Positions 1 to 64,000 of a DNA stretch of 64,000 nt are shown here, piece after piece. The stretch is from Mustelus asterias. Its lineage: Eukaryota. The position numbers and the translations under genes were made by a program. Each line of letters begins with the position of its first letter. The stretch's first letter is position 1. Where the stretch lies: the NCBI RefSeq assembly GCF_964213995.1, contig NC_135813.1, forward strand, positions 21,700,001-21,764,000, given 5' to 3'. The notes beneath the pieces are model-generated. The model was not told the origin of the DNA, searched no databases, and saw only the letters and a list, made by a program, of their open reading frames with translations.

Positions 1-1134
1 CACTGAGCCAAAAACAGAGAGGAGCTCATCAAAGACAGAGAGACAGTCAACACCCGCTGGAGAAAGAACTTCGAGGACCTCCTCAACCAAGACGCAGCCT
101 TCACGCAAGTGCCCTCAACACCATCCTACAACACACTACCCACCATCAGCTCAACCCCAGCTTGCTGCGAGGTCAAAAAACCATCCGACAACTGAAAAAC
201 AACAAGGCCTTCACGCAGATGGAATCCCCACTGAAGTATTAAAATGCAACGTAGAGGCACTCTTGACAAGAATCCACAACCTCATCACCCTTGTCTGGAA
301 GGAGGAGAGCATGTCGAAAGATTTCAGAGACCATCTTCAAGAAAGAAGGAGACAGGTCCGACTGCTGAAATTACAGCGGGATTTCACTACTCTCCTCCAC
401 GGGTAAGGTCATCACAAGAAGTTTCCTCAACAACCCCCTCCCAATGGCTGAAGAGCTCCTCCCCGAGTCTCAGTGCAGCTTCCACACATCAAGAGGCACA
501 ATGGACATCATCTTCAACATACGACAAATCCAGGAAAAGTACAAGGAGCAGCATCAAACTCTGTACATGGCCTTCTTCAATCTCGCAAAGGCCTTCGACT
601 CTGTCAACTGTGAAGGATTGTGGAACATCCTCTTCAAATTCAACTACCCGCAGAAATTCGTCACCATTCTCAGCCTGCTACACGATGACATGCAAACTAT
701 GATCCTCACCAACGGAACCACCACAGATCCACTGTGCGCACAAACTGGGGTCAAACGGGGCTGAGTCATTGCACCAACTCTCTTCTCCATCTTCCTTGCA
801 GCAACACTCCACCCCATCGCTCTGAAGCTCCCCACTGGTAATGGAGTTAACCTACCGGACAAGCAGGAAGCTGTTCAACCTCCGATGCCTCCAGGCCAAA
901 TCCAAAATCACCCCTTCTGTCATTCAGCTGCAGTACACAGATGACAACTGTATGTACACACACTCAGACGGCAAGCTAAAAACCATCATTGACGCATTCA
1001 CTGAAGCACATGAGAGAATGGGCTTCAGAGTAAACATCCAGAAAACAAAGGTTCTCTACCAACCCGCTCCTGCCACATAAAACTGCGCCCCAACCATCAA
1101 GATCCATAGTGAGCCCCTGGACAATGTGGATCAT
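1..1134 (+). mobile_element. RTE-clade LINE reverse transcriptase remnant (frameshifted, truncated)
   Basis: ORFs 444-764 (AEELLPESQCSF..RGTMDIIFNIRQIQEK..YMAFFNLAKAFDSVN..GVKRG) and 841-1080 (KLFNLRCLQAKSK..LQYTDD) match RTE-type RT motifs; broken by stops and frameshifts; ends at a SINE insertion. Confidence 0.85.
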
Positions 1135-1136
1135 GA

Positions 1137-1404
1137 GGGCAGCATGGTGGCACAGTGGTTAGCACTGCTGCCTCACAGCGCCAGGGACCCAGGATTGATT
1201 CCCGACTTGGGTCACTGTCTGTGTGGAGTTTGCACATTCTCTGGGTGTCTCCATGGGTTTTCTCCGGGCGCTCCGGTTTTCTCCCACAGTCCAAAGATGT
1301 GCAAGGTTAGGTTGATTGGCCGTGCTAAATTCTCCCTCAGTGTACCCAAACAGGCGCCGGAGTGTGGCAACTAGGGGATTTTTACAGTAACTTCATTACA
1401 GTGT
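1137..1404 (+). mobile_element. tRNA-derived V-SINE (HE1-like)
   Basis: Head gggcagcatggtggcacagtggttagcactgctgcctcacagc (A box), B-box-like gattgattccc, V-domain tgtgtggagtttgcacattctc...ctccggttttctcccacagtccaaagatgtg. Confidence 0.85.
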
Positions 1405-2091
1405 TTTCCACCCTCTACATTCAATCTCTTCCACAGGCACCGGTCACTATTATAGAAAAGAAATGGCTGTTTATCTTTCTAATTCCAGAATTACCACTGT
1501 TCCATTCTCACGCTGAGTCCCCCATTCACACACCCAGCGTCCCAGTCACAATTCACATGTTGAGTGCCCTGTTTTCACTCCCAGAGCCCTATTCAGTTCT
1601 TTAAACAGCTCCAGATTAACTGGTTTGCTAATGCTTAATGAATCATCTGAGGCTGCGGATTCAGGAACTTCAGGCACAGTGTCTAAAGCAGTGTGCCACT
1701 ATTTTCCAATGTATAACACATTGGTACACTAATCCATTGTTCTCCTGGCCATTTGTAGTGTCCGAATCGTATTGAGTGAATGAATTACGTGCTCAGTTTA
1801 AAATGTAATAAATAATTATTTTTGAAGTCACATAGCACAACAAAAATGAGCTTCAAACAGAAATGTTAAACTGCAAAGCTCCTGATGAAACAAATATTTG
1901 CACTTCAATGCAATGAAAATGAATGAGTGAAGTCGGTCTATACTGTTATCATTTGGGAGGTGACAGTGCACACTGTTACAATAATGAGATTCAAGAGATT
2001 TTGGGACTGTATCTTTAAATATTGGGTAAATGAATGGGGATCTTGTAGACTGTTCTGCAGTCTGCCTCACAGAATGCTTGGGTGATTCGAC

Positions 2092-2830
2092 TGTTAGCGA
2101 TCATAGGGGGGCTCAGACTATTTTATTGAGAAGTAGATGCAAGATATTTACACTTTGAGAGAAGTCTACCTAGATACAAGGTTAGTGTGTTTCATGTTGC
2201 CATGAGGGGAGGGCAGAGGAAGTCATTTTTGAAATTAAGTTATAGGTTTCCCTACAAATCCATAAAAATCACAGAGTATTTTGTTTGGGGAGGCTTTCAG
2301 CCGTCTAAGAATCAGGGAGCAGGTGGTAGAGGCAGCTGGTCGTGCACCTGAAGCAGAGAAAATGCTGACTCTACCGTTCACCATGTAGAACACAAGTGGG
2401 AGCTTGAGCTCAGACTGAAGAGGCTGAGTTTCCGAGGATTTAAAGGAGGCTGGGAGATTTGCCTAGCTGGGGATAGAGAGAAAGAATCTACAGGGAAAGT
2501 CAGTTCTTCGGTCAGAGGTTATACAGCTGGGAAAGTGAAATGGAAAAAGTCATCAGGAGCAAAGAATAATTTTGAACAGATTCCTGGAGGATGAAGTGTT
2601 CGCTCAAGGGACAGTGTAACAGAGAACCATAGCAGGAGATTTTCAGACCTGCTAAAAGTTAAATGGGGCATCCCTTTTCTGCTGTTTAAAGTATAAGTTG
2701 CCTACAAAAATACTAGTGTTTAGTCAACAGTTTTGTCATTTGATACAGTAAAAGTTTAAAATCGTGAAATTTTATTGGGTCATTCTTTCAGCCAACAACT
2801 GGAAGTTCAATTCTTCTTTCAGTTTTGTTG
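2092..2830 (+). mobile_element. possible degenerate solo LTR (Gypsy-like)
   Basis: Starts TGTTAGCGATC; purine-rich body followed by a T-rich segment, similar in layout to 16220-17209; 3' terminus not resolved. Confidence 0.3.
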
Positions 2831-2869
2831 TCTGAATAGCTCTGAAGACCATTAAACAATGAGAGGACA

Positions 2870-3170
2870 AGTAATTACATAGCACTTTATCATGTTCCTC
2901 AGCACACCTCAAAGCACTTCACTCACATACTATAAATTACTTTGCAACATAGCCAACTTTACTGTGTAGGTGCAGCCATTCTGCAAACAGCTAAGTCCCA
3001 CATACAGAAGTTAAATTAAAGCCCAGATAATCAGTTTCCAATGAGGAAGGAATGTTGGCCGAGACACCAGTAGAGTTCTCTGTTCTTCATTCAATAGTGC
3101 CATGAGATCTTCAGCTTTCAGTTCCACGGGCATTAATAATCCTTTATCTGATGAATGGCATCCCCTAATG
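2870..3170 (-). mobile_element. DeuSINE (SacSINE1/AmnSINE1-like) remnant
   Basis: Minus strand reads gaagatctcatggcactattgaatgaagaacagagaactctactggtgtctcggccaacattcc, resembling the Deu core domain, followed by an L2-like tail. Confidence 0.7.
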
Positions 3171-3187
3171 CTACGTGGCCAAATCAT

Positions 3188-3313
3188 GGCCGGACGTTTA
3201 CCGCCTCGCTCGCCCCAGAATCGGGGCGGGTGAGGCACGCAGAATGGCATTTTCCATTGGCCTTGGGTGGGATCTTACGAGTCCTGGGTGGTCGAAGTTG
3301 TAAAATACCAGCC
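3188..3313. mobile_element. 126-bp MITE, PIF/Harbinger-like
   Basis: TIRs ggccggacgtttac / gtaaaataccagcc; reverse-complement homologue of 52029-52154; flanks cat/cag. Confidence 0.75.
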
Positions 3314-3379
3314 CAGGTCTCTAATCTTCTGCACCTAATTTGTAGCATCTGAGTGTTGTAAGACATGATGTTTGAGAAC

Positions 3380-4868
3380 AAATGGAAGTATTGTTTCCAT
3401 TCCTCATCAGATACAGGCAAGATACCAGAGGATTAGAGATCGGAGAACGTTGTACCATTATTTAAAAAGGGTGTGAGGGATAGGTCAAAAAATTATAGGT
3501 CAGCCAGTCTGACTTTGGTGATGGACAAATTATTGGCATTCTGAAAGACAGGAAAAGCTATAACTTAGAAATATACAGATTAATCAGGGGTCTTGGTCTT
3601 ATTAGGGGAAGATCACATCTTATTAACTCAATCAAATTTGTGAGGAAGTGACATGGAGGATTGATGAGAGTAGTGCAGTGGGTCTTATCTACACGGTAAG
3701 GTATTTGACAAGGTCCCACATGGCAGACAGGTCAGAAAAATGGGATACCATGGGATACAGGGGAACGTGGCGAGTTGGATCCAAAATTGGCTCAGTGACA
3801 GGAAACAAAGGGTAATGGATGTTTTTGTGAATGGAAAGCAGTTTCCAGTGGTATCCCACAGGGCTGTGTTGGAGCCCTTGCTGTTTGTTGTATATATTAA
3901 TCATTTGGGCTTAAATGTGGGAGACATGATTGAGAAATTTGCAGATGATACAAAAATTTCTATTTAGTTGACGGTGAAGAGGATAGCTGTTGCCTTGAGA
4001 CTGATATCAATGGTTTGGGTGAGTGGGTGGAAAAGTGGCAGATAGAATTCAATCCAGAAAAGTGTGAAGTAATACATTTGGGGAGGGCAAACAAAACAAG
4101 GGAATGCTCTATAAACAAGAAGGTAATGAGAGTAGAGGAAGTGAGAGACCTTGGAATTCATGTCCACAGGTAACTGAAGACAGGTCAGACGTATAAGGTG
4201 ATTAAAAAAAGCATAATGAATACTTTCCTTTATTGGGTAAGGTACGGAATACAAAAGCAGGGATCTAATGATGGAAGTGTATAAAATGCTGCTTAGGCCA
4301 CAGTTGGAGATGTGTGTATGGTTCTGGTCACCACGTTATAGGAAGGACATAATTGCTCTGGAGAGAGTAGAGTGGACATTTGCAAAGATGTTGCCAGGGC
4401 TTGAAAATTGCAGCTATGAGGAGAGATTGGATATGCTAGGGTTGTTTTTCTTATCACAGAGAAGGCGGAGGAGTGACCTAACGTGTGAATAAATTTATGA
4501 GGGGACTGGAGAAGGTGAACAGGAAAGACTTGTTTCACCTCGCTGAGAGGTCACTTACCAAGGGGCAAAGATTCAAGGTGACTGGTAGAAGGATTAGAGA
4601 GAGGCGAGATAAAACTTTTTCACCCAGGGGGCAGTGGATGTCTGGAATTCACTGCCTGAATTTGTGGTTGAGGTTGAAATACTCAACTCATTCAAAAAGA
4701 TATGGGCTCTGCACCCGAAGTGCAAGAACCTGCAAGGATACAGACCAGGTGCTTGAAAGTGGGATTAAAATGAGCAGCTGGTTTCTCTTTTGCCTCTTGT
4801 TCTGGCTAACACAGACATGATGGACTGAATGGCCTCTTTCTGCGCCATTATTTTTCTACGGTTCTATT
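3380..4868 (+). mobile_element. CR1 LINE ORF2 3' part with 3' tail, degenerate
   Basis: RT motifs WIQNWLSDRKQRV, LLFVVYIN, KFADDTK, RPQLE..VWFWSP, SYEERL; ends in tttctacggttctat tail. Confidence 0.9.
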
Positions 4869-5014
4869 GAATTGGAAAATAACAAGTATAACAGCTTTAT
4901 TCAAGAAAGGAGGGATACAGAAAGAAGGAAACTATAGGGCAGTAGGCCGACCATCAGTCATCTGGAAATATTTAGAATTTATTATTCAGAAGATAACAGG
5001 ATACGTTTGAGCAA

Positions 5015-5655
5015 CCGGTGGAGCAGTTTCACACTGCTAATATGCAGTGGCACCATGAGTGGTGTTTCCCATTAACACAATACTACCATCAAGCTAAAAA
5101 GTTCTTCCTACCACACAAATGAGTAATGTGGTATATGAATGTCAGTGCCAGGTACATGACCACACATCTCAATAACTACTGTATTGTATCAAACATTATG
5201 TCCCTTTGGCTGATAGTAATAGGCAGAGTACTGACCGTATGCAACCAATCCATGCTTGCCAAACTCAGAACATAATGTCCAACATTAGACCTGATTCTGT
5301 GATTGGACAGCACTTGCAGAACAATCCTAAGTGTGCTAAGAATTATTCGACTACCCAATTTAAGATCACCACTTGGACATTTTAGTGCGTTGGTATTTGC
5401 TGGAAGCTACATATATACATATGCAAACACCTGTCCTCTGCGGGCAAAAGGAATACGTCTAGACATTGCACCTTCTTTGAATAAACAAGAACATGGGGGA
5501 AACAATAGCTCCCTGGTGCATTCACCATGGCAACGTCTCAACCAATCAAAGCCATTTGCTAACCATTCAGCATCCCTTTTCTCATGCAGCATAAACTCTC
5601 GTTTCCCTTCAAATTTGATATTCTTGCATCTGTCCTAATGAATGCAAGATGAAAA
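5015..5655 (+). mobile_element. Penelope-like element 3' fragment (GIY-YIG endonuclease remnant)
   Basis: Degenerate SNVVYECQC, IGQHLQNNPKCAKNY and LLEATYI..PVLC.QKE motifs; homologous to 32110-32800; ends in a mutated hammerhead core tgtcctaatgaatgcaagatgaaaa. Confidence 0.7.
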
Positions 5656-5699
5656 TTATATAATTGTGTTAGAAGCAATTCAGGAGGAGGTTCACTCGA

Positions 5700-6030
5700 T
5701 TCATTTCAGAGAAGAAAGATTGAACAGATTGGACCTATAACCATTGGAATTTAAATGAATGAGAGGTGACCTTATTGAAACATATAAGATCCTGATAGGA
5801 AATGATAGTGTGGTGCTGGGAAGATGCTTACTCTTGTGGGAGAGATTAGAACTAGGGGACACAGTTTAAAACTAGGAGGTCTCTCTTTTAAGATGGAGAC
5901 GAGGATTGCTTTTTCCTCTGAAGTTGTCGTCTGTGGAATTCTCTTCCCCAGAAAGTAGTGGAGGCTGGAATCACTGAATTTATTCAGGGCTGAGTTAGAT
6001 AGATTTTTGATACACAAGGAGTCAAGGGTT
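5700..6030 (+). mobile_element. CR1 LINE 3' fragment
   Basis: gagaggtgaccttattgaaacatataagat, ctaggggacacagtttaaaa and ctgtggaattctcttcccca are typical of the CR1 ORF2 C-terminus. Confidence 0.8.
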
Positions 6031-6032
6031 TG

Positions 6033-6373
6033 GGAGGCGATGACCTATTGGTATTATCGCAAGACTATTAATCCAGAAACTCAACTAATGTTCTGGGGAC
6101 CTGGGTTCGAATTCCACCAGGGCAGATGGCATTTGAATTCTATTAAAGAAAAATCTGAAATTAAGAATCTACTGCTGACCAGGAAACCATTGTCAATGGT
6201 CAGAAAAACCCTTCACTAATGTCCTTTGAGGAAAGAAATTTGCTGGTCTGGCCTACATGTGACTCCAGAGCCACAGCAATGTGGTTGACTCTCAATTGCC
6301 CTCCGAGGGCAACCAGAGATGGGCAATAAATGCTGGCCAGCCAGCGATGCTCATGTCCCATAAATAAAAAAAA
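6033..6373 (+). mobile_element. tRNA-headed short retroelement (internal-deletion derivative of the LINE at 39594-42483)
   Basis: B box ggttcgaattcc; body matches the LINE 5' region; tail gggcaataaatgctggccagcc...A-rich matches the LINE 3' end. Confidence 0.75.
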
Positions 6374-6634
6374 GTTAAGGAAGGTGGAGTTGGGACCAGG
6401 ACCAGACCAGCCATATCTTATCAAACGGCTGAGCAGACTTCTCAGAAGGCCTATGTCCATGACTTTGAGCAAAGCTGTGGCCCCAGCAGGCATCTTGTTA
6501 ACAATTTTCTCCATGGTCCTAGCTTGCTTTACAGCCTCCTCCATAAAGTTTTAATTGTTAAGGTTAATGGTGAACTGCAGTTTTTGGGCAGTGAAGATAT
6601 AACTATCACTTCACCAAAAGACTACAGTTGGCCA

Positions 6635-6797
6635 TGTAGTGGGGAAATTAAAGAAACGGTTGCCTGGCACACAAAATGGTTACCTGGGAAGAGACATTAA
6701 ACAGACACTGGCTTTTAGCACAGTCATTTAAAGTTAAAACATGCAGTAACCGAAATGCTGCAGGAAGCTAGTCAGAGCTTGAGGCACTTTAAGATAA
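6635..6797 (+). repeat. truncated 5' LTR (U3 start only)
   Basis: 6635-6792 matches 10785-10942 with one mismatch (6662 G vs 10812 A), then jumps into pol. Confidence 0.95.
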
Positions 6798-7857
6798 CGG
6801 GAAAGCCAAGGTCAGTCTCAAACATGAGAAGGGCTAAGTGGGAAGCTGTCCTCCTACCTCCAAGAAAATCCGTAATAATAAGGGACACAGGAAATAACCC
6901 AGCAGAAGGGATTTTAGACACAGGAGAGCCACACAATTGTGGGGATATAGATATGGACGTCGAAGAAGGTAGGATAAAGGATGTACCTTTAACAACAGCT
7001 GAGGAGATCCTTTTTGTAGATGGTTCACGCAAATATGTGGAAGGATCACCCTGGACAGGGTGGGCAGTAGTAAATGACAAATTAGAGACAGTAAGGTCAG
7101 GAAAGGTTGACGGAGGTCTATCCGCGCAAGTGGCAGAACTAGTGGCACTCACACAGGCACTAGAGTTATCTGAAGGCAAAACGGTAAACATATATACAGA
7201 TAGCCGATACGCGTTCGGAGTCATACATGACTATATGACAACATGGGGTAGAAGAGGGTTCATAACCACGGGAGGAACTCCTATTAAACACCAACAAAGA
7301 ATTGAGGCATTGTTGAGAGCTAGCGAGAAACCTTGAAAAGCCGCAGTAATCAGAATTAAAACGCACCAGAAAGAACCAGGAAGAGATAACACGGACAGGT
7401 TAAATTTAAAAGGGAACCAAGCCGCAGATAGAGCAGCACAGTTAGCCTTAGCACAAGAGACAGTTGGCGAGCTGTCAATAGCAGCAATAGAACAGACAGG
7501 AGACTAAATAGATATTCGGGACTTACATGAGGATACCTCGAAAGAGGAAAAGGAGAAGTGGGAAGCACAGGGAGTGGTCAAAGGGACTGATAACGTTTGG
7601 AGACGGGAAGATAAGGTAATAGCACCAGAGTGCATACATGCGGGTAGAGAGGCCATGATAACTAGTATAGGAAAGGAATGGTGGTGGAAAGGAATGGGAA
7701 GAGATATAGCCCGACGCTGTCACCGATGCGTGACGTGCATGCAACACAACCCTGGTCGACCCATGAAAATTAATATGGGACACCAGCCGAGACCAAAGGG
7801 ACCCTGGGAACATCTGCAAATAGATTTCACAGGGCCACTACCATGGCAAAACCTATT
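6798..7857 (+). pseudogene. pol: ERV pol: connection, RNase H and integrase N-terminus
   Basis: LFVDGSR, SAQVAELVALTQAL, VNIYTDSRYAFG, GNQAAD (RNase H); H..C-x2-C zinc finger and WEHLQIDFTGPLP (integrase); in-frame TGA at 7334. Confidence 0.92.
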
Positions 7858-8389
7858 ATAGAACATAGAACAGTACAGCACAGAACAGGCCCTTCGGCCC
7901 ACGATGTTGTGCCGACCTTCATCTGAAACCAAGATCAAGCTATCCCACTCCCTACCATCCTGGTGTGCTCCATGTGCCTATCCAATAACCGCTTAAATGT
8001 TCCTAAAGTGTCTGACTCCACTATCACTGCAGGCAGTCCATTCCACACCCCAACCACTCTCTGCGTGAAGAACCTACCTCTGACATCCTTCCTATATCTC
8101 CCACCATGAACCCTATAGTTATGCCCCCTTGTAATAGCTCCATCCACCCGAGGAAATAGTCTTTGAACGTTCACTCGATCTATCCCCTTCATCATTTTAT
8201 AAACCTCTATTAAGTCTCCCCTCAATCTCCTCCGCTCCAGAGAGAACAGCCCCAGCTCCCTCAACCTTTCCTCGTAAGACGGACACTCCAAACCAGGCAG
8301 CATCCTGGTAAATCTCCTCTGCACTCTTTCCAGCGCTTCCACATCCTTCTTATAGTGAGGTGACCAGAACTGCACGCAATATTCCAAAT
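7858..8389 (-). mobile_element. young 5'-truncated CR1 LINE nested in the ERV integrase
   Basis: Uninterrupted 150-aa ORF (EYCVQFWSPHYKKDVEALERVQRRFTRMLPGL..) with ttctatgttcta tail; integrase resumes at 8386 as KYCLVIID*FTRWVEAFP. Confidence 0.95.
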
Positions 8390-9149
8390 ATTGTCTGGTT
8401 ATTATAGACTAGTTTACCAGGTGGGTAGAAGCGTTCCCTACTACAAATTGTACTGCTACCATGGTGGCTAGAATATTGGCAGAAGAGGTAATCCCTAGAT
8501 GGGGAGTACCCCTACAAATCGATTCAGACCAAGAGAGGCACTTCACTGGAAATGTGGTAAAAATAGTGTGCCAATTGATGGGGATGAAACAAAAATTCCA
8601 CATCCCTTACCACCCACAGAGTTCTGGAATGGTGGAACGTATGAATAGAACACTTAAGAATGAACTGGCTAAAGCCATACAAACATCGGGAAAAATGTGG
8701 ACAGAGGTATTGCCCACTATACTAATAAGGCTAAGAGCTACCACAAACCGGACAACTGGATTAACCCCTTATGAACTAATGACAGGACGGGCGATGCAAT
8801 TACCAGAAAGCATCATAACAGGTGGGACCGATGTAGGTCCATTAAAAGATAAAATCAGGAGATATGTTTTGGAAGTAAGCGCCCAACTAAAAGAGATGCG
8901 CAAATTGGTAAAAGACAATCAAGAAAAAAGAGATGCACAGAGAGAGCTTGAAATGCTCCCTGACGTCCCAACAGCGGGAAGTCACGTCCTAGTAAAAACA
9001 TTACCTGACAAACCAGGTTTGCACCAAAATGGAATGGGCCATATGAAGTTATAATTAGTGGAGACACCTGTGCCTGTATAGGCATAAGAGGGAAAGGTAT
9101 ATGGAAACATTGGACCCAGCTGAAATTACACAAAGAAATACATGAATGA
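8386..9149 (+). pseudogene. pol: ERV integrase core and C-terminus
   Basis: IPRWGVPLQIDSDQ..HF and YHPQSSGMVERMNRTLK (DDE core), TGLTPYELMTGR; after a frameshift near 9020 reads PKWNGPYEV..WKHWTQLK to a stop at 9147-9149. Confidence 0.92.
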
Positions 9150-9285
9150 ATGAATTGACCGGATTGCTTTCTTCAACACAGGCAAAGACTGCAAGCAAGA
9201 GCAACTGGCGCGTTTGGGTTGACAGTATAACTTTTGTAAATTGTATAACCTACAGTATTAGGATTGATACTTGCTCGTTGCGGAT

Positions 9286-10726
9286 ATGTATATAATCGCG
9301 TCTGTAACTGTATTACTTTGCGTTGTTGCGACTGTAAATTTGACTGGATTGGAGGATAACCTATTTTACAAAGCCCATATACACTTACATGGGAATCGAA
9401 CTGTATGTTACCCGTTAGCACAACCGGTAGAAGCCCTATTTGTAGCCGCCCCTGGGTGGACCCCTCATGACTTATATACAGTAGATACATCAGATGCACC
9501 CTGTAAGGGACAAATTGGCAAATATAAAAGAGGTATACAGGGGAGATGTGTGGAACTTGTAAATCCCACAGATCCTGTGTGCAGGGGGCTCCAACAGGTG
9601 GGAGGAAGGGCTTGCTCAGACAATGCAAGCTATCCGCTTTGTTTTATGGGGCAGGGATGGGGATGTGCCTATGCCTTGGTCCCCAAGAATGATCCCTGCG
9701 TGCAGACAGTTTGTCCGTCAGCATTGTCGGGTTAATAAGGGTCAGTTTACTTGCACTTGTGATGAACAGAAATGCCTGAATGTAACCGCGGGAAGACAGC
9801 TCATTTGTGGACAGTGTAATGGGACTCATGCAAGCTCAGCCAAATGGACATACCCATTTGATACTTACCAGGTGGTGGGATCAAATGGGGAGTCAAGTAA
9901 ACTGAGCAATTGGCAGTATAAACAAACTCATAATCGGGACACTAAATGCTACTGGGCTAAGAAGGGATATGTGTTCCTCTTCAATTGTACTTACACAACA
10001 GAAACACCAAACCTCCCAAACCTTTTTGCAGTAGGAACAATAGGACCACTCACTGTTCCATGCCCTCAGAAGGGGCATATCCGAAGGACAATAGTGACCC
10101 GGGCTATCAGCAAAGAATTCTGCGCTGATTGGGAAACCCCGGGCACAATGGGATCATCACTGGGATACGGGTGGGGGGGGGGGGGGGGGGGGGGGGCAGC
10201 AGGAGTAATTAGTGCAAAAAACAGGAATCATATTGTTTGTGGACTAACAGTCCTGGGAAACAGCACTTCAAAAGCACTGGAGGCTGTCAACCAAGAAATG
10301 GCTGAACTGAGATTATACGCACAGCAGACACGATATGCAGTGGACTACCAGTTAGCACAACAAGGGGGAGTGTGTACAATCATAGGCAACAATGTCACAG
10401 ATGAATCCTATAACATTACCCAAGTCATCAATAACATCAGAGAACAACTTGATAACTTCAGACAGGGACCGAAGAAAGGAAGTAGCTGGCTGGAATGGCT
10501 AGTGGGTGGATCCTGGGGTTCTTATTTATTGCATGGATTGGTCATACTCATTTCAATTGTAATTGTCTGTTGCCTAATTGTTGGATGCCTTAATGCCTGT
10601 TTTAAACTAATGATAACACGAATTGTGCCAGGAACCAGTTTAACCATCAAGGAAAAATACATGATGGAAATCCCTGAAGATGCCAGAAGAGGCAAAGGAG
10701 GAAAGAAGATCGACCTCTACATGTGA
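9286..10726 (+). pseudogene. env: ERV envelope glycoprotein (SU-TM), one frameshift near 9715
   Basis: Signal-like MYIIASVTVLLCVVATV, Cys-rich SU, heptad/ISD-like QEMAELRLYAQQTRYAVDYQLAQQGGVC, membrane span LLHGLVILISIVIVCCLIVGCL; candidate splice acceptor tttcttcaacacAG at 9181. Confidence 0.9.
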
Positions 10727-10784
10727 AGATGCAGCTGTTGGTCTGGGGATAATTAAAATCATAATCCTGACCAAAAAGGTGGAG

Positions 10785-11369
10785 TGTAGTGGGGAAATTA
10801 AAGAAACGGTTACCTGGCACACAAAATGGTTACCTGGGAAGAGACATTAAACAGACACTGGCTTTTAGCACAGTCATTTAAAGTTAAAACATGCAGTAAC
10901 CGAAATGCTGCAGGAAGCTAGTCAGAGCTTGAGGCACTTTAAAGATAAGGGCAGACCCAGAAACAATAAGACTGATAAGATCAGCCACAGATGGGAACAT
11001 AAATACATAAATGCAACAAAACCAATCACTGAATGTATAGATCGAAACCAGTCATTGATAGAGGAAATGTACCCATTCTATGAACAATGCTATGTTAACT
11101 GCCCATGTCTGTACCTGTCTGATTGTAACGATGTGTTCACTATCGATCACCATGATCTGTCTACTCAACTATAATGATGTGTTAAACGGCTAATGTCCGG
11201 ACTACCTATTGCCTGAAAGGTATAAAAATGATCAACTGCTGTTATATGATTGAGAAGGTCGCTGCCAAGTACTGCGGAGTACCAGTGCTTTCTCCCGAAG
11301 CTTCGTATCCGAAATAAAACTGTGTTATTGAACCTCCAGTCTGACTCCAATGGTAAATTTCCCACAACA
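10785..11369 (+). repeat. complete 3' LTR (585 bp)
   Basis: Preceded by PPT aaaaaggtggag (10773-10784); imperfect terminal inverted repeat tgtagtggggaaatt / aatttcccacaaca; TATAAAA 11221-11227; AATAAA 11313-11318. Confidence 0.95.
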
Positions 11370-13330
11370 GCTGCAACTCCATGTAAGAATGTCCGTTATA
11401 TTGTTAAAGACCGATGTAAGATGTGTACTTCCAGTCTCCAGACTTCACTTCTTATTGTTATCATTGTCGGTCACTTTTTCAGGCAATGTTAAACTATGAA
11501 TCCACTTCGGCCTGCATGCTGATTGCATCCTCATGTCAACAGTGGTGCCGTAGGCCCCCTATTTCACTGCTTCTGAGCCTTTGCTAGGTAAATGAAACAT
11601 GTCACTTATTTGTTCCAGCCTCTTGTTTGCTCTGCTTTACTGCTTGTCAGCCAGATAATTTTTTTTTTTAAATGGTCCATTTTCTTACTGAACCCTACTA
11701 CTTTCAATTTTAGGCAGTCCTCAATTCTCCTGGGATTTGAAAGATACTCTGGAGATCAGGTTAACGAATTAATGTTAATGTATTACTGTGTTATTGATAT
11801 TCATCCGTGGTTTAATTAGCTGATCCCTGAAGTGATAGGGGCTCCTACAAAATGCATGAGCAGCTCGAATGGGAAAATTGATTGTGGTTCAAGTTGAAGA
11901 TTGCAAACCAGCACCCCCTGCTGGAAGTGTAGAGACATGACCAATATTGACTGTGATGGCTCTTGGGGTCAAATAGCCTGCCAACAGTCATCATCATGAC
12001 ACCTGCTTGCATCATGACCAACCATTTCACAATGGGACAGGCATCAAAAGGCACCCGGCTCCCAAGTCCTTGCAACTATCTTCCAGCAAAGAGTCCCCAG
12101 GTGAGAATAACTGAAGAGGAAGTTGGCCAGAAAGAAAAGTTAAACAAAGGATTACAGATCTAACTCCAATTTATTTTTCAGGACTTTAGCAATGCCAGTA
12201 TTGTACAATGTCTGTTGCAAAAGCAAAGGGTGTCAATGGGGTTGCATAAGTACATGGGACCTGAGCAAACCCATTCATAGTTTTATTTACATTTTGAGAG
12301 ACAACCCTGTCTTTCAGCCTCAATGGCTATTGTAAATAAATTAAAGCAAATAAGCTTGCAGGCAAAGCCTATATTTTCTCAAATTTATTGACTAGGAAAA
12401 TATATTATTGACAAGGATAATAGTATCTGACTATATGTCTCTTGGTTTGGTTTATCAAAGCTGTCAACAGGGTATTTGTTTTCCGTGATAGAATCTGTTA
12501 AGTGGCTGCATGACATACACTGATTTAGATTTGGGCCGAGATGAACATTTCCTCTCAGTGAGTACATTGTTACAGCAGGTTAAAGGTTACTGAACTGTGC
12601 TTGTTGGCTGTATTTTAAGATTGGTAAGGTAGTCAGTAGGTGTCAGTGGTCATGACCAGGTAATGAAAATTTCTGGTGACAAAAATGTTTTCAGTGAGGG
12701 GTCATCGCAAAGTTAATTTCTGCCATCTTTTCCCCACTCTAAATTCGACATTTGAATAGACTAGTGTGTGTGCGGGAAGGCTACGATTAATTTATTGGGT
12801 AACATAGCTGTTCAACCTAATAGATTTCAAAACAAAAAAGAACAGGAATGTCTTTGTCAATTGCTCAAAGTTACATTTAATGTATGCAGATATATTTCTG
12901 CTATATATTTCCTCAAACTATTAAAGTGAAGGATAAAAAGATAAATTATGAATGCTAAAAATCAGAAAATGATCTGAATCACACCAGAAATTTACCTTTC
13001 CAAGGTCTTGTCTGATTTCCGATGTATTTTCATTACTTTCTCCATTTATTAAAAGATAAAAACTGTTGTTGTAACTATTTCTGGATGAATGTTCACATTA
13101 AATTTCACTGCTTGTTACTTTAATAGAGGCATTTATTTTATATTTGTTAGTGTCTCCATTAATTCACCAGTGGAGAAGGCATCTAACATAGCCAAAAGAT
13201 GATTTTTAACCGATAAGGTTTATAACAATTTCACAAAGCAGCAAGTCACTCTGGCCTAGAAACTGGCATATGCCCGAATAAAGTGGCCCAAGGAAATTAA
13301 GAGTTTAGGCCTCTTCAACATACTGAGCTG

Positions 13331-13562
13331 AAAGTGAAAGCCGCCAAAGTCCCAGAGGACCATAGTTTGCTCTTCCCATTTATGAGAGCGCTGACTGGTG
13401 GTGATTTAACCTGAGGGTCTCCACTCCTCAGGCAAGGGGCACAGTTGAGAAGGTGGGGCCTTCATGAATAACCTCAGTTGGTACAGGAATTGAACACACG
13501 CTGTTGGTTTTGCTCCGCATCATGGACCAACCGTCCAGCCAACTGAGCTAACTAACCACCCC
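13331..13562 (-). mobile_element. tRNA-derived SINE
   Basis: Minus-strand head ttagctcagttggctggacgg (A box) ... gtgttcaattcc (B box) followed by a non-tRNA body. Confidence 0.75.
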
Positions 13563-13999
13563 AATGAGCTAGGGCACGGGTTGCATCTCCACAGGCACCA
13601 AAGCACTCTTGCTCCTCTTTGCTCTCTTGAAAGGGATTTTTTAAAAATAAAATCACTTGCCTTTTATTGGTGCTGAAGATTCCTGCCTCATTCATCATCA
13701 ACGTTTAAAAAGGAGTCCTTTAATAGGTTTAAGGACTGTAACTTAAATCTCCAAATATCCTTTTGCGTTAGGCATCCACCAGGTTTACTCAGAAATAAAT
13801 GTGTCACAATTTTAGCAGAGACCAATATCTGTGGAGATTAGGTGCAAGTTTTTACCCCTGCATGTTTGTTCATAAACCACTTTCGTTCTTTCAGCTGATA
13901 GCTATATAGTAAGATTAATTTTATAAATGAGCACTCCTGGCAGGGAGCCTCACCTGCCAGGACCACATGTCAGGCATTGTACATGTGTTCTCTACAATT

Positions 14000-15493
14000 T
14001 TTCACCTATGGATATTCCTTTGATGTTATTCTTGTACTTACTAGACCAAGTCATAGTTTACAAGTTGTGGCCTGACCAGACCACTGTGGCCTCAGATTTA
14101 TTTTACATTAATACACCATAATGTTTGTGCTATCACTCACAGATCTTTTTCAATCTGTCTCTACAATTCAATTCATATTAATACAAATCAATTCAACACC
14201 ATTCATTAGCAAGGAAGTAGGAGCTTGGAACTTCTTTGTCACTGGGATTGCGACCATCTGTTCAATTACTTCTATTCCTTCCCATCTTTCCATTGCTCAC
14301 CACCCCATAAACTCCCATCTGGCCTAGCAAAGAACCCACACTCTCTTCAGCAACTACTCCATACCCTCTGAACTCATGTTGTCTATGAGGCCCAACTCCT
14401 AGTTAGTTCTCGCCTCTTCCCCATCTACATGTTGTCCCTCTGCACATCTGCAGATTCTGAATCACCATCCACATGTATGCTGATGACAGCTAACTCCATC
14501 TCTCCTCTACTTCCTCTCAACTTCTCCACCATCCCTGCATCTTTAGATCATTTGCCCGATTGCCAATCTTGGTACTGCAATTTCTTTCAGTTAAATATTG
14601 GGAAAACTGAAACCATGGTTTTCAGCCGACCACAAACTTGATGTTCTTCCTAATTCCATACCCGAGTCAGGCTAAACCTGACAGAACACACCCCATCCAC
14701 CATCTTAAACTTTCACTCCTTCCATCACCGGTGCACCATGATACACCAATGCGTACCATCTGCAAGACGCACTGTAGCAATTTGCCAAGCCTTCTTTGAC
14801 AACATCTTCCAAAGCAGCAACTTTCATTTCCTCTGCATCAGAAAGATCACCCACTCCATCTCTGTAGCACTGCCCACATCCATACCTGGAACATTGTCTA
14901 CCACGGCTCCTACCTCAGCTCTTGTGCTGCTGAAACCTCATCCATTCACTTGTCATCTTCAAACTCAACTATCCCTATGCCATTCTGGCCTGCCTCCGTC
15001 ATAAGCATAAACGCATCCAAAACTCCGCTGTTTGTATCCTATCCTGCATTATCCCTTCACCCTGTTCTGACCTACATAGCTCTTGTCCATTCAACATGTT
15101 AAATTTAAAATTCTCCTGTTTAGTGTTAATATGTATTAATGATGTTGATACCATGTTTAAGACATTTCATCCCCTTGCCCTTCCTCATCCCAAATCTCTT
15201 ATAGCTTAACACACCCTCCAAAGAATCCTTTAACTCTGACCTTGTATCTCACATTCCTTCAGTCATCATTAATGGCTATCTACTAAGTCCGAAGCATTGG
15301 CATTTCTTCCTTATACTCTTCTGCCTCCCCACCCTTATGACCCTTGTTAAAACCGAGTAATTTCAGGAAACTTTTGACCACCCCTCCTTGTATCTCATAC
15401 TTTAACTCAATGTCTATTCTGACTACGGCGCTGTGCAAAACTTTCAGACAGTTATTTATGGTGAAATGGTTATATAATTGCAAATCGTTGTTG
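14000..15493 (+). mobile_element. old L2 LINE remnant
   Basis: C/T-rich; cacatgtatgctgatgac (HMYADD), FFQLNIGKTE; L2-type tail ttatataattgcaaatcgttgttg. Confidence 0.75.
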
Positions 15494-16219
15494 ATCCTCT
15501 TAAAAAGCATGATCCTACTTTAACTTGCAATGTTCTTGCACCTACATGAAACAAATTTCAACTATTACAATGCTGCCCACTTGAAAATTTGTTCCATATT
15601 CTTGCAACTCATTGGATATTTTATTAGACTTGTTTGTCCCACCCGGAGACTGATTATCATTTATAAATCTGATCAATTTGCATTGTATTACCAAATCCAG
15701 GTCACTGGAAATAGTAAGAGCCCCATAACTCATCTCCAAGTCACTTTGCTTCAGGTGTCTTCCAAACTAGCATTGCTCTGCTACCGAGGACCTATTGAAA
15801 TTTGGACATTCGTAACAATGAGACTTTCTCAAATGGCAAACACTACAAGTGGGTTATAACCTTGAACATACTGCTACCCATCTGCTATTTTCTGCCCAAC
15901 CAGGGAAACCCACTGAATTGATACATCCCCTATCATTTTGGGTACTTCCACAAAAATATTGCCACGAGCAGTACAATATGTACTTCTTTCTGATTCAAAC
16001 GGAACAAAATATTCAAAACCTATACTGTATGCACAAACTAAAAATTAATGTCATAATGAGCATGTCACTAAAAAACCTAAAGCCCTGGGGCCTCCTTCAC
16101 CCCACATGCAATAACAGCCTGCAGCAAAATCCAATACTTACCTTGGTTTTGAGTCGGGAATTACAGTTCACGGTAAGATTTGGGTCTTCTGCGCATATGC
16201 CAGCAGGGAAATAGTCGCA

Positions 16220-17209
16220 CAAGTGTGGTTAGTGGATTTTATGTTCTTCAGGCCAGGAACCAAGGAAAAATACAAGTGAAATGGCTCAAAACTGCAATTC
16301 CGGTAACCTGAAACAAAGCGCCATTCCTGAGGAAGTGTCTCAGGGAGCAGGACAAGGGAAGGACAGGGAGAGGGTCCCAAACCACGGAGAGGGTCCCAAA
16401 CCAGGTATTGGGGCAGACAGAGGTGCCAGAAGAAAGTGATCAGTGACAGATGCCATTGAGTCAACATAAACAACAGAAGCAGAGATAAAGGCTCCAAGTT
16501 AAAGGAAGAGCTGCAGGGAGCAAACTTGAAGCAAAGTGGGCTTGAGAGAAGCCCAGAAGATCTGAGCCAGTAGCCTAAGATTGTCACTCCATGGAGTAGT
16601 GCTGTTTCGCTTGACACAGCCAAAAACCTCAAAGTGTGCTTGGAAGGTGAAGCTTGAGTGTACTCAGAAATCCAGGAGGAAGGAAACTCGGAAGGAGCGA
16701 TTGAAACACTGGAGGTGGGTCCTTGTTGAAGCTGTCCGAGTGGGAGTGACACTTGAAGAGAATTCCAAGGCGGGTTCTTCAAATGTGGAGAATGGAAACC
16801 CTCATGAGAAAAACAAGAGACCTGTTGGCTCATAATGTGACAAATGGGTGGGATGTTGAAAAATCCATAGAAACTGTTTTGGTCTTATTTGTCATTTACT
16901 TTGGAGTTATTTTATATGTGTCTGTAGAGATACTGCTTGGGCAAAAGGAAGAGTGAATATTGGAATCATCTTCTTGTGTTTGTATTGAGAAATTTTCCAA
17001 CCTTTTTGTCTTGTGTAATATAATTCATTTTTCTTATTTAATAAATGTTTTATTCTGTGTGTTAAAAGTTCATCAGCAGACTCCTGTGAACTTTTTTTCA
17101 GTTACTTGCCTCCATGGTTTCTTAAAAAAAACAAAGTTAGGATCTATCAAGCCAGGTTTCACTCTGGGATCTGACTTGTCCACTATTAACATCAACTGAG
17201 ATTGTAACA
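16220..17209 (+). mobile_element. putative solo LTR (Gypsy-like)
   Basis: Ends gagattgtaaca; AATAAA near 17040; purine-rich U3-like body; 5' end and TSD not resolved. Confidence 0.45.
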
Positions 17210-17667
17210 ATGGCCTGAAGGATTCCAACATGAAATGTTATATTTTCATGTGGCACATGTTCTGTTACTTCTCTTCAGTTACAAATAAATTTTATAAATT
17301 GTCACAGTACTGCCCATTGTGCAGCAAATCTCTTAAAATGAGGACACAAAGAACCTTAAGCATGGGAAAAGGCTATCTGGCCCAGCAAGACTGCTTCATT
17401 TTAGTTGCAAACAATCACATCTTCCTGCAGGTATGAAAGATGTTTCCTGCACCAATAATCTTATCAAGGTCTTTGTTCAAAATAACCAAGCATTAGTCAC
17501 CCTCAGGCTTAACTTTCCAGCATCTTGATGGGTCGCCTAATGTCTTCAAACCATGTGGTGTATAAATACCAAAACCCACTGTCCACATACCATCCAATAT
17601 AAGGTATTTATCAGGTAATGTCCTAGCCCTCACTGCTTTTCATTTGTTTCCTATCACCAACATAATT

Positions 17668-18290
17668 GGCTGAATTTTGCCATTTTTTGGTAAAGTGTGA
17701 GGGAAAAGCAGTGTGTAGCTCACCGGCTTTTGCCACCATATTTTCAAACACTTTGCCAAAAAAAGAAAAGGTGGCACGTCCCATGATGTCACACTGTTGG
17801 AGGGGGTTCTGATGAGCCCACCCCACCAGCAACTACAGCTCCCAAAGGGCAGCCCAAAGTAAAAAGAATAATTAAAATAGAAAACAAACAAGGACCCCAT
17901 TGAAATGAGATCCTCCTCCCAACCACTCCCCCCTTGCCACTGCCAGGGGTGCAGTGCCAGGGAAAGTGTCAGGCTACTTCCCAGGCATGACCCTCTTACT
18001 CTGGGAGCTGCATTTATCTATGAGAAGCCCCTGTAAGTATATGATAATGTATTATAATGGTGCTCCTGTAATTGCATGGCAGGATCCCCAATATTCTTGC
18101 TAGTCCCCCCTGATACTGAGGGGCAATTTAACATGGCCAATCCACCTAACAAACACATCTTTGGACTATTGTTATGTTACTGGTGTGGGGCAGGGACAAT
18201 TGAGTAGGGAAATCCCACTGGTGTGGGAAAGCCATTTTGGGACTGTGCCCCTGCTGCCAATCCTGCCCACCAAATACTGGGGGGCTCACA
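17668..18290. mobile_element. degenerate non-autonomous Harbinger-like element containing a SINE fragment (18110-18166)
   Basis: Starts ggctgaattttgcc (same TIR type as the MITEs); GC-rich interior resembles 33787-34455. Confidence 0.4.
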
Positions 18291-21200
18291 ACTGCTGCTC
18301 TTCTGAAGGTTAGACTGCAATGTGTTTCACCCCATTAAACTTAACGCCATCATTGATGGAAATGCCTTTAGCCATTATGGCAGAGCAACATTCTGTTATT
18401 TCCTTCCTAAACCTTCTGCCTTGCTCAGACTCCCAGATCTTCAAAAAGCTTCAGTACCTAATTTTCAATTACATCTTTGGTTACCTCGCCCATCTTCTCT
18501 CAATATCATCTTGATATTCAATCTATCCCCTTTGTGAAGTGTTTTAGGTTGTTTCATAAGACCTTATTGCTGTTCCTTTAATATTGTTTGATTTAACAAA
18601 TATTATGGTAAAAGTACTACATACGCAAAAACAATTAAGAGTCATGCAGTTTCCATACACTACAGTAAAATATTGCAAACATTATGCATTTTCAATATAA
18701 CTTTGCCGTCATCGAACAGGTTGCAAATATCAGTTCCTAAATAAGTTTGTTAATTAGTTCAAATGAACTTACACCTACCCACACAGCTTTCCAAGCTTAA
18801 GTGAATTGTGCACTGTAATTTTATAATTCAATGGGAAATCCTTTTTGGCATTCACAATTCATCATGCAAAAACTGAAACTAGTCGTGGATCTAAGCTGAA
18901 AATAGACAATTAACCATTTAAGGAAGCAAGTGAAATCAGTAAGTCCTTCCTACACAGACTTTCTTTACAGTTCACGATGAAAAATTCTTCCATTCATTCC
19001 CTCTCCACTCGACTTGGTTAATTATTTCTTTTGTATTATCTGCGTTTTTAAAAAAAACCTTATCTGCCATTCTGTCAGTTTGTAACCAGGACTTATCTTC
19101 TATGAGGTCACCTGACCAAAAGAGCCAATCAAATATTTAGAACAGTCCCTTATTCCTCTGATTAACCCCCATCATGATCTGGCCTGTGCAGTTTACTGCA
19201 GCACTGACACACATCCTGATCAGAGTTCAGTAACAAGCATACCATCTTAGTTTTCCAACTCATTTGATTTCTTTTTAATAGAAAGATTTTTAAAAAACTA
19301 GACCAGAGCCAAAACTGTTTGGAGTGAATTCTCTGAAAGGAGTAATGTCTGGTAGTTCTTCTTTGGTTGCTCCCTGCAGTTCCATCAAGCAAACTGCTCC
19401 AGATACATGTAAGTATTTTCAAACATTTATTAAGGTTTGATGTGTTACATAGAAGACTTGAAACATTAGAGTTCTGGTTAAATAAACAAGTTTGTGATAC
19501 TGCACTCTGAGATTATAAAATCGTGTTTTGGTAGCAGATTATCTTTGAATTACAGAACATTTTATACTCAAGTATGTCAAAGTTTATGAAAAGTAGAACT
19601 GAATTTTGGAATAGTAGGATGTCTGGGACGGTGACAAACATAGAGATTATTCATTTTTAAGCCATTATCATGATAGTAAACATATTTTATAAAGATACTC
19701 CAGGAACATTGCCAGTCCAAGTATAGACAAAAATAAATAAAATTAAACCTGAATGATCTATTTCAATCTTACCTGGCAAGATAAGTAGTGGCAAAATGTA
19801 AGATACTTTGATTCTGAAAGTGAACTTTGGAAAGAAATGGATCATTAATAGAAAGATTGAAAGAACCAGCTATGCTTTTGGAAGCAGACATAATGTTGTC
19901 AAAATGTTAGATTTGAGAACTGTGTCACATAATACATAATAGACTCACAAATTCATACTGTACAAATCATCTCATTTACAAAGAAATGTAGTTTTCACTA
20001 TTGTACAGTTTAGTTTAAGTGACACTATGGAACTTGGAAGAATTAAATTTGCTTTGCATGTTTAAAATTGTTCCAAAAGTTTCTTTAATATTGTCCTTAT
20101 AAAAATATATATAGTTATGCAGACATAAACAATGCCAATGAAGTTTTAACACGGCTTTGGACATGTTTCAAATGTCTTTTGTTTAAAACTCCAACTTTTA
20201 GAATGCTCAGGCACTTTGTATTAATATGCAAATAGTACATGTTTGCCACTTGCTTGTTTTTTTAAGAAGGAAAATTACATTGCAATAGCAGTAGCAAAAA
20301 TGAATCAATAGAAAACACATTCTTGAAAAAAGGATTAACAGTGTACATTTTTAGAGAACTATATGTACAGCACCAATAAATAACATACTTTAAACATAGT
20401 TGTCACAAGTCAACTTTGTTATAAATATACTGTTTCAAAAGAGTACTTAAAATAATTATAAATAGGTAAGCAGATAATCAAATGCTTTTAACCTGCTACA
20501 GATATTCAAATAAGTAAAAAGGACAAATGTAAGTGATCACCATTTGTTTTACATGAGCTCAGAAACAGATTAAATTATGTAATATATTGCCAAATTACTT
20601 TATTATGGAGGTCCAAGGAATTTATACTTGTTGAACTCATGCATTTTTCAGGACATTTTTGTATTTGCTTTAAAGAAACCATTTACAATGTTGATTTGAG
20701 AGGTTCTGTTATTTGTCATGCACAACCAGATATATCAGAGTTAACAACTCAAGAAAGTAGTTTTAAAAGATGAATGCCCTCTATGCTTCACAATATGTTT
20801 ATTGTTTACAAATATTTCTTAAAGTAGAAATGCTTGTTCTGGGTTAATGGAGCCTCAAGTTACAACATTTCAAGGATATTGGGGTGGTTGTGATTAAATT
20901 TGAACTCCCAAAGGTATTGTTTACATTGAATCTTTTTATTGAAGAGGTGGGGAGGGTTATTTGTTGTGCATGTTCAACATAACACATCATACCTCATAAA
21001 TTGTGTTTGGAAATAATAAATCTTAAGTTTGATCAAAATGCATCTCCTTATTGTGAGATTGAATATCTCTGTATTACACGTATAATCAGTAGAAGAGTAT
21101 CTATTAGATGCCTCATATTCTACCCAAACTTTACATCTTTATTCAAATAGATGTATTCAATACTGAAGAAAATGTCAGTATTTAATTTTGCAGCACATAT

Positions 21201-23624
21201 TTTCCAAATACAGTTGTATTAAACTATTCTCAAATTATTATAAACACTTACATGCATATTCATGTTTATTTAAAATTTAATTTTGTGGGAGACCAACACA
21301 GGGAGGAGCGATCAGTGTCTTTCTAACATAGTAGGAAATGCACAGTGGATTACTGTTATGTAAGAAGTGTACTAAAAATATTAGCAGTAGTTATGCAATG
21401 AGATTCTGTTAGCGACTGGTCCTGTGCAAAGCTCTCACATCTCTATTACGTGCTTGGTTTTAAAAAAAAGACTTCAAACATATTTTGACAGTCAATTTTT
21501 AAACAGAATTGGAAAGATAACTGCACAGAAATTTCTGACCAGGCTTTGTATTCTCTGAGGGAAATAATTTAACTATAATTTGTGAATGAATTACCACTGA
21601 GCTACATTGACATGAGAATGCTGCACTTAATGTACTGTAGCAACTGAGCTGATTAACATTTCAGAGTTCACTGGGATAAAAGATTTTTGGTTTCCCAGCT
21701 GCAACTACATCAGTGTCCCTTGTTTATCCTGTTTATAAAATTACATCAATAACAGGATTTTCAACAAATAAATATATGTTTATTTAAAAGTTAATGCTAA
21801 TAGTTACATTTCATGAAATTAGTTTGCTAAAAGTTTTGTGATCATTTTAAAATATATACAAATATTATATAAATACAGCATTACTACGTTATCCTACTCA
21901 GAGCTGTGAACCAATTGTTGTGAAATGCACATTTCCTTTTTCAAAAGATTTGTTGTATGAAGAGCTTTGAAGTTTGACTGAAATGTGATTATTTTTATTT
22001 CCATTACCTTTTTTGATATACAGGAAAGTTTGAAATGTGGAGGAGTCCCTGCTTACATGTGTAGTCATTGTCTTTTCAACCACCCTCTGTTACCAACATG
22101 TATTAAGTGAATGATTTTGCAAAAAGATTAACTAAAATTATTAGCAAATATTCTGATAAATCCCTTAATCTGTTTGAAGCAGCAGTTTAAGTTTGTCTCA
22201 AGGATATTTGAAAACATTCTATACTAAGCTGTCCCTTCTCTACTAATGATGCACCTAGAGTAATTACTGATCATGTTCATATTATCAAACATGAGTTCAA
22301 AATTACCTGGTTGAAGATTATGTCCAATGTATTGCTGGTTCTGGCTCTTCTTAATTCTTTCAAAAATACCTAAAATAAATAGTAACTCTTATTTTTTTTA
22401 AATATAAAAGATAATGCATTAGGGATGAGAACAACAACAGCTGTTGGAATGTTGCAGTGGCAACATTCATGTTTCTGTGCTGATGATCTAACTCGATGCT
22501 TGTAGTTCTGGGGGACAGAGATGGGAGACAAAGGCAGACAGAAGAAGAGAGGCCACTGAGACAGAATCAGAAGTGAAATGAAAACAGCATCCAGATACTT
22601 CAGGAATAAAGCCAAAAGATAGAGCAGGACAAAGCTCAGGATATTACAGAGCCAGCAAAATAGAAAAATGTAAATAAAGACACAATAGATGAACTGAAAG
22701 AAAGTCAAAAATAAAGAGAAATAAAACAAAGCGAAGAAAATAAAAGTAATGGAAAAAATAGATAAGGAATTAAAAGGCAGAAGCAACAAAAGAACACAAT
22801 AAACGTTTTTTTAAAACAGAGCGATAGCTAAATATATTGTAAGCAAAGGGAGAAATGAAAGAGTGAATCTCAGGAAGAAAGCAGATTCATGAGAAGAAAG
22901 AAACACGAGAGGGAAGAAATTAAAAAGTATCATCACAGAAAGGTATAAATTACTTGACAGCCACAGACTTGTTTATTAAATATTTCAAGAATTTTAAAAT
23001 GTATTTGCCTTATTACCCCCTCATCAATCATAGGACCATTAACACAGCATTTAATGAATAATAGATAACAACCTTACAGTTCTGTTGACTTTAAAAAACT
23101 TGTCATTTTCATGAACTAGCATTGAAAGTTGAAAATCTGTGAAATTCTTTACAAAAAAGTGTTTGCTAGGTATCAAGATAAATGCCAAGCACAACTAAGA
23201 GTATAAAACAAAAATTATAATCTTATACCTAAATTGTAATATCTACTGACTGTGACCAATCCTGGGGATTAGCTGCACATTCAGGATCAGTGGTATTCTT
23301 TTAGCAATATCAAAAGACATCATTTGTACCGTGTTGTAAATGTCATTACAAATCATTGGTGATGTCAAAAACAAGACTCAGAGGTCAAACCACCCTCAAA
23401 GAACTAACCAGTTCTTCTTTAAGAAAACTCCAAGGAAAGAAAGCCATTTTAAAACTTAATTTAAATGTTCACATGTGAAATCATCAGAATAATTAGTTTA
23501 GAAACTAGTCTTGTTCTTCCCATCCACTATTCTCCATCAATCCACAGCCCTTACTTCAATATGAAATTGGTCCTCCTCGTGTTTTTTTTAAATTTCCAAA
23601 TCATTCTAGAATTCAGATTTTAAA

Positions 23625-23955
23625 ATAATCAGGAAATAAAAACGGTATCAGTAAAAGTGGCTATGAAACTATCAGATTGTCATAAAAATCCAACCAGTTT
23701 ACATGTGCGTTAGGGAAGAAAATTGCTGTCCTTATGGAGTCTGGATCATGTGAGGTTTGATCCATATCAATCTCGTTGACTCCTAGTCGCCTTCTAAACG
23801 GCAAGACATTCAGCAGTATCAAAATAGAAGACCTATTCCAAATTTGTCAGAGCAACTAGTGACAGGCAATGTTCAAAATGAAAGGCATATTCCCACTTTC
23901 TGAGAGCAACTAGTGACAGGCAATTAATGTTGGCCTTGCCACATCCCAAGAACCA
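23625..23955 (+). mobile_element. old copy of the tRNA-headed short retroelement
   Basis: tagggaagaaaattgctgtcctta and ttgactcct match the LINE 5' region; gcaactagtgacaggcaattaatgttggccttgcc matches the LINE tail. Confidence 0.6.
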
Positions 23956-24139
23956 ACCCCTGGTGTGATTTTCTTTTTATGCTGTGCTTGAGTGTGGGCC
24001 ATTGGAGAATAAAATGCATGTCTACTTACTCAACTGTAGCAAGGAATAAATGTCAGGAACAATGTCACAGTGACCACCTGAGCGCAAGGTACAAGAAATA
24101 AATACTATTTAAAGCCACTACACTTCATTTCTAAGAATT

Positions 24140-24320
24140 CAAAGCCCGCCTGACGCTCAGCTCAGATATTGAGCGCTCAATCAGAGCCAGCTGGCAGTCG
24201 GTCGCGAGCTGCACGCTGATTGGCCCCCAAATGTATCAGTGAGCGCGGCCGGGGAGAAACCTGGCGCCTGATTGGTGCATGGGGCTGTCAGTCACGGCGG
24301 CAGCCATCCAATCAGGACGG
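24140..24320. promoter_or_regulatory. promoter module: GC box, three CCAAT boxes, PBX-PREP decamer
   Basis: gcccgcc 24144; ATTGG 24219-24223 and 24271-24275; CCAAT 24308-24312; ctgtcagtca (TGACTGACAG on minus) 24285-24294; start of the CpG-rich domain. Confidence 0.7.
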
Positions 24321-27300
24321 AGAGGGGGAAGGGAAGGCACCCACTCTGAACCTCTTACCTGTGGGCGCGTGAAGGCAACCTGGGCAAGTTTCAGCGGCGG
24401 CATCAGCCCAAGGTCCAACCTCAGCCACATTGTGGACCGGCGGGGTGGGGGGGTAGCTGTCTGTCTTCAGTCAGCCTAAAGGTCTCAGTAAGGTGGATTG
24501 GTCACTATGTAGGGGGATCAGGTAGCAGAACATGTTGGGGGTAAATTAGATCTAAGCGCGAATCTTCCTTCCCAATGCCGTCAGAGAGAAATCTATCCTT
24601 TAAAAGTGAAAAAAAAATCTCCTAACTGCAGACACAGTTTAAACCAAGTCACTCCCCCGGAAATGTTTTAGTTTCTTACCAGAGACTTAAAGTTACTGAG
24701 GGAAGCAGCCTGAATGAGTCCTTCTGAAACATCACATTTAATATTTAATCTCTTGTGCACAATGACCCCAATTAGCCGCCAGGTTTCCCTATTTCCTTGT
24801 TTTAAAAAATCCAAATAGGGTTTCAAGTGAATTCTTGTCTTGATAAGGGCGCTTCTTACTTCAGAATGAACAATCCTTCCACATTTAATTCTCTAGAATA
24901 ACAATACTGCTTAAAATGTAATGGTTTAAACGATAGCTGGTGTCAGTGTGGTTATACATGTGTCTCGCTGCGGTGGCTGCCTGATGCACGGGAACATTTT
25001 TGACAGGTTGTAAATCGACGCGATCCTGGTCTGAGAAATGCCATTGAACTGTTCCAAGCGAGCACAGAAACTGCACGTACAGTCAGCTGGTTAGCGAAGT
25101 TTTCTGTACGGATTTGTGTAGCTGATCTTGGTTTTAATAAAGTGGTTTTTTAAAAATTCAGACAGATCTTTATTCACGGCTTGGTGCTGACTTCAGGCAG
25201 TGTAGTGTTTGTTGTGTGTGGATTTCTGAATTGAACAGGTGTCTCTGAAGCCGAACGTAAAAGGCGTCAGCTTTACTTCTCCAGTGAGTTGCTCGGGATT
25301 TCGCGGGACGAAATTAAATTTTGACATAGTTTTCGAAAAAATATCCCACAATAATGTGGGGTTCACTCATGGTATTTACCAACTTTCTGTGTAGAATTGC
25401 CCTGCAATTGTAAAATACACAGAAGGATTTTGAGTTAATGAAATGCCATCAGATTAATTTCGGGACAATTTTCTGTCAAACTCCTGATATTTACAAAATG
25501 TTGCATTGATCCAAATGATTATTTTAGTTATTGATTACTGAGGAACGTTTCGGAGCAACGGAGCACAGTCAACTTATTTTGCTTCAGCTTTCGGATCCAT
25601 TTCCATCTTCGTGTTTTAATATATTGCAATAAATTCCAAGTGTAACCTGTTATTTGCCCTCGATTTACTTTTTGGCCTGATTTTTCTGATCTAATCTATT
25701 TGACGCGATTGCCTGTCGCTTCATTCTAATCACCTTTCTTTTACTATGCTGCAGTAATTCCTATTAATAAACAGTGCTGGTGCCCGTTACACCACCAAAC
25801 CATGTAACCCGTGTGAATGTAACCCACTCACTCATGTTGCATCCCAATTACTCCGTCTTTTCATCCAAAACAAAGAGAAGGGGGTGGGGGGAATATCTCT
25901 CATTTTGTTTCCAGCTACATGATTTCAACGTGTAAATGTGTAATGAATGTAGTATTCGAAATAAACTTCCGTTTCAATTTCTTTCCATTCTATCGATGAA
26001 TAAGTTAATTCGGCGAAAGGTTGCACTTGTAACAGGGTCTTGGGTAAATTGTCCAGTTGCAGCATCTTTCGTTTCTAAAGATAAATGCTGATCCCAAAGC
26101 ATAGTACTGACTGAAGCTCACCCATGACTGTGTTAAAATTACCCCGTTCAAAAAAAAGATAAATACGAAGACAATGAATTAAATACTCTACTTTGTCCAA
26201 AATGTTGTCTTGAATTTCGACGCTTTACTTAACGTTGCAGGGGTGCAATAATTAAGCATTAATATTTAGGAAGAGAATTGGCCTTACAATTCTTAGCATG
26301 TTCAAAGACTAAAGTAATGGAGTATCCGCGACCTTATTTTATCCGTGTTATTAATAATCGGAGCGAAATGGTTTATTTAGAACCGAACCGCTATTATTTT
26401 CGGGAACACCAGGGTAAATATTAAACGAGTATCATTCCAACACTGAATTTAGGTTGTTCCTTAAATGTATGGTATTAGGCCAGGTATTAACCCTGACACT
26501 AATTATAGTCAATAATATGAGCCCAGGCTCAGGCTTACTGGCATATATTTTCAATGGGTTCATTATAGGAATAGGTACATGGCGCTCAACGCTTCTCGTA
26601 AGACTCGCGCGTTCCATTATTAATTATAGGAGAAACACGGCTCATTAACCGAATATTGTCCGACACGGGCGATTACTTTTCTTGATAATTGGGGGAAGGA
26701 TATAATTCAACTTTTTTTTCCAGAGGAGTAGTTAACTAGTAAGAATAAACCAAATCACCTCTCAGTTTCCAAAAAAAAACAATTTGGAGGAGGTTTTCGC
26801 CGTCTTTGCATCTTGCTATGTTCTGAATTTCGGGTTCTTCCGCATGGTTTGACTTTTTTTTGGCGTTTGTCTTCCTGATCAATTCCAGCCTGTATTTTAG
26901 TGTGAGTTTTTCAGAGCCTCAACTCCCTTTTTCATCCAGTGCACGGTCTCCTCCTCCGTCCCAGGATAAGCAGAACATCAACATTTTAACAGGTTTTAGC
27001 ATCTATTATTGTTAGTTGCTTCGTTGCTGGACAGAATGGAGTTTGTATTAACGATTTTATTGAGTGGTTACTGATTTAATTAATGTATATCGCATTAAGA
27101 ATGTATTGAATGCAAGTGCCACTCCATAGGCATCAATCTATTAATAGTTTGTGGAAAGCTAAAGGAGAACGCGATTCTATCACAATATTTGTTGATGTTA
27201 AAGACATCTTTTACAAACAATGCTGTGGAACGCGCTGATTTTTTAATTTAAAATAAAATAAAATTAAGTCTCATTTGCTTAATGATTAAGATATTTGAAT

Positions 27301-27584
27301 TTAACTTTGTGTTATCGCTTTATAAATGTGAGATGGAGAGTACTCCTGAGGAAATGTACACAACTCCCCCCCCCCCAATAATCATTTGTTATCGATGCTT
27401 CGATAGGAGCATTTCTCGGTTACGTCTGTGGGCTGGTCAGCGTCTCCATGGCAAACTGATGTGTGATTTGTGAGCTTTCTATAAATTACAGTCTTCGGCA
27501 GCGTCAGAAGCAAAAAGGCATTTCTTAAAATCCAGTTACCTCTGAACTTCGGTCATATCGGGGACCACCCGGCTTTGACCCCCT

Positions 27585-27604
27585 TGTGTGTGTGTGTGTG
27601 TGTG
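27585..27604 (+). repeat. (TG)10 microsatellite
   Basis: Direct reading; 56 nt upstream of the exon starting at 27661. Confidence 0.9.
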
Positions 27605-27614
27605 ACAATTGTAG

Positions 27615-27932
<318 letters not shown>

Positions 27933-28132
27933 TAAATAATAGAATAATAAATTAATAAAACGATAAACAAAGGTGCAAAGAGATACCAAGGGGGTTGTTA
28001 TTGGCGCGGATTTCTTGGTGGGGAATGCCTGGGCAGAAATGTAGATGATCGATTTGCGTTCCGCTTTGCTGCATGCTGTACCGGGGTTCATTTCTCTCTG
28101 CGTTAAATAACTTTCAAACTTCTCTCCCTTAG

Positions 28133-28274
28133 GGATTTTTCAAGAGGACCGTTCAGAATAGCAAGCGCTACACTTGCACCGAGAATCAGAACTGCAAAAT
28201 AGACAAAACACAAAGGAAGAGATGTCCATATTGCCGTTTTCAGAAATGTTTGACAGTGGGGATGAGGTTAGAAG
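28133..28274 (+). CDS. nr5a1: NR5A1 exon encoding zinc finger 2
   Basis: [47 protein letters not shown]; acceptor ctcccttAG, donor G|GTAAGA; 142 nt; not in the ORF track. Confidence 0.95.
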
Positions 28275-28287
28275 GTAAGATATACAA

Positions 28288-28440
28288 TCATAGAATCCCT
28301 ACAATGCAGACGGAGACCATTTGGCCCATCGAGTCTGCACCGACCACAATCCCACCCGGGCCCTATCCCCTTAACCCCATCTATTTACTCTGCGAATCCC
28401 CCTAATACTAAGGGGCAATTTAGCATGGACAATTAACCTC
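28288..28440 (-). mobile_element. HE1-like SINE 3' half
   Basis: tcatagaatccctac...gagtctgcaccgaccacaatcccaccc...ggggcaatttagcatgg, shared with 44896-45214. Confidence 0.85.
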
Positions 28441-31400
28441 AGGTGTGCAATTTTTAAAAATGTTGTTTGAAGTGATTTAATTTAAATATCTGAATGAGCT
28501 TCTTCACCAGTGAATAATGTTTGGGTGCGTATTTGAAAGCAGGTTTAAGTTAAGGTGACAGTTATATACAGGGACTTGCCAGCGACGCTCACATCACATG
28601 AAAGACTTTTTTTGGCAATAATATATTGAAAGGTGTATCAAATAGAGGGTAGATTTTTTAAAACTTAAAACGCCTTTAGTGAGATAAGATTTGATCGCAT
28701 TCACATTAGCTGAAATAATATGACATAAATATATTCAAATACAGATGATATCAACCAGATTTCTCCTCAATACTCACTAGTCGGAGGCTCGATTTTCCCG
28801 CGGATTGGTCGATTTTAATGAATTGGAGATCTGAAAGAATTTATTCCCATGTACATTAATGGATTGGTGTATTCTATTAGCGAGGCTCTTTGCGAATATT
28901 TACAATGGAACCTTCTGGCCTGATCTAGTAGGCCTTTCGGAGAGTATGAATGGAAATGATGAGTAAGGTGTCGCAGATGTTCAATGTAGGCGTCCAGAGA
29001 TAGACTTCAGTATTTTTATATTGTGTTGTAAAATGGAAATTTTATATGATCCAGAAATGCACACCGTGGCTGGAGTTGTCCAACCGAGCTGAGTTAGGAT
29101 CAATGTTTGATTCACTTGTATACTTTCCAGGAAGTTCCTCTTCAAAATGTATTATTAATTGTTTGCATGCAGTTTGGGGGGTGCGGAGTGTTAATTGTCT
29201 GTTCACTACGAGAGAAAATGTGAGACTGTGTGGATGGACAGTGAGATGAACAAATTGGCAATAGGCTCCAGGTCATCAGAAAAAGACTGAATGTAGACAT
29301 TTTCTGACATGTATTTTAAGAATTCCACGATTGAAATTCAAATGCAAATGAAGCAGCTCCTAGAAAAAACAACTTGGAGATTTCTTAAAATTAAACTTAA
29401 ATGGGGCAATTAAAATAACACCATGTTCAGAGAAAATTGAATTTTGTCCTTTGTTATAATAAATCACTCAACAGCAAAAGTATTGAACTTGTTATATCAC
29501 ATTTCATTTTAAAAACAAGTGGTTTAATGTTTATGACACTAGAATATAGAAAAGTCAAGAATCCCTACTTGTGAAAAAATATGCATATTATATAGTGTTG
29601 AATCACATACTTGACTATTTTAAAAATAATTAAGATTTGACTAGCTATGGAGAATTCAGGGAAGTATTTTTGAGTAGTGTTGATATATTTGTAGTTTTAC
29701 TGAAGTGATATGCCAGTGATAATGTGAATTGCTGAAACTGAATTTACATTGGCACCAATTAAAGTTTTAAAACAGGCCATTTTTCTTGTTAGGTTAGGTT
29801 GTGACTGGTTTGATCTATTTTCCCTGTGGTTTTTGAAGGTCACTATCTATATCATCTCTGATGACCCCAAGCATGTAAAGCATACAGACTGCTCTAAATA
29901 AACTCACTTTGGAAAACATACTGCAAGACTTTACTATACTCTGGACATATTTGACTTACCAATTGGTGGCCCACTACGTTTTATTTGAATTTTCTGTGCT
30001 TCCTGTAACCTCCGAGGACAAATTTCAGAGACATTTGTGCTCATTACAGTAGCTCCATCTGCATTCAAACCAGGACAGGAAACTGAGAAACAACTCAAAC
30101 CTGTGATGGCAAGTTGATGGAAATGCTTTTCTAGAAGGTTGTGATGCAATTAGTCAGCGGCATTAGTTCATCTCAAAGTGCAATTTTACTTTTGTGAAAA
30201 ACTATCCTCTATGTAAGAATGTTAATATTCCACGTGGCTGGTGACTGTGTCTGAAACACAGGTACATAGGTGATATTTGGAACCATTTTATAGCAGTGAA
30301 GTTACATGTCAGATGTTACTCTTAAGATATTGAAGGGAGTATGAAGTCTTTAGCTATGAATAAGGCAGGGTGTTTAACAATCTACCTGCTCAAGATTGTA
30401 TGGATAATATAGCTGTGATTTCCTTAAATTTTTATTTGGTAGATACTGCTCCCCTTTGATATTCTACATTTCTTTGTAGAAAAACATAGCAATGTATCTA
30501 GATCGCTTAATTTCTCTACTTTGGGTTCAATTTTAGCACTGTGTCATTGCTTGGATCACAAAAGCAACACACATCAATTTTAGCAATGATTAAAGAAAAG
30601 CAGCTAACTTGTTAGTGTGAGTGAGTCGAGAATTTCAAGTAATTCTAGATGTATTTAATTTGTCATGCAAAGTGGCCACAGTAAGAGTCAACAAACTGAG
30701 GGACACAGATTGTTACTAATGTTTTAATGAAATTAACAGCAAGGAGAGGATTCATGCTCCTTGAAATGACACTAAGATTTTGCATAAATAATTGCAGAAA
30801 GTTCAAATCTAGGGTATATTATAATTAAATTGAGAAAATGCAGCCCTGGTTAAACTTGTAAAGAGCTGGCGTGATGTTGCAGGCAGTGGAGAACTTTCCC
30901 CTAGTGCAGAAAATCATGGAATTGATGCAATGTGGGGGTGCAGTTGAAATGATCCACTGAGAAACTCATTTTGCCTTATTGAATTGGACTTTGTATCAAT
31001 CCTTTATCAAGTTGCATCAATAGTGGCTGTTGATCTGCCTGAACTGACAGTATTCCTTCTTGCAGCCAGGGGGACTGAGTATGGTGATGGAAGGCCTCTG
31101 AATAGGAGAAAGTGAAAGATGATAGGGCTATAAAAAACAGTATTGAAAAGCAATTCTGATCATGTATTGTAAATGCAGACTCGCATTTAAATTTGCACAC
31201 TTTATTGTAAATTACAGTCTCACTTCCCCCTTTTACAAAGACAAAGTGTTATTAAATGATACAGAAGTACAAAACATTGTCAGGCACGCTTAGAAGGACA
31301 TTTAATACATTCGTAACATAAACTGGGATATTTCAGTTATTTCTGGCCCTGGGAAGTACTGAACAGAGTCCTTGGAATTAGTGAAAGGAAAACATCATTC

Positions 31401-32109
31401 ATTTCAGCCAGGGATTCAGAGAGGCATCTGTGACCTAATGGCATGAAACATTCTGACCTTGCTTTGTGTTTTATGACATTGGATGACATATCTTTCTTTA
31501 GTCAGATATAAGTTGTTGAATTGCTGAAATTAACCTAATCAATCGTTTTAGCTCTTTACCAGCACTAGATTTCATTGTAATTAACAAACAATGTATTTTG
31601 TTGAACTAATGTCACAGCATGAGAAAGAAAAAGGATTCAGTTTTAAGGCAAGTATTTCTGTTCTAAATAATCAATATCTTGCTGATATTGATAATGTTTT
31701 ACTTTCAATCTCCAACTTCAGTACAAATGAAAATCACAGGGTTTATCTTGATGGTTCTGTAAGTATATCTGTTGAAGTCAGTGGTGAAAAGAGCAGTGGA
31801 CCTGTTGATGCGTTGCAGTTTAGGAGACTGACATAGAGAGTGTGATTAAGTGTAAGTTGGGGTGAGATAGAGGCATGGGTAGGTGCTATTATAGAACTGG
31901 GATTAGGTGACTTTGGTGATGGAGGTGGTTGCTGGGTTTGAATCACTGTTCAGGATAGAATAGGACAGTGACAGTTTTACAATATTCGATTTCACCTGAA
32001 GAAGATGAATCGGGGCTATGGCGGGAAATTTCTGACAGGAACTGAACAGGATCCACAGGGTAAAAACTTGACAATTCATCACCAATCAGACAAATAGATG
32101 TTTGGTAGT

Positions 32110-32800
32110 ACAGAATTTGAGTGTTGCTGAAGAAAGAGACATGTTTTGTTGAAGCTTTTCATTTTGCACTCATCAGGACAATTCACAAGAATACAAATCC
32201 AAGGGTGACAACAAATTTATACTGTATGAGATGAGAGTGCTGATTGGTTGGCAAGTGCACTCTGATTGGTAGGGGCGTTGCCACAGATAACGCACCAGTA
32301 GATAGTGACTGACGGATAATTTAAACCAGGCAGCTTGACTCTGGTCAAAGCATTGCCCTGAGGAATGAACCTGCAAATGGTTGTCACTTAAATGGGTGCA
32401 ATGTGTGTTCTTTGTCTGCAAAGAACAGACAAATGCACCACACTGAGAGCTGGACTGATGATCTTAAATTGGTTATCAGTGTAATTCTTAGCATACTGAG
32501 GATTATTTAGCAAATGTTGTCCAATCACAGAATCAAATCTAATGTTGGGGGTTGCGTTTTGAGTTTTGCAAGCATGGGCTGGTTGAATACAGTCTGTACC
32601 TTGCCTGTTGTGAACAATCTACCAATTTTTGGGATGTACGGCCTACATAACGAGCATCGCACTCACGCTGAAAGTGACATATCACATTCCCCATTTGTGT
32701 GTTAAGCAGAATGTCTCTTTGGCTTGACAGCAGCATCCTGTTAGTGTGAATACCATTCATGTGGCATGAAACAGCTCTTCACCTGTTGCTCAAGTCTTTG
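32110..32800 (-). mobile_element. Penelope-like element 3' fragment (GIY-YIG) with terminal region
   Basis: ORF 32539-32760 contains GNVICHFQRECDARYVGRTSQKL (GIY-YIG-like); homologous to 5015-5655. Confidence 0.75.
32147..32180 (-). ncRNA. minimal type I hammerhead ribozyme motif (partly decayed)
   Basis: Minus strand UGUC-CUGAUGA-G-UGCAAAA-U-GAAA-AGCU-UC-AACA: complete catalytic core, palindromic AAGCUU stem III, UUC cleavage triplet. Confidence 0.65.
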
Positions 32801-33069
32801 AAATACCTTGTCCTTGCAGGATAATCTGAGGTAGGCTGGGCACTTTTCAGCACCAATGAGTTAAACAATGAAAAGCCTCAACAACAAAAAGTCCTTTTTT
32901 TTTCAGCATTACTATTTAGACAGTGTCACTAAAAGGGTTCCTGAGTTTGACTGCAGTACAGATTGGCTAAATTCACATTAATGACAAAGGTGTGCTTTTC
33001 TCAGATCATCACTATGGTTGGATGGCATGGTGGAAATGTATCCCCCGCAAAGGAATCATACAGAGGGAA

Positions 33070-33610
33070 TCTATTCACCACGAGCAGTATAAACCTTTAT
33101 AAAACACTGGTTACGCCTCAGCTGTGGAGTGCTGTGTTTAATTCCAGGCAGCGCACTTCAGAAAGGGTGCCAACGCCTTGGAGAAGTGCAGAAGAGATTT
33201 ATTATCAAGGTGACAGGTAATAGGCACTTCAATTATATGGAGAGACTGGAAAAGCTGGGATTGGTCTCTTTAGTGAAGAGATAGTCAAGAGCAAATTCAA
33301 TGGAAGTGGCAGACGGCATGGTAACCAGAGGAGACAGATTTGTGATTGGTGAAGGAACTAAAGGTGACATGAGGAAACATTTTTTTTACAAAACCAGTTG
33401 TTATCTGGAATGCACTGACTAAAAGGTAGAAGCAGACTCATTAAGATTCGAAAATAAATTGGATAAATACTTGAAGAGAGAAAATTACTGGGAAAACGGA
33501 AAGAGCAGGAAGTGAGATTATTTGGATAACTCTATTAATAGCCAATAGATGCACGATCGGCCAAATGGTATTCTTCCCTGCTACGCTGTTTCATTCAATG
33601 AAACTATGAT
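33070..33610 (+). mobile_element. CR1 LINE 3' fragment, degenerate
   Basis: NLYKTLVTPQL; ggagagactggaaaagctgggattg; tggaatgcactg; CR1-type 3' UTR. Confidence 0.8.
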
Positions 33611-33786
33611 TACTGAGACAGTATAGAGGGAATCTATGCATCTGCTGGATTATGGGATAATAATCAATTCACAGCCTGCATTATCGGAATAGTATAGAAT
33701 TAATCATTTTTCATCTTTGCGTGTTTGGGAAAGTATAGAGTGAATTTATTCACACCTTGCTTTATTGGAAAAATATAATGGTATTG

Positions 33787-34455
33787 GGCACAATCTAGCG
33801 GCTTCGTTTGCCATGGCACAAATCCCGTTATGGCCATTAAATCCCCCGAGAGGGCTAAGATTGGGTTTGTGCTGGTGAGATCTTGATTTGAGATCTTCCC
33901 CGTCCCCAGCCGGTGATGGGCTCAGGTTTATCCCCACCTGATTTCCATGAATTTAAATATATTTCAATATAATTAAAGGGCTTGATGTTGTAACGTCTGC
34001 CCACAATGTATCCTCCCCCACTCCCGGCTGCAATGAACACATCCTCCCCACCGCGTGATATCACGTCGGCGCGGATCACTACTTGTTTTCAAAAGCAAAA
34101 ACCTGTTGTGATGACCACACCGGGGGTCTGGAGGTGCCTGGAGGCCCTAGGACTTAAGGGACAAAGCTAGGCAGTGGGCACTGCCAAGTGGGCACATGAA
34201 GAGGGCAGTCCCAAGGGACTCTGGCATGGGGGTAGCCCTCCTCCATTGGGGGGGTAGGTTCCCCTTGTCTGTGGTGGGGGGTGAGAGAGAGCCCCAACGA
34301 CTGCCAGGGGGTGGGTGCCCCAGTGGGAGGGCGCCCACTGGTGGGAATCTATTCACCCTTCAACTAACTTACGTTTTGTTCTTAATAGATATAAAATCGG
34401 GAAATATTGTCTCAGCAGCACGGTTCCACCTCAGTGCTGAGTGTAAAAATGGCCG
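33787..34455. mobile_element. non-autonomous Harbinger-like DNA element
   Basis: Starts gggcacaatctagc; GC-rich interior shares segments with 53990-54725. Confidence 0.45.
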
Positions 34456-35869
34456 AACAAAAAGAATACAAATCCATGGGGCTCTCCTGTTTTTCTGCAA
34501 TTTCTGTGGCTTTCCAATAGCTTCATATCCATGAGCCTGTTGCTAAAAATTAAATAATGAAGAAATAACATTTTTAAAATATATTTTGAGAACACGACCA
34601 GATTTATTCACAATTACATTTCATGATTGATCAGAATGCAGTTTTGAATCCCAAACATGAGATATAAATACAAGGTTTGTTTGTTGCCAGCTAGATGTTT
34701 GACATGCAAAACCATCAGTTGCCAAACCAAATAACTGAGAATTCACATAAGCAAGGCTTCACTTAGCCTGACAAAGGGTAAATACTCATTGAGACACCAA
34801 AGCTTGTAGAATGTAGGCTCAGGTTGGCAAGTCTTCAATCAGTGATTGATTTAGGTTTAATTTCTCATCACCAGGCAGATAGCTTGTGACTGACTTGACT
34901 CCAAACAGTTCATGCTTACTTTGCCTCATGAGCAGCAAAACTATTGGTCATTAGATAACTGTCATTTCAGACCTCAGTTGATGGACAATAGGCATGAAGA
35001 ACATACCACACTAAAAAAATGTGTGCAGTCACTGTTATGTTCTTGACCATATTCAGGATATGAATACCTCACCCATTGAACAGTGTTTTACTATTTGGAG
35101 GTGGAGCTACAGAATTAATTGCTTATCTTTCTGTTATTAAATCAAGGTAGTCACAATGAGTCTTGGAGAAATGTTTGCACAATTTGCCTTCATGCAACTA
35201 TTTCCAAGCTAGTCATCTAACTTCACCACAGTTAGAAGAAACCACAAACAATAGCATGCATTATGTCACAATGATATTCTAGATTCAACAATCAAATAGT
35301 GCATATGAGACTTGGGCATCACCGTTAACTTAAAACATGGAAGGAGCTTTGGCAAAGTTACATACCACTGTGAGGTTGACTCCATCTTTCAGGTACAAAA
35401 TTATTCTGGTTTTACTGTTGTAAAATAAAAACACGTTATCAATACATACAATTAAATTATACTATACTTATGCAGAATAATTTATTAGTGAAATATGAGA
35501 AATGTGTAATTATGCAATATATGTGTAAAATCTACAGTATTACATAGATCAAATATACAAAACATTAAAAAACTGTATAAAGGCTACACTTTGTACTTTC
35601 AAAATGTACCATAATAAACATTTTGTACAGCTGATCAAATTCTGTTACACTGTAGAAGTGTGTAAAACATTACACATAAACCCAGACTGTTGTTGAGGCC
35701 AACAATAATTTTAATATTAGTTTTAGTCTTGTTTCTGGACCTCAAATTTTAACATTATTTGATTATAAACCCACCCATGACCCTCACTACTGACCCTGGT
35801 AATTATTTGCAGGGTATAAGATATGACAGCCATCCGAGAGTAAGGGATGCAAGAACTCCTCAGTTCTGG

Positions 35870-36530
35870 GAACTCAGTTCCTCAGTCCACAGAACCTTAA
35901 AAATGGCAGCATAGGTGGAAAAGGTGGTGAAGAAAGCATATGGCACGCTTGCCTTCATCAGATGGGACATTGAGTATAAAAGTTGGCAAATTATGTTACA
36001 GTTGTATAAAACGTTGGTTAGGCTACATTTGGAATACTGTGTGCAATTCTGGTCACCACACTACCAGAAGGAAGTGGAGGTTTCGGAGTGCAGAAAAGGT
36101 TTACCTGGTATGGAGGGTATTAGCTATGAGGAGAGATTGAATAAACTGGGATTGTTCTCCCCGGAAAAACAGAGACTAAGGGGCAAACTGATAGAAGTTT
36201 ACAAAATTATGAGAGGTATAGAAAGGTAGAATAGTTGGAAGCTTTTTCCCAGGGCAGAAATGATAATTACAAGGGGGCACAAGTTCAAGATAAGGGGGGA
36301 AAGGTTCAGTGGAGATGTGTGGGGGAAGTCTTTTGCACAGAGGGTGGTGGGGGCCTGGAATGCACTGCCAAGTGAGGTGGTTGAGGCAGTTACATTAGCC
36401 ACATTTAAGACTTATCTTAACAGGCATATGAACAAATGGGGAATAGAGCGATATAAGCGGTTGGTTAGATAGGTAAACGTGACCGTTGGAGGGTCGAAGG
36501 GTCTGTTCCTGTGCTGTACTGTTCTTTGTT
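35870..36530 (+). mobile_element. CR1 LINE 3' fragment
   Basis: ORFs KVVKKAYGTLAFI..LEYCVQFWSPHY and TRGHKFK..FAQRVVGAWNALP; tail ctgtgctgtactgttctttg. Confidence 0.9.
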
Positions 36531-36839
36531 CCTTGTTCCTGGCATCAGAAATCCATGGCTGATCATCCCTACTGCTGTACCACTGGACTTGTAAAGGGCT
36601 TACCAAGACCTGCAAAATCCCTGATATGTCCGAGCAGGAATGCACTGATGTTTGTTTCCATAACCTTAAGTTTTGGACTAATCCTATTCTAGATTTATGA
36701 TCCCAAACATTAAGCATATTTTAGTCTGGGGAAAACATTTAAACAAACATTCAGTTTTCATTTTTAGTATTCTAGTCCTTGTAAGATTATCTTCCAGAAT
36801 GTGTACTTCAAATACAAGTATAAGAGCTGAAATATAAGT

Positions 36840-37485
36840 ATAAGAGCTTTTAGAAGTATATAAAAAGGAAGAGCAGTTAAAGTAAATGTTGGTCCCTTAG
36901 AAGCAGAGGCAGGAAATAATTTCATGAGAACTAAGGAAATAGCAGAGGCATTGAACAAGTATTTTGTGCTTGTCTTCGCAGTAGAGGACACAAGTTTATT
37001 ATCAGAAATAAAGGGTAACCGAGAGGCTAAAAAAATGACGAAATTAGAGTAATTAATAACGGTAAAGAAAAAGTATTGGAGCAACTCGAGGAACTGAAAT
37101 CCAACAAATCCCTGGGACCAGATGGCCAGCACACTAGGGTTCTGATAAAGATAACTGTAGAGATGCTGAAAGTGCGAGCAATGATTTTTCCAAAATTTCT
37201 AAAAATTAGAAATGTTCCCATCAGAATGGAAGTTGTTATAAATGTAACACAATCTTTCATGAAAGGAGGGGGAGAGAAAACAGGAAACCCAGGCCAGTTA
37301 GTCTAACATCTGTGAAACTATTATTAAAGAAAGCTTAACAATGAACCTAGAAATATATAGCATGATTAGAATAAGTCAACATGGTTTTACAAAAGGGATA
37401 TCCTGTTTGATGTATTTATTAGAATTCTTTGAGGATGTAAACAGTAGGGTAGATAAGGGGAACCAGTAAATGTAGTATACCTGGG
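36840..37485 (+). mobile_element. CR1 ORF2 internal fragment
   Basis: AEALNKYF.., KSLGPDGQHTRVL, SQHGF.KG.SCL..LLEFFE..VDKG motifs with stops. Confidence 0.8.
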
Positions 37486-37705
37486 TTTTTAATTCTTTAA
37501 TTGGATGTGGGCAACACTGGGTAGGCTAGCATTGGTGGTTCATCTCTAACTGTCCTTGAAAAGATGATGGTAAGCTGCTGTCTTGAGCTGGTGCATTCCA
37601 TGTGGTGTGGTTAGATGCAAGTGCTGTCAGGAAGGGAGTTCCAGGATTTTGTCCCAGCAGCAGTGAAGGAATGATATAATTTCAAGTCCGCATGGTGTGT
37701 GACTT

Positions 37706-38400
37706 GGGGCCCGATTTTACCATTTTCATTCTAAGTGCTGAATCTGGGCGCAATTCAAATCCCACTTGGAAATCTGCTTTCAGGCGCCCCCATTAGCACT
37801 TAGCCTGAAAACAAAATCGCGTGTCTTAATGGTGCTGTGGGCGGGGCTTAGTGTGCCCGAAACAATCGGAGCTCTGAACTATGCATGCACAGTTAGAAAA
37901 AAAATTGAAAATCGTGCCACTGTCACATCGCTCCCGGGCTGCAAAAAGCAGATAAAGCGGCCCGAGAGCGATAGCCCCCACAGACATCATCCCCACCCTT
38001 ACAACATAACTGTCCCCCTTACCCACGCACACCCTCCGCTACCCAGACCGATTGCAACACCCTGCCCCCTTTCTCCCCCACCAATTGCCCACAGAATGGC
38101 AGCAGACCCTCCTGCCCCCCGCACCACCCCCACCACCCCCCGAGATCCATCTGGCCTCCCCCACCCCCGAGAATGATCAGGCTCCCCCACCCCACCCCCA
38201 GAGAAAGTTCGGGCCTCCCTCCCCCACCAGACAACGATCGGGCCCTCCCTCCTCCCCACCAGAGAATGATTGGGCCTCTTCCCCCACCCCCGCACCAGAA
38301 ATACATCTGACCCGCCTCCTCCTCCGCCACCCCTCCCCCCAACCAGAAAATGATCGGGCCTCCCTTCTTCCCGCCCCCCCCCCCCACCTCATCAGAGAAT
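37706..38400. mobile_element. non-autonomous Harbinger-like element with C-rich tandem array (38143-38390)
   Basis: TIR-like ggggcccgattttacc; repeated ccagagaatgatcgggcctccc units. Confidence 0.5.
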
Positions 38401-38439
38401 GGTCTGAAGGTTCATTGAATTGGTCCTGGGGATTATCCT

Positions 38440-38950
38440 CTGAGAGACACTCAGGGGTTTAAAAGAATGAGAGATAACCTCATTGAAACATATAGGCTGG
38501 AATTCTCCAGCCTTTCACTCTGACGGGATTCTCTGGTCCTGCTGTAGTGAACGGAGATTTGGCTGAGCACCAAATTCTCTGTCCTCATTTGCAGCCATGG
38601 AAGGGCATGAACGGCCGGAGAATTCCGGCCATAATATTCTGAAGGGGTTTGATACGGAAGTGCTGGGAGGTTGTTTCCTCTGGTCGCGGAATCTAAAACA
38701 CAAGGGGCACAGTCTCAGGAAAAGGGGCCAATCATTTAGGACTTGGATGGAAAGGAATAACTTCACTCAGAGTTGTTAATTTTGGAACCCCCAGATTGTT
38801 GTGGATACTCCACTGTTGAACATATTTAAAGCTCAAATAGATTTTTAGGATATCAGGGGATGTGTGGAGTGGGTGAGAGAAGCTTTGACTGCATTGAATG
38901 GTGGAGCAGACTTGATGGGCCAGATTCCTGCTGCTGTTTTCTGTGCTCTT
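38440..38950 (+). mobile_element. CR1 3' fragment interrupted by a MITE
   Basis: gataacctcattgaaacatat..attctgaaggggtttga..aaggggcacagtctcagg.. Confidence 0.8.
38495..38630. mobile_element. 136-bp MITE, PIF/Harbinger-like
   Basis: TIRs ggctggaattctcc / ggagaattccggcc; perfect 3-bp TSD ATA (38492-38494, 38631-38633); removing it restores the CR1 sequence. Confidence 0.85.
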
Positions 38951-39593
38951 CTTTCTTATTATGATTGTTATTTCACATATCAACCAGCTCAAAAAAATCT
39001 TTAAATTATGATTGACAGGGACCTGAATGGATAGAATGAATTTAGGGAATTGAATTTCCTTTCCCCTTTCCATTTCAGTACAAGTCAGGTGGAATGTACC
39101 TGAAGTTCACTCTGTCAAGATGGACCTCAATCTACCTATTCCTCTGGTCAGGCATGGTCACAATGTTCCCCTAGGGCAGAAACATCATTGGAAATGTATT
39201 TACTTAAATGTCCTGGCACAATGGTAATGATTGTCAGCTTCAGGCCCTATGGGTGCTGTCCATAAACAGCTGCTTGAGAGTTCCAATGCTTCTATCGTTG
39301 CTATCTCTACTTACCTATTTAGCATTGGAGCAGCTCTCCTGCAGCCTTTCCTTGACTTTTCCAATCTGGGCATAATCTCCATGGTTCACTTTTAATGAGA
39401 CCTGCTTAAAGGAAGGGAGATAGGAAATTAATCTGGGATTTGAGCATTAAACAATAGTCTTAACAGCAACAAGGCATAGTTATCCTGAAGGGTATTGTTC
39501 AATTTCAAACAATTCGAATCTTAAATCACATCCAATCAGAGATGCTATTGCTTAAAATAACTGTTCAAATCAAGTACTTCACAAATTATAATT

Positions 39594-42483
39594 GTAATTG
39601 TCACTGAACTAGTAATCCAGAGACCCAGGTAAATGCTTTGGGGACCCATGTTCCTGGAACCCCGGGACACATAGGAAACATCAAAAATAGAAGCAGGAGT
39701 AGGCCATTCAGCCCTTCGAGTCTGCTCCGCCATTCACTTTGATCATGGCTGATCATTAAATTCAATATCCTGATCCCCCTTCCCCCCATATCCCTTGATC
39801 CCTTTAGCCCCAAGAGCTATATCTAATTTCTTCTTGAAATCACATAATGTTTTGGCCTCAACTATTTTGTGTGACAGTGAATTCCACAGATTCACGACTC
39901 TCTGGGTGAAGAAATTTCTCCTCACCTCAGTTATAAAAGGTTTACCCCTTATCCTCAAACTACGACCCCTAGTTCTGGGCTCCCCCACAATCGGGAACAT
40001 TCTTTCTGAATCTACCCTGTCTAACCTTGTTAGAATTTTATAAATTTCTATTAGGATTGTATTCATGAGAGGGGATCTAACACATTTTATTCACTAATGC
40101 CCTTTAGGGACGGAAATTTGCTGTCCTTACCTGGTCTGGCCTACATGTGACTCACAGCAATGTAGTTGACTCAAATGTCTTCTGCAATGGCCAAACAAGC
40201 CACTCAGTTATATCAAAATGGCTAGAAAGTCGACAAAGAGTAAAACCAGACAGTCCACCCAGCATCGACTTTGCCATTGTTGTTTCCAGTGCCTAACCCA
40301 GCCCTGCCGACCCTGCATAGTTCTCCATACTAACATCTGGGGCTTGTGCCAAATTTGGGAGAGCTACCTCACAGACTAGTCAAGCAACAGCCTGACATAG
40401 TCACACTCACAGAGTCATACCTTACAGATAATGTCCCAGATACCACCATCACCATCCCTGGGTATGTCCTGTCCCACTGGCAAGATAGACCCAGCAGAGG
40501 TGATAGCACAGTGGCATTCAGTCAGGAATGAGTTACCTTGGGAGTCCTCAACATTGATCCCAGACCCCATCATGTTTCATGGCATCAGGTCAACCTTGGG
40601 CAAATTTACTTCCTGCCAATGAGCACATATCACTCCCCCTCTCAACTGATGAATCCGTATCCCTCCATGTTGAACGCTACTTGGCAGAAGCACTGACGGT
40701 GGCCAGGGAGTAGACTGTATTCTGGGTGAGGGACTTCAATGTTCATCACCACGAGTGGTTTGGTAGCACCACTACTAACTGAGATGGTTGAGTCCTGAAG
40801 GACATTGCTGCTAAAGGGGTCTGCAGCAGGTGGTGAGGGAACCAATGAGGGACAAACATACTTGACCTCATCCTCACTAATCTGCCTGTTGTAGATGCTT
40901 CTGTCCATGATAGTATCGGTAGGAGTGACCACCGCACAGTCCTTGTACAGACTAAATCTCATCTTCACATTGAAGATATCCTGCATCATGTCCTGTGGCA
41001 CTACTCCCGTACTAAATGGGATAAATTTCAAACCAATCTCTCAATTCAAAACTCGGCATCCCTGAGGTGCTGGGAACCATCAGCAGCAGCAGAATTGTAC
41101 TCACCACAATCTGTAACCTTGTGGCTTGGCATATCCCCCACTCTACCAAGCCAGGGGATCGACCTTAGTTCAATGAAGAGTGCAGGAGGACATGACAAGA
41201 GCAGCATGAGGCATAACAGGGCAAATCCAACCGAGCTAATTACCACCCCATCAGTCCACTCTTGGTCATTAACATAGTAATAGGAGTCATCAACTGTGCT
41301 CTCAAGTGGCATTTGCTTAACAATAACCTGCTCATTGACTCTCAGTTTGGATTCCATCGAGGTCACTCAGCTACTGCCCTTATTACAGGCTTAGTTCAAA
41401 CATGGACAAAAGAGCTAAACTCCAGGGGTGAGCTGAATGTGACTACCCTTGAAATCAAAGCAGCATTTGACTGAGTGTGGCATCAAGGAGCCTGAGCAAA
41501 TTCTACGACACAACTCTGAGGAACTCCTGTGATAATATCCAGGAACTGAGATAATGGGAATTGGGGGAAAACTCTTTGCTAGTTGGAACCATGCCTCGCA
41601 CAAAGGAAAATGGTTGTGGTTGTTGGAAGTCAATCATCTTAGTTCCAGGACACAACCACAGGTGATCCTTGGGTAGTGACCTAGGCCTAATGATTTTTAA
41701 TTGCTTCATCAATGACTTTCCTTCCACAATAAGGTCAGAAATGCAGATGTTCACTGATGATTGCACAATGTTCAGCACTTTCATGACTCCTCAGATACTG
41801 ACTCCTCAGAACTGGGGTTATCATTTGACCAGAAATTGAGCTGGGCCAGCCAAATAAATACTGTGGCTACAAGAACAGAGTAAGAAGTGGCCAGAGGCTA
41901 GGATTCCTGTGGCGAGTAACTCACCTCCTGACTCCTCAAAAACTTGTCCACCATCTACAAGTCAGGAGTGTGGTGGAATACTCTCCACTTCCCTGGATGA
42001 GTATAGCTCTAACAACACTCAAGAAGCTTGACAGCACTCAGGACAAAGCAGTCTGCTTGATTGGCACTCCATCCACAAACATTCACTCCCTCCATCCCTG
42101 ATGCACAGTCGCTGCAGTATGGTATGTACCATTTACAAGATGCACTACAGGAGCTCATCAAAGCTCCTTTGATAGCAACTTCCAAACCCAGGAGTGCTAC
42201 CATCTAGAAAAAGGACAGCAGATGCTTGGGAACACCACCACCTGGAAGTTCCCCTGCAAGCCACATACCCTCTTGATTTGGAAATATATCGCTGTTTCTT
42301 CACCGTCGCTGGGCCAAAATCTTGGAACACCTTCCCTAACAGCACTGTGGGTGCACCTACACCTCATGAACTGCAGCGGTTCAGGAAGGCAGCTCATCAC
42401 CACCGTCTCGAGGGCAATTAGGGAAGGGCAATAAATGTTGGCTTAGCCAGTGAAGTCCACATCCCTTAAACGAATTAAAAAAT
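39594..42483 (+). mobile_element. near full-length CR1-group LINE (APE + RT) with SINE-like 5' head, internally deleted and degenerate
   Basis: APE: LGELPHRLVKQQPDIVTLTESYL, DFNVHH, LDLILTN, SDH; RT: EIKAAFD.VWHQG, FNCFINDFP, FTDD; tail gggcaataaatg..A-rich. Confidence 0.85.
39670..40050 (-). mobile_element. CR1 3' fragment inserted in the 5' region of the LINE
   Basis: ORF IEIYKILTRLDRVDSERMFP..RNFFTQRVVNLWNSL; tail tttcctatg. Confidence 0.9.
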
Positions 42484-44895
42484 AATTATATTAAATATTA
42501 GGAAAATGCTGCGGATAGTGAATAATGCCACAAAGTGGGCTCTAGGAGATAATGGTGGCCATATTTCTCCCTTTGCTTTTTAAACATAACACCCTATTCA
42601 AGGAACAGCTACGTCACCACCAGAAGCACAAGTTGGAAAACAGAGAAGGTCTCCAAGTTTTGTCAATCTACATCATTTGTTTCACAATCTATAATCTAAA
42701 AATGATTTGTTAGAAGACAAATTTCCGAGCAATAGGTTGTGAGAATCTTCAAAATTTCACCTGATCTTGAAAGATCTATGCCACAGTTCCAGATGTTTGG
42801 TAAGTTTATATTCTGGTCTCCTCCTCCATACAATCAGCCAGTACTGAAAAACAAAATGAAAAAGTACCATGCAGCAATGATATTTGCAGAATAGTATATG
42901 CAGCAGCCACAGTTATATTGCATCTATGCTGCAATTATTTTTCAATGGCATCTACAGCTGTCTCCAATCCCAGGCCACATGTGATCAGTTTTGGCACTGG
43001 TCCTCCTGTCCTTAACATTTCCGAGGCTCCGATAAGATTCCAGCCGAACCGTTGAATCCTCCAATGAGCAGCAATCATTGTATTGCAGCTGTGAGAAAGA
43101 ATCTCCCAGAAAGAGAGTCCACATTCTATAGATAAATGAAGGGAAGACTTTTTTACACATCACAATGTCCTAAGTAGGGCGGAGATAACTCATACTTTTC
43201 TGAGGTTCTCTCCAAACAGAGAAGATCCCAGCCACAGCAGGCAGATTCCAGCCTTCCTAAGGCCACAATCCCAAATATCCGAGAGCCTCCGAGAGGATGT
43301 CATGTACCAGTGAAACAGGTCATGGATGATGTTCATCCCACTGTGATCTGGTTGAAATCAGATACGTGTTGATTTGTTTCTTCATATTTGTATGATACAG
43401 TGGGCAGAGCAAGGATAACAGAACAGATGTGCTCTCTAATCAAGCTACTCACAGCATATTTTCATGACCAGTAACCCTCCCCCATGCAACTCTGGACTGT
43501 AGCCATTCAGAGCTATGTTGAGGCATATCTGTGCCTTTCTAGTTGGAACGGACATCCATGTCCCTTGTGTCTGAAATGACCTCTTTACAGGTCTACCAAG
43601 CAAAATATTACTCGATGATGCTCTCAAATCTGAAGATATGTAAGAGAAATACGTTAGAGCTTTCCTCAAGTCTGATTAACATGGTTTACTTTAGTTATTT
43701 TGTGTAGAATATTCATTAAAATGTTTAAATAGGTGCATAATGAAAATTATTCAGGCAAACAGTTATGTGAATAAGTAGTTACATATGTCTTATTTCCCTG
43801 TAGAGTAAGATTTTATATACCTGTATTACATATATATAATGTACACTCACTGTCATCTTATGTTTGCCTAATCCATGTCCTCTTACTGATTCTGTAAACC
43901 CAGTGGACTGAGCTCTGCAGGATGCCATTAAACACAATCCCTGTGTCCACATTAGGATTGCCATTTGAGGAATATTAAGGATTAGCACCAAAACTGCACA
44001 TGGTATTTCAAATGTGGCCTCATGCAGTATCTATACGAGGTTCTACCAGGCCAAGTTGTGAAACTCTGGTGCCTAGTTCAATTGATCAGCCTATTTGCCT
44101 ATGAATTAATTCTATCCTTGCTCAATTCGAACAATAGCCCCTGGGTAGTCATCAGGAGTGTCATCGACCTTGCACAGCACCAAGGCCACTTGTGACAACC
44201 TGTAACTTGTTGGCGAGGATCTCCAAACTGGAGATTGAACTTTGGATGTTCGTGGTTTAGATGACTCAGTCCCATGACAGAAAATCATCTTTACCCACTA
44301 AACCATTGGGAGATCTGGTTCAATAATTAATTTCGATTGAAATCTTATGGGCTCATCATGCAAGACACTTGATTAACCTTATTGCTGTTGAATAGACTGA
44401 GACCCAGACCTGACAGAGCAATATTCCTTCAAATAGCAGTAAGAAATATCAGAGGCATCAGAATGTGGTTATCAAATGTTATGCCAGTCACATGATCTGC
44501 TCTCGACCGTGAATGCACAATACAAACTCTTTTCATTACATTAACAAGGAGCAGCATAATTTAAAGATCCTTAGCTTGTTCATGTCAATTTATTTTGTGT
44601 TGGCCAACTAATGTTGTTCCTTATGCATTGTTCCATATTCTAATGTTTTTAGAATTGGTAAGTGGATATGTTTGTGTAACTCATTAGAAGTCATCAAAAG
44701 TAATTGAAATTGGAAAGAGTTTTCAAATCCAAAATTGGATTAGGTGATTTCTATTTGTTGCAATTAGGAAAAGGACAAACATTCATTTGCTTTTTTTTGT
44801 GAATTCATGTTAATTCAATGTCTAAGAATCGTACTCCTCAGCTCCTGGAATTATTGAACATTAAATCAAATGATACAATCATTAGATTCAATAAT

Positions 44896-45214
44896 CTTAG
44901 AATCCCTACGGTACAGAAGGAGGCCCTTCAGCCCATCGAGTCTGTACCGACCACAATCCCACCCAGGCCTTATTCCTGTAACCCCACACATTTATCCTGC
45001 TAATCTCTCTGACACTAGTGTCAATTTAGCATGGACAATCAATCTAACCCACACATCTTTGGACTGTGGGAGGAAACCAGAGCACCCTGAGGAAACCCAC
45101 GCAGACACAGGGAGAAAGTGCAAACTCCACAGAGACAGTGAGCCGAGGCCAGAATTGAACCTGGGACCCTGGTGCTGTGAAGCAGCAGTGCTAACCACTG
45201 TGCCATCGCGCCGT
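44896..45214 (-). mobile_element. full-length HE1-like V-SINE
   Basis: Minus-strand head ggcacagtggttagcactgctgc, B box ggttcaattc, V domain and CR1-type tail. Confidence 0.9.
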
Positions 45215-45893
45215 GCATGATGATGATGATGGTAATAACTTATGAACTGGAGCCTTTGCAATGTTCTGTTGTGTATACAATGCGACACCAAACAAATCCC
45301 TGGAGACCATTACTGCACCCAGTGATCTTCAATCTTTATCTAACATCCAGACAATATTCATTTCCATGTCTTCGTGGGGGTCCCTATTTACTTATATCAG
45401 ATGATCTATTAACATGGTTTATCAATGAAATAACCTCTGGCCACACAATCCAATTGCTGTTTTATGATAGGTCCATCTGCATATCAAACAATATAACTCA
45501 AAGAAGTTGCTCACTCAGCATTTTGTTGCAAATCACATATGGAAAAAATCTTAAAGAGAAAAAGAAACAAAATAAGAACGTTCAGAAGCTTTGCCAAAAA
45601 AAGTTGAAAGGTTGAAAAAGTCAGTTTATCTTAGTTCTAGGGGAAAACAGTGATATTTTTCTCTTTTTGATACTAATTTTCCTTCATCCCTACTCAGAGA
45701 TTACTTGATGAATTTAGTAATAAATATTTGCATGTCAAACAATTTCATAAAGTTTTGTTGACTCCTGAACTTGTGAATCTTTGAAGATTCATGCCTGGTG
45801 TACTCCTAATATCATGTGTTTGAAATAGTGTACTATCCTAATTCTTTCTGCCCAGATTGAGTTGATGAGTATTCTTTTTGCTTTCTTAACTAG

Positions 45894-46534
45894 CTGTCCG
45901 TGCGGACAGAATGAGAGGAGGAAGAAACAAATTTGGACCAATGTACAAGCGGGACCGAGCCTTAAAACAGCAAAAGAAAGCCCTGATACGAGCAAATGGC
46001 TTTAAGCTAGAGACTGTTCCTCAAATGGTGTCATCGGGACAGACTGACTATCCACATTCAACTGCCATGCATAATATACATTCTGTGTCCAAAGGCATGC
46101 CACCGAACCCAGCCACTTTACCAGCTACAGATTATGACAGAAACCTATATGGAGCGTCATCAATCGGCATGTCTGTGCCAAACCATGGAGCACTGCCAAA
46201 CTATCAGTACACATCGTTTCATAACCGGACAATCAAGTCTGAATACCCAGACCACTACGCAAATTCACCAGAATCTCTGGCTGGCTATCCCTATCCAGAC
46301 ACCTATCAATCCAATTCTCCTACAGTCCCACAGCTGATTCTAGAGCTCTTACGGTGTGAACCTGATGAACTTCAAGTCCAAACTAAGATTTTGACATATC
46401 TACAACAGGAACAGGCCAATAGGGGAAAACATGAAAAGCTTAGCACATTTGGCCTCATGTGCAAAATGGCTGACCAGACCCTCTTTTCCATAGTTGAATG
46501 GGCACGCAGTTGTATATTCTTCAGAGAACTTAAG
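45894..46534 (+). CDS. nr5a1: NR5A1 exon: FTZ-F1 box, hinge and start of the LBD
   Basis: [69 protein letters not shown]; acceptor ttcttaactAG, donor AAG|GTAAGA; phase 1 matches the previous exon. Confidence 0.95.
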
Positions 46535-48169
46535 GTAAGACAATCTTCAACTTGATTAGTGTAAGTTGTTGCTGAGGAAGTAATCAATCATGCTATTTTG
46601 CACTTGACTAATTATATTGAGTACTGTTTCTTACATTTTCTACATTTACTGATTCTTTTACCAGCAAATATTATACAACAGGGTTCCAGTTGGCAGGGCT
46701 GTATCACCCCCTATATTGATAACTGCTGTTCACAGTTCTCCAATATCATGCCAGCGGATGGCATGATTTGATCGGAGTCAGACTGTGTCAATTATCCTGT
46801 CACAGATATGAAAAGGTTGTCTTCCTGCAGTCTCATTCGACCTTTTACAGAGGTTGGAGTGGCAGCCATTTGGGACAATGGTTCCAACTCACAGGTTTCT
46901 GACTAAAGGTCAGATACTGAACCACCTAAGCAGCTGGGCCACCTGCAAGTTTTCTCGAACATGATGATGTTTAAGTGTTCTGCAACTGAAAACTTTGTGC
47001 TTCATTTGAGATAATGACTGAACCAGTTTTGAATGTTTGCTTCTTTTCTTATTTCATTCAGGAAATGATTATCATTGAATCCTAAATATTCCTTAAAGTA
47101 CCATTTGGCCTTCTGGAAAAACAAATAATTTTAAAACCATTGGGCACCTATGTAAAATATACAAAGAAGTGGACTTTAAAAGCAAGATGTGTTTTTAGCA
47201 TCAAAATTTAACAGATCATGTATTAAAATACTTTATATTCTTTATATGCTTGGAAAATATACTTTTGATTCTTGGAAAATATACTACAAATCAAAGTGTT
47301 TTGGCTATTCTGGTATCCTCTTACTGATTGAAGAGATTTTCTTGTTCATAGAAATTGAAGTGTGGAATCATCACTTTCATTTAATGAGTTAACCAGGTCA
47401 GCCAAGATCTACTAATGGTTCCATTTTCGATCATTTCTTTTATTTTATTTAGATGACTATTTGAAAAACTATTTCAGGTCACTTTTTGTGTAACTTGGAA
47501 AATGAGTTGCCAAGCTGCCAAGAGGCATGGGAATGAAGACATTAGCTGATATTTATTTGCAAATGTGAAGAATCAGATTTAGAGATCGTCATTACAGCAG
47601 AATAATAAAAGATACAAACTGATATCTCAAAGCAAATATCTGGCATTTCCAAAAAGGTAGTGTCATTATTTCAATACGTTCCAATACATAATAAGATACT
47701 TTGAACACTTTTAGCCTTGGTACATGCTATCTAAAAATTGGTTTCGGCTTAAATTCTTAGAAACTGAAACTGGTAGTTGTTATTGATAGATACAGCAGTG
47801 TAGTGACTGTTGTTCTATAGTTTGTTTACTTTTCTGAGTCCATACCGTGGCTTAACTAATCAAGCACAGTGAGCATCCATAGTAAACAGACCCACATAAT
47901 TGAACACTACAGTAATTGTGTTACTGGATTACTTTCCAGAGGCTTGAACTAATAACTCAGAGAGTCAAATATCATCACACAGATTTGAACTGAGTTGTAA
48001 ACAACTTGAATTTTTGTTTAAAATCCGTAAAAACGAGGGCATGGTTATGATGGGCCAAATTACTTCCCACTGTGCTGTAACCCATGCAGACACAGGGAGA
48101 ACATGTAAACTTCACACAGACAGTCACCTGAAGTAGTGTTAACCACTTTGCCACCCTAACAAGATCAAA

Positions 48170-48540
48170 CAAGATTTGACACTAAGCCACAAGGAGATAT
48201 TAAGACAGATGACCAAAACTTGGTCAAAGGGATAGGGCTATGGGAGGTTACAGAGGTAGGGAGAGATGAGGCCACTCAAGGATTTGAAAGCAAGGATGAT
48301 AATGATAAAATTGAGGCACAGCCAGACAGGAATCCACTCCAGGTTAGCGAACAGGACATTATGTAACTTTGGGTACAAGTGGCAGCATTTTAAAAGGTTG
48401 AGTTTATGGAGGGTGGTAAGGTGAGAGACCAGCCAGGACAGCATTGAAATTGTCAAATCTGCAGGTGACAAAGGCGTGGATGAGAGTTTCAGCAGCAGAT
48501 GAGCTGAGGCACTGTGAGGACAGATGTCATTATGGAGATG
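48170..48540 (-). mobile_element. old L2 LINE 3' remnant
   Basis: Minus ORF ..LEWIPV..FIIIILAFKSLSGLISPYLCNL resembles the L2 ORF2 C-terminus. Confidence 0.7.
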
Positions 48541-48567
48541 GATGTAAAGAAGCTACTTCTATAGTTT

Positions 48568-48613
48568 AAGTAGTGGTAGCCTTCAGTTCTTAAACTGAAG
48601 GCTACCACTACTT
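48568..48613. repeat. perfect 21-bp inverted repeat with 4-nt loop
   Basis: aagtagtggtagccttcagtt-ctta-aactgaaggctaccactactt. Confidence 0.95.
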
Positions 48614-50194
48614 TCCTTAAGCAATTAAGGACTGGTAATAGATGCACGCCTTAAGGTGATGCCACATCTCAAGAATAAATATTTAACAAAAAAAGGAACC
48701 CAACTAATTCAGCAGGCAAGAGGGGATTTTCAAAGTTTCATTTGTGATTTAAATTGGTTAAAGTTTGACTAACCTAATGCACACGACTCCATTTGTTCAA
48801 CGCTGCCGAAAATCCCTGTCACTTTTCCCACTGTCAAGACATTCTACCTTATTTTCTGCTAAATGTAAAAATAACTACAACAGGTGAATCAGACAGACTT
48901 CCTACCCTTTTTCTAATTCCCAAATGACGACTTCTTCCTAATGTTAGCTCTTTGGCTCAAATGCTAGCCATCACTGCTCCCATCTTCCCCACAGCATCAA
49001 AATAATTATGTTCCATGGCACAATATATTTCATTTAAGAATGTTGCTCTGATCATGTTGAATCTTCTCTGATGCTCACACCGTGGTTTTCTGGTATCTGA
49101 TATGCTGGGCTTGTTAATGCTCTATAAGCCGGTTCTTCCACATCTTCACCACTTAGGATTCCCCACGAACGTGCCAAACTTTCACGACAGGCTGCTCACC
49201 ATTGTAGAGCTAATAAGTTTTAAAAACATTCCTTCACGTTTGTCCTGTGTGGTTATCACGGCAAGATAGTAAAAGGAAATCTGACTGAAATTAGATTACT
49301 TTAGAGAAATGAACCCAAATTGTCCTTGTAGCTTTCTTCATTGTTTGTTTCCTGGCAATACTCTGAATGTGGCAATTGTTGCAGGTAAATTCATTTAACA
49401 GCAGCTGGCTGGAAGTTAATGTATTGCTGGGGCAAATCATTGAGATTGTTACAAAGTCTAAAGTGGAGACAACGAAGCTGAAGAACAATCAAAGTGACAA
49501 AATAATCTTACCTATCTCCTTTTGGATAATGATTTAAAATACATCACTTGTCAAAGGATAGGCATCGATGCAATAACTAGTGGTGTGAAGCATGGTGTCA
49601 AGTGAAAAACGTAATTGAAAGATGTCATATTGAGAAATTATAGTTGAGAAAATTCTATCTGCGATCTTTGGGAGAAAATCAATACTGTCATATAAGGGCC
49701 ACATTAGCAGTGGACAGAGCAGGCAAGGTCACCTCCATGTTTGTCAGATTCTACTTGCAGCTCAAGTTGTTGCCATCTTTCATCAAACCTCTTGATAAAG
49801 AACTATAGCTGGAAATTTAATCTTGGCAGCTGTGGAAATTCGCTTTAAAATAAATAACTCCAACATAAACAACGGTGACAGGACGTAATATTTTTACAAT
49901 GGACTTTTGTAGAGATGCCCTATTTAAGAAGCGATATGATTGTGCAAAGTTAATTTTGGTAACTAGGTAAGTGAGATAATCTAAACAATGGTGAAACTAG
50001 GCTCTGTACTCCATTTCCCCTATTCTACTTGACTGTTGCACTGTGATAACCATATTTCAATGCCTCTGTTTCCTGAATTAAAATGAGCACCTACTCTTTT
50101 AGGGGAATCTCAACTAAAATAAAATACTTAAGTGTATCCTGTACTGTGCAAAAGATAACTCAGCATTTTATTCTTCCAGTAAGTTGTTTTTGCA

Positions 50195-51797
50195 GCGGGA
50201 AAATGTTGTAACATTAGGCGTGATGTGACTCGTGGGAACGGCGCCCATTTTCGCGTCCATTCCCATTTTACCAAGAATAAAAATTTGGCACAATCAGGAG
50301 CCTGCCCAGAATGGGCACAATGTCAATTTGCATTCATCATAATGTAATTAGTGAGCTTCACTCCCAATCGTCCCAGCTCACCTGCCTTAACCACCTCGTT
50401 CACTGCAGCCGGATCGGTCAGGAAAGCACCTCATGTATAAAAGTCGCATTCAAGTACTTGAGCAGTGATGGTGAACGAAGAGGTAAGTCTCTGTGTTCAA
50501 ACTGCTCCGACTTGCTCAGCGGGGTTGTTTTGTGGCAGCTATGTTGTGTTTCAGCTGGGCGGGCTGCAAGTGTGCGGGTGATGGGGGACTGTTGTTGTTG
50601 TTTACAGGGTCCAACCTCAGACTCTCAGCACGGACCCGGGTCAGAGCGCTGACTCTGGGTCCTAGTGCTGGCAGCAGCAAGCACTGTTGCAGATGGGGGA
50701 TGGGCTGGAAACTCTCTGAAGGGGCAGTACTGCAGCGACAGGACTTGTCAAGCAGCGCTGTCTGTGGCCAATACTGCATGGGTTCTGGGTGTGTGTTTGT
50801 GAGGGGGAATGGAGGGGGCTATGTTGCCATTCTGGGACCTGTGGGGTGGTGTGGGGATTGTGTTGCTGGCGGTCAATGGGGGTATGGCGAGTGTATGTTG
50901 CTGGTGCACTGTGGGATGGGGGAATGGAGGGTCTGTGTTGCCGGGGCAGGGGTGAGCAGAGTTCTTTAACCTCTCCGTCTGTCTCTCCCCTTCTCTAAAT
51001 GCCCCCTCAGATTCATGAGATGGCTTTTGCGATGCAACCCATTGATCTTGCTGTTCTTTTGGTTGCTGCTGGAGCTGAGGAGGAGGAGCAGGAGGGTGAA
51101 TTGCAGACAAAGGAGGCCCAGGCCTTACCGCTCGCAGGAGGAGAGGGAGATGGCCACCGGATGCAGGATGTGGCCACCATTCACCCCGAGAGGGGTGGTG
51201 AGCAGGAGAAGGAGGGAGTGGAGACCCCAGCAGTTCCGCACATGAGTGTCCTTTGAGCAACTGTTGGACATCGCGTGCCGCTGACAGCTCCAGAAGGAGA
51301 CAGTGCGACACCTGTGCCATTTGCTGCAGGACCTGGCACCTCAGAGGAGGGGGAGGGGGAAGGGGGGGCACCCACTCCCGGTGGTTGTGAAAGTGACAGC
51401 CGCCTTAAACATTTATGCCACTGGGTCCCTTCAGACCACCAGTGGAGGCCTCTGTGGCATTTCCCAACCATCCGTCCACAAGTGTGTGAAGGGGGTCACA
51501 GATGCCCTGTATGCCCAGGCTGGCCAGTAGATCAAATTTGACCTGGACCAGGCCCAGCAGGAAGCCCGGGCTGCAGGATTTGCAGCCATCACGGGGATGC
51601 CAAATGTGCAGGGGGCTATAGACTGCACCCACGTCACCCTCAAGGCCCCGGTGAAGAATCCAGGAAGATTTATGAACAGAAAGGGCTTCTACTCAATAAA
51701 TGTGCAGTTGGTGTGTGACTATCAACTGGATATCATGCACGTCTGCGCCAGACACCCCTGCAGCATGCATGACAACTTCATATTGAGGAGCTCCAAT
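50195..51797 (+). mobile_element. PIF/Harbinger transposon remnant with HARBI1-like DDE transposase pseudogene (3'-truncated)
   Basis: KVTAALNIYATGSLQ..GISQPSVHKCV, GMPNVQGAIDCTHV, NRKGFYSINVQLVCD, HPCSMHD; in-frame stops and frameshifts. Confidence 0.9.
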
Positions 51798-52028
51798 TAG
51801 GTATGGTGATGAAAAAATGTTGGTCAAACCAGTAAAGTGATTTGAGCAAACATTTTAAGATTGCTCTAGATTATGTAATGTTTCTATGCTGCAGCATTCT
51901 ATGATGCTATGGCTTTATGTCACATGGACTTACCACGGTGGTTGGTTTTCATGCTGTCTTGTGTCAGGAAAACCCAACAATGATTCAGGCGTAGGTTTGT
52001 CCATGTGAATCCTTGCAAGACATTCATT

Positions 52029-52154
52029 TGCTGGAATTTTACCGCCTCATCCGCCCGAGGCTCGTAAGATCCCGCCCAAGGCCAATGGAGAATGCTGTTT
52101 TGCGAGCCTCACCTGCCCCGATTCTGGGGCAGGCATGCCAGAAAAATTCCGGCC
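52029..52154. mobile_element. 126-bp MITE, same family as 3188-3313
   Basis: TIRs tgctggaattttacc / gaaaaattccggcc; internal ctcgtaagatcccgcccaaggccaatgg is the reverse complement of the 3188 copy. Confidence 0.8.
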
Positions 52155-53054
52155 ATAATCTTCAAAAAGATATCAAGAGAGACAGTGTGTGGAAAATGAG
52201 CCACATTGTTCTAGTCAAATCGGGAAAACCAGAGGCCCAGTCAATTCGGAATACAATTGTATGGACGTGCGATGGATTATTCTCCCTTCATGTTAAACTA
52301 GATGAAGAGTTTTATTTCAGGGTAAACAGCAAAAAAACTCTTCAAACTTTCTTCTGTTACTAAGTTGTCAGCCTGTCTAAGAAAGGCCATTGAGGTAGAA
52401 CGTGGAAAGCGAAAATTACATTGAGGCAATATTGAGATTTGAATTCTGTTACATCTTTGCGTTGGCTGCATGTAACACTAATTCATGATGAGTTTAATGC
52501 TATCACTGCCTGCAGTATGTTTGATGCCAATATGCCATTACTCTCTGTCTCTTAACTTACCAATCATACCAAATAACTCTTTGGTGGTAGTTTTATACTG
52601 GATAGATATAGCTTTATGTAGGTTGTTATTTAGTTATTTTCATTATTTTATGCATAGTGACTTGTAAGGGTAGGTATTGAGTGCAGCTTTGACTTTGCAT
52701 ATTCTTCAAGCCTGGCGTTGTGGCTGGGATGTTACAGATCCATTATGTTGCAACATGTTGAAAAGCCACAGCTGTAAACCGGTATGTGGCAAATATCCCT
52801 CTTGGATATTGGCTTCATGTGAGGCAATAATGCAAAGATTCTCACTTCAAACCATCCAGAATGAATAAATTGTTTCTTATTTTATCAGTCAAGGTAATTG
52901 AGGAAACAGAGGTCTTGCCAGACATAAAATATTGTAAACATAATTTGTTTTCCTTATGACGGAAGTTGAAGTAACCGAATGAAACCTTGCTGAATTCTGG
53001 GGTTAAATATCAGATATATTGTTCAAGGTGATTGTCAAAACATTCTCATTATCA

Positions 53055-53860
53055 AACCAGCCATCTAAATACTGTGGCTACAAGAGCACGGGCTGGGAAT
53101 TCTGCAGTGAGTATCTCACCTCCTGACTCCCCAAAACCTGTCCACCATCTACAAGGTATAAGTCAGGAGGGTGATGGAATACACTCCATTTGCCTGGACA
53201 ATGGCAGTTCCAACAACAAGAAGCTCGGTACCATCCATGACAAAGCAACCCGCTTTATTGGCATCTCTTCCTGCACCTTTAGCATTAATTTCCTCCATCA
53301 CTGACACACAATGGCAGCAGCGTGTACTATCTACAAGATGCACTGTAGCAACTCATCAAGGTCTCTTTAACAACCCTTGCTGCGTAAAAATCATAGAATC
53401 ATAGAAACCCTACAGTGCAGAAGGAGGCCATTCGGCCCATCGAGTCTGCACCGACCACAATCCCACCCAGGCCCTACCCCCACATTTTTACCCGCTAATC
53501 CCTCTAACCTATGCATCCCAGGACTCTAAGGGGCAATTTTTTTTTAACCTGGCCAATCAACCTAACCCGCACATCTTTGGACAACCCTTCTCGGTTGGGG
53601 GCAGGCTCCCCTTGTGTCTGTGAGGCGGAGTCTGCTGTATCTTTTGGGGCGTTGGTCCCCCATGTGTGTGTGTGTGTGGGGGTTGTTGCTGAGTTGGCTA
53701 TTGGATACTGGGGCATCCTCGGAACTCTCTTCCAAACAGTGCCATGTGGGTGTATCTACACCACGCGGACTGCAGCAGGGAGGTGGCTCACCACCACCAC
53801 CTTATAAAGGATGGGCAATAAATGCTGCCCTAGCCAACAACACCAAAATCAGCGTGAATA
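53055..53860 (+). mobile_element. 3' fragment of the SINE-headed LINE family, interrupted by a SINE (53389-53582, minus) and templated filler
   Basis: aatactgtggctacaagagc..actcaccaccacc..gggcaataaatgctg match 41858-42440 and 62360-62930. Confidence 0.85.
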
Positions 53861-53989
53861 TGGCTCACCCTTTGATATAAAATCACTTTTTTGTTACCAT
53901 CTCATTTGCTCTGAGATGACAAGATGGCTTAGTGGAAGAATATCTAAATCTGCTTTCTACCTCATTTTTATATTTGTATGTTACATTTG

Positions 53990-54725
53990 AGCTGTGATTT
54001 TGTGCCCATGTTCATCATATGGCAAAATATCGCGAGATTTAAAAAGAGTATCTTGCCAGCGTGAATTTGTTTTTTGAATCCTCCCACAACCCATTGGTGA
54101 CATTGCAAGATTCCTGCCCAGGAAGGTCAGGAACCTCATTTCAATACATTTAAATAGAATCAGTGAGCTTCCCCGCTGTATCGCCTTCCCACACATTAGG
54201 ATTTTGTCACATCAGTGAGGTTTACCACTGCTTTTTAAAAACGGGAACCAGGCGAATGGAACCCGCCAGGGACACAAAGGTAAGTTTAGCCCCTAGGGGG
54301 AGAGGGACATGCCACGGCAGTACCCTGGCATTCCCCCTGGGTCAGGAGGCAGTGCCAGTGGTGGCACTCTAGTGGGTGGGTCCCCCTTCTCGGTTGGGGG
54401 CAGGCTCCCCTTGTGTCTGTGAGGCGGAGTCTGCTGTATCTTTTGGGGCGTTGGTCCCCCATGTGTGTGTGTGTGTGTGGGGGGGGGTTGTTGCTGAGTT
54501 GGCTATTGGATACTGGGGCATCCTTTAAAAATGGGGCCCTGATCTTGGGATTCCCGGGTGCCGATTTTTATTTTCCAGCCCCGCCTTGCCAGCGTGACAG
54601 CCTGAGCTGCAGCTCCAGATTTATTCTGCACAGAATGCTGGATTATCTGGAGCGTAAAGCCTTAGAGCTGCACACCAGTTTCCTTGCATCAGCTGGCACT
54701 CTGCGTAGAGAATGGAAAATGTCTC
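53990..54725. mobile_element. non-autonomous Harbinger-like element
   Basis: agctgtgattttg start; GC-rich interior similar to 33787-34455; source of the 135-bp copy at 53585. Confidence 0.45.
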
Positions 54726-55013
54726 TCTTGGTTTTTTAAGTTTAACAATTCTCACTTGTTTGCCTCAACTAATTCTAGGAAATTAGCTTAAATCCTTGAG
54801 GATTGCATTCAGTTTGGTTCACTCTAACCTGAATCTAACTTGATCTGCTCAATTGATCTGCATTGCTTGAAGCAGTTGCCATGTGATCCGCCTATCACCC
54901 GAAGGATAAAGCTCTTATAATCAAAAGGTAAAACATTTGAAAAGCTTACACTGAAGCTTTAACCAGCAAACTGTTTTTTTTTTGGCTTGACAGTATTTCT
55001 GTCTTTATAGACT

Positions 55014-55283
55014 TCATAGAATCTGCAGTGTGGAAGGAGGCCATTTAGCCCACTAAATCTGCACCGACAACAATCCCACCCAGGCCGTATCCCCGTAACC
55101 CCACATATTTACCTTCCTAATCCCCCTGACACCAAGGGGCAATTTAGCATGGCCAATCAACCTAATCCGCACATCTTTGGAGTGTGGGAGGAAACCAGAG
55201 CACCCGGAGGAAACCCACACAGTCACCCGAGGCCGGGATTGAACCCGGGTCACTGGCGCTGTGAGGCAGCAGTGCTAACTACT
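55014..55283 (-). mobile_element. HE1-like V-SINE with internal deletion
   Basis: Same tail and head segments as 44896-45214; the head appears to continue at ~55400 after a short insert. Confidence 0.85.
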
Positions 55284-56699
55284 GATTTGATTTATTATTG
55301 TCCCAGGTATTAGTATAGAGTGAAAAGTATTTTTTTCTTGCGCGCTATACAGACAAAGCATACCGTTCATAGAGAAGGAAACGAGACAGTGCAGAATGTA
55401 GTGCCACCATGTGTCTTTTTCCTGTTGGTAAAAAAATTAGTGCAGTTATCAAAATGTTTTCTGCCCAGTGTGTATCTTGTCACATTCGGATAGTATTTTT
55501 ATCTGCATGATTCAATGCCTTTTAAAAATTCTTCCCTATATTTTTTGACAGCCTGTGGTAGTATGGCCCCATTTTAAAATATATTCTTTGCAGTCAATTT
55601 TTGATAGTGCCTTTCTCAACCCTGTGACCTGTGTTTAAAGACAATCAATCCTGGTCTCATTCTCTATTGACAAGTTAGCAATCAAGCTTTAGGAGCACTC
55701 GAGAGCAGTCCAGTTGAACAAATGGTCACACAAAGTAATTTGTTTTAAAAATAGGAAATAAATGCAGTTTAACATAGCATGTAGTCGAGGGTGGGGACAG
55801 AATGAACTCACTCACGGATTTAGGCATAATTCCTATCTAGTGAACCCCCTATGCTGAGATTAAAAGAATGTTTACTTCCTGCCATTCTACTTAAACATTT
55901 TCAAGGATGTTTGATAGGCACATAAATTCTGTACCTTGTGATCTTTATTCCACACATAAAGGTGAGGCAGATTGGAATCTTAGGTTATCCTCACGAATGA
56001 AGCAGCTACTGTAATTTTTAAAAATTGTGTTTTTTTTTCATTATAGTCTTATAGATCACTAAGCTTCAGAGAAAGGAATGGATCTTATATTGGGCTTTAC
56101 CTTGCTGTAAAAATAATGGTTGTATTAACAGCACACACTGTTATGAGTTTGCAAGTCAGAGTTACAAATCTTCAGAATTCACAGTTGATTCACGTCACTC
56201 CGTTGCTTGCCCAGTCTCCCCATTGCCTTTAAGAACTTGCTTATTAATTGTCCATTAAATTTGCTGCAGGAAGTTAAATCTGGCATCCGCATAAAGACAT
56301 TTTTAATAATGAGGTATTACCAATCAATCTCTTCAGCCCAGAAAGGGAACAATTTAAATTCTGGAGTCTCATTCCTTCAGTTTAAAAATTGTTCTCGGAG
56401 ATTTTTCAAAAATTATACATTTTTAAATTTTTCGTACTTTTTCTAAAAAAATTTTCTCTCTCCTAGTCCATTCTTTTTCTTCTCTTTATTTCTCTTTTCT
56501 TTGCCCAATTCAGGAATTCAGATAAAATCCAGCAATTTAATGTTCACAGATTAATTGGGTTACGATAATAAATTTTGATCTGGACCAAGGGCTTTATTTT
56601 TTTTGAGTTTGATTAGTTACTGTAATCCATCCCCTTTTTATTTTAAATGTATTTATCTCATTATTCATCTCATCATTCAATATCATATCTATCTGTTCT

Positions 56700-57430
56700 A
56701 TCTCACTGGTAATTATTTAACATAGTATTTCAGCCATCTCTCTGTGGTGTTCTCATGTCCATTCCTTAATAGTTCAGTTCCCATCACAGCCTTGTTTTTT
56801 TCAATTCAAGTGCCTGTAAAATATTTTGCTATTTTTGTTTTATGTGCCTTGATAATTTAATTTCATAGTTCCTCTTTGTCCTCCCAATTTTTTTTTTCTC
56901 CTAATGTCTTTGTATTTTCTTTCATCATGCACTCCTCTGCTGTTTGTCTGCCTAACATCTGCCTCTTTCCTGAACCTCAGTTGTTTTCATATGATATTCA
57001 TTCATGGAGTTCTGGCAACTACTGTTTATTTTGTTCTTTCCTTTCAGGGGAATATATTTTTCCTGCACTCTATCAAACATCATTTTGAATGTTTTCCATT
57101 GTTGTTCTGTATCACTGTTTCTCTATATTGTTGTCCATTTTGTTTTACCAAGTTCTATTCTCAGCCTCTCAAAATCAGCATTCTCCAATCTATTAACTTG
57201 TTTTCATTATACTTAGGTCCTTCTCTAACATCATCTTAAAGAATATTATCTTATGATCACTATTGCCTAGAGGTTCCCCTCATTTTACTACTTGCCTGTT
57301 CTGCCTCATTCCCTTTACCAGATCCAGTAGCGAATCTTCCCTTCTTATTGGGCTAGAAAGGAGTGTTGTACACGTGACTCCATTCCCCCTTACTCTTTTG
57401 GCCAATTAATATCAGAATAATTGAAATTCC
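56700..57430 (-). mobile_element. very degenerate CR1 ORF2 N-terminal region
   Basis: Minus strand contains LLDLVKGNEA and LGNSDH-like segments. Confidence 0.45.
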
Positions 57431-57912
57431 CCAATATTATTCTATGACCACAATTATACACGCCTCCCCCCCCCAGGGTTTTCTTTTAGCCATCCCAACC
57501 ATGCAATGATTCTACGCTGGGATGGATAAGGCCTGTGACAGGAAGACCAACCTTGCCCCAGTTGAGGCCCTTAAGTGGCCAATTAGTGGACACTTAAGGG
57601 CCATTTCCCATCAAGCCTCAGTTTTTAGGCTGCTGGAAGGATTGAACTTCTCAGTGTGGGAAGCCTGAAAATGTACAGACTTACATCTCAGGCAGGAAGT
57701 GGGGGTGAGCGGTAAGAGCTACCATCAGAAGTCAGATGCTCCCATAAAGCCTCTGGACCTGCCAGGAAGCGAGACCCCCCCCCCCCCCCCCCCCCAACAC
57801 CTGAAAAATTCAGGCCCATGTTTTTTTTTACCTAATTCCTTAATTCATCGGCATATTTCTCCTGCCCCCTCATGGGTGGTCTGTATACTACACCTTTATA
57901 GTGCGATGGATT

Positions 57913-59130
57913 ATAGTCATAGAGTCATAGAGGTTTACAGCATGGAACAGGCCCTTCAGCCCAACTTGTCCATGCCGCCCTTTTTTAAAACCCCTAAACT
58001 AATCCCAATTGCCCACATTTGGCTCATATCCCTCGATACCCATCGTACCCATGTAACTGTCTAAATGCTTTTTAAAAGAAAATTGTACCCGCCTCTACTA
58101 CTACCTCTGGCAGCTTGTTCCAGACACTCACCACCCTCTGTGTGAAACAATTGCCCCTCTGGACACTTTTGTATCTCTCCTCTCTCATCTTAAACCTATG
58201 CCCTCTAGTTTTAGACTCCCCTACCTTTGGGAAAAGATATTGACTACCTACCTTGTCTATACCCCTCATTATTTTATAGACCTTTATAAGGTCACCCCTC
58301 AGCCTCCTACGCTCCAGAGAAAAGAGTCCCAGTCTATCCAGCCTCTCCTTATAACTCAATCCATCAAGTCCCGGTAGCATCCTAGTAAATCTTTTCTGCA
58401 CTCTTTCTAGTTTAATAATATCCTTTCTATAATAGGGTGACCAGAATTGCACACAGTATTCCAAGTGTGACCATATCAATGTCTTGTACAACTTCAACAA
58501 GACGTCCCAACTCCTGTATTCGATGTTCTGACCGATGAAACCAAGCATGCCGAATGCCTTCTTCACCACTCTGTCCACCTGTGACTCAATTTTCAAGGAG
58601 CTATGAACATGTACTCCCAGATCTCTTTGTTCTGTAACTCTCCCCAACACCCTACCATTAACTGAGTAAGTCCTGCCCTGGTTCAATCTACCAAAATGCA
58701 TCACCTCGCATTTGTCTAAATTAAACCCCATCTGCCATTCGTCAGCCCACTGGCCCAATTGATCAATATCCCGCTGCAATTGGAGATAACCTTCCTCACT
58801 GTCCACCATGCCACCAATCTTGGTGTCATCTGCAAACTTACTAACCATGCCCCCTATATTCTCATCCAAATCATTAATATAAATGACAAATAACAGTGGG
58901 CCCTGTCACTGGTCACAGGCTTCCAGTTTGAAAAGCAACTCTCCATAACCACCCTCAGAAGCCAATTTTGTATCCATTTAGATACCTCACCCTGGATCCT
59001 GTGAGATTTAACTTTATGCAACAACCGATCATGCGGTACCTTGTCAAAGGCCTTGTTAAAGTCCATGTAGACAACATCAACTGCACTGCCCTCATCTACC
59101 TTCTTGCTTACCCCTTCAAAAAACTCAATT
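57913..59130 (-). mobile_element. young 5'-truncated CR1 LINE
   Basis: 265-aa open ORF (SKFADDTKIGG..LEYCVQFWSPYY..) plus VYMDFNKAFDKVPH; (ctatgact) tail. Confidence 0.95.
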
Positions 59131-59411
59131 AGCATATTAGATGGGTTTAGTGATGTTTCACAAGTGGGCAACAGGGTAAATGCATCGTTGTGTGTGGTCA
59201 GGAAGGTCACAGATTTGATCCTAAGTTAGCTGGTCTGGATGGAGTATTGGATTGTGCCTTGACTAAAAGGCAAACAGACACTCTGCTGTGAGGATGTTGG
59301 TTGAGCACAGATTGGTCTCAGTGATAGCTCTCCTTGGACTGAGCATGGACTAAGTCCCACTGTTGGTGCTCACAGGTTAAGAATGGAAGAGACTGCAGGA
59401 ATCCATAGAAG

Positions 59412-59735
59412 TGTGGTGGCACGGTGGCATAATGGTTAGCACTGCTGCCTCACAGCACCAGGGACCCGGGTTTGATTCCCGGCTTGGGTCACTGCCTGTG
59501 TGGAGTTTGCACGTTCTCCCCATGTCTGCATGGGTTTCCTCTGGGTGCTCCGGCTTCCTCCCACTCTCCAAAGATATGCAACTCAGGTGGATTGGCCGTG
59601 CTGAATTGTACTTAGTGTAAGGGGAACTAGCTCGGGTAAATACATGGGGTTATGGGGATAGGGTCTGGGTGGGATTGTGGTCGGTGTAGACTTGATGGAC
59701 TAAATGGCCTCCTTCTGCACTGTACGATTCTATGA
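59412..59735 (+). mobile_element. full-length HE1-like V-SINE
   Basis: ggcacggtggcataatggttagcactgctgcctcacagc, V domain, tail gattctatga. Confidence 0.9.
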
Positions 59736-59736
59736 T

Positions 59737-60016
59737 ACTGCAGCAGAAGTAGCTGAACCTGAACTACGCCAGGACTAACGAAGCAGGAATGGAACTACTC
59801 CAATAGGAGTAACTAGCCCAGATAGAAATACTCCAGAAGTAATTAATCAGGAGTAGGACTACTGCAGCAGAAGCAACCAACTCGGAATGAAACTATTCAG
59901 ATTGGAACTACACCAGGAGTAACTAACCCTGAGTTTGATGCTCCAGCAAGAGTAATAAATCTGGAGTGGAGGACCGGTAGCAGGAGTAACTCACCCAGTG
60001 CGGAACTCCTGCAACA
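59737..60016 (+). repeat. degenerate minisatellite, ~30-34-bp unit, about 9-10 copies
   Basis: Recurring ggaactactcca(gc)aggagtaactaaccc.gagt units. Confidence 0.75.
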
Positions 60017-61554
60017 TGACCCACTGTCTTCAGCAGAGTTGGAGAGGAAATAGGATTTAAATTATCAACCTGAGATAAAATGATTGAATTTGCTTTAACT
60101 GATGTGTTTTTTTCTGTGTTTTTGATAGGAAATTATTAAAATTGGTTTAAATGCACAAGGAACTGATTTTCACAGACCTGGAGTACATAATAATCCTAGT
60201 CAGAGTGTCCATCTGAGAATAGCAATAGTTCAGTGTGGTGGAAATTGACAAATGTACAGAGGCAAGTAGTTCTTGCTCTGAGGAACAGAGGAAGTAAGGT
60301 GTGTTTTAATGGTCCTTTTGACATTAGCTCACAGCCAGTGCTGAGATCAAGGCGTACAGCAACCAGATTGGAAACAGATTTAACTTCCTGGGATATATTG
60401 TTTCATTTAAGGGACAGTAATTCTGTCACTTTACAACTGACAAATGAGCAAGTAAGGCCAGCAGCGAACACTCACCCAATGTCATGCAATTGAGAATTAC
60501 TGACTGAACTGGCCTTCAACAAGGAGACTAATTTCTGCTGCTGAACAATAGGGGTTTGGGCACTTCTGCATTTACTGGATATGCAAGGGAAAACCTACAG
60601 AGGGAAGAGGAATGGGTTAGAGCAGACACTCATAAATGCAAATATGAGTTGTGGGATTTGCAGTCTACATCACTCAACAAAAAAACAGCTCTCTCACGCA
60701 TGCTGTTGTTAGTTGAAGGACTAAACCAAACTGATATCAGTGTTTTGTATCTCATATACAAAATGTGTTCATTTTTTGAACTGATTGGAGTGATCGCTGC
60801 ATCACAGCTGAGAAATGACTTCTGAGAAATATTCTAATACAAAGTTGTATCATGGCGAAGGTACAGGATTGCTACGAGTGAGCTGCAAAATTCATCATTC
60901 AGTAATTTCAACCAGGGTCTGGAGTTCCCAGTACATTGCACAGTATCTTAGGGGACAATTTGCCCAAAATCGGACAAGTCAGCAAAAAAGCAGGCAGATT
61001 TTTCAAGTGTAAATGATATCCAGTGCAAACTGAGTTTCCACAATCTTTTGCGTTGTTTCTGAAAAAAATCATCGTGCTGGAAATTGAAACTTCCTCCAAA
61101 ACTAACCATGTCCCCAGAATTAAACAATCACAATTCAATTTCCACTAACTATTGTGCCTGTTTGCAGGGCTTTGAGGAAGATCTGCAAATTAAGCTGATT
61201 CTTTAATGCGCAAGTTTACCAATAGGCACAATTTAAAAGCTTTTGGTTTTATTATATATATTATATATTTATAATTTACTAAGAATCAGCATTTTGTACT
61301 CCAATATAAGTAACGGACGTTCCTTTTTAAAAATTATTTTCGTGGCAGATTTTACTAATGGCAACATACAAATTGTTTTGAATGGAAAACTGAGAACAAA
61401 GAATTCTCAAAACTATTACTGATGTGCCTGAATCACGGAGTACATCCAAAGCTGGAACCCTACCCCACTTACCAGAAAAAGTTGTTTCACTTTCTTATGA
61501 AGTGGGATGAATGATTTGATTTAAAGTTATCTAATCTGACTGAAACTGTGTCGC

Positions 61555-61935
61555 TTTATTCTATTCTTCCATTGGAGGTGGGCATGTTGCTGGCATGGTC
61601 CATCCCGAATCACAGTGCTGTTAGGGAGGGGATTCCAGGGTCCCACAAAAGTGAAGGAACGGTGATGTAGGCTGGACTTTTCTGACCACTTCCCACCTGC
61701 GGGATCTTCCGGTCCTGCTGACAGTGCACGCCTGCAGCACGTTCCCCGGCAGTGGGGTTGGTGCAAACAAAGGGAAACTCCGTTGACAGCAGCGGGGCCT
61801 GAAGATCCTGCCGCCGGCTGGTGGGCTGCCTCCACTGCGGCGAAACATGCCGTGGAAAATCCGGCTATCGTTCCAAGTCCGGATGGTGTGTGGTTTAGAG
61901 GGGATCTCGCAGGTGTTGGTATGACTTCATGGGGG
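61555..61935 (-). mobile_element. LINE tail fragment (SINE-headed family) containing a 197-bp MITE (61670-61866)
   Basis: gtgaaggaacggtgatgta | ggctggacttttc...ggaaaatccggct | atcgttccaagtc: host sequence continues across the MITE. Confidence 0.75.
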
Positions 61936-62204
61936 TGGATATATAGTACAAAATATTCTAACGCTGCACCCCTTGGGTGAAGGGTAATAATTAGCACTGA
62001 GGTGGGAAACCTAATTTATCAAATGCTGTTTCCCGGACAAAAGGTCAAACTTATTTAAAATGAAGACTTAGATTTCAGCATTAATGTTTAAAAAAGAAAC
62101 TGATATTGCACAGGAAAGCATTCTCGTGGGCAAAGTAGTCTATGGGAGACAGTTGTTACACTCTGAAAACTTAGATACTTTAAGCTGGATTTACCTGCAC
62201 AGTA

Positions 62205-62972
62205 ACATTCGTGCCACACAAATGCCAGGCAATGACCATCACCAATAAGAGACATTCTAATCATCGCCCTTTGACATTCAATAGTGTTACCATCCCTGAA
62301 TCCCCCACTGTCAACATTCTTAGGCTTACCATTGACCAGAAACTCAACTGGACTCGCCAGATAAACACAGTGGCTACAAGAACAGGTCAGAGGCTAGAAA
62401 TAATGTGGCGAGTAACTCACCTCCTGACTCCCTAAAGCCTGTCCTCCATCTACAAGGCACAAGTCAGGAGTGTAATGGAATACTCTCCATTTGCCTGGAT
62501 CGATGCGGCTCCAACAACACTCAATAAACTCAACACCATCCAGAACAAAGTAGCCTGCTTGATTGGCACCACATCCACTGTCAACACCACCAATGCTCAG
62601 TAGCAGCAGTGTGTACCATCTATAAGATGCACTGCAGCCAATCACCAAAGATCCTTAGACAGTACTTTCCAAACCCACAACCACTTCCATCTAGAAGGAC
62701 AAGGGCAGCAGATAAATGGGAACATCACCACCTGCAAGTTCCTTTCTAAGCCACTCACCATCCTGACCTGAAAATATATCGCCATTCCTTCGCAGTCGCT
62801 GGGTCAAAATCCTGGAATTCTCTCCCTAACGGCATTTTGGGTCAACCCACAGCACGTGGACTGCAGCGATTCAAGAAGGCAGCTCACCACCACCTTCTCA
62901 AGGGCAACTAGGGATGGGCAATAAATGCTGGCCAGCCAGCGATGCCCAAGTCCCATGAATGAATTTTTAAAA
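62205..62972 (+). mobile_element. 5'-truncated copy of the SINE-headed LINE family (ORF2 C-terminus and tail)
   Basis: PHKCQAMTI..NILRLTIDQKLNWT.., VRSVMEYSP; tail gggcaataaatgctggccagccagcgatgccc. Confidence 0.88.
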
Positions 62973-63197
62973 ATTGGCCCTGGCCAAGAGCAGGATTGTA
63001 GCTAAAATACAGCAAAATTAAATGGCCAGGCCTGCCATACTCTGAGCTCCATTTTCCTCCCCCACTCCTTCCCCATCATCAGTCCATTACATATGCCCTG
63101 CTGGTGAGGGGAGAGCCCAACTACCCAATTTGTTCTCCCTTATTACTGCTTATTGTTTATGGAAGGTGATAGTGGGGTTTGGGTCGCAATCATAAAT

Positions 63198-63535
63198 TTT
63201 TAAAAGTTAGGATGTCATTGGCAAGACCAGCATTTATTGCCCATCCCTAACTGCCCTTGAACTGAATGGCTTGCTAGGCCATTTCAGTGGACATTTAAGA
63301 GTGAACCACATTGCTTGGGTCTGGAGTACGCCAGACCAGGAAGGGATGGCAGATTTCAGCTGGGTTTTTGCAACAATTGATAGTTTCATAGTCACCACCA
63401 CAAAGACCAACTTTCAATTCCAGCTTTATGAATTGAATTCAAATACCACCAGCAGAATTTGAACCCCGTGTCCCTAGAGCATTGGGTTGGGCCTCTAGAT
63501 TTCTAGATCAATGATGTTACCATGATGCCACCTCA
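63198..63535 (-). mobile_element. tRNA-headed short retroelement, third copy
   Basis: Minus strand ggggttcaaattc B box, ctggtctggc..aatgtggtt body, caagggcagttagggatgggcaataaatgctgg tail. Confidence 0.75.
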
Positions 63536-63539
63536 GCAG

Positions 63540-64000
63540 ACACCTCCTCTCTCTTAAAACCAGGTCTGATCCTTCAACAACACATTAGACTGCACAACCA
63601 CTGTTGCCAACTTGCCTGTTCAACATCAGGTCATGGATTAATCACAACTTCCGCAAAGTGAACCTTGCAAGGTCCAAAGTCTTGTTTCTGGCATCTACCA
63701 TCAGCTCCTCTCCCTCGTCACTCACTGAATTTGAAACAGGTGGCAGAGATTTTAGCATCCTGTTCAAACCAGAGGTGAGCTGCAAACCCCTAACCTCCAC
63801 CTCTGCACTATCTGCTTTATATCATCTGTGAAACCTTTGTTCTGTGCCTAGGGAGGGTCCTGTGCCTTTGTCTCATCATTGGTAACAGATTCTTCAGATG
63901 CCTCAGATCTCCTCTTCAGCTCAATTTTTAAACTATTTCCCATCTCCACATTTCTCCCATCTTTAAAATCCATCTCAAGTTCCTCTTTACCTCCGCCATT
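63540..64000 (+). mobile_element. old L2 LINE remnant
   Basis: CLFNIRSWINHNF..NLARSKVL resembles the L2 post-YADD region. Confidence 0.55.

Follow-up and report, generated by a model that had tools for sequence, protein, structure and literature searches.

The element at positions 39594-42483 of the window, by which we mean the whole 64,000-nt stretch of Mustelus asterias DNA analysed here, is, as judged by alignment with its sister copies, a dead and decayed copy of an elasmobranch Zenon LINE of the ORF1-less CR1 group, and the tRNA-like head with A and B boxes that opens this family is, by the same comparisons, the true 5' end of the LINE. The full-length 3.3-kb RNA of elasmobranch Zenon is probably transcribed by RNA polymerase III (Pol III), with the short elements that share its ends arising as its deletions. 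A wider reading, held with less assurance though still slightly favoured, is that Zenon would be an autonomous coding retrotransposon whose RNA is made by Pol III from a tRNA-Thr-derived promoter, whose codons and phenylalanine content have been reshaped so that no terminator is left, and whose uncapped RNA is translated in a non-standard manner; the LINE would then also be a SINE, giving SINEs by plain deletion. The initial annotation of this DNA had put forward a LINE with a Pol III-type leader, of which the A/B-box head is upheld, while its transcription by Pol III is argued here from sequence features.

The window copy is old, with 74-80% identity to the family majority, a 3,286-nt sequence first derived from 11 of the 20 loci that had been extended and then improved with 60 loci (depth 12-58); positions in it are given below as family nt. 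There are 9077 first-look candidates for the Zenon 5' part in the 3.68-Gb genome, of which 40 were scored. The tRNA-derived head, of the old-subfamily type, lies at 39594-39669 on the plus strand; its 5' ~20 nt and A box are gone and its B box is decayed, but 39597-39653 match family nt 23-78 at 88% and an anticodon-like loop, CTAGTAA, is retained at 39609-39615. As had been noted initially, a CR1 insert splits this head from the body: it is a later insertion foreign to the Zenon element, namely the 3' end of a canonical CR1 LINE on the minus strand (39670-40050; 85% identical to the CR1 L391 of the same genome), in whose region the ORF list places a minus-strand ORF at 39743-40090. About 100 nt of head and body are absent at the insert, and the body restarts at 40079 (family nt 176). 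This 5' body, delimited by its match to the family majority, extends over 40079-40328 on the plus strand (family nt 176 to ~440) and is common to the short elements up to nt 317 (~40209), beyond which lies the leader; in the family the leader holds a conserved out-of-frame ATG, which is decayed in the window copy. The endonuclease motif begins at 40329, 250 nt past the restart of the body and in agreement with the interval of ~250 nt claimed at the outset. It opens a single endonuclease and reverse transcriptase (RT) ORF at 40329-42421 (plus strand), traced by tblastn and by blastn of the family majority, in which stops and frameshifts have accumulated and two segments have been deleted, one of family nt 1337-1900 (at 41216) and one of family nt 2447-2631 (at ~41805). 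The 3' tail at 42408-42483 (plus strand, family nt 3221 to the end) is common to the short elements and has AATAAA at 42430-42435, ~40 nt upstream of the A tail in the Zenon element, followed by a short A tail. Within the ORF, ~50 nt at 41503-41552 correspond to family nt 2280-2329 in reverse and look like a small inverted duplication, with an extra stretch near 41500-41545 adjoining.

The window also holds further 5'-truncated Zenon copies or fragments on the plus strand (62201-62964, 53056-53372, 53715-53844 and 14689-14813) and on the minus strand (37492-37707 and 61611-61920), of which 62201-62964 is younger (90%) and is in tail-to-tail contact with the short element at 63198. A separate abundant short repeat, unrelated to Zenon by blast, has several window copies (1142-1344, 44893-45212, 55014-55284, 59418-59736, 28282-28445 and 53393-53582).

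Comparison of coding regions indicates that the element belongs to Zenon and not to canonical CR1. The majority sequence of the copies contains a single frame of 979 codons with an APE endonuclease and RT, and sister copies match Pfam PF03372, PF14529 and PF00078. Approximately 440 nt lie upstream of the endonuclease motif, where the sole ORF is out of frame and 36 codons long; no ORF1, including the esterase ORF1 of canonical CR1, was found in the other copies or in the majority, and there is no room for one, as the initial description of a LINE lacking ORF1 had stated. Of 40 copies the end was parsed in 29, and these have A-rich ends, indicating poly-A. In a quick RT tree of 56 rows, with no labelled Zenon included, the element falls together with 18 single-ORF relatives in a 19-row clade (SH-aLRT 99), apart from the CR1s of its own genome, to which its protein identity is ~26-29%. 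The absence of ORF1 is given as a trait of all Zenons by Stuart et al. 2026, who describe ORF1-less, poly-A Zenon elements in elasmobranchs (PMC13343379); over the first 400 nt, compared by eye, the 5' ends of those published elements agree with the family majority. Among 150 RT matches in the genome no intact copy was found, the longest open frame being 544 codons; for two other species the supplement of PMC13343379 gives intact copies, 3/612 in HypSab and 1/1419 in RhiTyp. A scan of viral contigs gave no relative, and a metagenome scan gave mostly distant RTs and one full-length Zenon-like locus. A shark database protein annotated as anoctamin-7-like (P0027) includes a stretch 66% identical to the Zenon ORF over a quarter of the query, and is either a gene model including Zenon sequence or an exonised piece. 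The locus L390:998-4963 carries a canonical CR1 ORF2 with ~350 unrelated-looking codons in frame upstream (1322 codons from stop to stop), probably a fusion through nested insertion.

Evidence that the head belongs to the LINE comes from two samples of copies and from published consensuses. Amongst 29 other copies picked by their 5' body the head is present in 24, and the remaining five are truncated with unrelated flanks. A second sample was picked by RT and comprises the top 40 of 150 RT matches, minus four already included or duplicated; of its copies (n=40), 32 are 5'-truncated inside the ORF and eight reach below nt 300. The head is found in seven of these eight near-full-length copies, and four begin at nt 1-4. 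No alternative common upstream sequence was seen among the 29 copies or among the RT-picked copies (eight of 40 reaching the 5' part), and the check suggested by the initial annotation, attachment of the head in other full-length copies, had a positive outcome. All seven elasmobranch Zenon consensuses in the supplement of PMC13343379 also open with the head, while the two hagfish and one coelacanth Zenon consensuses are without it and show T runs (first 400 nt, by eye). Both A and B boxes are intact in the majorities of the old and young subfamilies. The best tRNA alignment of the head is with tRNA-Thr(AGT) (z 6.0-6.4, 10 own-genome tRNA types compared), with a 19-nt insert in the variable region, and the Thr anticodon loop is retained in the older subfamily head. 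The assignment to tRNA-Thr is tentative, since ten tRNA types were compared and neither ARAGORN nor Rfam makes a call: ARAGORN at default settings called no tRNA in 16 loci, and Rfam gave nothing beyond a T-arm match on six loci and one head. The output of ARAGORN at a relaxed score was noise and was set aside.

When aligned with the LINE, the short elements prove to be the Zenon head and tail with the middle deleted. They are ~356-383 nt long, non-coding and multi-copy (6650 and 5372 first-look candidates, which are not copy numbers), have the tail of a partner LINE, and in their family majority show both A and B boxes, all of these being structural traits of SINE2. The element at 6032-6375 (plus strand) joins family nt 1-290 to 3221-end with a young head and tail, and carries an A box at 6041-6051 and a B box at 6104-6114; 6032-6306 match family nt 2-291 at 80% and 6306-6368 match the tail at 90%, and its family as a whole is 97% identical to the LINE at both ends. 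The element at 63198-63530 (minus strand), of the old type, joins nt 1-317 to 3221-end and has a B box at 63465-63455, with 63530-63260 matching nt 11-315 and 63260-63227 matching the tail. In a very old element at 23623-23960 (plus strand), the body up to ~nt 322 meets the tail at ~nt 3190, and a piece of the tail is present twice; 23623-23822 match nt 117-322 at 68% and 23893-23935 match the tail, but the element has no head and no B box. The initial annotation had described all three as homologous to the head and body of the LINE, with a shared tail and a B box in two of them. The tail and the two B boxes are confirmed, as is the homology at 6033 and 63198, whereas the element at 23625 is homologous in its body only.

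The three head-to-tail joins on which repeated, separate deletion had been argued (gccctc to cgagggc, cagtt to caagggc, and one after gtatcaaa) are all present as strings. On detailed examination, the junctions at 6033 and 63198 have one restart point in common, nt 3221 of the tail, and the former element equals the latter minus 27 nt, so that the two are not independent cuts. Junction variants 298/3223 and 290/3232 are likewise nested inside 317/3221, and most short elements therefore go back to a single primary deletion. Of 60 short elements surveyed in loci chosen without regard to the junction, 53 are nested within 317/3221 (several read by eye, from overlapping alignments), and the other seven have different junctions with more of the LINE kept on both sides, two of them having come from a search requiring sequence beyond nt 317. 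Independent deletions recur but are minor, and the idea of a LINE repeatedly spawning internally deleted elements stands to that extent. The junction at 23625 had no second copy among 40 scored matches. Target-site duplications (TSDs) spanning head to tail, which had been proposed as a check, were not above chance in these old copies (≥5 nt in one of 14 parsed copies, out of 30, vs 2.7% of shuffled pairs). Many of the short elements L053-L079 have TA, or a comparable A/T-rich end, in the 5' flank before the insertion, which suggests a weak target preference. As to mechanism, any internal deletion keeping head and tail would yield a ready-made SINE; the 317/3221 deletion may have founded the main family, several sub-lineages of which then lost a further 20-40 nt, and the rarer independent deletions would have arisen separately.

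The ends of LINE and SINE also share a history. At diagnostic positions of head and tail, old SINEs match old LINEs and young SINEs match young LINEs across one junction, which points to exchange between LINE and SINE RNAs, and this tracking of the ends is most likely due to template switching within the shared regions. Two short elements, at L173:318-337 and L174:382-386, run straight into LINE sequence that begins near family nt 2100 in each case, and these are possible template-switch chimeras of SINE and LINE RNA. With regard to origin only, the order of events could have been the reverse of that favoured here: following Kojima's model, a headless Zenon would have given a bipartite deletion form that gained the tRNA head, and the LINE would later have taken its head from the SINE by template switching in the shared 5' region. 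We consider this possible but doubtful. Such a route is documented for the SINEs of RTE and Vingi (PMC5786205), Zenon is reported to give SIDEs in Lepidoptera (PMC6740152), and the exchange or co-derivation of LINE and SINE ends over time and the two possible chimeras would fit it. However, neither a headless full-length LINE nor a headless bipartite family was found among the copies examined, and the rarer short elements keep LINE sequence past nt 317 at several points, a varied retention for which a headed LINE is needed as donor.

If Pol III is to read the whole element, its terminators should be missing from the sense strand, and they are missing. Nowhere in the 3,286-nt majority do four or more T fall within 5 nt, against 13.4 such windows expected (zero in none of 1000 shuffles), and these T-rich pentamers are exactly the set of T4, T3VT, TVT3 and T2VT2 tested as canonical and non-canonical Pol III terminators by Orioli et al. 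(PMC3141230). Counted as runs, it has no T4 and five TTT, vs 52 AAA, 46 CCC and 37 GGG, and all five TTT fit the definition of the inactive 'isolated T3' given in that study (PMC3141230). Within the ORF, TTT occurs three times vs 12.2 under codon-usage-preserving shuffles (P ~1e-4), with runs of A, C and G as expected; for T4 alone, with protein and codon usage fixed, the difference is not significant (0 vs 2.1, P=0.09). At synonymous sites T is found at 0 of 43 positions where it would form a terminator window vs 205 of 707 elsewhere (P=1.2e-6), and the avoidance is uniform along the whole element. In dead copies mutation to T is equally frequent at terminator-forming and other sites, which argues that the avoidance is not a mutation bias. 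Ten single Zenon copies have 0-7 T-rich pentamers each (insertions left out) and the window copy has eight vs 18.6 expected; with such low counts in single copies, the zero in the majority is not an averaging artefact. The majority of the older subfamily also has no T4, but with a difference of only 4% between them the old and young majorities do not count as separate tests. The 11 shared changes to T in their comparison, none of which forms a terminator, are not significant. Between the element end and the A tail, T4-T6 occurs in nine of 29 copies (L113, L118, L119, L126, L129, L134, L135, L144 and L148), in many cases as part of a T-run/A-run palindrome; in a few copies the same change is seen at an internal A6 run, and the T stretch is either a terminator remnant or decay of the A tail.

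Other retrotransposons provide the comparison. A CR1 control from the same genome has 25 TTT and nine T4 in 2.1 kb, and uses the phenylalanine codons TTT/TTC 21/6 times vs 2/16 in Zenon. Twenty endonuclease matches of the genome gave 19 other frames with 5.3-13.3 T-rich pentamers per kb, one of which (L407) is without a match to the RT query, while the twentieth is a Zenon copy with 2.2 per kb. In metagenome controls, where 62 of 80 loci had a long RT frame, the observed to expected ratio was never below 0.75. Among these loci is L260, of the Zenon-like relatives with DNA the nearest, which shows 6.7 T4 per kb, lacks a B box and has a Met upstream of its endonuclease; it is the one close Zenon-like DNA among controls that leave aside other T-poor vertebrate LINE clades. 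The phenylalanine content of Zenon, 1.8%, is the lowest when compared with 17 relatives at 2.8-6.7%.

In the mechanism that these observations suggest, TFIIIC would bind the A and B boxes of the head, Pol III would read through the terminator-free body, and the RT would copy the resulting RNA from its 3' tail by target-primed reverse transcription, which is established for LINEs. Alternatively, Zenon could be an ordinary Pol II LINE that captured the head of a SINE, whether as a passenger or to serve as its Pol II promoter, its T motifs being avoided for some other reason such as U-rich decay signals, cryptic splice acceptors, Pol II pausing at T tracts or RT stalling. We regard this as unlikely, although LINEs are stated to be Pol II transcripts (PMC10886601, PMC5786205), the AATAAA ~40 nt upstream of the A tail would suit it, and a capped RNA would make translation easier. 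Under equal Pol II constraints, however, three CR1 families of the same genome and 62 other RT ORFs keep their T motifs, and what is avoided in Zenon matches the Pol III terminator code, even to the tolerance of isolated TTT (PMC3141230). The intact A and B boxes of both subfamily majorities and a leader full of ATGs also stand against Pol II transcription.

The step of the Pol III explanation that we offer as a guess, and its weakest, is translation. Pol III RNA is uncapped, the leader has nine ATGs upstream of nt 349, and there is no in-frame AUG upstream of the endonuclease motif, the first in-frame Met lying well inside the endonuclease, so that translation is not explained under Pol III transcription. 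Of 56 copies, 54 retain the ATG at nt 349, as do six of the seven published elasmobranch consensuses (by eye), the seventh being without it. This ATG opens the 36-codon frame, which overlaps the start of the endonuclease; the two frames are offset from each other as ORF1 and ORF2 are in the CR1 L391. From this ATG to the endonuclease, net indels amount in most cases to 0 or a multiple of 3, and a -1 shift would join the two frames; no clear slippery site was seen for such a shift, and a coding-frame comparison over nt 349-435 had only five shared non-CpG changes. Translation of the uncapped RNA may begin at this AUG and enter the endonuclease frame through a -1 shift, or may follow some other cap-independent path. 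Re-initiation by stop-start at the end of the short ORF was rejected, as it skips the first endonuclease motif and the stop is changed in 10 of 56 copies. The missing AUG was likewise rejected as evidence for Pol III, as canonical CR1 ORF2s of the same genome lack one too.

The difficulty of uncapped translation would vanish in a split system, in which Pol III makes the template RNA and the protein comes in trans from separate capped RNAs, produced by host read-through or from an internal Pol II start near the AUG at nt 349. It would also account for the great excess of short elements, which number 18 against one LINE among the elements in loci picked by the head motif, and for a head depth tens of times that of the adjoining ORF in four runs (a rough contig depth, silent on start site, strand and level). 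Yet no internal promoter was identified, a frameshift or a non-AUG start would still be needed, and the ORF shows purifying selection between subfamilies, 29 of the 51 changes that are shared being synonymous, which fits action in cis better; we rate such a division of labour as marginally less probable still than Pol II transcription. The idea that in the window a LINE merely happened to insert into a SINE can be dismissed: the CR1 insert and deletion do part head from body in this copy, but the same fusion recurs in 24/29 and 7/8 other copies and in the seven published consensuses.

Returning to the Pol III transcription that we favour, it is helpful to set the element beside known systems. 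The elasmobranch Zenons CarCar_, RhiTyp_, ScyCan_ and HypSab_Zenon-1 and SquAca_Zenon-1 to -3 are the same family, of 2.9-3.3 kb with a single ORF, no ORF1 and poly-A (PMC13343379). The word 'tRNA' occurs 0 times in the text and supplement of that report, and no account was found there of the head, of a strand free of terminators or of short elements derived from the LINE (PMC13343379); the family is thus known, and its head architecture, present in those published consensus sequences, seems to have passed without remark. Persaeus, a SIDE of lepidopteran Zenon, is likewise non-autonomous and made from Zenon 5' and 3' ends, but has no tRNA homology or Pol III promoter, whereas here the parent LINE itself has one (PMC6740152). 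The short elements described here share with SIDEs their derivation from two ends, and differ from them in having a small-RNA head with a Pol III promoter. Bov-tA, AfroSINE and CoeSINE4, which are bipartite RTE/Vingi SINEs, likewise combine a tRNA head, a LINE 5' part and a 3' tail, but in these it is a deleted LINE that gained the head, and the autonomous LINE is regarded as a Pol II element (PMC5786205). Only RTE, Ingi, Vingi and R2 are listed there as making bipartite SINEs (Kojima 2018, PMC5786205). The TRIMp3 elements Cassandra, Helenus and Ajax also have a small-RNA-derived Pol III promoter outside the SINE class, but they are non-coding LTR elements of 0.3-1.3 kb, whereas Zenon is 3.3 kb long and codes for RT (PMC10886601). 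The initial contrast with the usual tail-only pairing of SINE and LINE therefore does not hold as to novelty, as head-plus-tail derivation has precedents (PMC5786205, PMC6740152).

The unusual point is that the autonomous LINE itself carries a tRNA head. R2, too, is a LINE with a single ORF, and its RNA, as proposed here for Zenon, is something other than an ordinary capped Pol II mRNA. It differs in being transcribed together with rRNA, from which a ribozyme frees it, in the type of its endonuclease and in its site specificity. A literature search of sources other than Repbase, Dfam, subscription journals and the Zenodo consensuses of PMC13343379 gave no description of a tRNA-headed or Pol III-transcribed Zenon, and outside Repbase and Dfam it turned up no LINE that codes for protein and combines a Pol III head with a body free of terminators.

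According to the working rule, LINEs are Pol II transcripts and Pol III makes short non-coding RNAs only, and its processivity is held to limit the RNAs of Pol III-promoter retrotransposons to ~1.3 kb or less (PMC10886601). If the reading favoured here is true, a 3.3-kb coding element under selection against Pol III terminators, persisting across sharks and rays, would break this rule. Zenon would then provide a natural example of a Pol III transcript that is long and has to be translated, and a one-step route from LINE to SINE.
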